57,082 bases of DNA from Parasitella parasitica NRRL 2501. Lineage: Eukaryota > Fungi > Mucoromycota. How positions within the stretch are numbered: the first letter of the stretch is position 1; each line of letters opens with the position of its first letter. Of this stretch, positions 1 through 57,082 are shown in pieces. Location: the NCBI GenBank assembly GCA_025201805.1, contig MU619290.1:1-57082 (forward strand), in the 5' to 3' direction. Position numbers and translations under genes: made by a program. The notes beneath the pieces were generated by a model. It saw nothing but the letters and a program-made list of their open reading frames with translations, was not told where the DNA came from and did no database searches.

Positions 1-58
1 GTAAGTGATTTATCTTTTAGTATGATTTATAATTTAAAAACTTTACTTTTTTTCTTAG

Positions 59-1114
59 GTCGGGTCTGTTAATCGGTATGGCTTAAAGCATCAAAGCCAT
101 TATAGCCCTTGGCTCGTACTTGCCATCAACATGTTAAGAACAGAGGTTGGTCACGGAACTGTAATGGATTACACTTGTGAGCGTTATGGAAATTTTATAA
201 ATTTCAAGCAAACGAATGAAACCTTCGGTATTGTAGATATGCCTCGTGTGCTATGCAATGAAATAGGCATAAAGCCTGCAACATTGCAGCTAATACCAAA
301 AGAAAGGCCGGACAAAAAAAGGATTATGGAACTTGCATCCTTGTCTACCATTCGACTGCCACCGATCGGATACTCTAAAAGCAAATTTATGTATCAATTT
401 CTTTCCAGTTGTCAAGGTACACTTTACGCAGTTGCGGCAGTGCACACAAACGAAGAAAATTTTCTGTTTGAAACACTTTTGAAAACACAAAACCATGAAG
501 ATACGCAGATATATCAACCATTCAATGCGAAAAAACCAGACTTCCATTTGTTTGCCTTCATATGGAACACCAAGTATTGTCTTGCAAACAGCAATATTTA
601 TTACAAAACTCCTGGTCATCTAAGAGCCTACTACAACATTGTAGAAGATCGTAAAAAATATGGGAACACTGTCTTGAAAAATATTGCAATATCTCAATCT
701 GTCCGTGCACTTGTCGAAGATGCATCAAGGTTTGACACTTCGATTCCGACTTTGTCAGCACCTACTGCTCCACAACAACAACACTTTCCTGCTGGTATAC
801 TCTCACCTTTGACCTCTAAATTACCAAAAATTTTACCTTTGTATCACTCCAGACAGATCTCAAGCTCGCTTTCTTTACCTTTGCCGCGTAACATCACTTC
901 TTCTTTGTCTGTTAATTTTGCAAGTAAAAAAAGAAAAAGACACTGCACGGTTTGCAAGATCGACGAATGTCCAGGAAGCTCCAAAAGATTTTTTTGTATC
1001 AACAAATGTGGAAAATGCAGACAAGAAAGCTGCACTGGAAGACATGTTAAGCAGCTCAAAACAAATAGACAAAGCTCTTATCAGCCATTACCATGCTTAA
1101 ACGCTAAATTTTAA
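59..1114 (+). CDS. 3' exon of a probable transposon-associated protein with C-terminal Cys-rich zinc knuckle (5' truncated by window)
   Basis: Intron 1-58 (GTAAGT...TTAG), then an in-frame exon VGSVNRYG...SHYSPWL joining ORF 131-1114; motifs AVHTxEE, FxxxWN, IYYKxPxHL and C-terminal CTVCKIDECPG...CGKC..C.GR resemble fungal repeat-derived protein families; exact family not established. Confidence 0.55.
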   Translation, partial: VGSVNRYGLKHQSHYSPWLVLAINMLRTEVGHGTVMDYTCERYGNFINFKQTNETFGIVDMPRVLCNEIGIKPATLQLIPKERPDKKRIMELASLSTIRLPPIGYSKSKFMYQFLSSCQGTLYAVAAVHTNEENFLFETLLKTQNHEDTQIYQPFNAKKPDFHLFAFIWNTKYCLANSNIYYKTPGHLRAYYNIVEDRKKYGNTVLKNIAISQSVRALVEDASRFDTSIPTLSAPTAPQQQHFPAGILSPLTSKLPKILPLYHSRQISSSLSLPLPRNITSSLSVNFASKKRKRHCTVCKIDECPGSSKRFFCINKCGKCRQESCTGRHVKQLKTNRQSSYQPLPCLNAKF

Positions 1115-1598
1115 CTAACAATGAGGGGTGAAGATTCCTGCATAAATCTTTAAATACATTTTCCACAATTCATAAGCAAATTAATTTCTTTTACCTCTAT
1201 TCCTATTCTTTATTTATATAATTATTCCAAATAAATTTTTCAAAAATGTCAAATACCCCTTAAAATTTGGGTGCCCTTGGGCACCCAAATCACTGAATTA
1301 AATTCTCAAACCTGCTCAATTAAATGCTTATTTTCAAGAATGGCCCAACTATGGTTATACGGTCGAAAGTCAAACGTTGACACATGTGACTCAACGCTTT
1401 TGATAGCAATGATGAAATTCTTTGAGGCATGCACACGGTGTTTCAAATAATGGTGTTGCTGCATCCTGTGTCGCATTACTCATTGAATCTATAAAGTGAA
1501 AAAGAATTGTGCATCCACTCAAAATAGAGTGTTATTTATTGTTTTATTTGAAAAAATAAAATAAAAATATAAACCAAAATACAGCTGAAAATGACAGA

Positions 1599-2977
1599 TC
1601 AGTTGAGTAAAGAGCATAATTCATCCACCTTGTCTTCTAACCATTCCCATCGTTTCATGCCGACAATCCATTCTGTTGGCAGTTGGCTATAACCGAATCT
1701 AGCACCAAGCATTGCACCAGCAGCAGTAGCATTTGTATCAGCCTCGCCGCCTTGCATCACAACATCCATCAACATCTTTTTAAAGTACTCTGTTTCTGAT
1801 TGTGGTGCCACCTCTCTTGTCAAACAATAGAGGGCGGCGCTTAGACATTTGAAGGTATTCTGGCAATCACCGCTGTCATCTAGACCAAGATCAGCTAAAG
1901 AGCTAGGAACACAACAGTTTACAAGCTGATGGTAATATTTCTGCATTTGGTCCATGTCGGTTTCTGGTGTTATAAATAAAGGGTCTGTGTGGGGTTCTAT
2001 TAATAAGGGCTTGTTTGTTTCAACTACGTTGTGAACTAATGCAACAAGTTGTTCGTTTACGGGAAGCGTATCGATAAAGTAGCTGTATTCTGGGTGATTC
2101 TGCTGATCAATGCTAGGAGTTGGAGAGTGGGCGATTTCTATTTCTAAGTCTTGTCCTCGCAACAATCTAGCGATTAGTGTCGATGCTATCACACATGATA
2201 TCATACAACGTGGATCAGGGTGGGTGACACGACAGCACTTTGTGGTGTTTTCAATAACGGTTATACCATCCCAAAATTTGAGTGCGCCTAATAGAGGAGC
2301 TCTAACTAGAGCACCATTAGCGCCTCTCAGGTTGTTTTTTGTCTTCCAAACCTCAATGGCTGCCTTTTGCTATGTGTATCATATACTAATTAGTAATTTT
2401 GCTGGACATTATTAAGAAGCGAACACTCACTGGATTTTTCTTGTACTCTGGATTAGCCAGCACTGCTTCATTGGTTGCATTCATTCCGGCTGGCAGCTTG
2501 TGTAGATCTTTGATGCCGTGTTCTTTGTAGTCGTATAATCGTAGAGCGAAATCTTTTTGTAGAAATTGGCCCCCGTTCTCCAAAAGCGACTCCATGACTA
2601 GCAACACTTGCTCTGCATCATCGCCGAAATCACTGTGGTGGTGTCATGATCTTTTTGTTTAGTCAATGTGTATATTATGTAAATAGGGTCATGCTTACTT
2701 TTCTTCAAACTTTGATCTGAATTGATCACGATGGAAGGGAATGCCATCCTCGTCCATACCAAAACATATAGGCCCATTGCCATATATTGCTCGAATTTCT
2801 GGTCGAGACAGGCCTTCGGTTGCTAATCCGAGACTATCGCCCAAAATAGCACCTGATAGTGAATATAAGAAACAATTCCACTTTTAAAACATGGGCTGCC
2901 TTACCAAAAATCAACCCTTTTACTTTATCCACAATCTTTGCAGTTTCTAATCGGGAGCATCCTGAAGGGATTCTCAT
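1599..2977 (-). CDS. ADP-ribosylglycohydrolase (ARH/DraG family), spliced
   Basis: Exons give MRIPSG...KVKGLIFGAILGDSLG, GANGALVRAP, THPDPRC, GGEADTNATAAGAMLGARFG: ARH family motifs. Confidence 0.88.
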
Positions 2978-4391
2978 TATTTTATAAGTTGAATATTTAT
3001 AAAAATTATAAATGAAAAAAAAAAAAAAATCAAAACAATAATAATAAAAAAAAAAGAATCCTGTTGATTTTCTACCTTATTTTGCAGAAAAATAATAAGA
3101 AAAGAAAAGGGGCGAAAATTAGAAGCAAATGTTACAAATAGAAGCAGATTTACAAGTCCTATTTAGTCATCCGCATGATGTCTAAATATAAGAGAGGGAA
3201 AGGGCAGGAGGGAGGGAAAGGCGTGTTGCTTCAATTAGGCTTTTTGCTTTTCCGAGGGATGTGATTTCTGTGCCTGACGACATTTTTATCGAATGAATGG
3301 CTTGTGCCGCCTCTTTCTTCCTCCTTGATTCGATAATTGTGGTCAACTGGACACTGCAACATATGTAATAACATGTTTTATGAACAAAAAAAAAAAAAAA
3401 AAAAAAAAAGGTGAGAGAAGCTCTAATGTCAACAGTTTGTGCAACTTTAAGGTACATGCTACTTTAAGCTAGTCGAAGAGATGGCAAGCTGTTTGTCTAA
3501 ATAAGGAAAAACGGTTAAACAAGTTTTACTCAGTCGAAGATGGTGGCTATTGAGAAAGCCTGCTCTGCAAATTCTCCTTGGTCGTTTATAATGGGGCCAC
3601 AGGCAGTTTTTTCAGAAGTATAAATGTCCCATCTATCCAACCGTCTTTAGCAATGAAAACGGCTCTGTCTTCTCCAAATAGTTTTTTTGCACTCGTTGGG
3701 CTTAGGAAGACCTTTTTCCTGTACGGCGGTCTATCCATTAGGCGCTGGAGAGTTGTGCTAGCTATTAGCAGGTTTTTTTTTTAATGCTATTTGGTTGAAT
3801 TTATTGATGTAATTGACGTAGCGTAACCTGGTAACCAGTTTTCTCTTGAATTGATCCTTGTGCAGGACACTGTTCCTATTGCAACAGTTCAAAAGAACTC
3901 CTCTTCCGCTGCAAAGCAACATTGTCCACTGTGTAAGCCATCAACAACGCTGAAATGTCAAAGGTGAGTGTTTATATGACAGCTCAGACGTAACTTTTAG
4001 ATAGAAATTTAAATCGATTTTATTAGATAATAATAGCTAATTACATTTCGGCCTTTTTAGGCTCTCAAATGACAATATTGTAGTCGTGTATTCGCGGTCG
4101 AATTGACGTTGAATCAGTATGGCACACGTTTTGACTTTAGATATTATCAGTGGACAAGTAGTCATATATATCTCTTATTAATGTGGAATAACTCGAGGTA
4201 GGTATATCAGTCGTTCCATCATCTGCGGTGGTTTAGCACAAATGGTTGACATGAGACATATGGCCCAGGGACATTTGACGCGTGACGATTTGGTGGGATC
4301 AAATGTGTAACATGTTCCATGCAAGAAGACACCACATTTAAAACGCCAAAAATCGCTTAGTGGACAAATCGCGTTTTGCCTTTCTATTATT

Positions 4392-6526
4392 ATGGTCAAG
4401 GTAACTCAAAAGAATGAAGCTGGAGCTAAACCAAAATATCAGCAGACAAGGTTCGACTGCCATTCCACCATTAGATAACTATAGCCTGCTAATTCACTCT
4501 CTAGACTATGTTTTACTCCACTGTCTTCGTCACCGTCGACAATCAGCAAGAAACGAGACAATTATGCAGAAAAACTAGAGAAAGAGATTCTGGACTTGAA
4601 GATTACCGTTGATCAGGAGCTAAATGAACATGAAGATCTATGTAAAGATTGTGATGTAAGGGTTTTTATATGGGTGGTTATATGGCTTCTTATTCCCTGC
4701 CTTTGTAGAAATCAAGACCAAGAGTACAATGTACAGCGCTGAAGTTAAACACTTGTGATCCTTGCCCATATAGCTTTTGCGATACATGCATCAAACGAAT
4801 TGCAAACGAAGATATCGAATGCATAAAGAATGACAATGCTGTTTATGTGTCTCAAAATGGGTATGTCATCCAACACAGTCCGTCATTACCATCTTTCAAA
4901 TGGGCTTGTTTGGTGTGCAGAGGATTATGTAAATGCGGGTAACATACGGCATGCAACTGAAAAGTTGGAAGTATGACTAATCCAGTCATTCAGATACTGC
5001 TCCAAGCAACAACTACTCGCACCTGTAACAGCAACAGCACAAGCACCAGCACCAGCGCCAGCACCATTATCACCAACCCCGTCAACAAACCCAATATCAT
5101 CGCCACTGTCAGCCAAGCCAGCATCACTGCCAAAACTAAAGTGAGTTAGTCTTACTGTCTTACATGTAAACCACTAAATGACCTATGTTGCAACAGAAAC
5201 CAAGGAACAGCACTATTCTTCAACATGAAGGCGATTGATCCACCTGAACTTAGCTTACTGGACATGCAGTACTCTGAAGAGGAGATGTGGATACGTTTGC
5301 AGATTCGAGAATTTGTGTTTCGATTTGGGGAAATATATGGATTGGATGACAGAATATTGACTAATATGCAAAATGTCCAAGGGAACTGGAAGATCAAAAA
5401 GCTCGGTGCGTATTTGGTATTTCACTCGCTGCACATTATGAGTAAGTCGACGGAATACGATCCACCCAACAGCACCATATCAGCAGAGTCAATACCTCGA
5501 AAATCCAAGGAAATCCTAAACAGCTGGATGCAGGAAAAACGTCTCACTAAAAGCTATCTGGATAACCAATCGAGAAATCAAGCACTTTTAGATGTATTGA
5601 CAACGGAGGGCTTGACATGCAAAAGATGGCAGGACGTAGCTGAGCTTTTAGCAATGACAGAGTGCCAAGATCTCCCTATCCCTACCCGTCCCAAGAAGAA
5701 AAAGACGGCAGCAGATGAATACGACAGCCATGAAAAGCACGACGCCATGGATATCGATGATGACGATGACGAATTGTATAGACAGATCGAAGGTTATCGC
5801 AAACCTGTTCGCAACACCGCGCTTTTAACACCACAAGTTGAGCTCAAGCTAATCAACATGCTGCTTGAGCTGCTTTTACACCATACCCAGACACGACAGT
5901 CATTGAGCATCCCCAACCATTCTGGCGCTACTTGCAAAGAAGTCCGTGATATGACATTGGAACTAAAGAAATTCACTAAAGAGTACAATATCGAATCGAC
6001 CTTGAATAAAAGCAAGAGATACAAACTGACAACTCGGATCAACCAGCTTATGGCTGTACGTGGCAAGAGAGAGGAGCTGAAGGCTGCACAAATCGAACTA
6101 GACGAGCTTGAAACCCTGATCCGAGATGAGCATATGACTCTAGAGACAATGAAGATCCAGCTGTATCTATCCAGCGCCAAGTCGCAAAAGAGATTTAAGC
6201 CTGCAGGTGTGGACATGCTCGGAAACGTATATTGGATATTCAGCGACCTTTTGGACCATTTGAGTCATGCTACAGATTACAAAAATAGCGAACCTTGCTG
6301 GGCGTATGGTATCGTTATTATAGGCCCTGGCTTTCACCATCCGGAAAAGCAGAACGTGAAATGGTGGTCTATTCAAGGCATCAAAAACATGAATCACCTC
6401 CTCAAATGGGTGAACCAACAAGGAGGTCAAGATGACCCGGGAAACCTCGCCAAGAACATTAAGCAGCGTATTGATCACCTGTCTGCCTTGGAATGCGTGG
6501 TTTACGGTGAAGGTTTCTTTGCATGA
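4392..6526 (+). CDS. zf-4CXXC_R1-like zinc finger / DDT-WHIM-like chromatin protein, spliced
   Basis: Spliced 5' exons give CKDC..RVQCT...FCDTC...WACLVCRGLCKC; large exon 5225-6526 has RLQIREFVFRF and a WHIM/WSD-like PAGVDMLGNVYW motif; ATG 4392 inferred. Confidence 0.7.
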
Positions 6527-9073
6527 TACAAATTGTATTCTTAGTATATATGTATATGGAAAAAGCAAAATAGCCTGGTATTTGCATAAAGAACTTTATA
6601 AATAAAGCGGCACAGGTGTATACATGACAGTAGCTCTGGTTGTTGAGCAAGATGCATCGATTCTTGCTGATTTGTTGCGAAATGTGATATATGTAAAGAA
6701 AGACGGCTGATAAATATAGAGTAATATCTACTGAGTTAAGCAACAATAATTATGTATGCAAGCTCCACTCTGTTGATGCAATGCCAATAAAACTATAATC
6801 ATCTTGGATATGACCACAAACAGCCATTTTTGAAAAACATACGAAATCAAATGCCAAGATTTCAGGCAAAGATCTTGGGCGTTTGAAGGCTCAGAACTAC
6901 CTAAATCATTTCTTCTTTTTCAAGTATCGGCATACAGTATACAGTACCTTTTATCTCAAGTCTTAAAAAGCATCACAAAAAAGCCTCATAAGTGCAACGA
7001 CAAATCGCTTTAGATCGCTAAATTCCAAATTTGGCCTCAAATAGGAGGAATTTTCGATGTGCCGTTTCTAGCCAAAAATGTATTTAATTGGCTACACGAC
7101 AAATTCTTTTGATTTTTGATGGCGAGTTAGTGCCGTTCAATTCCTCTTCAAGATTACAAATAACTTGATTGAGACACTTTGGATTATTATAGTATATAAG
7201 AACAAAAGGTAAATACGACCAAGTATCGAGTATATCCGACTGACAACGGTGATTGAATGTTTTGGCGGCTAGTAGGCGATTTTGGTGTTGCAGATCAGTG
7301 CTTTTGGGATGTAATTTTTTGTTTGTTGCTATACCGTATCTTTCTATAATATCATAAAATGCTATTCTTAGCTTGTAGTAACTATTTCATTGTAAAAACT
7401 TGTTTTTAAAAAGCTGGAAAGGCAATACTCTTCAAATAAGTGATTCGCACCAAGCGATGCATGGTAAATTGCTTGTAAAATTGGCAATTAACCAGCAGAC
7501 ATCAAATCCAAAACGGTGTGCACTTTAAAAGTCTTGTAAACCTTTTCTCCTGCTGTCGATAAACATACATATGTATCGATCAGTATATAGGCGAAGAACA
7601 TGACATGGTACTATAATTTTGTTGGGCGCCATCGTTATTCATGCCAAGTATATGCTTGAATTCAAGATGTGTATGTCTGGGATAGCGCACAATGAATTTA
7701 TGTCCCTTGTATGTTGCTTGAATTGGGATCATTTCGCGTGTAATTCAAGAAGCTCTTTTTTTGGAAAGATCTATTCTAACCAAGAGAAGCAATACCGAAT
7801 GTTATTTATCTGTTTCAAAACGTTTGGGGTTGAAAACAAGTACTCCTTTTTTAGCAGATCAAGTACAATAAGGCGGTCTCTATCGCTATGTATGATATCT
7901 TTTTGTTAGTAAAATATTCCCCCCGCCATCTTTGCACAAGAGAAAAGCCTTCCTGTAAATGCACATACATATATAGACATTAATATTGTTTTATAAAAAG
8001 ATTGGCTTAAAGCAACCATTGTATTTATAAATAACAGTAGCCATATTTTAAAGCTTTGAGAGACAAACTGTCATATTTAATGATCTTCTTATTTGGTTTT
8101 GATGTATAAACCAATGTGCACAAACATGCTATCCGCCAATAGCTACATATAAACCTGCATATGATATGTGTGTATGCGTGGGCGTGTGTATATATGTGTG
8201 TGTGTATCGGGAATGCACGTATATATATTGCTCGATATAGATTCGAAATCGCATTGACATGAATTTGTGTTTAGAATAGTACTCATTGCCCAATAGATTA
8301 CTCCTTGGTGAATGTGTAAATCACCATGATTTATATGAGTTATTTTTGTTAGTGATCAGTGAAGGTGTCTAAATTTAGACAAAATCAAGGGATGACACTC
8401 TATAAAATCTACTCCCCTATGAGAGGGGGGAAAGAATATTAGCTAAAAAATGACGAGTGTCATGCAAGATGCATTTGCATTTTCTTTATGTGTGTCAGAG
8501 AGCGAGAGAGCACAAAAGTTAATGATTAAAACCCTGCTTTTTTTTAGCATTTTCCAATGCGTCTGCTTTGTTGCGATTTTTTTTTCGGTATATCTAGTAG
8601 CAATTCGTCCAGATTATAACATACATAGAACTAGTAAGAAAAAAGGTTTGCATGATTTCAATAATACAAGCGTATTATATATATATATATAATACTCACG
8701 TAATGCACGTTATAAATGCAAACGCACCCAATATACATACCATGTGAGATAATAATATTATCAACCAGAAGATGCCTTTTGTCAACTTTTATGTATTAGT
8801 ATAAAAGTTTCCCCCCAGTCTCCCTTTCTTTTTTTATATATCTGCTCTTCATTTGCATACTCCTTCTTCTTTGTTTAAGAAAAAAATTTACCCCTGCTTT
8901 CTTGTATTCATTATAATCTTTCTCTCACTGAACTACATTTATTACTTTAACAAGCTCCTATTTCCAAATTTATATAGTTTATAATACACTCTTGTTTGAC
9001 ATTTGGACTTCAATTCTTCTTCTTTCTCTCTCTCTTTTTACTTAATTTTATTTATTCATCAATAATCCTCAAA

Positions 9074-12000
9074 ATGCACTCAACCATGGCTTCGTTTGCT
9101 ACAGACCAGCCACAACCTTATTTTTACCCGCCTACAATACCCGAGTATCAAAGATCAAATCCTAATTCCCGAAGAGCATCAGCTGCAACAAACCATTCAT
9201 CCAGCAGATCGTCCAGATCAATGAGAGACAGACGTCGAAGTTCCGGAGCCGTGTCAACCCATTCACAGCAAAAGCCCAAGAAATGCATTGGAGATTATGT
9301 AGTCGGAAAAACGCTAGGAAAAGGCGCTTCAGGTACTATACAGTAGAAATTAAATCCAGGCACATTTTCACGATTTCTTAATTATTTTACATATTGCAAT
9401 TAGGCCGAGTTAAATTAGGTGTTCACCGACACACAGGGGAGCAAGTTGCTATAAAAATTATCAGTAAAGCTCATTTAGCTGCGAACCCTGCTATTGAAAA
9501 AGCTGTTCGAAGAGAAATTGCCATCATGAAGTTGATCCACCATCCAAATGTCATGTCATTGATTGATGTGATTGACGATCCAGCTTCTTCAGACTTGTAA
9601 GTTAAAATTTTTTTTTGTAATATATACTCCCTCCAAAAATTGCCATTCCCCTATAAAATTTCCCGTTTGCCATGAACTTCCCCCCCCCCCCTCCTCCCCC
9701 TCCTTATGTATATAATATAATGCAGCTCCTATTTATTACACTTATACTTAATGAATTTTTCTGGCAAATAGATATCTTATATTAGAATACGTCGAAGGTG
9801 GCGAACTATTTGAGTACCTTGTTAGCAAAGGAAGATTAGGTGAAGCAGAAGCAAGACATCACTTTCAACAGATCATCTTGGGTTTGGACTATTGTCACCA
9901 TCATTTGATTTGTCATCGTGATTTGAAGCCTGAAAACTTGCTCTTGAACTCTAGAAACAGCATCAAAATTGCTGATTTCGGTATGGCATCACTCCAGCCT
10001 CTAGGATCCATGCTTGAGACCAGTTGCGGGTATGCATTAAGACATCGACTACACAAACATGAAAGAAACTGACAGCGTTTTTATAGTTCTCCTCATTATG
10101 CTAGTCCTGAAATTGTAGCTGGTATGCCATACAATGGATCCTCTTGCGATATTTGGTCTTGCGGTGTCATTCTTTACGCTCTGTTGACCGGACACCTTCC
10201 ATTTGATGACGAGAACATTCGCCAGCTACTGAAAAAAGTCAAATCAGGCAAATATATCATGCCAGACAATATATCCCGATCGGCACAAGACCTTATTCGA
10301 CGTATCCTTGTCGTCGACCCAGCAAAGCGACTCAACATGCAGCAAATCATGTCACATCCATGGTTCCGGGAAACAGAGCCTATGAATGTCTCTGTGCTGC
10401 CTGTCCCCCCTACCGAAAAGGAAATTGGCCAGCCTGTGAGTGATGCTTCTGAAATTGATGACCGTATCTTGGAGACAATCAAATTCTTATGGGGAGAGTC
10501 AAACAATCAAGCAGTGATTAATGCACTCGTTCAAAAAGAGTAAGATATCTTTAAATAGTTTTTTTTTCTTGCTGGCACACGAGCTAATGTATTGAATAGA
10601 CATAATATGCAGAAAGTAGTATATGTACTTTTACAACAGCATGCTGAAAGGTATTGGCAAGCAGATCACGATGATGAAACAGATGATGACACAGAAGATG
10701 CATATTCAGGTAAAGATACATATCGAATGCCCCCTTCTACATTTACTAACAAACAAAAACAGATGCTCCTCGACGTCGCTACAGAACGATCGGCCACAGA
10801 ACAGAACGAGACAGAAGATGTCTGTCGATGGTGGACGCCAATAGTAACGTTATAAAGTCAGGGTCTGCAACTACCGCAAGAAAGGGCTCTGTTCCTGTGG
10901 TTGGCAACCGTCCTGTTGCGCCTTGGATGCCGTCTGACTCTTTGCCAGCGCAGCAATCCAAAGCCGACGCAGCCCGTCGTTACTCTGCTGCCACCATTCG
11001 ATCTGAGCGTACACCTACATTTGCAGTAGATGATCTGCCTGCTAGCCCTGCAGCTCCCATCGATGAGAAGAAGGCTACTAAGATGAAGAAGAGCGAAACG
11101 TTCTACGCTAGATTCGTCAAAAATGTCCTGTCACCCTCCCGCAGACAGAGCAAAGATGCAAGGTAAGTTGCACAGCACACATGTACCAAGTCTATTTTTT
11201 TCTAATCATTTTCCATTTATGCAGGAGCAGCAACAATACTGATATGCCTCCTACTGCATCGCAACAAGGCAATAGCACTACTACAAACACAACACCTTCG
11301 AGCCCAACTACTCCCACCCCTACTTCAAAGCCTATTGCGGCAACGCTTGTGGGCACCTTAAGACGCAAGAACCCCTTTAACCGTACGCCCATCAACACTA
11401 CTGATTTTGCCATTTCCACAACGTCCATGAAGGAGCCCACCTCGCCCACCGTTCCTCCCAAGTCGACACTTCGGCCTACAAGCAACATTCTGCAACGCAA
11501 CAAAGTCGATATCTCAACCGAGGACACCGAGGAAGAAAGCATCCTCTTCCAGCAGCAGCAGAAAGAAAACCGCAAATCAAACAAATCGGCTACTCTCAGT
11601 GCCAAGCGCCTTTCTCTTCGCATTCCAAACGCCTTCAAAAACGAATCCACAGTCAATGCTTCGTCTACAAAGAAGTTTGGCTTCACTCTTGGCTCCAATT
11701 CTCGCAAGCAAAGAAAGCAGCTGGACCTGTCACTCTTTAAAGCAGAACAACAAGCCCTACAAAAAGAAAGGGCCAATGCAGTCAATAGCAGCAAAAAGAC
11801 CCTGGTCAACGACTCGAGTCTTGTACCTCCTCCTGCTTTATCTGACGGCAGCACATTGAGCACCAGCAGCAGTACATGCTCTAGCACTCACAGCAGCTAC
11901 TACCACACACCAACATCTCCTATGCAAAAAGTACCTCCTACCTTCAAGTCTGTTATGAATAAGCAATCCAATCAAAATGTGTTTGCTGCTGGCAACCCTC

Positions 12001-12705
12001 GCAGATCAAGTCAAGTGTCATTCAAATCCATGGATCGCAGGGGAAGCAATATAAGCACAAGCACATTATCGCAACAACAACAACAACATATCAACAACAA
12101 CAGACCTACTACGCCTAGTTTATTATCAAACAGCTCTACCATTGCCTCTCCCACCTCTATTCACGCCAATTACAACAATAGTATTCCTTCACAGCCAGCC
12201 AAAGCATCATGGCTTAATAATTTATTCTTCTTCAAACAGCCCAAAGTCTGCTCCCTGGTGGTTTACAGCACGCACACAGCTGGCATTTTAAGATCACTGC
12301 ATCGTCTAATGAACAAGGTATGTGCTAACCAACTATATTATTTTTGCTCCTATTCTAATAACTGCTCTATGATAGACAAATGAGGCTAGGTTCTACGAGA
12401 AATGCGACCGAACAGGTGTTACTCGTTACAAGGCCGAAATCAAGACAAAGCCCGAAGATGGCCTTAAGCCACGCCAAGTCAAATGCAGAATTGACCTGAT
12501 CATGTCTGATCTGGACCCTCAGAGCTGCGTTGTTCAATTCACTCAGCAACAAGGCGATGCCGTCTTGCTGAATACAACAATCCAACAATTGCATGAAGCC
12601 ATTTTGAAAGAATACCCTTGCCCTTCAAACATCATTATGGCCTCAGAGTCATATAAAGAAATGAACTCTGTCATCACATCGGGCACTTTGGTCGAAGACT
12701 ATTAA
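9074..12705 (+). CDS. Ser/Thr protein kinase, CAMKL Gin4/Hsl1/Cdr2/BRSK-like
   Basis: Kinase motifs across exons: [38 protein letters not shown]; long Ser/Thr-rich tail and C-terminal KA1-like region. Confidence 0.92.
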
Positions 12706-12987
12706 TAATCATCGTTTTTTTCTATTATATACTCACTTACTCTCCTTTTTCTCTATTTTTTTTTTTTTTTCTTTCTTTCTTTCTTAACCTCCCTCACCAA
12801 CACTAATGCTAATTGTCTCAATCGTACTATAAATAAATGAAAAGAACAAAAATCCTCATACATACTGAATTTAATAACAATGACTCATTGGTATTTTTGA
12901 TTTAATAATTATGAAGTGCTTTGATTTTATAATCATCTCTACACCTGCGCTGAATTTTGAACGAAAAAATCACTGTATGTTTTACAT

Positions 12988-14834
12988 CTACGATTGGCTG
13001 TTCCTGGCATGGATAATCTCTATATCAGGGACACCTAACTCTGCCTATATGTAGATGCTTGTTAGACGTAACTGGTATAATCAATCCATTTTCTTCTTTT
13101 TTTTTTATATACCCTATGCATACTGTTATTGGAATCGTGTCCAATAGCAACAGATAGCTCTCTTACTGAGATACTACTGGGGTCATTGTTGGTATTACTT
13201 CTGTCACTGGCACATACAAAATAGCTGCAGCTCTACATGACATGTGCAACGTGATGAGTTACAACTACATAACCTGATAAACATAAACTGCTTACTTCCG
13301 ACCATGAAGACCGACATTCCCAGCAGAAACTGAATCCACACAACGTACAGTCTACCTTGTTACAACCTTCATCTCGATTGATCATAATTGAGCAACTGGG
13401 ACATTTTCGACTATTTTCCAACTTCCATTTCAATGTCTTTATGTGGTCTGCAGCACCAGAGCCTGTTTCTACGCTTTGGCTGATGAGTTGCTGCATATTT
13501 TCCTCGCATGTTGCTTCACCAGGATGGCTATCTTCCCCACATTGTAAGCACATTGACTTTTGACATGTTGGACTATATGCGTAAAATGGCGAAAATGCAA
13601 AATGTTTTAGAAACAGCAATGGCAATGAGCCCAATACCTGACATTACCAACTCATATTTGAAAACATAGATATATGGTCAAACTGCAATCTTCTCCATGT
13701 ATCAGGTCGCAACTCTAACTGCAGTATATTGAGTGAAATGGCTTTCGCACTTTCTGACTGATCTGTTAGTTGGCATATACGCAGCAACTGCAAGATCAAC
13801 TGATAATGGATATCAACAATCGTAGAGTTTCTCCATTCCAGCTTTTCAAAAAGTCGTACAAAGTGGTGCTGATGAACCATGTTTTCTATCAAGGCCAGCA
13901 TTTGCTTGTTATCTTTGCATTGTGAAATCGTTGTGTTGAAGAAATCCTGTATCATCGCAGCTATTGCTTTGGACTGACTGCATCAATACGAGTATGAGTA
14001 TATATTTATATACACACACACATACACATGTTCTGTATATTTGGATACGTGCCTTTTTTCGGGTCGTCTTTGAGAATCACATGGAGCCAACTCTGTTTCA
14101 CAATGAGAGCAGCACCTTGAAAAACTTCGGAACGGCTGGTTGAATTTGTTGTAGAGTTCCGTTGTCGATGCAGGCACAAATTTGGCCCATTCGGATTGAG
14201 GAATATACACTCTGCATACCGGGCATCTGATCTTTGTTACGTTGAGACCCCAGCTAGACTGGACTACATCTGTAACATATCTGTTGTTATTTTGTTAGCG
14301 TCATGTTTACATGTCGGTATGTACGTGCATATTGAATTACCGCTGGAAACATTCTACGCAAAACTGATCTCTGCAGTATTCCAGACACATGTCTAGCTTT
14401 GAATCAAAGCATATTGAGCACCTCTCTAAATATATATTCAGATCATTCTGGTCTTGATCTGGATCATCATCGTCGTTGAGATCAAATAAAGAGGGTTGTC
14501 GCTGCTGCTGCTGCTGCTGTTCGCTGCTCCCCATAAAGAAAATATTGATAATGTAGAGGAGTCTGATATCTCTGGGAACCACTACTAGTTTCACCAAAAA
14601 TCGTGATATTGATATGCAGCATTGTGTCAATACATAGACTGGGAATAATATCAGAAATAATAGCAGCAGTGCGACGGGATGCTTTGCCCATGATTTGATA
14701 GCGGACACAGGAGTTTGAATGAAGAGGCGATACAAGTACTGCAGCAAAAACATGCTCAAGAGACGGAATAGATAGGCGGAATCGTTCATTTTGTCATATT
14801 GCCGCTGTTGCTGCCTTTGGCGTGAGGTATTCAT
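12988..14834 (-). CDS. RBR (RING-IBR-RING)-type E3 ubiquitin ligase with N-terminal hydrophobic segment
   Basis: CSICFD...CRDQFCVEC (RING1), CLQCGEDSH, CPSCSIMINRDEGCNKVDCTLCGFSFCWEC (RING2); last exon AELGVPD...SQS* ends at 12988. Confidence 0.85.
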
Positions 14835-14959
14835 TGATAATATGAAGTTATAAGAAAAGGAGAACAATTAAAAAGGGGACAAAACCCACAAAAAATATGC
14901 ACACACATTTGACGACACAAGAGTTACACTGTTCGAAAACATGTCACTTCAGCCGCTGT

Positions 14960-15841
14960 TTATTGCCCAAATTTACTAGTCAATTGGTGGTTTTCTCCAA
15001 TGACAAACGGGATTGTTGCCCTCTGATAGTAGTCTGCATATAGTTCAATGTTGTTAATAACTGTGTCCAATAGATGAGCTTGTCCTGATACTACTCCAGG
15101 GGCGTCAGAAAATGCAACTGCGGTTATATGCACATGGAAATGATAGTAGGATGGTTGATAATGAATGAACAAGCGCAGCTGGTGCGGTAATAATTTAGCC
15201 TTCTCTTCAACAAGTCTGTAACTGGTATCCCGCAATTCTTTTAAGAATCCCAAATGCTGGCGTGTTAGTGATCGCAGCGATAGAATATCTGAGCGCATGG
15301 ATATAGCAACCCAATATAAAGTTTCGTTACGACCGTCCCATTTCATATCTGGCAAAATGACAAACCCTTTATCAGGGTCACGGTCATGGTAGATTACCCT
15401 CTCGACTTCAGCTGATCCGTCCAAAATGTTGTGCACCCATGCAGTGCGCTTTTCAGGAATGCTTTTGATGTAGGGAACTGTGATTGTTTGGTATAGCTCA
15501 GGTGTCTCTACAAGCATTACGCGATATTGTGCTTCGTATTTCGCAATGTGGACGTCTGTGGCGGGGAAGATTGTTTTGATACGAGTGTCAGGCTCTTTGC
15601 TCTCCACTTGGGCCATACACCAGCCATAAATGTTGTTTTCAACCGTATCGTTCATAGTGTCATTGTTGACAGACTGTGTTAAAGTGGGGATCACAGTGTC
15701 ATCGTATTGGTTTTTCTCAAACGATACAATGCAATCTTGGCCTTCAACCTGTCCCAGTACATAGACCAATTTCGTTCTCGTATCGTTGGATAGCACACGA
15801 ATGAACTGAAATTTTGATAGTATGTTTTTTAGATTGGACAT
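14960..15841 (-). CDS. DCS1: m7GpppX scavenger decapping enzyme (DcpS/Dcs1, HIT family)
   Basis: HYQPSYYHFHVHI HIT motif, GFVILPDMKWD, ETPELYQTIT; single exon; start at MSNLK (15841). Confidence 0.95.
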   Translation of the reverse strand: MSNLKNILSKFQFIRVLSNDTRTKLVYVLGQVEGQDCIVSFEKNQYDDTVIPTLTQSVNNDTMNDTVENNIYGWCMAQVESKEPDTRIKTIFPATDVHIAKYEAQYRVMLVETPELYQTITVPYIKSIPEKRTAWVHNILDGSAEVERVIYHDRDPDKGFVILPDMKWDGRNETLYWVAISMRSDILSLRSLTRQHLGFLKELRDTSYRLVEEKAKLLPHQLRLFIHYQPSYYHFHVHITAVAFSDAPGVVSGQAHLLDTVINNIELYADYYQRATIPFVIGENHQLTSKFGQ

Positions 15842-16386
15842 CTTAATGTTGAGTGGAACGTTAGAAAAGAGGAACGTGTTGTTTTGGGAGTGTTTCACAC
15901 CATTATTCCTAGTTGGACTTTGAAGATTGTACCACATCACCATGCTTTTACTACATTTAAGCAGTATAAATCTTAGAATTAAGAAAATTTAGCAGACATT
16001 TCTGAGCCGTCGTATTTTCGCAAAACTTTCTACAATAACATGCATAGACTCAAAATTTTTATTTGTCAAAAGGCAGTAAAATTTGTCCAAAATTATGGCC
16101 ATTTGAACAAAAGCGCACCTATGAGGCATATTACATCCTACATGTATAAATAGGATCTATGGGATTAGTTTTTACACATATTAGTGATATGTACCTTGCA
16201 AACTTTTATAGGCATAATCGTCAATGGACTATACAATGTAAATCCACAGAAAAAGAAAGAGTATACAATTGAGTCGAAGTTTAAAGCGAAGTTTGAAAAG
16301 AGGTTTGTTTGAAACCAACAGAGACAGCAAATGATTATCGTTTTCGAAATTTTACTTTGTCTCTTAAAAAATACAATTTGTCGGTT

Positions 16387-16822
16387 TCATTGTAAAATTT
16401 TCATATAGGTATAAGTGAAATGTTTATTAAAGTAAGCAGCTAATTGGAAATTTGTTTTGTTATAGCATTTGACGATTTGGCGCTTGGAGTGTCTACAGAA
16501 TCCCTGGAGATCACTGAGACGTACGCTGTTACACGCATCTGTAATTCTTTGCAACAGATTTTCTTCATTCATCAACTTTCGGCGCTTCATTTTTCCTTTT
16601 ACAAGAGCCCAAAACTGCTCAATTGGGTTCAGCTCTGGCGAACAAGATAAATACATTACTCTATAGCCTCTATTCTCATTTTTTCTTATTATTGGATGAG
16701 ACTTGTGAATAGTACAATTATCCACTACGATATAACTACAATATGGCCTCCGTCCATGTCCATGATATTAAGAAGCTCATTTATGAATTTTATAAAATGA
16801 GCAGTGGTTGTACCCTTTGGTA
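16387..16822 (-). pseudogene. Tc1/IS630 DDE_3 transposase 3' remnant
   Basis: PKGTTTAHF...DNCTIHK...YL-SPELNPIEQFW (second D and E region); degraded, missing the usual PPY. Confidence 0.9.
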
Positions 16823-17163
16823 ATCACTTGTTGTTCTCACTACTCTCCTCAATGTCATCGTACTCTTTAGGCGTTTCACTAGTATTATTAAGATTAAAAG
16901 TAAGCTTTCTAACGCACGTTGTTATAAAAAGCCTGAGATAACAAAATAAAGTGTAACTTAAATCTATATTACTATCTAGGCAAAAACCTTATTTGTGCTT
17001 ACCATACAATGATTAGGAGTGTATTTAATTACAGTATTGCTTTAAAAAATGCAGATGTTTTATTATTGAAAAAAAAAGCCCCCAACCCTACCCAACCATC
17101 CAAAAACCAACCAAAGGGTATGCTTAAGAGAAAGAGATAAAGAAAAAGTATAAGAAAAAAAGA

Positions 17164-18924
17164 CTAATCACTGTCGCCTTCATCATCGTTATTTTCCTCG
17201 TCATTTTCATCATTAACGTCTTCCTGGTCTTCATCATCGTCGTCATCTTCATCATCGTCGTCATTTTCATCATCGTCGTCATCTTCATTATCGTTGACCT
17301 CGTCTTCCAATTCATCTTCTTCTACATTGTCCCAGACAACCTTGCTGGTACCATATTCTTTTTGTTTTACTGTGGTATTACTTATACAATCGTCAATACA
17401 TTTTCGTTTTTTTCCTCTACAAGCTTGCTTTTTTATCGCTTCACATATCGCCTACAAAAGTATTGTCAGCAATATTCAAAACAATTTTTTTTTTATACTT
17501 ACAACGAGATCCAAAAGACCATTTGCGACTTCAATTGATTCTTTAGCAAAGTTATTCAGGTTTGAGGGAAAAGTTATTGTTTTTACCTTTTTGGTAATAT
17601 AAAAACTATTAGATTTTAAAAATACGATACATAAGTGCATTTCAAAACCCATAGCAATAAGGTAAGGAATGTAGACACAGTCTTTTTCTTGATTGATTGC
17701 GTTCTTATTTATCACCGAGTTAAGCAAGGCTTTTGAAGCTACAACAGTCTTTCTTTTATCTTTGAAGTATTTGGGTGTTGAACATTCTTTCGCGACTTCA
17801 CCATAGCCATGGTCTTGAAGTTTAGAGTTGTTGATTGTTATTAATCTGAGGTCCATTTTCATTTTTACCCCTAACGAAAGTAAAGATCCAGGGATCGTAT
17901 CACCCCTAAAAAAAAGAGTTCTTGAATGAGAACATAGGTCGCGTAAAATGCAACAAATTAGTATATTACTAATGGGGGATGATGGAGGAATTTTTGAAGG
18001 CCTTTTCAACCAATGGCCCCCAGAACTTGACAACATAATCACATTCAGAGTACGACTTGATAAGTGAGCTCTCAAAAAGGTAAGCTTCTTCTAGATGCTT
18101 TTTAATCCTATTCTCGTAATAAAGTCTGTACATACTTGCAGTCAGCCAAATCATTTAGATACTTACAGAAACTTAAGGACTGAGACGGAAGTAGTAGTGT
18201 CTCTGTCTTTCTTTGCAATGGTTTTTAGTTGATTAAGAGATAATTGTAGTCCCCTATTTGTTGTTTTAATGCTCTAAAAAAGGATGAGTTTATTGAACAA
18301 ATAGTTACTTTCAGATTTTTACCTTGACATGCTTCATTACGTGGTCAAGCTCTTTTTCGTCGAACTCAGGACCCTTAGAGGATTCAACAATAGTATTTCT
18401 TAAGTTTGGTGACAACAGCATGAGGGGCGAGCCAGGGCTTGTATCTGATATGTCAAGTATATGATTTCTTGATAGTCTTCAAGTGTACGTGTTAGAATAA
18501 AAAGTATTTTTTTTAAAAAAAAAACGTTACGTTTTGTAATATAGAGTTTTGTAATTTGTAGGCTTTGTGTGACTTATTGAATTAAACATAGACTTCACAT
18601 CGTCAAACTGAAGAGGCGCGTCAGCGAGAGTAATTAGTGTTTAATCCGTTAGTACCTACGTGCTTTGGCTTCTTCTCCGTTTTCTTCTGCTTGCTCTTTA
18701 AAATATAGATGAGAAACTAGGTCGTCAGTTCAAAAAGCTGTTAAAAGGTTTACCTTTAATGCTTTTCTCTACTTGAAATTTGCCAATTAGTTTTTTGTAA
18801 CGATAAAATTAATGATAAATAACTATACTTGTTCTGAAATTGCCTTCTCTTGAGCCTCTGCATAAAAGAGCTCTCTGTTTTTCGCGTTCTTGATAAGTTT
18901 TTTATTTAACTTATTGGTGGACAT
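17164..18924 (-). pseudogene. PD-(D/E)xK nuclease-like gene #1 (multi-exon, acidic tail), with an apparent in-frame TAG
   Basis: SECDYVVKFWGPL...H[W>*]GDT...KMDLRLI...GYGEVAK...KYFKDKRK; canonical introns; D/E-rich tail ends at TAG 17164; splicing 17969/17906 creates TA|G. Confidence 0.65.
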
Positions 18925-19155
18925 TTTTATTGAAGAGTGAAGAAAGAAGGATAATACTAAGCGCTCTGAATCCGCACTCCAAAATATTTTCGGTGACGTG
19001 ATGATAAATTTTGGTGACTTAGTCAAATAGCAAATCCCCTTAGTAGTGATATTTTAATAATTTCTGGTTTTTGATGACGTATGCTAACACGAAAAGTCTG
19101 TTTTCAAATTAGAAGAAAAAGCTGTTTCCCTTGTTTTAAATTTCATCTAATGCTC

Positions 19156-19682
19156 CAATATTAGATTGAACTTGTGGCAAGAAAAGCGACATCAACGCCT
19201 CTTGTTGCAAGCAGTAGATCTAGCTACTTGTGTTTGATATTGTTGTGTGAGTGTTTTGGTGTGATCTGCAGTCAGTAGCAGTTATTGGGTTGATGTACCG
19301 TGCTGCCAAACATCGCTAGACATTGAACGCTGTCTCTTTTGACGGGTTGATTGTAGGTTCGCATCATAGTTTTCCTATCGGAATACAAAGGTAAGAAGAA
19401 ACCAAGTTTATATTCAGATATATTTATTGACTAGTTGCACACTGTCTTGAACACATTTTGTAGTGGGCATATGCATAAATACACGCAGCAATATCAGACT
19501 GAACTTGTGGCAAGAAAAGCGACATCAACGCCTCTTGTTGCAAGCAGTAGATCTAGCTACTTGTGTTTGATATTGTTGTGTGAGTGTCTTGGTGTGATCT
19601 GCAGTCAGTAGCAGTTATTGGGTTGATGTACCGTGCTGCCAAACATCGCTAGACATTGAACGCTGTCTCTTTTGACGGGTTG
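19156..19682. repeat. Two ~194-bp direct repeats (19156-19349, 19489-19682), period 333 bp, unique ~139-bp spacer
   Basis: Near-identical copies CAATAT(T/C)AGA(T/C)TGAACTTGTGG...GACGGGTTG with about 3 substitutions. Confidence 0.95.
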
Positions 19683-20064
19683 GCTGCAAGTCCTACACCT
19701 TAGCTGCTGTTACGAAACTGGTTGGCTAAACGTGGTTCTTTCAACGCGAATTGACCTTTTTTTAATTTATTAAAAAGTGCTTTTTGGACAACTTGACTCC
19801 ATGAGGCCAACCCTAAAGATACAATTTTGACCACAAATACTTTTTGGAGGACTATTGGACAAAATATTCACTCATCTCTATTCCCAACAACTTTGTGATA
19901 AATAAAAAATAGTTGCCTCACAAGTATTCCCTGTTAAAGTTTGTCGGCCTTGTAGGCTCACTTGCTAAAACTAAAAATAAAATAAATTGAACTCTGATTG
20001 ACAATGGATGGGCCATGCCTTTATAAATAACTAGAGGCTTTTTTTATCGTATCTTTTGCTGTAG

Positions 20065-20230
20065 TTTCTTTTTCTGCAGATTTGAGATTCTCAAGTAGGA
20101 CTTTTGGCTCGTTATGTTTCGAGTATTACGTTTGGATCACTGATTTCAGTCAAAACATCTTCCATTGGATCGAAAATTTTTTCTCCCTTTTCATTATAGA
20201 CATTCTCGTGTCCATCTTCGTAGAGAAATG
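20065..20230 (-). pseudogene. Probable 5' remnant of the same Tc1 transposase
   Basis: Reads FLYEDGHENVYNEKG...DPNVILET* just inside the right TIR on the same strand; resembles the N-terminus of Mucorales Tc1-like transposases as I recall them. Confidence 0.5.
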
Positions 20231-20610
20231 CGCTCTTTATGATAATAGTTAGTTATAGGAGCGAAAATAAAGGATTAAAGCATTTACATCACAGCTGACA
20301 ATAACTCTCACTAACGCCAAAATGACTTGCCTCAAAAAGACAAAATATAATTTCGAAAACGATAATCATTTGCTAACAAACGACCAATCATTTTTTAGGT
20401 AGCGCCATTTATTTTTAGATAATCGCCATTTATTTTTTCAAAACGGACAAAATTTACCAGCCGCATTGTATCAGCCTTGAAGTTACGTTTATAAATGTGT
20501 TGCGTTTAAAAATTTGTGTGTATCTTTCTATAGTGTTTGCGTGTCTATTACCTCCTTTATTATTTTATTTATTTATTTTTTTAAAAAAAGGAGAAGGGAG
20601 AGGATGAGAA

Positions 20611-23600
20611 ATGTCTTTTATACGAAATAAAACTGTAAATAAGCGGTCTATCTCCAAAAACCAATACAAGCAAATGAAAGAAAATGAGGATCATCATCAG
20701 CAAAATGAAAATGAAGAAGCATCGATTTCTTCTGGGTCCCCTTTCATGTCTTTCAGCCCAAAGCAAAATATCGAAGTATCTCGTCGTTATACACAAAAAC
20801 AACCACCACCGACCGTAGCAGAATTTATGACAGAATTCGAGCAGGAAAGACGACCTTCTTTCACAGTAAAATCTTCAAGTATCAAGTCGAATCATTCCGA
20901 TTTACCCAATGCAGATGAAGATAGTATGGCATCATATGAGGACATTGAAGATTTCTCGGATACAGCCAGATTAACAATTAATGCGTCTGATATGGATGGT
21001 TTCCATGGCAACCAGGGGAATGGCAGTAGTAGGGATCAAAATAGATTAGCCGTTGCCATGGACGACGACCTTGATTCACAGCAAATTTACAACACCAGTA
21101 TCAATAGCAATAGAGCATCGTTTCAACAAGGGCGTCCTATTAGTAGAATTTACGAGCCAGCACCCATAGACCCGAAAGTAGATCAAAGAAATAGAAAGTT
21201 GCAAAGGATTCTTTATTTTGACAAAAAGGCGTACGCTAAAAGTGTGTCGAGAGGAATTCGACGAGTATCAAAGAGAGTTGTTAATGTGCACAACGACTAC
21301 AACCCAGATACTCTTGCATCTCAGCCCCAACAGCCACAGCCACAGCCACAACAGCAAAATCAACAGCAAAAAACATTGACAGATCAAGATACGTTCATGA
21401 ATAAAAGAGCAAGGCATAATGCAGACGACGGTGATTCAGATACCTCTTCCGACATAAATGAAGTGATACCCATGACTCGAACATCTTCGAATAGCAAGAC
21501 ACGGATCTTAAATACCTCATCATCATCTACATCACAAAGTAGTAGTAATAGTAGTATAAATCAAAAAGATACCAAATACAACATCCAACTAGCTGGCAAT
21601 AGTTTGAGGCTATTGTCGCCTACAAATCCATTTCGACTCTTTTTTGCCAAGATTTTATATTGCAAGTATGTGGCTGTTTTTACAGGACTTTAATGCTTGG
21701 AACTAACCTTCACTAAAGATGGTTCGAAACGTTCATTATGCTTTTGATTGTTTTGCATGGAACAGTATTATTAGTCGTAGGATGGGGAGCAAATCCATTT
21801 CCAGCACCACCAAGTCACTGGACACCTACTTGGGATCAGGTTATACTACTCGTTATATTTTCAATCTATACCCTCTCGACATTTTGCCGCATTATTGTCT
21901 ATGGCGTATTTATTAATTCTACGCCAAACTCAAAGACAGCATTTCTAAGGCATAGTTGGAATAGGGTGGACATTGTATCTATTGTGTCTTACTGGATTGA
22001 TCTAGCATTGCTATTAACTCAACAAGAAATTGTCGATGAAAGTAGAAGGATATTGGTTTTCAAGATGTTGTCTAGTCTTGTGCTACTCAGACTATTGAAT
22101 TTGACAGACGGTAGCCGAGTCATCCTCAACAGTCTAAAGAAGGCAGCACCTCTTTTAGTCAATGTCTTGTTCTTTGTGCTATTTTTCTTTGTTATATTTG
22201 CGTAAGATCGATTCAAATGCATGTAATCGCCACTATTCAACTTGTTATCTGCAGTATTGTAGGCGTTCAGTCTTTCAAGGGATCCTTTCGAAGGCATTGT
22301 GTATGGCACGGTAAGCATAAAAATTGTGACAGATTCAAACATGTAATTAATTTTGTGATTTTTTTTTTCAAGATCCTAAAAATTCAAGCAATATTCAAGA
22401 GTTACAGCAATACTGTGGTGGGTATATAAATGCTTCTGGCTATACGGTGCCCTATTTATTACAAGACGGATCCCAAGCACCTTGGTCGAAAGGATTTATC
22501 TGTGAGGCTGGATTGACATGTGAAGTAATGGTTTTAGGTTTTTGCTTTTTGTATCACCTTTTATGCTAACCTCAGACTGATATAGGAAACCGAGAATCCG
22601 TTTGGAGGTACAATCAGCTTTGATAACATATTCTCGTCCATGCTGTTGGTGATGATTATTACGGGTGGTACGTGTGTTTTGAATGGTAAATAAATAGCCA
22701 GCGTGTACTCAGGTTGGTAATAGTGCAATCGTGGACGGACAGGATGTATGATATGATGGACGCAGAGTACTTTGTGGCTAGTCTCTATTTCATCATTATT
22801 GTCATTGTCATGAATTTCTGGCTTATCAATCTTTTCATTGCCGTGATCACTGAGATGTTTGCCAAAGTCCGAGAAGATTCACAGCACTCTGCATTCACAA
22901 ACTCGACGGCCAAACCAGCGTTGGCAGATGCGAATGAGGAAGGAATGTGGGCATATTCTGAGCATAGCGAAGCTCAAGGGAAGCAGCTGAAAAAAAACTC
23001 GTCCTTGGCACTGCTTGTCAAGTACATGAATCCGTTTTGGATAGTTTTGGTTGTTGTGGATTTGCTGTGCATGGCATCAAAGAACAATGACATGTCTGAT
23101 GAAGAAATTGCAGCATTAAATATGGCAGAGACAATATTCTCAATTGCATTTTTGTTTGAAATCTTGGTGCGCATGCTGCATCAAAGAAAGGATTTGAAAG
23201 GATTCTTCAAAAACAAGATGAATTCAACTGATCTACTGATTGCAGTTATCACTTGCATCATTCAGATACCTCTTATCCAAAAGAATGTGTACGTATATGT
23301 GTGGTTTACGGGTTTTCAAGTACTGCGTATTTATCGGTTGGTTGTGGCAGTGCCTAGACTAAGGAAATTGATGGTAAGTTGACATGCCAAAAATGGCGGA
23401 AAATAACTAGGAATTCTAATGCGGTTGGTAGTCTCGCGTATTAGGTAGCGTGTATGGTCTCATCAATCTGTCGTTCTTTATCGTTCTGGCTACTTTATTA
23501 TGTGCAATCATTGCTTTTCAACTGTTTGAAGGCGTAATCAATGAGCTGGGCGATGAAACAGAAATGAGGTTTTTTTCTGTTTATAATTCATTCGTCTCGC

Positions 23601-26600
23601 TCTACCAGGTAGACTTTTTTAAATGCTATAGTAAAAGCCAAACGTACGTATGCTAAGCGATTTTGTTTAGTTATTTTCTGGTGAAGACTGGACAACAGTG
23701 CTATACAATGTAATGGAAGCAGGCTCAAAAAACAACAATGCTGTTATCTATGCTTTATTTCTGGTATTCTGGTTTGCGTTTTCCAACTGTAAGTTCCTTA
23801 CAAATGTGCTTTCGCAAAATCTTAATAACTAATATTTGCATTTTGTGTAGTCGTGCTAGTTAATCTATTCATTGCAGTACTAATGGAAAATTTTGAAATT
23901 GCTGAAGAAGATAAAAGAAAGCGTCAAGTTTTGCAGTTCATGGAGAAAACAGAGAATGAATTGGGCCAGAAAACAGTTGTCAGCCGCTGGAATATATACA
24001 GATACTTTAAACCGAAAGCCAAAGGATTAGATATCAAGAATATATCCAGTAACCTTGTATTATCAGTCCAGAAGAACATTGTCCGTGAATTTATGAACGA
24101 GGCAACCGATGCAAATGCAAATGACCTCACTTTACAATCATCAAAAACCCGTGAACAGGTTGATCAACAGCAGCAACAAATAGGCGTGTTTTCAAAGATA
24201 AAGAATCTTCTCGGTGGGCTGTATGCAGACAGTGGTAGTAAACTCGAGCAACAGCGCAACCAGCGTAATAGAGAAAGTTTGTACATCGACCCCTCAAACG
24301 TATTCGACCAAGCTGGCACGTTCTATGATTCCAAAAAAACCGATATCAATGAGCCGCGTTCGTTGCGATATCTAGTTGATCCAACATTGAGAGATACAGT
24401 AGCCAACAGATATCAGCAAGAAACAACAGACTTGGATCTTGAAGAACGAAAGGCGCTGAAAAGAGACTTCATCGCGTCTCACCCGTCATATGATAAGTCC
24501 CTGTATATTTTTTCACCTAGCCATCGTCTTCGAAGATGGTGCCAGTTGATTGTCCAGCCTAGTCGTGGCGAGCGTATCTTTGGTACGCCTGCTTCTAAAT
24601 GGGGGAGCATTACATTTCTGACCATCATTACTTGCTGTGTCATCATCAATGTAGTGTTGACAATTTACAACTCGCCTGTCTACCAGTTTGAAAATCGCAA
24701 TAACCCATCAGCTGTGATGCCTTTTGTCTATGTGGATTGGGCATTCACTGTTATTTTTAGTGTCGAGTTTGCAATCAAGGTGGTTGCCGATGGTCTCATT
24801 CTCTCCCCCAACGCGTACATGCTGAACGGCTGGAACATATTGGATTTATTCGTCTTGATTACCCTCTACATGTCGAATTTTGGTAATTTCGCTGCAGCAA
24901 CTGGCTTGGAACGAGGCTTCCGTGCATTCAAAGCTTTGAGGGCACTTCGTCTCATCAATCTCCTTGGCTCTGCTAAAGAAACATTCACTGCCATTCTTGT
25001 CACAGGCCTTCCGCAGATTCTCGATGCTGCCGTGTTGGGTTTATGTCTTATTGTGCCGTTTGCTCTATACGGACAAAACGTATTCATGGGGTTATTCTAC
25101 AATTGCAACGATGGAGATAACAACAAGCCTGAGTGCATGTTTGAAAGTATGTTGGGTGTACAGGAACCAATGCCAGAAGACTCTGAAATCTATATGCCTC
25201 GTATTTGGGATAACCCTTACGTCTATAGCTTTGATTCTTTTTGGAAATCGTTGTTGATTCTGTTCGAAATTGCCAGTGGTGAGGGCTGGATTGATGTTTT
25301 AACAACCAGCATGGGCATCACAGGTAAAGATCTCGCTCCTGAGCAAGATGCGAGTCAGCTGTGGGGCATTTTCTTTATGGTGTACAACCTAGCAGGCTCT
25401 GTCTTTGTGATTTCGTTGTTTCTTGGTGTGGTTATCGAAAATTTCACAAAGAGAAATGGAACGGCATATCTTACCAGTGATCAACGACGCTGGCTTGATC
25501 TTAAGAAACTGCTCAATCAGTTCAGACCAGCCAAACGACCAAAGAGCATTCCTGTAAATCGAATTCGTAGGATATGCTTTAACCTAACAGTAGAAAAGAG
25601 AGGCAGATTCTACAAGTTTATGACCCTTGTCATTTCCTTAAACATCTTGTTCCTGTGCACCGATGCTGTGTATGATGTAAACGATGTTGACAACGGAGAA
25701 ACAGGCTGGAGCCGTATTAAAGGTAACAAGAATCATAGATGTAGATAGCAGGTTGTTCTGATGCTCTGCTATCCGTAGTTTATGTTTATCTGCTGTTTAT
25801 ATTCGTATACTGGATGGAGATCACAATCAAATTACTGGGCCTGGGATGGAAGTCCTTTCGTAGAAACCTTTGGAATCTGTTTGATCTGACCATGGTCGTC
25901 GGCAGCTTTATCACTGCTGTTATCACATTGGGAAACCCTAATTTGCAGGTGAATGTGGAATCACAGAAACTATTCATGACGGCGCTATGCTTTAAATTAG
26001 TGCAAAGAAGTGATAGTTTGAATCAGTTGTTTACAACCATGGCGTATGTAGCGCATCATGTTGTTCCACAGCAGATGAATTAACCCATTTTTATATAGTG
26101 CATCTTCGTATCAAATCCTAAATGTGTTTGCAGTGTGGTTTGTTGTGCTAGTGACCTATGCAATCATGTTTATGCAAATATTTGGTCTTACAAAATACGG
26201 CCCCAATGCGACTACCGAGCACATCAACTTTAGGTCATTTGCAAATACACTGATTTCACTCGTGCGCTATTCAACTGGGTAACTTTAAGGAGATATCAAT
26301 TATATCCGTTACTAATGCCTTTGTTACAGCGAGGGTTGGAACTCGATTATGCACGACTTCACTGTTGAACATCCAAACTGTGTTTTAGCAGACAACTATC
26401 TAGACTCTGACTGCGGCTCACTTCGCTGGTCGTACTTTCTGTTCCTGACGTTCAATATCATTTCTATGTACATCTTTATTGCTATTTTCGTTGCCGTGGT
26501 AGCTGATAACTTTTCGTATGTTTACCAAATCAAAGCAAACTTTTCTTTGGTCAACCGAGACGAAATTAGAAAATTCAAAATGACATGGGCATCGATCGAC

Positions 26601-27767
26601 ACGGAGAGAACAGGTTACGTTAAGCCCAATGAATACATGACATTATTTAGGGTAAGTTTGTACAAGTAAATACATACACGATGCTAATACTAACTATGTG
26701 TACACTTTTATAAAGAGACTGGACGGTATCTTTACTGTCCGCATTTTTGAGCCTGAATACTCCTACAGGGCTCTTGTAAAAGAATGCAGCGTCAACGGCG
26801 TAGGAAATGCAAATAGCGATCCGTATCAACATCACTTGGATTTGAGAGCATTAAACGCAAAATTAAATCAACTAGAGAAGCGAGATCTGCACACCAAACG
26901 ACGAAATTTAGAAAAGATATACTGGGTAAGTGAGGAATCCAACAATAGTTGCGTTGTAGCAATCTGACATGTGATACAACCCATTACAGGAAACCGCATT
27001 AGTGGAATCTACTTCCCGAGGTGTGTCGTTCAACCAAATGCTGCTGATGCTCGCGCAAAGAAAATTAATCGTACCTGAAAATGCTCTCATGTAAGTCTGC
27101 AGTGAAGAACATGAGTTTCAAACTGATGTATTTCGTAGTTTAGAAGAGCTACTAGAAAATCAGAAAAAGGAAAAGGCCATTCATACACTCAGTTCCATCG
27201 ATCGTGTGAGAGGGTTAATCGAGACTATTGCCCTGCGGAAAAAGTTTTTAAAGCATCTAGAAAGCAAGAAGCAAAGAGATGGTAATTTGGTTTTCTTGTG
27301 TAATATCATAGGATCTAATTTTCTATCATAGCCCCTCCTGCCATTATTATTGACAACCAAGACGTGGGACAATCTGCACTACCAATCATTGCAATAGATT
27401 CAAGGTCTTACAACGACGGTTCGGTTATATCTATAACAAACAGTGCAAAGTATGTAACGGCTTTTAAAAAATTGAGTTTACAAGCATTATTAATGTCTAT
27501 TGTCTAGTCATAGCCGTGCTTCCTTTAATGATCTGCATCTATCTAGTGACGAAGAAGATCTAGCAGAAGATGATAAAGATTTAGTGGATGAGGATGATGC
27601 AAACAGCGTTGGTAATAGCTCTCGAGCTGGTGATAGTATCATTGAAGATGCCGTCTCTCATGATATTTGGCAAGGTAAAAAGCAGATAGCTAGAATATAT
27701 GGATATCTTTGTGATGACTAACTGTTGGCCAACAATTTTAGAGATGCTAAGAGATGAATTTCAATGA
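20611..27767 (+). CDS. CCH1: Four-domain Ca2+ channel alpha subunit Cch1 (NALCN-related)
   Basis: Four 6TM repeats over many exons; pore motifs TGVQSWTD, FSGEDWT, ASGEGW, STGEGWN; S4-like RAFKALRALRL; YLTSDQRRW III-IV linker. Confidence 0.95.
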
Positions 27768-28305
27768 TGTATAGTATAATTTGAACTGTTATCTGGTGTA
27801 AAATCTACAAAAACCTTAAATATATATCCAATAATAGAATAAATAGTATATATACTAATCAAGCTAATGATTAGTACTATATTTTATAGCTTTTGTTAAA
27901 TATATATCAATTTGCGAGGTATATTTGGTCTCAGCGCTATTAAATCAATAATTAAAATTACCAAGCTACAAAGAGGATTGGGAATGCGGAACTGCACCAT
28001 TTACTCGTATAATTACCCAGTTTTTTTTTTGCATGTTTCTGTGGCAGATTGATCACAAACATTCCTAATTGCTCCTCAGTATATAAAAAAAATAATGTAA
28101 TAAATGCCTTGGTTTGACATATTTAGAGGCTATATCTGTCAACCTGATTAATCAATATACAGTTGTGTACAAAGATATCTTTTGGCCTAAAATCACAAGA
28201 ATTGCTGACTTTACCGTCTCAATTTGACACTTTTATAAGGTTAAAACGTAGTCGACATAGTCTTTGATGAGGGCTTGCAATTTCAAAAGTTGTGTACAAG
28301 TTTAC

Positions 28306-28315
28306 NNNNNNNNNN

Positions 28316-28355
<40 letters not shown>
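28306..28355. other. Assembly gap (10 N) followed by a poly-A run
   Basis: N at 28306-28315, A-run 28316-28355. Confidence 0.99.
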
Positions 28356-28356
<1 letters not shown>

Positions 28357-28739
28357 AGGATGAATGATGAACGACAAGGTGCTTTCCATGTTGAGTGAAA
28401 TCTATTATGGTTGATACTGTATGAAATCGTTGAATTGAAGTGTCCATTTTAAGCTGCCTTTGAGGATGTACACATCCATCAAAAGCATATCAACAAAATT
28501 TTATTTCTTTCAATGATTTCGACCAAATTTCCCAACAACAATGTCAGAAAACTGCCCGTAATTGCACAGCTCCCATGTGCCGATGGATGCCTTTTGGCAC
28601 GATCAATGCAAAAATGGAGAGGCTTATGGGTCTCAGATGGTCACATCAAGGACTCTTTTTACCATTTTTTTTCTTTCGAGTTTTTTTTTTAGGGCATGAA
28701 CAGTGAATACCACATCTTTCTCGTTCTTTCAATTACAAT

Positions 28740-31700
28740 ATGGTTGCCATTGACAAGAAATCAAAGAAAGGTCAGCAGCAGCAACATACAAAGCTTGACA
28801 AGAGCAAAAAGTCCTTGACTCAGAGCGACAAAAAAGATGCCAAGACTCCTTTTCAAGCTCAAGATGACAAGCTTCGTGAAGCTATTATGGCATTAGGTGG
28901 AACCAAAGGCGATGTGAAATACTTGGAGAATATTGATAATGAAAATAATGAAAATTTGGTTACTGGAGATGATGTGAAAACAGAGGTTTTTATAGCTACA
29001 TGTATTAACTTTATGTATGATATTGACTGTGTATTAGGCATCTCTTCAAAAAGAATTAATGAGCTTTATGGCCAATATTGGTTTGTCTGCTGATAAATAT
29101 GAAGATGATATTGAAACTGAAGATGAAGAAGAAGTTGATAATGAGGATGAGGATGAGGATGAGGAAGCCGAGGATGAGGAAGTTGAAGACGAAGAAGACG
29201 AAGATGAAGATGAAGATGAAGAGGCAAATGAAGAGGCAGATGAAGAGGCAGATGAAGACGAAAGACAGTATGAAGTGTCTGATATGAAAATTCATCAGCC
29301 CAAGTTGATTCCTTCAAAGTCATTGGTAAGTTGTGTAGATATCCAAGAAATGTGGTCAATTAACAGCTGACAATCTCACTTGGATAGCTGGTGGAGCCTA
29401 CGCCATTCTGGTACAAGGTTGCACTTCCTGAGGTATCAATTGAAAACGTGAAGCGTTTGTCTCCTGTGGAAACGTCCGAGAAATATGCATTTGCAAAAGA
29501 GATTCTGGGCCAGGAAAACACCAATTCTGAAAAGCACCCGCTTCTCACATCATCCAATCGCAGTTTCATGTCCAACATCATCACTTCTGGTACACTAAAC
29601 GATAAAGTGTCTGCGCTGACCTTGATGTTTCGTGAGTCGCCTCTTCACGGCATCAAGACGTTGGACACTTTGATGGCGATGGGTAGAAAGAAGGGCAAAA
29701 ATGAGTGTGTCATGGCAATCACCAGTTTAAAGGATCTCTTTATCGGCTCTGTCTTGCCTGATCGCAAATTGATCTATTTTGCTGATAGACCTCTCGCCTC
29801 GAAAGATGTCACTCAGCTTCATCTTTTGCTATGGATTTTCGAAGATCACCTCAAAAAGACGTATCTTGAGTTCCTCCAGCTGATTGAAGAGCTTTCCCGC
29901 GATACTCTGATGCATGTTCGTAATAATATGGTCACTTGTTTGTACGATCTGTTGTCAAATAAGCCTGAGCAAGAACAGAATTTGTTGAAACTGCTTGTCA
30001 ACAAACTAGGCGACTCCGACAATAAGGTTGCTGCTAAATCGTCTCAACTGCTGATCGAGCTATTGATCAAACATCCCGGCATGAAGATGTTTGTTATTCG
30101 TGAATTGGAGCAACTCTTACTTCGCCCGAGCACCAGCGACAAGGCTCAGTACTATTCGATTATCACTATGAATCAGACCATTTTGACATCAAAAGACACA
30201 GCGGTTGCCAACAAGCTGATTGAACTGTACTTTATTTTCTTTAGAAAGCTCTTGAAGATTGTTGAAGACGAGGAAAAGGAGGAACTAAAGAACAGAAAAA
30301 AGACTGACGAACAAGTTGAGCCTGAAAAGAAGAGTGAAAAGAAGAAGAACAAGGAGAAAGCCAAGGAGAAGAGAGATATTGAGCTGGAAGATCATCAAAC
30401 CAAGATGATTGCTGCTATTCTGACAGGCGTAAACCGTGCTTTTCACTTTGCCAACGTCTCTGACGACATGTGAGTTGCAGCTGCATACTACGATGAAACT
30501 ACATATTTGTATATTTACTTGTGCTGTTGTTTAGAGTCGAAAAACATTTAGAAGTCTTGTTCAGAATGACTCATGCTGGTACATTCAACGCCGCCATTCA
30601 AGCGCTTTCACTTATCTTTACCATCTCGCTTTCCAAGCAAGCTGTATCCGACCGATTTTACCGAACACTGTACGAATCATTATTAGACCCTAGAATCAGC
30701 CATTCGTCCAAGCAATCCATGTATTTGAATCTCTTATTCAAGGCTATTCGTGCTGATACTGACACTCGTCGTGTGAAAGCCTATGTCAAGCGCATGGTGC
30801 AAATTGCGGCTCGTAATCAGCCAGCATTTGTATCAGGAATCTTTTTCCTTTTGAGTCAGGTATGTGGTTTATTGTTGTTATTTCGACAAATATTGACATA
30901 TCGCTACCGAAAAAGCTGATGGATGCTCAGCCCGGTTTGAGAACCATGCTTACAACACCCGAAGAAGACGACGACGAAGAATATTTTGTTGATGCCCCTG
31001 AGGAAGACGACGATGATGAAAAGAAGAAAAAGATTGCAGACGAAAAGGTTAAAAGAAGCCATGTCAAGTCAGAATATGACGGTAGAAAGCGTGATCCTAG
31101 ATTCAGTAACGCCGAGAAGAGTTGTTTATGGGAACTGGTAACAAAACAGACTGAGAGGAAACTAGCCAATTTATACTTACCTGCGTGTTTGGTAGATTCC
31201 TTTTAAAAACCACTATCACCCGTCCGTTGCTAAATATACAGAACAATTGTTCGCTGGCGAGCTTATTCAGAATCAGCCTGATTTGCACCAGTTTACGTTG
31301 ATGCACTTTTTAGACAGATTTGTGTATCGCAATGCCAAAAAATCAGCCACAACAAAAGGCCAATCTATCATGCAACCTTTGCAAGGAAGCAGGCGCGATG
31401 GCGGTATCATGTTCACCAAGGGGAGTGGCATCAAGAGCGGTGCTATTCCTCTCAACTCTGAAAAGTTCTTGCAAAAGAAGGAAGACGATGTGGAGGCTGA
31501 CGAAGTCTTTTTCCATAAATACTTTAACCAAAAGGCAGTAACCGCTGCCAAAAAGCCAAAGAAGGACAAAGCAAATGCTGGCGATGAAGACGCAGAAGAA
31601 GACGAAGTATGGCGTGCCATGATGTCATCTATACCCGGTGGATTAGACAACGAAGGAGACGACGATGATGAGGATTTAGACAATTCGGATGATGATGAAG

Positions 31701-32023
31701 AGATGAGAGCCTTGCTGATGTCTGACGAGGACGACCTGGCTGATGAGAAAGCTGGACAGGATATGGAGGAATTTGAATTAGATCAAGGCGAAGCAACAGA
31801 CAATGAAGAGGACGAAGATATTGAACTTGAATTAATGAACGCTTCCAGTATGGATGAGGATCAGGAAGAAGAGGAGCCGATTGAAAGCGGCAAACGGTCA
31901 GCGTTTGATGCATTTGAGGACTCAGATGGCTTAAAGAAGAAGAAACAAAAGAAGGAAGCGCTCCCTGTATTCGCTTCTTATGAGGACTATGCCAAGTTGA
32001 TTGAGCAAGATTTAAGCGATTAA
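28740..32023 (+). CDS. MAK21: Ribosome biogenesis protein Mak21/Noc1 (CBF/CEBPZ family)
   Basis: SGTLNDKVSALTL, KPEQEQNLLKLLVNKLGD, YDGRKRDPRF, HFLDRFVYRN, C-terminal LPVFASYEDYA; acidic tracts. Confidence 0.93.
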
Positions 32024-32630
32024 TCCTATATAATAAAATGTATATATACGCATATTATCACTGCTATAACAATAGAAAAGAGGGGTCCAAGGGACGGAGA
32101 TTTGATGTCAACATAACACTTTAACTGACCCAATGAATCGTATACACAATAGTTTTTTGAAACGGATGCAACGTAATAGAGAGCTGCCTCTAAACTAACG
32201 ACCCCCTTCCGATGTCAATCTGTTTTGATGTTACAAAAATGAGACCCGAGTTCCCTTTTGAAATCCCACCCCCTCCTCTTTTTTCACTTTCTTTGAAGAA
32301 AATAAGCAACCAGTCGGTGTGAAACGTTGCACCATTTCACTGATTACGGTCCTTTTAGGCAAATAATAGTTGATTTTTTGTGCTTGAAACAGGAATAAAA
32401 AGAACACTGCCTTGGCTCACTGTTTATCGGAGATGCCAATATTCAACAGCGACTTCGCTTGTGCAACACTATAGGCTTTGAAGTCCTAAAAGTATAAAAT
32501 GCGAATACAAATCACTTTTTTTTTCCACCTTCTCTATCCTTTTTTTATTATTTAACTGTATTTCACAATACCCACCCCCTCCTCTATTACAAAGTCAAGA
32601 TAATACAGAGAAAGAAACTAATACAAAGAC

Positions 32631-33709
32631 ATGCCTATTCCAATTGAATATAATTCCATTCGTCGTATGAGTACGATTAATGTACCCAAACAAGACATAA
32701 ACTTTGAGTGAGTTTGTATTTGGTTTTAGTAGACCACCATTCTGATTCTTATTATTGTAGCGCTTATGATTTCCAATTGTGTCAACCACAAAATGATGTC
32801 AAAGGAGCATTTGAATCGCGCGAATTGGAAGCAACATTCTGCCGTGATTTTGCCTGCTGTGGGTTAATCCTTGATGACCTTCATGATTTATTGCAACATT
32901 ATGAAGAATGCCATGTCAGGCTGGATGAGGATGAAGACAGCAGCTTCTATGATGAAACCGAGGCATCATGCTCTGGTAGCTGGTCTGCAATCTCATCGCC
33001 CACATTTGAACATCAACAAGTAGAAAACGATCAAATGGTGACACTTAAGAAAAAGGCTGCGGCGTATCTTTCTGATTTATACAATTCTACGTCTGCGGCG
33101 TCGTCATCTATGATAATGCCGCCAATATCGCCATCCATCTCAAACTTTGTAGAGGAAGAAATTGAAGAGCCAAAAACACCACCCACCAAAAAACCAGCCG
33201 GCAAAAAGCGAACATTTGGTCAAATGAATACGCCCAATGCACTTGATTTATTGACTCAATCAGCTGCAAAGAAAATCGCTCTTGCATCTGGTAACGGGGA
33301 TATTCCTTCGCCTTTATTAACTGACGAGGATTTCCTTGTGCAGGCCGGTGCTTTGTTAGCTTCTGCCAATCCTAATGCAAATGCAGACAAGCCTTACAAA
33401 TGTCCTGTCGGCGGGTGTGACAAGGCGTACAAGAATCCTAATGGATTGAAATACCACAATCAACATGGGCATTGCAATATGACAGCTGACGATAGTGATA
33501 ACATGGCAAAACCTTATCAATGCACAATTGGCGACTGCGGCAAGAGATACAAAAACTTGAATGGTCTAAAATATCATATTGAACATTCCCACATGGCTGC
33601 TTTAAATCATACTTTGGCTGCGTTCGGCTCTACACTGTTCGCAAATGCCTTTTCAAACGAAGCATTGCCTCAGTCATCTCAATCACCCGCATCTTCATCC
33701 TCTTCCTAA
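32631..33709 (+). CDS. SFP1: Sfp1/JAZF1-like C2H2 zinc-finger transcription factor
   Basis: FCRDFACCG...LHDLLQHYEECH; KPYKCPVGGCDKAYKNPNGLKYH; KRYKNLNGLKYH; short exon 1 from ATG 32631. Confidence 0.8.
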
Positions 33710-34803
33710 TTAATCTCATTTTGTATACATGTCCTTTCCCCCCAACCCAACCCAACCCAACCCAAAAGAAACCCTTGATTTTTTTTCCAAAACTCCCTCA
33801 AAAATCTAAAAAGTTTATTATCCCAGGATTCCCTTTTTTTTTTTCACATCTACTAACGAAACTGAAATTGACGACCTTAAGAGTCTGCTCCCTGTATATA
33901 TTCTGTTTCTTGGGGTTTCCTCTTCCAAAAGTTTTCTAACAAAAAAAAGTTCATTATATTATTATTATTAATTTCTATCTTTTTCAATAAATTATTATCT
34001 ATTACTTGTTTCAACAATCTGTGGGGCAAATGACGTTGATCTTGAATCGCAGTTACTACATGTAAAATCCTTTTCATTTGACATGCGTACTCAATGCGTG
34101 AGTTTATGCAATGTATAGCCTCCCTTTCTATATTTACTATCATATTTTATATTAAAAAATCAGTTTGAATCACTATAGAGACAACAGTTTTCTTCTTCAA
34201 CCACCGTTGCTATGGTGACAACCCCTTTCCATGTAGTTGATTGAATCGGCGTCCATACCCTATTTAGCCAGGTACATAGGCCGCAGACATACTCTTTATG
34301 TTATATCCTTCAACAAATCAGGATATGGACAATCTATCTACAGATGTTTTCTCGAACCTACTAGTATACTAGAAAGGATGAGGAGGTAATTCTTACATTG
34401 CCTCAGGAATTCGTAAATGAATAAATATCATCATTATGTGTTACACGATCAATAAAAGCACCTAACCAAGTATAGACACACAAACATACACTATTAGATA
34501 CATACAAACATTTATTGATAAAGTGTTTACATGCTATACTCACCAGAGCCATGTCTAGATGTTGTCGGCTTCTGTGTGCAATCTTATAGACCTGTTTGCT
34601 GCTTCCCAGCCCTTTTTTTTTTTTTTTTTTTTCACCTTACTCTCATGTGCTACCATATGTATACCATATAGCATCATGTAATCTACTAAAACAAATTGTG
34701 TGTTTCACATTGTAAATGCTTTATTTTCTCATTGCTGCCAGCCATAATAACGTTGTATGTCATATGAAAAGCAAGCCTATATTATTTAAATAAAATAATT
34801 TTA

Positions 34804-36152
34804 TTATTGTGCAATGTACATGGAACTAACTCTGTTAGATCTATCTACTTGGCTGTTTGATGAAGTTTCTAAAGTGGGATAATCGATGCAATGTTTAGGG
34901 AACACACCCTTAGTATTTCCTCTAGTTAAATTAATGCCTTGACACCATCCATCATCATATTCAACCAAAACTTCGACCTGGTCTCCTGTTTGAATATCAA
35001 TTTCGTCACTCAATGTTGGCGTATATGTTGCTGCGACAAGGAATACGCCAACCGATCCAGCTTGAGTTGGTTGCAGTAAAGCCTGCTGTTGTTGCACAAC
35101 ACCAGCACCAGCAGCAGGGATATCCAATGTGTTTCCATTGGTATCTTTCATAGAAACATCACTTTTAGACTGCTCTTGTTGGAAAATTGTGTTTGGCTGG
35201 TATTGCTGATTAGGTTGTGCTTGATACTGTTGATTGAGTTGCGGTTGAAATTTGTATGAATTTGATTTTTGTTCTTGGTCTTCAGGCATCATAGAACCGG
35301 CTATAATATGATTATTAGCATCGTGGAATTGAGCAGTATTATTATTGCCGTTGCTGTGGTAAGCAGAAGGTGGTGTAGGCGATGTAACTGCAATAGTAGG
35401 TTCAACTGTACCATATTGGTGCTGATAGGGTCCAGTATTCATTTGTTGCATTTGTGGTTGTGGTTGTTGGTAAGGGGACTGAGCACTATGGAATGCTTGA
35501 TCACTGCCAAAACCCATATTGAAGGGATCAGGTTTAGCCATGCGAGAGTTTGTATTGCGACTTTTAATGTTTCTTTTTCTACGGAGGAAAAGATAGGCAA
35601 TAACGCCAGCAATGATAATGACGATGGCAGCAACAATGCCTCCAATAGCGCCGCCTGATATACCACTGTTGCTGTCTGATAAAGCTGTATCTTTCTGCGC
35701 AATAGATGTAGACGATGCTATAATGCCTGATGGTGATGATCCGTTAGGAGCAGGATTTACCGCCATAACAGAAGGTTGAGTGCTGGTTGCTGCAGTGGGA
35801 TTGGCGGCAGATGAAGCTGCTGAGGTAGACGCTGATGGGCTAATATTTTTAACAGCTGTCGACTTCGCAGTAGCAGAAGATGCTTTGGTTGTCGTTGAAG
35901 CCTTTTTTGTGGTACTGGCTGTTGCTTTTTTAGTCGTTGTTGCTGTTGCTTTTTTGGTAGAAGCCGAGGAATTGGCAAATTTTTGTGTTGAAGCTATTAA
36001 TATTGTCATAAACAATGAAAATCTTTTTCTCTGATTTATTTTTCAAATACTTTACATTCAGCCCTTTTATTGATATCCCAATCAAATGGTGAAGCTTCCG
36101 TTGGATCAATTGCAATAAATGCAATGGTCGAAATCAGTAATGGCAAGCTCAT
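34804..36152 (-). CDS. Single-pass membrane protein: signal peptide, Ser/Thr/Ala-rich ectodomain, TM helix, C-terminal SH3
   Basis: MSLPLLISTIAFIA signal-like exon; GGAIGGIVAAIVIIIAGVIAYLFLRRK TM; YTPTLSDEI...YDDGWCQG...GVFP SH3. Confidence 0.88.
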
Positions 36153-36415
36153 ATTTCTTAAGTGGGGAGATAAAAAAGATCTAAACAAGAAACGAAGGGG
36201 AAGTGTATATATTGGAGAGAAAAAAAACGAAGGAAAAGGAGTGGTTTCTCACTTAGGAGAAGAAAAAGATGAAAGAGAAAAAGAACTTGAATCAAAATCG
36301 TATTAAACGCCTAAAATATAAATTAAACTAGTAGTAAATAATCAATTTTGTGCTATATTTTCTCTTTACTCATGTTACACTGCGAATTACACTCGTGTAT
36401 CCCTGTTTTATTTCA

Positions 36416-36949
36416 TTATATTACCCAAGAATCAAGCACCTGGGCATCGTATTTATTATCAATTGCCTTTATCAGATCAACCAAACTATTACTTTGGTTT
36501 ATTTCTATTGTTTCTACAATGGCTGTTTTGTTGTTAAAATAGACTTTCGTACTAGAAATCCATTTTACTGATGCTAATGTGTTTTTGATTCGATTTGCAC
36601 ATGCTTCACATCCTAAACCGTCTAAATGAATTCTATAGTAGTAGGCTGTTTTTACTGCCGTTGACGGTGCTAGTGCTGACTGGTTTACCCACCCTACTAT
36701 TTCTGGGCTTACCATAAGCATGATAGAAACCATGAAAGAAAGCCATGTTTCGCTCTTTTTCCTTGCCGTGAATAGATTATAGCTTAGCAACGATATTGTG
36801 ATTGCAGTAAGAATTGGTCGATAGGGAGCAAACACCGCGAACCCAGCACAGGAAACAGAAAGTAAATTTAGTGCTAATTGAATAATACAGCAAGACGAGG
36901 ATAATAGAGCTGTCAGAGCAGGAAGTTGTTGCAGTATGAGCCGAGCCAT
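36416..36949 (-). CDS. MerT-like membrane domain fused to a heavy-metal-associated (HMA) domain
   Basis: SSSCCIIQL and PYRP as in MerT TM1/TM2, three hydrophobic helices, then LDGLGCEACA (HMA CxxC); intronless. Confidence 0.75.
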   Translation of the reverse strand: MARLILQQLPALTALLSSSCCIIQLALNLLSVSCAGFAVFAPYRPILTAITISLLSYNLFTARKKSETWLSFMVSIMLMVSPEIVGWVNQSALAPSTAVKTAYYYRIHLDGLGCEACANRIKNTLASVKWISSTKVYFNNKTAIVETIEINQSNSLVDLIKAIDNKYDAQVLDSWVI

Positions 36950-38139
36950 ATCCTTGTATAGTGTGAGCAGAAAGGATAATAGAAAGCGCAAAGAATGAGA
37001 CTATTTATTCCATTATTTGGCAAAGCCATTATTGGCCCCTTGAAGGAATCAAGCATAAAGTGCTCATGAGTATGTTTGTATTTGTGCATCTATGAACAGG
37101 CGATCTGCTATAATTCTATTTATTACCTCCAGCCATTTTAAAAAGAGATTTGTCTCTTCAAGTATGTAGCCTTATTCACGATCCGTGATGTGCGAATAGG
37201 ACGGTGATATATTATATGTACTAATTATTACACACAATCCTAATTGCTGAAGTATCGTAGTATTAATTCGGTTAAGGCCGTAATATACAGCTTTGTTCGA
37301 TTATTTTTGAAAGCCAAAATTGCTCAAGAAAACCTTTAGAAATTTCTTAAAAAGTTAATACTTTCCTTTTAATCGAAACTAAAGCCTTACAAAACAACTT
37401 GCCCCTGAGTAAACTGAAAAGTTTGCTATTTTTGGCTGTTGTTTGGAATTCACCAAATAAATCATCTTTATAGAGTATTTGATTGCGTACCTGATAGTCT
37501 CACCTTAGTATGCTCTTTTATAAGGTGATTGACTAGGAAAAACTGCGTTTCTCGACTAAAAGTACATGTATTTTGCATAAACAATTAAGGATGCGGATGA
37601 GAGTGTTTGACGTGAACATTACAGCAGCTATCCGCTAACATATATTTGCCACGTGTTACTGCCAATGCTCAATAATATTGAAGAGAATTTTTTCGATGTA
37701 TGTTTGACGTTTCTTGATTGCTGACACTTTTATCGACAATGTCAACTACAATCGCTACAGCCTATTTTTATTAAATGTGAATGTGGACAGTTGATGAGGC
37801 ACTATAGTATATGTCGTACTGATGTGAATCAAATGATGTGAACATGGACACACAACGTTACATGGAAATTTCCAATTAGGTGAACAATTTCCTTGGAAAA
37901 GGAATGTATTTAAAAACACTGATTGCCAGCAACCAGAGGCATGGACGGCAGATTCTTTATTCATTTTATCTGTTTGAAATATATTCCAAAGAAACCATTT
38001 ACGTTTAAAAAACTGGTATTTCCCACTAACATGCAACATCTAATGAGTCTATACCAAAGAAAGAGAAAAAAAAAAAAACTGATTTCATAAAACATAAAAA
38101 CAGTTGTAGTAGTGATATTATTATTACATAGTGTCAAGT

Positions 38140-39601
38140 TTACTTCTTTGTAAGTGATTTTTGGCTACTTTGTGATTCATGTAAAGACGATGCACAAAAC
38201 GCACTTTCTGAGGATTCTCTATCATCACATTTGTCAACAGTTGTGATTTTAGAGTCATTTCGAGGAGTAGATTTCTTGTGCTCTGTGAAACCATAAAGTT
38301 CAGTGATCGGCGTATTGGCATCGAATCGAGTTATTTGTTCATCAAGATCAAACTCGTTCAATTTTCGGTGGAATGAACGATCATGGTGCATAGAATGATT
38401 AGGATTGGAGTTGTTTTGATTTGTAGAAAACTCCATGTTGCTAATATCTCTACCCCTTCGTATAGTTGCTTGAGATGTCACCCAATGAATAGTAACGACA
38501 TTGATAGTTACGTCCACTGCATAGTATATATAATGTGATTAAATAAAGGATCACCAAAAAGGCGTGGTCTATATTACCTGTACAACAAGCGAGACATACA
38601 AGTCCTCGTTCTCTGCCATTGAACATCTGCAAAGAGAAAATATTCGCAAAGGAGATAATAAGGCAGACAACAGAGGCAACCAGTGTTCGAAGAGCAACAT
38701 TGTGAAGTCTAGATTGTTGTCGATCCAAGATGTCCTTTGATTTTCCTAATTTTAAGAGAGGCCGAACGAAAAATATGGTCATATACAAGTTGATAGCCTG
38801 AATATACAGGACAAAAAAGTAGTCAGCATTTTGCATATCCATATATCTAGTGATATTGATCTTACAAAATCATACGCCTATTTCATATCTTAGTAAGTCT
38901 CAATGCTAAAACAGTAAATATGTAGTCTTACTATAAGTGGGATTGCGGCAACGGATTGAAGACCAATAATACAAACACCGGAAGCTTCTAATTCAGCCGT
39001 GTGGAAGATAAGCTATAAAAAATGTTGGTTTAGATGATGTTCAATATAAAAGAATATGTGCTAGTACCATCAAGGTTAAGATTGCAATGTATGGCACCAT
39101 CAATAGTACATGTATGCGATAAGACAATGTCTTCCATCTAGTTTGTCTAGTAGATGAGACAACATACACTTTTTCAATGAGCCTAATGACAATGTTAACA
39201 TATAAGTATTGGTATACTTTAGTATATGCACTACCATGCATAGATGACAAGCTTTGTTCCAGAATAGAATACATCGCATACCATGATGGATAGCAAGCAT
39301 GATGTAAAATTGGCTTCATTGAAACGAGTATTAGATGACATTTTCGTAACAATTTTAGCCATGATTTACCGTTATTTGTCGTAACAAGGATCATGCTGAT
39401 AGTGGTAAATGCCCAAGAAAGTAAATATAATGCTAGAACAAGCCATCTGGAATATGTCAAGTATTTAAATTGAACATTGTATGTCTTGATACCAAACAAG
39501 ACCGCCAGCACGGTAACTGATAATAAAGATATTATTTTGGCTGCCAATTCTGAACCATCTGGCTGAGGTGTTTGGATAAAATCTGGTGAAGTTGTGCTCA
39601 T
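38140..39601 (-). CDS. 7TM GPCR-like membrane protein, spliced
   Basis: Successive hydrophobic helices over exons, WLIEKVYVV at the TM3 end, CIIGL loop, FFVRPL, CTVDVTINVVTIHWVT TM7, polar tail. Confidence 0.7.
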
Positions 39602-40689
39602 AAATCAAAAAATGAAGAAAATCGATAATAATTCAAACAATATTGTTTGATTTATATATCATGTCAATTCAATTCCTTCGATAGTGTCACCGTTGTTCAT
39701 TTCGGCCCTCCTTAATTTTTTTTACCTATCAAGTCCATATGAGTGGGAACGGACCAAAAATGAGCTGATACCTATAATACTGGTGCGACAATGTCAATGT
39801 AAATACTACGGAATCAACTTGTTTTATCGCCAACATGACGCAACACTTCAGCAGATGTAACATAAAAAACATGCATAAGTCTCCATGAATTCAACTGAAA
39901 ACAAATCTTGTTTTTTTCCACAATTAATATTGTTTAAATTGGTGCATAAAATGTGAGTAAACACAAACAACAAAACCTCCTTATTCTGATATATTTAGGC
40001 GGGGAAAGCTAATGGTTCCCATACATATTTCTAAATATAGAAACCGAGGTTTCTAAATGGTTTGTCCACGTTTAAGTGATCACTCCTGAAAATAGTTGTA
40101 CAGTGCGGCTTGTAAATATTGTCACTGCGCGAAAAGTAAATGCCACAACTCGAAATCTGGTTGTCAGTTGGGCAAAAATGATTGTCGCTTTCGAAAAATC
40201 ATACTGTCTATTCCCCCCAAAAGTCATAATGTCGACTTTGACCAACTGCTACAAAATTTCATCTTGGTCAAGTTGCTTCTCCATTTAGAGATAATTAGCT
40301 GTTAATATTGAGCCTATCTATCACGGTGCAGTATAGTTTTGAAACGAAACGATATGCTTTTACAGTGTCTCCATTGCAAAATTGCCTTTTAGAATTAGCT
40401 CGACTTTTAATGTATCTCAATTGGCGCGTTTTTTACCAAAACGCTGTGTGCTCATTTTGGTTACAGTCTAGATTATTATGCTAGGATAGATGTATTACGG
40501 GTAATTTGGTAAAATCTTAAATTTGCGGGATCAATAACCTTATTATCAAATTTATCAAATGTCTATAAACCCTTTGTATGTTGTTTTTTTTTGTATTAAA
40601 GCGTATTTTTATTAGCTTCATGTATTGAGTACGTACTATTTAGAGGTAGGGCCAAGTTGCCAGCCTGGACATCTACCGAAGAATAAAAG

Positions 40690-40905
40690 GAACCATAATC
40701 CTGACGAACCATGTTCAGAACAGCTGACTGTATCCAAGGCTCCGCGTCTATGACACGTCGCTAGTGATATCTCCAAAGCATTAAAACACTGCACCAAGCA
40801 ACGCCAGAATATCTTCATCTAACGCCACCATTTCTGGCGAGCAAAAACTATTAGGGGCTTTCCAAATCGACAGGTCATTGGGGAGCTCCACTTTGCAAAA
40901 AATTC
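40690..40905 (-). pseudogene. Possible LINE (non-LTR) ORF2 C-terminal remnant
   Basis: Degraded frames read LSIWKA...LALLGAVF...WRYH*R, resembling the WRxHW tail of L1-like ORF2s. Confidence 0.35.
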
Positions 40906-41168
40906 TCTACAAACTATTATATGAGCTCTAGAAAAGTTCCTAATTATCTTGAATAATTCTCTAATTATACTGTTCATTATAACAGCTACAGAGATTTACA
41001 AAGCCATTTAACTTAATACATGGTAATGCCTGATTCACATGGCGCTATGATACTACTAGATGTTTTTTTTTAGAACCATTACTCTTTTCAATTATATTTC
41101 TGAAAAGAAAACGTGAATGCTTTATACGCAGTAAACTTAAAAAAAAACATATTGCTTTTCGACTTTAG

Positions 41169-42794
41169 CTAGAATAATCGTCGACGGGCACGCTGTACAG
41201 CAGGATTATTTTTGTCTAATTTGCGTTTTTTGTCCCTGATAATAATTGGTGTGTGCATTGAGACAATATTGTCCAAAAGACGAATGGCAGGTTGAGGACA
41301 ATTTCTTAATTTCACTGCAGATGAATGAACGATGACTTGTAACTTTTGAAACAAAGGAAATATCGGTAATAGCTGATGCATTTGGTAGCAATCACCAGGA
41401 AAATTGACACTTTTAAACAATACAACACGGTACAATCCATCAAATACATGATCCATACAATATACATGACAGCGATTTCCCTTCATGAGAATACCAGAAA
41501 CGATAACACCAGAATAACCATCATTATGTAGCGCTTTCATGGAGTCTTTCAGCTCTCTACATAACTTGACTAATTCATTTACATGCTTGGTTTTGTTTGG
41601 TTTTGCTTCTAAAGATAACAGTATATGGTCGGATTTGCTGGAAACAACCGTGAAATCAGCTCTTTTACCATAGTTCTTGAGTGATGGATCCAATCTGGTA
41701 AATCTCTTGGAATAATCAGAAATCATGGCATCGCAACCAATTGATTTGGTCAATGGACTGTTTGGAAAGTAGGATCTGAAAAAGGCGTCGATTGTATCTC
41801 GGACAAGAGTTGCTTCATTTAATTGATCGGTAGAATAATCTGTACAATAGATATTCGTAACATCATATAAAACTCTACAAACAGAAGTATCATCCGGATA
41901 CTTATTCTCGTACTCTTTGATATATTTCTGGATTGCAGTGATATTGATATTTCTTGTAGCAAGATCGTTTGCAAACATGATAACTAGCTCTTCTTGAGAT
42001 CTCTTCATACAGGCACTTTTAAATGCATCAACTTGGTCAATATCATTAAAGATACGTGGCACTTCTTCATAATCCACAATATCAGTGTTTACAAATCCAT
42101 TATCAAGTATCATTATTCCATCCAAAGCCAGCTGTTCGTGATCATTCAGATCTTGCAAATCTTCAGCTTTACTAATAGCAGCATCCCGATAATCAAAGAA
42201 TGCTTGTGAAACATCATAATTATTCACCATCCATCTGATAGAGTTCTCCTTGAGCTTGTATTGATAAGTTTGTCCATCATGGACTAGGTAATGTTTTGCT
42301 ACACCTTGATTTTCATCATTTGAGCTGCTCGGCGATGGTGTCGAATCGCGGCTTCGATACTCAGATCCTTCACTCTCTTCATTGCCAGACGATTCAGCTG
42401 CAAAAACATTCTCGTAATTTTGTACCTGTCTCATTGTCTGTTGGATCTCTGCGGCTTTCAATTTTGATCTTGTGAGTTTCATTGATTTAGCATTCCAATA
42501 ATCGATAAATGCTTTTTGTTCAAAGATCTAATAAGCACTTTTAGAGCAAGCCTTAAATACTTGATAAACTTTTTTTCATACCCCAAAGTTATCCTTGATA
42601 ATAGCGTGAGCAAACGCTCTCGCCTTTTTTGATGATTCTTTTTTATCTTTAGTGTCTTTGATACCCTCTACTAAAAGCTTGAAATTGGCAACTGCAGAAT
42701 GTTTAGTTGGACAACCTTGGATATCCAAAAACTTGATTATGTCAAACAACTGATATGATGCATGTTCAGAGAAGTATTCAAAAAGCTCTCCCAT
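41169..42794 (-). CDS. PD-(D/E)xK nuclease-like gene #2 (two exons, apparently intact)
   Basis: Exon 1 MGELFEYF...; intron ~42527-42580; exon 2 LNEATLV...GKRADFTVV...ILLSLEAK...KLCRELKD (D...ExK core). Confidence 0.72.
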
Positions 42795-45380
42795 TATAGC
42801 AAATTAGTAAATCGTTTTGATTGATTAGACTACGGTAGATTGATTTGGGGTGTAAATTTGTGATTTATAAGGGACAAGCGCAGCTTTGACCGATTCGACG
42901 TCATAAATATCCTAAGATAAACAGCATATTTTTATTTTTTTATATAGATCATATATTGATAGAGACCCACAAAATAAAAATCAGACTTTCCACCCAATGA
43001 TTGTTGCTAATCACCCGTTCGAGTCTGCCATAACTCGTGTATTTCACTCTTTTTTGAAGAGAGAAAGCAGTTGTAAGAGCTTTGACCTGGCCAGTAAATT
43101 TGGGTGATTCCTCTTTTACACCTTACAACGACGGTATTCGTTACTCCCCCTATCATTGGCGATCTTGAGAGATAGTGAGCTAACAGGGATTCTTTTCGAA
43201 TGTATTAGCAACACTTTAGCTTTCTTTTACTGCATCGACAAGAGGATTTGCAGATATAATAAGTCACATAACAATCCTTTCCAAATGCCACTTGAAACTG
43301 CCCAAAACGCAAATTGGATCATTAGAAAAGCGTCAATTGGGATAAATTAAAGTACGAGCTAATTTTAAAAAGCAATTTTGCAATGGAGACACTGTAAAAG
43401 CATATCGTTTCGTTTCAAAAATATACTATACCGTGACAGATAGGCTCAATATTAACAGCTAATTATCTCTAAATGGAGAAGCAACTTGACCAAGATGAAA
43501 TTTTGTAGCAGTTGGTCAAAGTCGACATTATGACTTTTGGGGGGAATAGACAGTATGATTTTTCGAAAGCGACAATCATTTTTGCCTAAACTGACAGCCC
43601 GATTTCAGCAAAGTGACACACACTTCAAGTAAATGATAAAGATCATGGTAGTTGTGATAATAAATATTAGAGTTTCTGGTAACAAACCTTTTATTTCTGG
43701 TACAAAAAGTTTCTGAGAGAAGAGAGTATTTGCTTTGTTTGATCATAGTGAAAATGCAAATATAATGTGTTGTAAAATAAGCTATCTACATCATATACAG
43801 ATAAATTTTTATAAATGGGTGTGTTATGCTGATGGCAGATTGTTTCCTTTTCTCTGGCATTTTCTTATTCCTTCAGTTGATCTGGCGTCTTCTAGTGTAG
43901 AAGTAGAAGAACTTGCCAGACAAGTACCAAGCAGGGTTCTCTATATTCAGTTGCACAGTAGAACAGCTAGTTAAGCTTGTGCCGTCTTTTCCATAATATT
44001 GGAATGGTTCAAAAGTGTGTGTCTTTGCAAAACTAGCGTAGATTTTAGGCGCCTGATTTTTAGTCTGCGCAAACTTCAGTGTGTTATTGTCAGATTAAAG
44101 AGAGAAACACGTATCAAGTTGAAGAAGTAAATTAATGGTATATATAGACGAGTATTTACAGACTTGTGGACTACAGTCTATCAAGCAATGCATTATGCGT
44201 TGCAAAAAGTGGTTGTCTGCAAGAAAAAAATGTTAAGCAATCTCATACACAGAATCGAGTAATACAAAGTAATGCATTAGACTATAAGGCACCTTTGGAT
44301 TACATATTTGCGTAGCTTAGAGCAAGTTTTTGTACTTTTCAAGTTAACATCAGATGAAGGTAGCGATTTTTCAGACTTTTCTCGGAAAAGTATTTTTCAA
44401 AATCGGAGCGTGAGATCTTCAGGCCATGTGCAGACATGCAAGTACTACCATTAGAAAGCCAAAAAGTACAAAATTTAAATAAATAAAAATACAATTGTTT
44501 TTTTCTTTGAATTGGGCAAGCTATGGCTTTTCAAAGCTAATGCTTTCGTCAAAAAAACACTATTTTTTTCTTTGATAGCGGAGATTAAACGCGTCCAAAA
44601 TCAGGAAGTAAAAATTCTTTCAGAAACTCCATTTGTACAATTAGAAAACAAAATTACTTTTTTAAGGCAAAATATCATTCATTGATACTATGCATACCCC
44701 AACTGTCAGTCTATGATAATAGCTGTCCTTTTGGACGCTCTACACGATGGTATTATTTCATGATTCTCGTATGCTCATGGAAGGAATTATCTCGAGAAAA
44801 CCTCAAAACAGATCAAGAGGAAAAAGTCAATATTTTGCTTAATCAGAGCGCATTTCCAGTCTTTTAGATTAAGGGATGGTCTTTTACAATCATTTTCCTC
44901 CAATATATGCTATAGTAAAAAGTTGCATTTTTGGGTTAAAAATCGAGGATAATGCATAATCAATGATTTTGGATGTGTGAGTACAAGGAAAAAATTGAAA
45001 AAATCCGTCATTTTGCATCGAAAAAAAAATCATGCCCAAATTGCACCAAAATCATACATAATATAGTTTTTTCCCAAGAGATACTATTTCTGGTGTTTTC
45101 AGGGAACTTTTGATTATAAAATCGGTCAAAAGATGGCACACAAAACTAAAGTTCGTGCTTTTAAGCTGTAAAAAATATCTATCTGGAGATGATACCACGT
45201 CAATATCAGTTCTATTACATAACACAGCCCTTTAAAGTAAGTATTTTTAATGCTATTTGAATACCTTTCTTTATAGTAATATTATATAACAGGTGTAACT
45301 CATCGAGTTGGAAGCAGAAGAGACTAATTAATGAAGACAATGTTTTGCTGTACTGACTCCTTGTTATTTGTAAATAATTC

Positions 45381-46092
45381 AAACTTCTCGTAAGGATTTC
45401 TTGAGACCGTTAGAACAAAATAGGAAATGTTATAATGCTAGAGTCTTCTTGAAGTTTTATTTAATAGCGAATTCAAAGCTATATAAAGACAATGAAAAGC
45501 TTTACATATGCTATTAATCTTCTTTTTCGCTCGGTCAGTACCAGCTTCTTTTAGATTCATAATCTCCCTTACACTTCCATATACTTCACGCATTTGTCAC
45601 ATTTTCATGCCTGCCGTACAAAAACAATTACACAGACTGCAGCAACAGCTGGCTGCTCTTCTCTAAGAATAAATCAATGGTGCTTTACACATGCACTTAG
45701 CGGATGATACTGCCCACATTATGCCTCTTCATTCTTTTGGTGCGCTTCCTTCTTATGACTGGACTCCTTCTGAACAACTTATTACATTGATGCAACTGAA
45801 TGTCCCTTTGCATACATCCCAACCTCTTCAAAACAAGGAATTTGTAACGATTATGGACACTTAACCTCCCATGGCCCATTTTACCTACAAGGCTCCAGCG
45901 ACTATTCCCATGACTGAACGCTTAATGATTAAAAGGTCAACGATATGAAGATAAATCTCTTCAGCATTTTCAAATCTCTTATCGGCTGCCTTGCGCTCAT
46001 TAGATATTCTTACACATTCTTTTACTCTGGATTAGCATAATAACATTTCCTATTTTGTTCTGACGGTCTCAAGAAATTCTTACGAGAAGTTT
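45381..46092. mobile_element. MITE-like / deleted DNA transposon with ~60-bp TIRs
   Basis: 45381-45440 vs 46033-46092 are inverted copies (AAACTTCTCGTAAG.ATTTCTTGAGACCG..., about 3 mismatches); decayed internal coding fragment. Confidence 0.8.
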
Positions 46093-47720
46093 CTTTCGAC
46101 CTAGAATCGTTCAAAAGATTAAGGATCTATGGAGCCAGTATCAAGAAGTAGACTGCGACCCCTCAATTTTACTTTCCCAGCCACACATCTTTTTCAAATG
46201 GCTTCATTTCCTGCAGGAAGAAGTTGAAAAAAAGTACATATAACTGAGGGAATTGCCGAAACCATTGCTTCCAAAGCATACGTTCATCGAAAAGTTAAAA
46301 AAGCTACAGTTTGCGGCATCGTTGAATAGACAAAAATTTGAAGCGGTTTTTAGTTCGATTAACAGTAATGAGCCTCTCATTTTTGGAAAAAAAGCTTCAA
46401 AGTATTCAAGAACACAAACCAATGGTGTCAACTTTCGTAAGCACTGTGAAATCAAGGATAAAGGATAAAACATTTTGCCCCACAAAATACACCGATAAAC
46501 GTGAGTGTCGCCTTTTCTCTCTGTTACCATTGTATTCAACGCAAAGAAAATCAATTCAGATTGACGCACAATCTTTCTGGAGACTGGTCAGGATTTCAAC
46601 TGTTGATGGTTATACTACTACAGGAACTAAAAATGAAGAGTAACTGTCTGCGTTTTATTACAAACTTTTTGATTTTTCTAAAATTGGATTTAAAATCAGA
46701 GATAAGCTCTACAATGGAAAGAAGATCTTTGAGTAAGTTCATATAGTTTTAATTTAGTAATGCCTTAGAACTTATCAAGTTATATTAGGAATTTTATCTA
46801 CACGGATGATTATTCAGTTTCTTTTCTTTTCTCGACTTACAGCAAAAAGAAGAAAGAATCTCTTCCCGTAAAGCCATCTGACCTGAAAAAAGATATTGAC
46901 AAAGGGTACCAAGTGTGGGCGGCAGACCCTGGAATTAGCACGGTTTTTACTATAGTTGACCAAGCTGGTAGTGTGAGATCACCTAGTCAAAAGGAGTATT
47001 ATCACTTGTGTGGGTTTAATGATGCCGCTCACATTTGAAAGATTCATCAAGCGAAGCACATAGACACTCATAGAATGATAACAGAACTGGATTCATTAAA
47101 ACCGGAGAAGTTTCAAAATCCTTGATTGCTGGCAGAAAGCGTATACAATCCTACGATACAATGTATGAATATTATAACAGAGGCCTTTGGTAAGTGTAGC
47201 AAACTCTTGTATATATTTTAAAAATGTGTTAACCAAATGGAATAGGTCTTCAAAATTAAAGTTTAGATGTCATAGAAAGAAGCAAAAAGCCTTCAGCGAA
47301 ATAGTCAAGATGTTTACTCATGATAGCATCAAATATTGAACGGGTGCGTCCACCATTGTGAAGACAACAACGAGAAACAACAGTTCTTACTCCCGCCCTC
47401 CACCACTGGATGGATCATTTAAGGCAAATAAAACCATCATTGCCTATGGAGATGGAAGATTTTTACCTACTATGAGAGGCAAAAGACCTGGACCTACAAA
47501 GACTATCATAAAAGCTCTTCAAAAATGTAAAGAAAATCGTGGTGTTACAGTCCAAATGGTAGACGAATACCTCACCAGTCATGTCTGCAACAACTGCAAA
47601 AAAGAATGGCTGCAAAAAACATCCTCAAAATATTTTTACATGCAAGAAACAATGACGCTCGTCTTTCACCACTCCAGCGTTCTGAATCAAAAGATAATTG
47701 CAAGCATTGTGTGTCATTAA
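46093..47720 (+). pseudogene. Fanzor1 (eukaryotic TnpB-like RuvC nuclease) pseudogene
   Basis: PLYSTQRKSIQID, YTDDYSVSF, RuvC-I VWAADPG (D at 46925), KEYYHLCG, IAYGDG...RG, RuvC-II VDEYLTS + CNNC, then frameshifted MAAKNI; in-frame stops; RuvC-III NRD and second CxxC deleted. Confidence 0.88.
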
Positions 47721-47870
47721 TATTACTCTTTGATACGCCGTGGGTATTCGGTTTATCCTATACACCATTACAGGCGAGTAAAAAAAAAAAAAAAAAAGAA
47801 AGTATCATCCTCTCACCAATTTTTTTTGGAAATTTTGTAAAATTAGCATCTCCGTTGGAGATGCTCTTAG
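47721..47870 (+). ncRNA. Candidate Fanzor omegaRNA scaffold / element right end
   Basis: Directly 3' of Fanzor: CGCC-GTGG-GTAT...ATAC-ACCA...GGCG stem and a perfect 9-bp hairpin AGCATCTCC-GTT-GGAGATGCT (47845-47865). Confidence 0.4.
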
Positions 47871-48731
47871 CAGTGATGTTTACATTTTTGATCCCCAAAA
47901 ATTTCGACAAACAATTTAAAAAAAATATATTGTATATGTATATTTTTAGTATAATCCTGCTACATTTAGATAATTTATTCCCGAATTATGGAATGGCATT
48001 CTTGTTGTTCCAAAGGAAATGTTTCGTTGATCGCCCAACATTTTATATTACCAAGCAAATCAGGTCACTGCTATTTTCTGTTGGCTTAAATCGTTTGATG
48101 CCCTTTTTGTGGTTCATCTGTATTTCCATTTTGAACAACAATGTTCAACGAATAGATTCCATGAATTCTCGAGAACATGCAAAATACAGCAACTTGATTG
48201 GTTGATGGAAAAACAAAACTTTAACTGAGCAAACCGAGATTTGTTTACAAAACTCGGGCAGATTTTTATTGCACAACCCTAGATCATCCATCAGAATAAA
48301 TAGAGTTGATGCATAAATATAGACTTTGCGTAGGCAGGCATATTTTTTAAAGAAAAAGAATAGCTAGGAGTAATAATCTTACTGTCCAATTAAATGAGAC
48401 TGTCAACTCCACGTTTGAATGTTGTAAAAGGACACATGTAGTGAAAGTATCCAATGCTTTTGTGAACAGGAAAGCATCTCCGAAAAAATATGAATTATCA
48501 AGCATTGGAGTCCACGCGAGGCTGATACATTGTTCTTATTGGCTTAAATGGTGTTGGAAACGTTGGAACCATCATGAAAGATACAATGAATACCAATGAA
48601 TTAGGCTCACACGACCTCACTTGACATTACTCCCAACATTTATATAAAAAGAGTTGGTTGTTCATTATTTTTTTCTTTCCAATTTCAATCAAACCAAACA
48701 AGCAGATCCAAATTATTCTTTAACCCTAATA

Positions 48732-50415
48732 ATGGCTGATAATATTGTTTCTCAACACGAACAAGAGCGCATGGCTGCCGCTGAACAAAAGCTCCAATCT
48801 CTAGAAAAGTTGGATGATGTTGGCGCATCTGCTGGTGGGTGGAACTGGGTATGTTTGTGTAGGCAAAATATCAAAACAACTCATACTAATAAATGCACTC
48901 AAACAGTTCACTGCACGTACAATTCTCACATCTGGTGCTGGTTTCTTTACTGATTCTTATGATGTCTTCATCATCAATTTAGTCACTCCTATGCTTGGTT
49001 TCGTATACTACGCCCACAATAACAACAAGATTCCTTCTGATATCGAAGGTGTACTGAAAGGTATGTCTTCTGTTGGTACATTTATTGGCCAGCTCTTGTT
49101 TGGTTTCTTGGGTGACATCTTGGGTCGTAAAATCTATGGCTTTGAATTGTTGATCATCATTATTGGCACTATCAATTGCGCAACTGCTTCTTCTGCCATT
49201 CGTGGTGTTAGTGCTATTGGATTCCTCGGTCTATGGCGTTTAATATTGGGTATCGGTATTGGTGGTGATTATCCTATGTCGGCAACAATTACTTCCGAAT
49301 GGTCTTCTACTGGTAAACGTGGTATGATGATGGCTTTAATCTTCTCAATGCAAGGTATCGGTAATTTGGCTGCTGCTATCGTTACATTGATTCTGTTGGC
49401 TATTTTCAAAAATGCCATTATTGCTGATGTGATGAACTTGGATTATGTCTGGCGTCTCTGTATCGGCCTTGGTGCGGTTCCTGCAGTTGCAACTATCTAC
49501 TTGCGTTTCACCATGCCTGAATCTCCCCGCTACTCTCTTAATGTTGACCATGATGTCGAAGCTGCTGCCGTTGCCAAGGGTCAATCTGTCAGTACTGAAC
49601 TCGCCAAACAATATACCAAGGTTGAAGAAAAGCGCGATCATTGGGCTGAATTCAGAGCTTACTTTGGTCAATGGAAGAACTTGAAGGTCTTGATTGGTAC
49701 AGCTTCCTCTTGGTTCTTGCTTGATGTTGCTTTCTATGGCCTTGGTCTCAATAACTCTGCAATTTTGGCTGCTATTGGTTACGCTAATAAGCCTACTCCT
49801 TTTGAGACTCTTTGGGCTAATACTGTAGGCCAGATCATCATTACTTGTCTTGGTTCTGTTCCTGGTTACTACATAACTGTCTTTACCATCGAGCGCTTGG
49901 GACGTCGTACAATTCAATTGATGGGCTTTGCTGTAACTACTGTTCTTTTTGCCATTCTTGCTGGTTGCTATCACATCTTGATTGAAAAATCTATGCCTGC
50001 TTTCATTTTCCTTTTTACCTTAGCTCAACTGTTCCAAAACTTTGGTGCCAACTCTACTACCTTTATCATTCCTGGTGAAGTTTTCCCTACAAAGGTTCGT
50101 GCTTCTGCTCACGGCATTTCTGCTGCATCTGGCAAGGCCGGTGCTATCCTTGCTTCTTTTGCCTTCAATGCTCTTGTTGATATCGGCGGTCCTCAAGGTG
50201 CCCACGCTTTCTTGCCTGAAGTTCTTGCCATCTTTTCTGGTGTTATGTTCTTGGGTTTCATTGTTACCTGGCTTTGGGTTCCCGAGTCCAAGGGTAAGGA
50301 CCTCGACGAATTTGAGGAAGACTATGTCAGCCGACATGAAATCCAACTCTCCAACTCTGCTGAAGATAGCATAGCCAACGAATCTGTTTTTCCCGGACAA
50401 GAGTTGAAGGCATAA
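48732..50415 (+). CDS. PHO84: High-affinity inorganic phosphate:H+ symporter (MFS, Pho84)
   Basis: GAGFFTDSYD, GIGIGGDYPMSA, WFLLDVAFYG, NFGANSTTF, GEVFPT..RASAHGISAASGK; one intron ~48849-48906. Confidence 0.96.
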
Positions 50416-51739
50416 ACTGTCTCCAAAAAATCAAATTATTACAACATAGAATGAATTGTACATTATATTACCTTCTCTTTTCTCTTTCTTTATTCTCGTG
50501 TAAATAGCATATCCTTCATTAAATAAATATAAAAAACGCTGAATATTAAAAATATTTGATTGTTTCCACCTTAATTTCTTCAGCGAATGATTCATCTCGT
50601 CAAAGTTGGCTTATTTGTGTCACTTTGCCTCTACGCATTATAATCAAATTTACATATAATGCTTTTATTCTTTTGATCTGATGTGAGCACGTTGATGTTC
50701 AAGGTAAATTATTTGATACATGGAGAAATTATTATAATATATAGATATATAGCTTATTCACGTGGGATGACTTATCAAGAACTCTTTAGAATAATCGCTT
50801 AAATAAAAACTTACGAGTTAAAGTAGTTTATGGTCGAAATATGCAAAAAATGGCTGCTTAGTAGATCGTGTAAAACAATCTCACAACCCAGAATTGTCGA
50901 AGAGAGTATGTAATTTATTACTCACTGTTTTGCGATTCTGTGATTCTCATAAAAGAGATCCAAAAAAGTTATCGATGCATGCCGTTCATGGGGAGAGAGG
51001 GGGCCACAGTAGAAGACTCATTTGTTGTATCAATAGGATACAAAGATTACCATCGTTATTTCAACTCATGGATCGGATCTAACGTTAAATATATAAATGT
51101 CACCACTGGCTATTCCATAATAGATAAAGTGATTATAGAAAGATTGTTGGATCAAAAAAGATAATAAAAACCAAAGGTTAACGAAATACGAAAACTTAAA
51201 GATACTTTATTTAAGGTCGAAATTGCATCTGCTATTTATACTTTTTACAACTACATAAATTTATGGTGACTTATTAAGGTTGCTAATTGACAATGTGGAA
51301 TCGGTATAAATTGTTATATGGATTCACGGGAAAAAATTATTATAAAAAACAATAAATGTCAACTTGTTAAAGGTATAGGTTTTATTATCAAAACGACAGA
51401 TGTATAAAGCTCCACTTCATCTACTGGCCACGTAGATGAACCTTTATATACTTAAGCTATGGATAAATGTTTTACTCTCGCAATTTAACATGTACGACAA
51501 TACTGCGTAGCTAGCATCTTAACTTTGTGTTAACCAACATATCAGCAGACTCAAGATAACTTATATCTATTTGAGTGAGGATATAGACTTTACTCGAGGT
51601 ACCCTGATTAATCTTCTATACGAAGATTGTTAATATCGATCCATAAGCGTATATCATTTCTTGTATAGTCTTATCCAGTCTATATTAATAGTACGTGTCT
51701 GAGTGTATATCACTTGGTATTCATTTTAGCATATATCGA

Positions 51740-52080
51740 TATATGTAGAATGTCTATAGCATGTCATGAGCATGTCTATAGCATTGCACATATTGTACGA
51801 GTCTGTAGTACATAATGTATCTGTAGCTAGTGTCATGGATATAAATAAATGTCTTGTAGTGCGTATCTAGAAACTGGGAATAAGCACCTGAAGCATAGAT
51901 CTTATATAGCATAAGCTCGTAGCATATATTAAATCTAGTAAATGTCTAAGGCTCGTGTCGAGGTATAAGTATAAGTCTATAGCGTCATCCATTCTAATGG
52001 TGCCATCTATAGCTTATATCTTATATCTTATAAATTTCTATTGCACATCTTATTATCTGTGCGCATATGTAGTCTATATC
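51740..52080. repeat. Degenerate minisatellite of TCT(A/G)TAG(C)AT-like motifs
   Basis: Recurring GTCTATAGCAT / TCTGTAG / TCTATAGC words. Confidence 0.55.
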
Positions 52081-52639
52081 AATTTAAGGGAACTGGATGA
52101 ATCTAAAAGTGGAATGCAGATCAAATAGTGAATGTATTTCGCAGACAAGACTAATTTACAATGATAATCTACTTGACAGGGTACGATGTAAAGTTATATA
52201 ACAAGGGCTACACGTCTCTGATCTGATAATGTCTTAACCTTTATCCTGGTGCTCAGATCTGTGTTAATTACAGGAATAACCTTCTTGATTCGAAACAGAT
52301 CCTTTATTTTCCAGTTTACGCAAGCGTATCACATCACATCATTGGAGAATCTTCAATTTTCAGTTGAAGTACACTGCCATGATTTCCTGTCTATAATCAT
52401 GGCAAATCAAAGACTTGCATTAGAAACTATCTACTTGAGTCCTACTCACTTTAACTTACGATGCTAAATTTATTGATGAGTGATTCACATTCAAATTGAC
52501 AATTAGCTGATTAAAATAGACATGTCCTGCTCTGACTGCTACTTTGTTAAAATCTCGTTTGACAATTTACTGCCAAACAAGAACTTTTGTGTTCACAGAT
52601 GGATTTACTATGTTAACTAATTTACTATAGCTGGGGCAC

Positions 52640-53206
52640 CACATCATGACTTATATTTGGATTCTGGACATACACGCCCTGGATTGTCGATGGATCAGAA
52701 ATATCTGAAAGAAGGATATGTTGGCGACTCCACAGTCGACAACAACCTGGTCGTAAAATGGATCACTTGCTTGAAACTAGACACAGTAATGAAGACATTG
52801 GTTGTGGCGAGTGTGCTTTGGCTGGTGCTATCAGCGGGAAAGCAGCCAATGTCAAGTTCTAGTTTAGTCATGACATCCAATTAGCCAACGCAATCTGTAT
52901 CAGCCATGACACAACGAAGAGGTAAATCTGCAGTTACGACTAGTGAATCTTCCAGATTATTTGGGTTTATATGAAATGTCGAAACAGTTAATTCCAAAGC
53001 AAATATCAGTTTCGGGTCAATTTGAACAAGCAGCAGCAATCACATCAGGGTTTGTCAGTAGAGATGTAGAGGGATCATCAATGACTATAGGTGAGGATAC
53101 AGATACAGTGGAGGCTCCAGGCTTGTTGATGCGTTCTCGCTACCCAATCAACAAGTACGATCATGCCAGAGCAGTTTTGAGTCAACTTCAATACAAAGCA
53201 AAATAA
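52640..53206 (+). pseudogene. Decayed PD-(D/E)xK nuclease-like gene #4
   Basis: A frame not in the ORF track reads SERR...PGRKMDHLL...EDIGCGECA...KF*; disrupted by stops and frameshifts. Confidence 0.5.
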
Positions 53207-53306
53207 AATATAGTATATTCGTTTTTATTATTAAGGACAATTGCTGTTCATTGATATTATTGCTAAGCTTGTGCACTCTTCTTGGATTACCAGCTGCCTT
53301 TAGTGC

Positions 53307-54152
53307 AAAACACCGATGCTCAGGCCTAAGGCCAAGAGAACACACATTCCCTTGGTCTCTGCGAGAGAACCCGACCGCTGAATCGCCAAACAAGAATCAC
53401 CTTGTCGGTCTAACTCGATGAGTTACATCAGTCCACCTTTACAAGAAAGGTACTACTTGATAAGCAGAACAGGGCTGGCGTCTTGGACCGCAGACATGTA
53501 GAATGAAGAAATCAAGAGAATACATTAAACAAAGTAAAATAAGGGTTAGGGCATCACTATATTGATAATTTCCTATACTTGGCTGGAATCGCACATACCT
53601 TATCTTGATTTGATTCATCATATAAACTTTCTGCAGAATCAAAACACCAATGCTCAGGCCTAAGGCCAAGAGAACACACATTCCCTTGGTCTCTGCGAGA
53701 GAACCCGACCGCTGAATCGCCAAACAAGAATCACCTTGTCGGTCTAACTCGATGAGTTACATCAGTCCACCTTTACAAGAAAGGTACTACTTGATAAGCA
53801 GAACAGGGCTGGCGTCTTGGACCGCAGACATGTAGAATGAAGAAATCAAGAGAATACATTAAACAAAGTAAAATAAGGGTTAGGGCATCACTATATTGAT
53901 AATTTCCTATACTTGGCTGGAATCGCACATACCTTATCTTGATTTGATTCATCATATAAACTTTCTGCAGAATCAAAACACCAATGCTCAGGCCTAAGGC
54001 CAAGAGAACACACATTCCCTTGGTCTCTGCGAGAGAACCCGACCGCTGAATCGCCAAACAAGAATCACCTTGTCGGTCTAACTCGATGAGTTACATCAGT
54101 CCACCTTTACAAGAAAGGTACTACTTGATAAGCAGAACAGGGCTGGCGTCTT
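53307..54152. repeat. Tandem array, period 334 bp: three 178-bp hairpin-rich modules (53307-53484, 53641-53818, 53975-54152) and two 156-bp spacers
   Basis: AAAACACC(G/A)ATGCTCAGGCC...GGCTGGCGTCTT occurs three times; the two spacers appear identical. Confidence 0.97.
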
Positions 54153-54346
54153 AAAACGCAGAGAGTATGAGATGAGGAAAGAGAAAGAAAAAGAGAGGAC
54201 ATTATTAAAATGATTTAGCCGTTAGTGCACAGTCCCAGGTCCAGAATGAGGTCATCATTGGATGCCCAATAGCTCGCGTAGTTGATAAAAATTTCACGCG
54301 CAAATAATGGTGCCACCAAACCTTTCTTTGCTTTTTTTTATCAGCA

Positions 54347-56236
54347 ATGACAACTAAACGACATTTAAATGATGCACAGTCTTCCAAAAGCAAACGGCAT
54401 CAGGATTCGGCACCATCTCCTATATTCAATTACATGAAAAATCATCATACGTTCCAAACTTTTGATACAAAAGAGTTTCTTTGCTTGTTGAACTGTGACA
54501 CTCGCGAATCAGCTAAATTGGAAACTCAAAACCAGCTCGAAAGCATCCTGCAAGTCAAGAAAGTGAAGGATGACATCAGGTTATTTGTCGCGAATCTACT
54601 CAATGGTGATATGAAATTTCTATCGGATCCAAGGGCTGAAATTTACTGGATGGAGAAGAGAAATGCGTTCGAGACAGTGACTAATGCACACAAGCAATTG
54701 GGGGTATACAATGCAGTGTCGTCGTCTGTTTCAACTCAGGCACTGAAGGTAAATCACAATTGATCATTCCACCACAATGGTCCTTTTAACATCTTCATTT
54801 CCATTAGGAATCACAGAACAATGAGCCTGCTGCTGCGGTTAATACACCTCCAAGACGTGCTTCTCCACCTCTCTTTGAAAACATCTGGACCATTTGGAGC
54901 GATTTGCTGAATGTTATATTAACTGACGACCACGAAGATCAAGACATTCATGAGTTTAGGTATGAGATGGGCCTAGATTTTTTTTTTGTATTGGACTAAC
55001 ATGTTCGAATATAATAGCTTGGAGTACTTGGGTATCATAACACTCGGCAATCATATTGGTAACAGGCAATCAAGAGAAATGTATCCAAAGGAGCTGGTAG
55101 CAGAGACAAACAAGATGATGAAGCCTCCGGTCGTGGACATCTTTCACAAGTACGAAGCGTTTTATTCCCCACTATTTGATGCTCTGGTATGTCACCCTGC
55201 AATTACACTTTGAATATTAGCCAACTTGATTATGTAAGTAGGTCACTTCACTAGATGCTTGCCATACATTGCTTCTCAAGAATGCTCTAAGAGTCAAAAA
55301 CACTCGGGATCCCGCTCTGCAGTTTGGCTTTGATTGCTTCGTTATCTTGTAAGTGCATAACAATTTGTATTCCCTGTTTGGCCGTCTAACTTTCTCTTGT
55401 TGTGCACAGTGTCACTCAGGTCATCAAATACAAAAATCTCCTCTCCAAGCAAGAAGCTATATTCAACTATCGAGTCATGTTTCCAATGTTTGATGCTGTT
55501 GTTTCATGCCTACCCCATTGCGTATTCTATCCAGGCGAAACTAGACTGCAAGCAATCAACAACGAGTTACTGCGCTTGGGTCTCTCAACAAAAAGCTACT
55601 ATAATGCTGATGGCATTGTGTTGGATAATGCTTCTGGGTTCGAGCTGTGTTTGCTAGAGACGTCTGGGCCGTATGGACTGATGGATGAAGGAAGAGAAAC
55701 AACAGATCACATCAAGGCTGCATATGGGTTATTGTCAATGCTTCATACCGTTGCTCACAAGTTCATTCATGCCGATATTGAAGTTTTCAAGAAGCTCAAA
55801 GTCTGCTTTGTCCACGCCCATCAGAACCAAGTTCGTCTCTGGACCTTTAGTTTGGTCGGTCGTCACTTATACGCATTGACTAGAGTTGACAGCGCCATCA
55901 TCCCAACCTGTTACTCTGATACGTTTAAGGATGACTTCAAGCACTTCAGCCATCTGTTCTGGAGAATAAAGGTTTGCGACACCGAGATAATGATGTGCAT
56001 ATAGAATACGTACCTGACCTTTTCACACTTAGATGCTGACTGAGATTGCAAATGACTCGCTGAAGGAAATTGAAAGATCTCATGAAGAAGCTCGTGCTGC
56101 TGCCTCTGTCGATGTGCTACCTAGACTTGATGACTTTCTGATTGATGGTGTTGAAGTCAAGCTCTCCTCTCGTGTCACAAATGTTGAAGACATCTTCGTT
56201 TCCAGCTCGCCCGTGTTGCCCGACTCTTCTTTATAA
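54347..56236 (+). CDS. PD-(D/E)xK nuclease-like gene #3 (multi-exon)
   Basis: QEAIFNYRVMFP...FYPGE.RL...YNADGIV...FELCLLETSG...DHIKAAYG; canonical introns link ORFs 54347, 54986, 55402 and 56033. Confidence 0.72.
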
Positions 56237-56991
56237 AAAAAAACATGCATGAATATCCCCCTCTTCTCATACCATCTTATCCATTCTCTTTATGTATTGT
56301 ATTCAAAAAAAAAAAAAAAAGCAATTGTACATTTGTCCATCATCCAAAGTAAATATATAGATATCATTCAGTATAAATTTAGCAATCAAGCAAACGATCA
56401 GGAAAGCCAGAAATGATTTTAGGCTCAAATATAACTGATGTATTGTTATCCAACTCATTGAATTGAATGTGCTCTAAATACAGTCATATTGGCGCCAAAT
56501 GTTCCTTTATTTATGAAAGCATTTTGGCTGCCTTTATGTAATATGTAAGAGTAAGAGAAAGAAATGTATGTTCATCTGCGTTTTATTTAATAATAATGGA
56601 ATGCTAATATAGAGCAAACGACTCTCAAAATAAGGAAATCGTGTGCATGGTTGCTACAAAGAAGTACAAAGAGCCCTCCATCATTTCTGCAGTAAAAGGG
56701 GTTTAAGGAATACTGTTAAAATCCTTCTTTATTGAAAAATAATAGGATAATGTGCAATAAAATGTATATTCTACGTCTCTATTTAACATTAGATCTATGA
56801 TGGCATGACGGAATAAAGTACGTAATGGACGTTCCCTTTACAAAATGCACTACGCTGAGGTCACATCTTGAAATTTTCTCTTTTAAGCAAATTTGGGAAA
56901 CCAGCTCATTGACATTGATCTCAACCAACTCAATTTCTTAATGTCCTAGTCGAGCAAAGCACGCTCTACAACTTGGACTATAAATTCAATA

Positions 56992-57082
56992 TACAGTGCC
57001 TCCGGTGCCAATTTGCGCTTTTGAAAATTAGCTCGCGCAAATAAAAATCTCAATTGGCGTAAATCTGTAGGCCCAATTCGCG
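56992..57082 (+). mobile_element. Left end of another TIR element related to the 40.4/43.4-kb ends (truncated by window)
   Basis: TA|CAGTGCCTCC...AATTAGCTCG...ATCTCAATTGGCG parallels TA|CAGTGTCTCC...AATTAGCTCG...ATCTCAATTGGCG at 40361-40426. Confidence 0.7.

Follow-up and report, generated by a model that had tools for sequence, protein, structure and literature searches.

What are the two near-identical segments at 19156–19682, just upstream of a nuclease gene, in the genome of Parasitella parasitica NRRL 2501? The window (the whole stretch of DNA analysed) is 57,082 nt of contig MU619290.1. The preferred answer is a two-module array in a non-autonomous Mucorales DNA transposon, the module being a likely gene for a structured non-coding RNA that would bind, control or aim the nuclease. 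Taken whole, this answer is held at a little under even confidence. The array architecture is well supported, the RNA reading of the module moderately, and the partnership of nuclease and RNA only by inference. Sequencing runs compared with the window are X1, X3, X7, X10, X12 and X13 (6 of 23 listed); X1 and X3 possibly stem from the same source as the window.

The gene-proximal module copy (19156–19349, predicted strand +) is the candidate core of the non-coding RNA. The distal copy (19489–19682, +) is likewise 194 nt long; the two differ at module positions 7, 11 and 100, T/C each time (BLAST E 1e-92). Module ends read CAA...TTG on both strands. The spacer (19350–19488, 139 nt, no strand assigned) is the rest of a 333-nt unit; it is missing in a one-module allele and forms one contig in longer arrays. 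An earlier note on this DNA had described two copies of about 194 bp with a 333-bp period, which is confirmed. Both local stems quoted there are present in the module sequence, and the distance to the ATG at 18924, put at about 230 bp, is 232 nt; that ATG agrees with the start of full-length relatives. The most conserved part of the module is 19266–19326 (61 nt, no strand assigned), with 0 differences in one X1 contig, the depth of which implies sharing with a paralog. The distal flank (19683–19955, no strand assigned) is joined to the module on a contig of the presumed-RNA run X12 that continues for 273 further letters, 30 of which were compared and match the window. In or near this flank AATAAA occurs on the + strand at 19901, 19976 and 19981.

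No match to Rfam is found in the modules at E ≤ 1, and no tRNA genes are found. A B-box-like word at the spacer start is without tRNA or Rfam support. At the 19-kb locus the spacer has no significant homology to the distal or the proximal flank (z −1.1, −0.4), and the 20 nt flanking the modules have no match elsewhere in the window at ≤3 mismatches. A small protein encoded in the module is rejected, and a coding role disfavoured, because paralogous modules differ by single-base indels (19228, 19251, 19257) and frames are too short: none that starts with ATG exceeds 18 codons (frames of at least 25 residues computed, shorter ones by eye).

The host element is about 4 kb long, with gene and array between inverted repeats at 16326–16365 and 20335–20374. 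Its array-side terminal region (20335–20468, −) ends beside TA and reads CAATG inward, like the CAGTG beside TA at 40100 in the 40–43 kb element. Contigs of X13 diverge behind 20471–20472. The opposite inverted repeat persists as a remnant (16326–16365, +; 40 nt, 93% complementary) with its outer part gone. Such CA.. termini beside TA are present at one end each of the 19-kb and 40–43 kb elements, the other ends being truncated. A non-autonomous element of Tc1/mariner type, with the nuclease as cargo, is inferred. No DDE transposase is found in the 19-kb element. Rhizopus gene models fuse DDE_1 to the C-terminal half of a relative of the nuclease; an artefactual fusion in the gene model or a nested insertion could each account for this. 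Two stretches, 16580–16646 and 20420–20471, are common to many contigs in all four runs compared (depth in X3 up to about 15–19 times that of the flanks) and are taken as subterminal motifs belonging to a wider family of elements. On either side of the element lie host genes, for the scavenger decapping enzyme DcpS (14960–15943) and for a large ion channel (20611–26000). In X3, 16770–17139 is joined to 18540, an internally deleted derivative of the element from the same or a close genome.

The neighbouring gene (17166–18924, −) is spliced and codes for a predicted nuclease with a PD-(D/E)XK-like (restriction-endonuclease) fold; the protein of the closest relative has about 436 aa. Contigs of X12 skip 18608–18659 and 18702–18828, both introns starting with GT. 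Near 17970, at the exon junction, the window's copy is interrupted by an in-frame stop, and three other runs have a different sequence there; the array persists beside this broken copy, which counts against an RNA partner. Identity of the main exon is 94% to a Helicostylum pulchrum protein, 71% to Thamnidium, and 52–66% to Rhizopus and Spinellus. In the structure model of the full-length relative P0006 (pLDDT 90.7) the PD-(D/E)XK core fold is present; activity is only predicted. Structurally, the model comes closest to two mitoribosomal proteins, with Z 10.7 and 10.5 over 212 residues at an rmsd of about 5, presumably the rRNA-binding chains mL65/mL37. Restriction enzymes are matched at Z 9.7 (DrdV; 143 residues, rmsd 3.1) and Z 9.4 (BpuSI). 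Foldseek returns nothing for the model at E ≤ 0.001 (best E 0.027). Within the family D223 is nearly invariant, and the consensus SE.D, KxDLR and gEfAk contains conserved acidic and lysine residues, probably at the core strands. No Pfam family covers the nuclease, and no TnpB hit is obtained in 73 family members.

The family profile also matches genes at 41.3–41.5 kb (E 0.007) and 55.7–56.0 kb (E 7e-7). Mucorales contain 278 family representatives at E ≤ 0.001 for one query. Two of the ten 90%-identity clusters looked up span genera (Helicostylum and Mucor; Thamnidium, Benjaminiella, Gilbertella and Backusella), which suggests horizontal spread; the nuclease genes appear to move between Mucorales genera on transposons. 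An Atlas search with P0006 returned only unnamed Mucoromycota clusters, and one with the 41-kb protein nothing useful. A study on REase-bearing Crinkler-like proteins and transposons reportedly exists.

With its two modules, the 19-kb locus represents one state of an array, (module-spacer)n-module, that varies in copy number. The series seen comprises one module (X7), two (19-kb locus) and three (53-kb array); longer arrays are read from contig depth, which is a hint and not a copy count, so that unit numbers drawn from it are estimates. In X7 one contig that includes both flanks runs directly from 19166 to 19500, leaving one module and no spacer. The module contig of X10 has a depth of 178 and the spacer contig 191, against 21 and 17 for the two flanks; these ratios point most readily to a single array with about nine units, all identical. 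In X1 the window's spacer has the depth of a single-copy sequence (140); a variant spacer, again forming one contig, reaches 590 and a variant module 577. A further array of about 4–5 units is inferred from the depth ratios. Also in X1, a third module sits in a unique 2407-nt contig, and a paralogous nuclease contig (49 differences in 270 nt) joins on to a module at 19135. Among the module ends listed, those of four out of four runs lead into element flanks (16 of 20 loose ends and 26 of 44 pieces covered).

The spacer, called unique in the earlier note, is so inside the window for the 19-kb locus; in the 53-kb array it is repeated, and in related genomes multi-copy spacers collapse. That spacers vary or match other loci is not borne out, spacers within one array being identical. 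A CRISPR-like repeat-spacer array is rejected, since the 53-kb spacers are repeated at ≥98% and the multi-copy spacers of X1 and X10 each collapse to one contig.

Host flanks of the element are without cover in X7 and X10, which is not taken to prove insertion elsewhere. Variation is seen in the presumed shared promoter region: a 12-nt insertion is present at 19121 in X10 and X13 (apparently in X7 too) and a stretch of about 100 nt between gene and module is replaced in X10 (18952–19055). Related loci were searched for in viral contigs, metagenome contigs and prokaryote genomes, and none was found.

A second element carries an array at 53306–54153 (−) of three 180-nt modules with a period of 334 and a repeated spacer; the spacer repeats along with the module (542 nt at 98%). 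Modules of the 53-kb and 19-kb arrays are unalignable (no pair with z > 2.5, no covariance-model hit), and a covariance model of the 19-kb module finds neither the 53-kb nor the 43-kb sister. The two arrays nevertheless share period, position, CAA start and a helix from base 1, and their nucleases are distant. Agreement of the periods within 1 bp despite unalike sequence, as first noticed from the letters alone, thus holds (333 vs 334). In the 53-kb module a helix closing base 1 on base 180 (9, 11 and 11 pairs) is predicted only on the strand opposite its gene; closing helices of at least 9 pairs have a background of 0.05%, and the terminal variant keeps its pair as U-G. Fold scores of this module are alike on both strands (z −3.0 vs −2.75). 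Its spacer scores z 3.3 for homology to its own gene-side flank. Upstream of the array, 51400–52100 is AT-rich, with dense TATAG/CTATA and TGTAG words.

A third element holds a single predicted multiloop at 43002–43213 (212 nt, no strand assigned), closed by 10 pairs about 200 nt before a nuclease gene, with z −1.5 on + and −2.5 on − (the gene strand). It is possibly a one-copy counterpart of the module. This element (40100–43606) has 281-nt inverted repeats at 94%, a long frame on − (41169–42482) and no tandem array; the frame is a distant member of the nuclease family. Downstream of its nuclease gene lies 40821–40907, the strongest-folding tile of the window scan (z −5.4; rescored −3.7 on + and −0.3 on −). 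The stretch 46769–47720 (+) is a decayed Fanzor/TnpB-like gene with frameshifts and stops, in which WAADPG, AYGDG, VDEYLTS and CNNC are recognised by eye and a weak Cas12f1-like TNB match (E 0.0008) stays below the cut-off. Just before this remnant, 45381–46092 is MITE-like, with 60-nt inverted repeats at 95%. At 131–1114 a frame of 327 aa, Cys-rich at its C-terminus and unmatched in Pfam, is possibly transposon-derived.

The first 87 nt of the 19-kb module (19156–19242; same at 19489–19575) are predicted to form, on the + strand, a three-way junction closed by an 11-pair helix from module base 1 (1–11 with 77–87); another helix pairs 16–27 with 45–56. The z-scores are −3.2 (copy 1) and −4.6 (copy 2) on +, and −1.2 and −2.0 on −; the 87-nt boundaries were picked after the fold was seen, and strand z-scores are to be read with the caveat that G/T-rich strands fold better in general. 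In the background, 1 of 440 tiles reached z −4.6 and 7 of 440 reached −3. The signal is confined to this part and strand: the whole 194-nt module is only weakly above shuffles (z −1.0 to −1.6), and its 3' half folds no better than they do (z 0.2). Perfect stems are not enriched in the module. A pseudoknot through an 8-bp loop-to-upstream pairing is dropped, as 25% of shuffles reach it. Strand evidence is mixed across the elements: the 19-kb module favours +, the 53-kb module is near-equal, and the 43-kb segment favours the gene strand.

Run X12 is RNA by presumption, one run of one study with contigs without strand information. It contains spliced joints of the nuclease gene and at least four contigs over the module, two of them continuing into distal flanks. 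Of the module contigs, the one with the greatest depth extends 28 letters beyond base 1 before ending. Bins 19356–19525 (spacer) and 18948–19117 are without cover, as are the coding-exon bins 18880–18947. These gaps are not counted as transcript ends, because a coding exon also lacks cover and a single study is involved.

Between paralogous elements the module is 88–91% identical (15 differences and 1 gap in 171 nt; 24 and 1 in 203 nt), the 5' part of the gene including its intron 82%, and the spacer less than 82% (33 differences and 8 gaps in a 227-nt contig, 87 nt of which are module ends). The higher identity of the module could instead stem from gene conversion between elements. All three differences between the window's copies are C/U facing G on + (pair probability ≥0.99 in copy 2). 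One paralog carries A>G at 19213, a change that still allows G-U pairing on + but disrupts a predicted pair on −. Of 8 visible variant sites none clearly breaks a + helix (2 deletions are ambiguous), and 2 fall in a helix predicted on −. No compensatory two-sided change is seen among these 8 sites, which counts against an RNA gene.

The 8 gap letters of the paralogous spacer leave zero net length change and a period of about 332; since net length is kept, the period is about 332, 333 or 334 in three arrays. The length constraint suggested in the earlier note is upheld to the extent that the period looks constrained. Of the two causes it proposed, RNA-unit size is supported by the RNA-run contigs, the fold and the C/U-opposite-G changes. 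For the other, two nucleosome repeats, the evidence speaks neither way: no repeat length for Mucorales was found in the literature, and arithmetic on published figures for Rhizopus microsporus gives an average per nucleosome not above about 188 bp.

That the module is a small RNA which partners the nuclease is likely because copy number varies, the conserved core is found in presumed RNA and a fold is predicted. A small RNA gene would lie head-to-head with the nuclease gene, on the + strand, and be read away from it. RNA gene and upstream DNA would have been duplicated as a 333-nt unit, the spacer being promoter-side DNA of each unit. Units would be gained and lost by unequal exchange between modules, which would also keep the modules alike. 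The element would be mobilised in trans by a DDE transposase of pogo/Tigger type, and the array would probably be kept since the module RNA would bind the nuclease.

As to what the bound RNA might do, a guide scaffold is conceivable though rather unlikely; an inhibitor is slightly less probable, and the remaining weight falls on a bound RNA of another role. Under guidance, the 180–212-nt module would be the scaffold of an RNA-guided restriction-fold nuclease, bases beyond the module end would be the guide, and tandem copies would add dose or a second guide. In favour of this are Fanzor, as a precedent for cargo nucleases of Mucorales elements that lack a transposase, and the abrupt loss of identity where the module ends; the internal position of the module and the identical internal flanks agree with it less well. 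An inhibitor is favoured by the amplification of dose. If RNA-guided, the system would be eukaryotic, unrelated to Cas9, Cas12, TnpB and Fanzor, and a new programmable nuclease class; if inhibitory, it would be an RNA-antidote selfish element in fungi. In either case, a conserved and folding module-like RNA that keeps its position next to three widely diverged nuclease members would be a handle on nuclease genes kept by elements.

The strongest alternative, unlikely but to be taken seriously, is a neutral satellite-like internal tandem repeat: one duplication, perhaps of two-nucleosome length, followed by unequal crossover and transcribed as leader or read-through only. Variable copy number with identical units, the weak fold of the whole module and persistence beside a broken gene all agree with it, as do central tandem arrays, which are common in non-autonomous DNA elements according to the available text of PMC7492417. 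It does not account for two unalignable arrays with the same period, position and CAA start and similar module length, for a module more conserved than its spacer, or for differences placed at G-U-compatible sites.

Less probable than neutral repetition is a DNA-level site, the module being bound or cut by the nuclease (or serving as promoter or operator), with cuts driving unequal repair and multimers, as proposed for KolobokP. In the available part of PMC9587614, KolobokP has an identical solo/dimer/multimer grammar with constrained length. The sharp CAA...TTG ends are in keeping with such a site, and so is an inverted motif CAAG-N-CTTG, found post hoc 2 times in the 19-kb module and 3 times in the 53-kb module against 0.15 expected. 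The nuclease, however, lies outside the repeated unit, so that multimers do not copy it; the C/U-opposite-G changes are evidence for one strand; and an insertion that the third paralog has at 19228 interrupts one CTTG arm.

It is improbable that the module is transcribed on the nuclease strand, as a structured 5' leader or an upstream transcript that regulates nuclease expression, with the promoter in the distal flank. RNA-run contigs do join module to distal flank in the 19-kb element and in a paralog, a third-paralog contig runs about 205 letters further toward the gene side, a TATA-like word is seen by eye near 20020 on −, and for the 43-kb segment the gene strand gives the better fold. Against these, the 19-kb module folds better on +, its variant sites fit +, and a joint of module to exon 1 is absent among the joints listed.

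Very improbable is insertion into the element of an independent TRIM (LTR-internal-LTR, with forms that are solo LTRs or tandem), the finding that the earlier note had named as fatal to its own view: sizes and the solo/dimer/multimer series fit (available text of PMC10886601 and PMC7215508), and in one X1 contig part of a module borders, at 19218, on 40 nt unlike the element, but the standard TRIM hallmarks looked for are not seen (ends CAA...TTG and not TG...CA; no 4–6 bp target-site duplication, with outer flanks ...ATGCTC and GCTGCA... and none at the 53-kb array either; spacer without TGG start or terminal purine run on either strand, by eye), and the listed module ends reach element flanks in all four runs, the array being part of the nuclease element. 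The likeness of spacers within an array, the CAA...TTG ends and the missing duplication make both a dispersed TRIM and a CRISPR-like array unfit.

The reading of the module as a likely RNA gene in a transposon-borne array can be set beside known systems; no description of this array-nuclease system was found in the literature, mostly outside subscription journals. Type III toxin-antitoxin systems are bacterial and have tandem RNA repeats of a few tens of nt upstream of an RNase toxin, on the toxin's strand, which form short pseudoknots and are co-transcribed. Tandem repeats upstream of a nuclease gene are the feature in common, by analogy; here the units are 333 nt long, predicted on the opposite strand, and eukaryotic. 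TRIMs (Cassandra, Helenus, Ajax) are similar in direct repeats of about 200 nt, a short internal part, solo and tandem forms and small-RNA-like content. Their TG...CA ends, target-site duplication and standard PBS/PPT are not seen here, no tRNA or Rfam match is obtained, and the module is tied to one place in a DNA element; fungal Helenus TRIMs have a PBS of anticodon-loop type (available text of PMC10886601).

KolobokP, as far as described in the available part of PMC9587614, is composite-like, (LTDR-INT)n-LTDR, with unequal crossover proposed. It shares the solo/dimer/multimer series, length-constrained direct repeats and an associated endonuclease. Its repeats are 450 or 660 bp and its TIRs up to 18 bp long; its internal part codes for a DDE transposase and a His-Me nuclease, whereas here that part is 139 nt and non-coding, and the nuclease lies outside the array. 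Cg_HINE Helentrons likewise have variable-copy central arrays in non-autonomous elements (available text of PMC7492417); the present unit differs in combining a conserved, folding stretch with a variable one and in keeping a constant distance to the nuclease gene.

Similar in element organisation is Fanzor1, a nuclease cargo of TIR elements without their own transposase, including ones with Mariner-type TA ends and Mucorales elements, according to the available text of PMC3627910. With Fanzor1 and its omega-RNA (OMEGA) the present system has in common a cargo nuclease in a transposase-less TIR element and a candidate RNA of similar size. The nuclease is of RuvC-type TnpB there and of restriction-endonuclease fold here. 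OMEGA guides derive from DNA adjoining the element end (available part of PMC13565253); the module described here ends 786 nt inside the terminus and is tandemly amplified.

Follow-up and report, generated by a model that had tools for sequence, protein, structure and literature searches.

Introduction

In the type III toxin-antitoxin systems (ToxIN), direct repeats lie immediately upstream of a nuclease gene and on the same strand, in a mobile element, and it is the sense strand of the repeat units that folds. The ToxI units are about 36 nt long, and ToxN is an endoribonuclease. A structured non-coding segment beside a nuclease or recombinase gene in a transposon is also found as the bridge RNA of IS110 and as the omega RNAs of TnpB and Fanzor, and Fanzor genes ride in fungal Tc1/mariner-type elements. 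Tandem repeats are further known as internal minisatellites of DNA transposons, as retrozymes and other hammerhead-bearing repeats, and as CRISPR arrays, in which short repeats (about 23-50 nt) alternate with unique spacers. At the DNA level, iterons occur upstream of plasmid rep genes and subterminal repeats in transposons.

Here, a stretch of 57,082 nucleotides from Parasitella parasitica NRRL 2501 (contig MU619290.1, positions 1 to 57,082; hereafter the window) was analysed, which contains a 334-bp tandem array. The layout is like that of ToxIN: 195 bp separate the end of the array from the ATG of a six-exon gene for a nuclease-like protein, the two share a mobile element, and the fold signal is on the strand of the gene. 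The locus differs from ToxIN in its 334-bp units, its eukaryotic host, the introns and the restriction-endonuclease fold predicted for the protein, and it is known here from sequence and a structural model. The protein could not be assigned to the ToxN/AbiQ-type endoribonucleases, having no Pfam match and a model with a restriction-endonuclease fold. The repeated module recalls the bridge and omega RNAs in being structured, non-coding and about 180 nt long and in adjoining a nuclease-like gene in a transposon, but the protein belongs neither with RuvC/TnpB nor with the IS110 recombinases, and the module is tandemly repeated and located away from the element end. An unsystematic look revealed no complementarity of the module to the element ends. 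With the internal minisatellites of DNA transposons the locus shares head-to-tail copies in a TA-flanked element and a module number that varies from 1 to 3 between genomes, whereas the strand-specific fold and the recurrence of arrays, at the same place, before genes remotely related to the cargo gene set it apart. Retrozymes resemble it in their tandem units of a few hundred bases and their good fold, and differ in their ribozyme motif, LTRs and dispersed families; in CRISPR arrays, unlike here, the repeated block is far shorter than 178-206 nt and the spacers are not identical. No description of the gene family or of the cassette was found in the literature. A preliminary description made from the letters of the window had recognised the array and its fold, both of which hold, and had missed the adjoining gene and the mobile element.

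Results

Layout of the tandem array

TRF reported one long-period array for the 57-kb window, at 53306-54152 (period 334, 2.5 copies, 99% matches, score 1687). By self-BLAST the copies started at 53306, 53640 and 53974. A single base distinguished copy 1 from copy 2, and copy 3 matched both over its first ~178-206 nt only; the layout is therefore module-spacer-module-spacer-module (Table 1), beginning and ending on a module as the preliminary description had it. Its statement that the module is richer in GC than the spacer was likewise borne out (0.49 versus 0.34).

Table 1. Features of the window at the array and its neighbouring gene, and tandem arrays upstream of relatives of the gene. Positions are those of the window.
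Feature	Position	Strand	Period or length	Remarks
Mobile element with array and nuclease-like gene	52608-56989	+	4.38 kb	TA at 52606-52607 and 56990-56991
Module copy 1	53307-53484	+	178 nt	Multi-hairpin domain with a long-range closing helix
Spacer 1	53485-53640	+	156 nt	AT-rich; without significant fold
Module copy 2	53641-53818	+		One mismatch to copy 1
Spacer 2	53819-53974	+		Identical to spacer 1
Module copy 3	53975-54152	+		Identity to copies 1 and 2 stops 2 nt past the closing helix
Unique stretch from array to start codon	54153-54346	+	194 bp	Presumed promoter and leader
Six-exon gene, PD-(D/E)xK-fold protein (predicted)	54347-56236	+		From tblastn of public model P0152 and splice sites
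Exons of the nuclease-like gene	54347-54748, 54808-54959, 55018-55186, 55242-55348, 55410-55971, 56033-56236	+		
Separate Tc1-type element, left inverted repeat (TA, then CAGTGCC...)	56992-57082	+		Identical to L056:7197-7287, inverted at L056:13391-13481
Array, Sporodiniella umbellata			307 bp	3.8 copies, 99%
Array, L072			235 bp	1.9 copies
Array, L073			288 bp	2 copies; two ~140-nt cores 98-99% identical, flanks diverged
Array, P. parasitica contig C91 (G000)			277 bp	Two or more diverged copies with 82-88% identity; masked in part
Array, P. parasitica contig C123 (G000)			about 120-140 bp	About 3.6 copies, 71% matches

No second locus with the unit was seen. BLASTN and a covariance model found no 334-bp unit elsewhere in the 32.8-Mb genome, where the covariance model of the module (R1) hit only its own three copies. 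With the unit as query, BLASTN showed no similarity to 14 paralogue loci and the window, and an exact-pattern scan of JGI metagenomes with a 22-mer of the module gave no match.

A diverged version of the spacer start had been proposed for the sequence after copy 3. An alignment by MAFFT hinted at an old spacer copy there or before copy 1, but the shuffle tests were negative: local z was 2.4 and 3.1, the best shuffles outscoring the observed alignments, and global z did not exceed 2.6. As the similarity is not significant against shuffles, the idea of a duplicated promoter was dropped.

An imperfect inverted repeat of ~35 nt (54160-54194 and 56260-56291) brackets the gene, with one arm just after the last module and the other directly behind the stop codon, and a GAGATGAGG-like motif also follows the last module of the L072 array. 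The stretch before the ATG (about 54270-54310) has the motifs AGCTCGCG and CGCGCAAATAA in common with the Tc1-type repeat. A second array in the window, at 19156-19682, is unrelated in sequence and has a period of 333 bp versus 334 bp; this nearly shared period corresponds to about two nucleosome repeats.

The same array in other assemblies

The genome of Mucor circinelloides (L066) contained an equivalent array of ~2.6 copies on a contig of 4.9 Mb, at 99% identity and with a few private substitutions, and the last copy was present also in a second M. circinelloides assembly (L067). M. lusitanicus CBS 277.49 had a degraded copy with one module and one spacer. P. parasitica CBS 412.66 had a single module, beyond which lay other sequence and a stretch of N. 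The module number thus ranged from 1 to 3 across genomes, as expected of a real tandem repeat. Among the near-identical copies, the share of variable columns was about 5% in the module versus 4.5% in the spacer.

That the array is a repeat collapsed or expanded during assembly is suggested by the near-identity of its copies and by nothing beyond that. The equal copy number at 99% identity in the independent M. circinelloides contig, where the copies have substitutions of their own, and the recurrence of the last copy in L067 speak against an artefact, the probability of which we regard as negligible. The concern that the identical units might be an assembly duplication, raised with the preliminary description, is thereby answered.

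Predicted RNA fold of the module

On the + strand the module folded at -52.2 kcal/mol (z -3.32), and none of 200 dinucleotide shuffles was as good, in agreement with the better-than-shuffled fold anticipated from the letters alone; on the - strand, z was -2.35 and 4 of 200 shuffles were as good. The entire 334-nt unit was less special (z -2.0 and -1.0). When the 4.4-kb element was scanned in sliding windows, the + strand extremes were the module windows (z -3.3 and -3.1, compared with a mean of 0.05 and an sd of 1.4 over 51 windows), and the identical windows on the - strand were ordinary (z -0.4 and -0.8).

All hairpins listed previously are in the sequence, and all but one are part of the + strand minimum-free-energy fold, the exception being TCTC-TGCGA-GAGA, whose place is taken by a long-range helix. 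A pseudoknot between CGCCA (53384) and TGGCG (53476) had also been suggested. Both strings exist, yet TGGCG is already taken up by the closing helix, as part of its 3' strand, and the pairing with CGCCA would therefore compete with this helix and add no pseudoknot. The block that is repeated three times coincides with the fold closed by this terminal helix of 10 pairs; since 10 terminal pairs are matched by about 5% of background windows, the coincidence favours an RNA only weakly.

Eight module copies from four assemblies and three species were compared for substitutions. Nine columns varied, six of them in predicted pairs. Five of these six substitutions leave a G-U pair on the + strand and would read as C-A mismatches on the - strand, and one breaks a terminal pair. 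The result (p about 0.1) is suggestive of pairing on the + strand. No compensatory (double) substitution was seen among the eight copies, because they are 96-100% identical.

Rfam gave no match at gathering threshold in the whole 57-kb window, and cmscan with Rfam 15 over 53100-54400, on both strands and at E<=10, found no ribozyme and no relevant family. Weak C/D-box-like matches (AUGAUGA) on the - strand of the spacers, at 53595-53629 and 53929-53963, reached 18-19 bits versus cut-offs of 39-50 and are probably due to chance. A tRNA scan found none. The public Logan contigs carrying the last exon were all genomic and unspliced, and the first-exon ORF had no record when looked up in public contigs.

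The neighbouring gene

A shorter public model of the nuclease-like gene is available for P. parasitica (KAI8641595.1). Exon 5 served as the query of the homologue search, and the public gene models P0155 and P0152 were used for full-length work. The protein has no Pfam match. The exon 5 search retrieved 424 representatives from a library of 1.84 billion proteins, and the nearest clusters in the protein atlas were mostly from Mucoromycota. Residues D315, E331, D347 and K350 were invariant in 34 homologues.

The AlphaFold2 model had a pLDDT of 80 overall and above 90 over residues 200-460. By VIA-align it matched the nuclease domain of DrdV (Z 10.3, rmsd 2.8, 143 aligned), BpuSI (Z 9.0), TT1808 (Z 7.8) and EcoRI (Z 7.3), and a PD-(D/E)xK fold, with the alpha/beta core of restriction endonucleases, is therefore confidently predicted. 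Foldseek E-values for the model were weak (0.03-1). In the place of the classical ExK lysine, after the invariant D315 and E331, a Ser is found here; the lysine of the putative catalytic site might come from the following helix, with its invariant D347-x-x-K350.

For residues 153-440 of the P0155 model, the top structural matches were to a mammalian mitoribosome large-subunit protein (Z about 11, 215-220 residues aligned), ranking above the restriction enzymes. This likeness may reflect a shared nuclease-derived fold.

A variant of the gene without about 880 bp, relative to 54512-55390 of the window, was present in several public contigs (L060, L064 and L065), including a JGI metagenome. The ~880-bp gap falls between two imperfect 36-bp direct repeats, and the shorter variant seems to be a widespread deletion derivative.

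A TA-flanked mobile element shared with Mucor

The array and the gene are located in an element that matched L066:8256-12638 of M. circinelloides at 99.0% over 4391 columns (52609-56992 of the window), at a different locus. Three independent insertions showed the left junction, TA|CT(GT)ATGTTAAC, and two showed the right junction, AAATTCAA|TA, with flanks that differed in every genome. The TA adjoining the ends at these junctions is the target-site duplication of Tc1/mariner-type transposons. The two ends showed an imperfect resemblance of about 20 bp only, short of the terminal inverted repeats of Tc1/mariner elements. No transposase was recognisable in the element, in which the PD-(D/E)xK-fold gene alone was analysed; the left arm also has two short ORFs (52657-52884 and 52943-53206). 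One end of the separate Tc1-type element in Table 1 directly abuts the element at 56992. In P. parasitica CBS 412.66, most of the cassette is found between the inverted repeats of this Tc1-type element (L056:7197-7334 and 13391-13481).

Orthologues of the host genes on either side of the M. circinelloides insertion were located on P. parasitica contig C16, with a nucleotide identity of 76-82%. The flanks are 176 bp apart on C16 (C16:243909-244085) versus 5.4 kb in Mucor, hence the orthologous site is empty in P. parasitica. Given an element identity of 99% against this background, the 4.4-kb element probably moved recently between Parasitella and Mucor by horizontal transfer, which would fit the habit of Parasitella of fusing with Mucor-type hosts.

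Arrays upstream of related genes

Six of the eight family genes inspected, this locus included, had tandem arrays on the sense side, no more than about 1.2 kb upstream (Table 1); the count leaves out contig C31, where the upstream sequence is N, and includes the partly masked C91. The two other intact relatives, L074 and P. parasitica contig C59 (G000), had no array. Just upstream of the two closest paralogues, where arrays would be, there are runs of N (L036:7131-7715 and L037:4620-5444).

The relatives with upstream arrays share only 25-50% protein identity, and no sequence similarity was detected among the arrays themselves, all pairwise local alignments of the units staying at or below z 2.5 against shuffles. 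Alignment of the module with the C91 units by MAFFT was unconvincing. A motif that by eye appeared common to C91, CGTCTTGGA, had 6 matches in the genome versus 2 for the reversed control and is therefore not a family marker.

The core window of L073 folded better in sense (z -5.3) than in antisense (z -1.5), and a sense window of the Sporodiniella array reached z -3.2. At the L072 and C91 arrays the sense-strand fold was not significant, and for array 1 of the window the antisense strand folded better.

The cassette of Sporodiniella umbellata is located between perfect 533-bp inverted repeats (L071:5466-5998 and 9148-9680), which include the 3' end of the gene. About 7 kb away lies a second Sporodiniella array with a period of 287 bp (L071:17072-18406), which adjoins no family gene.

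Two other cassettes in the window, with genes at 17476-18154 and 41169-42482, were also noted as candidate combinations of a module with a nuclease. The family HMM detected neither protein, and by hhalign the D...E motifs of both line up at E 0.015 and 0.11 only; judged by sequence, they would at best be remote relatives. Their modules shared no sequence and were, as whole modules, no better than shuffles.

Discussion

A sense-strand structured RNA or leader module, functionally tied to the mobile nuclease-like gene, is the reading that we tentatively prefer, at somewhat less than even confidence. It is favoured because no other window of the element folds as stably as those of the module, and this on the strand of the gene only; because five of the six pair substitutions keep G-U on the + strand; and because the repeated block coincides with a closed fold. 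It draws further on the arrays upstream of six of the eight family genes, on the L073 cores that are kept amid diverged flanks together with the sense folds of L073 and Sporodiniella, and on a neighbour with a confidently predicted PD-(D/E)xK fold and invariant acidic and lysine residues. Counting against it are the absence of an Rfam family and of compensatory changes, the similar substitution rates of module and spacer, the L072 and C91 arrays without a sense fold, the antisense preference of array 1 and the lack of arrays at L074 and C59. As far as position goes, the data favour an association of the module with the nuclease gene.

The steps by which such a module might work can be depicted as follows. 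We infer that the module is transcribed in the direction of the gene, and it would then act as a folded non-coding RNA or a structured leader tied to the nuclease gene, as its regulator, antidote or partner. Through unequal crossing-over between modules, the array would gain or lose copies (1 to 3) while these stayed identical. The more specific version, in which unit-length structured RNAs would either serve the PD-(D/E)xK nuclease as its partner or guide or counter it as an RNA antidote, is doubtful.

The array could instead be a neutral minisatellite within the transposon, generated by slippage, by gap repair after excision or by unequal crossing-over, without function and with a fold that arises by chance from a GC-richer segment. 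A copy number of 1 to 3 among genomes is what any minisatellite would show, and units that are 99-100% identical are therefore either young or homogenised; module and spacer diverge at an equal rate, the arrays of the relatives have no common sequence and two of them no special fold, and the 287-bp Sporodiniella array even stands away from a family gene. Against neutrality speak the recurrence of arrays in a matching position and orientation before the gene in six of eight relatives whose proteins are only 25-50% identical, the strand-specific fold signal in three arrays and the conservation of the L073 cores between diverged flanks. We consider a functionless minisatellite a serious but rather unlikely explanation. 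Still less probable, in our estimation, are regulatory repeats at the level of DNA, that is, short palindromic sites bound by host factors or by the encoded protein itself, which would tune transcription or mark the element. At 195 bp upstream of the ATG the array occupies promoter territory, the module holds several short perfect palindromes that could form on either strand, and the arrays of some relatives fold equally well or better in antisense; yet the fold signal here is confined to the strand of the gene, the substitutions are of a kind that tolerates G-U, and the arrays of the relatives have no motif in common.

The preliminary description had likened the array to CRISPR-like or retrozyme arrays, of which the latter would give rise to self-cleaving or circular RNA. 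Beyond the tandem layout and the good fold nothing points to either. No hammerhead, twister, HDV, hairpin or other ribozyme matched on either strand at E<=10, and the unit has no LTR-like ends and was met only in its own array in the 32.8-Mb genome; a CRISPR-like array is contradicted by two identical spacers at a period of 334 bp. Both likenesses are close to refuted and can be given very little credence.

Should the modules prove to be functional RNAs linked to the nuclease, they would constitute a eukaryotic counterpart of the bacterial pairs of repeat RNA and nuclease, and a new type of transposon cargo in early-diverging fungi, alongside Fanzor. If they act as antidote, partner or guide, the element would be a eukaryotic selfish module of RNA plus nuclease, residing in TA-flanked transposons and crossing between a mycoparasite and its hosts. 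Regardless of any RNA function, a Mucoromycota family with a predicted restriction-endonuclease fold (424 representatives, no Pfam) repeatedly has tandem arrays upstream of its genes. Also independent of such a function, the 99% identity of the element between P. parasitica and M. circinelloides, versus 76-82% for the neighbouring host genes, is direct sequence evidence of a probable recent horizontal transfer between a fusion parasite and the genus of its hosts.
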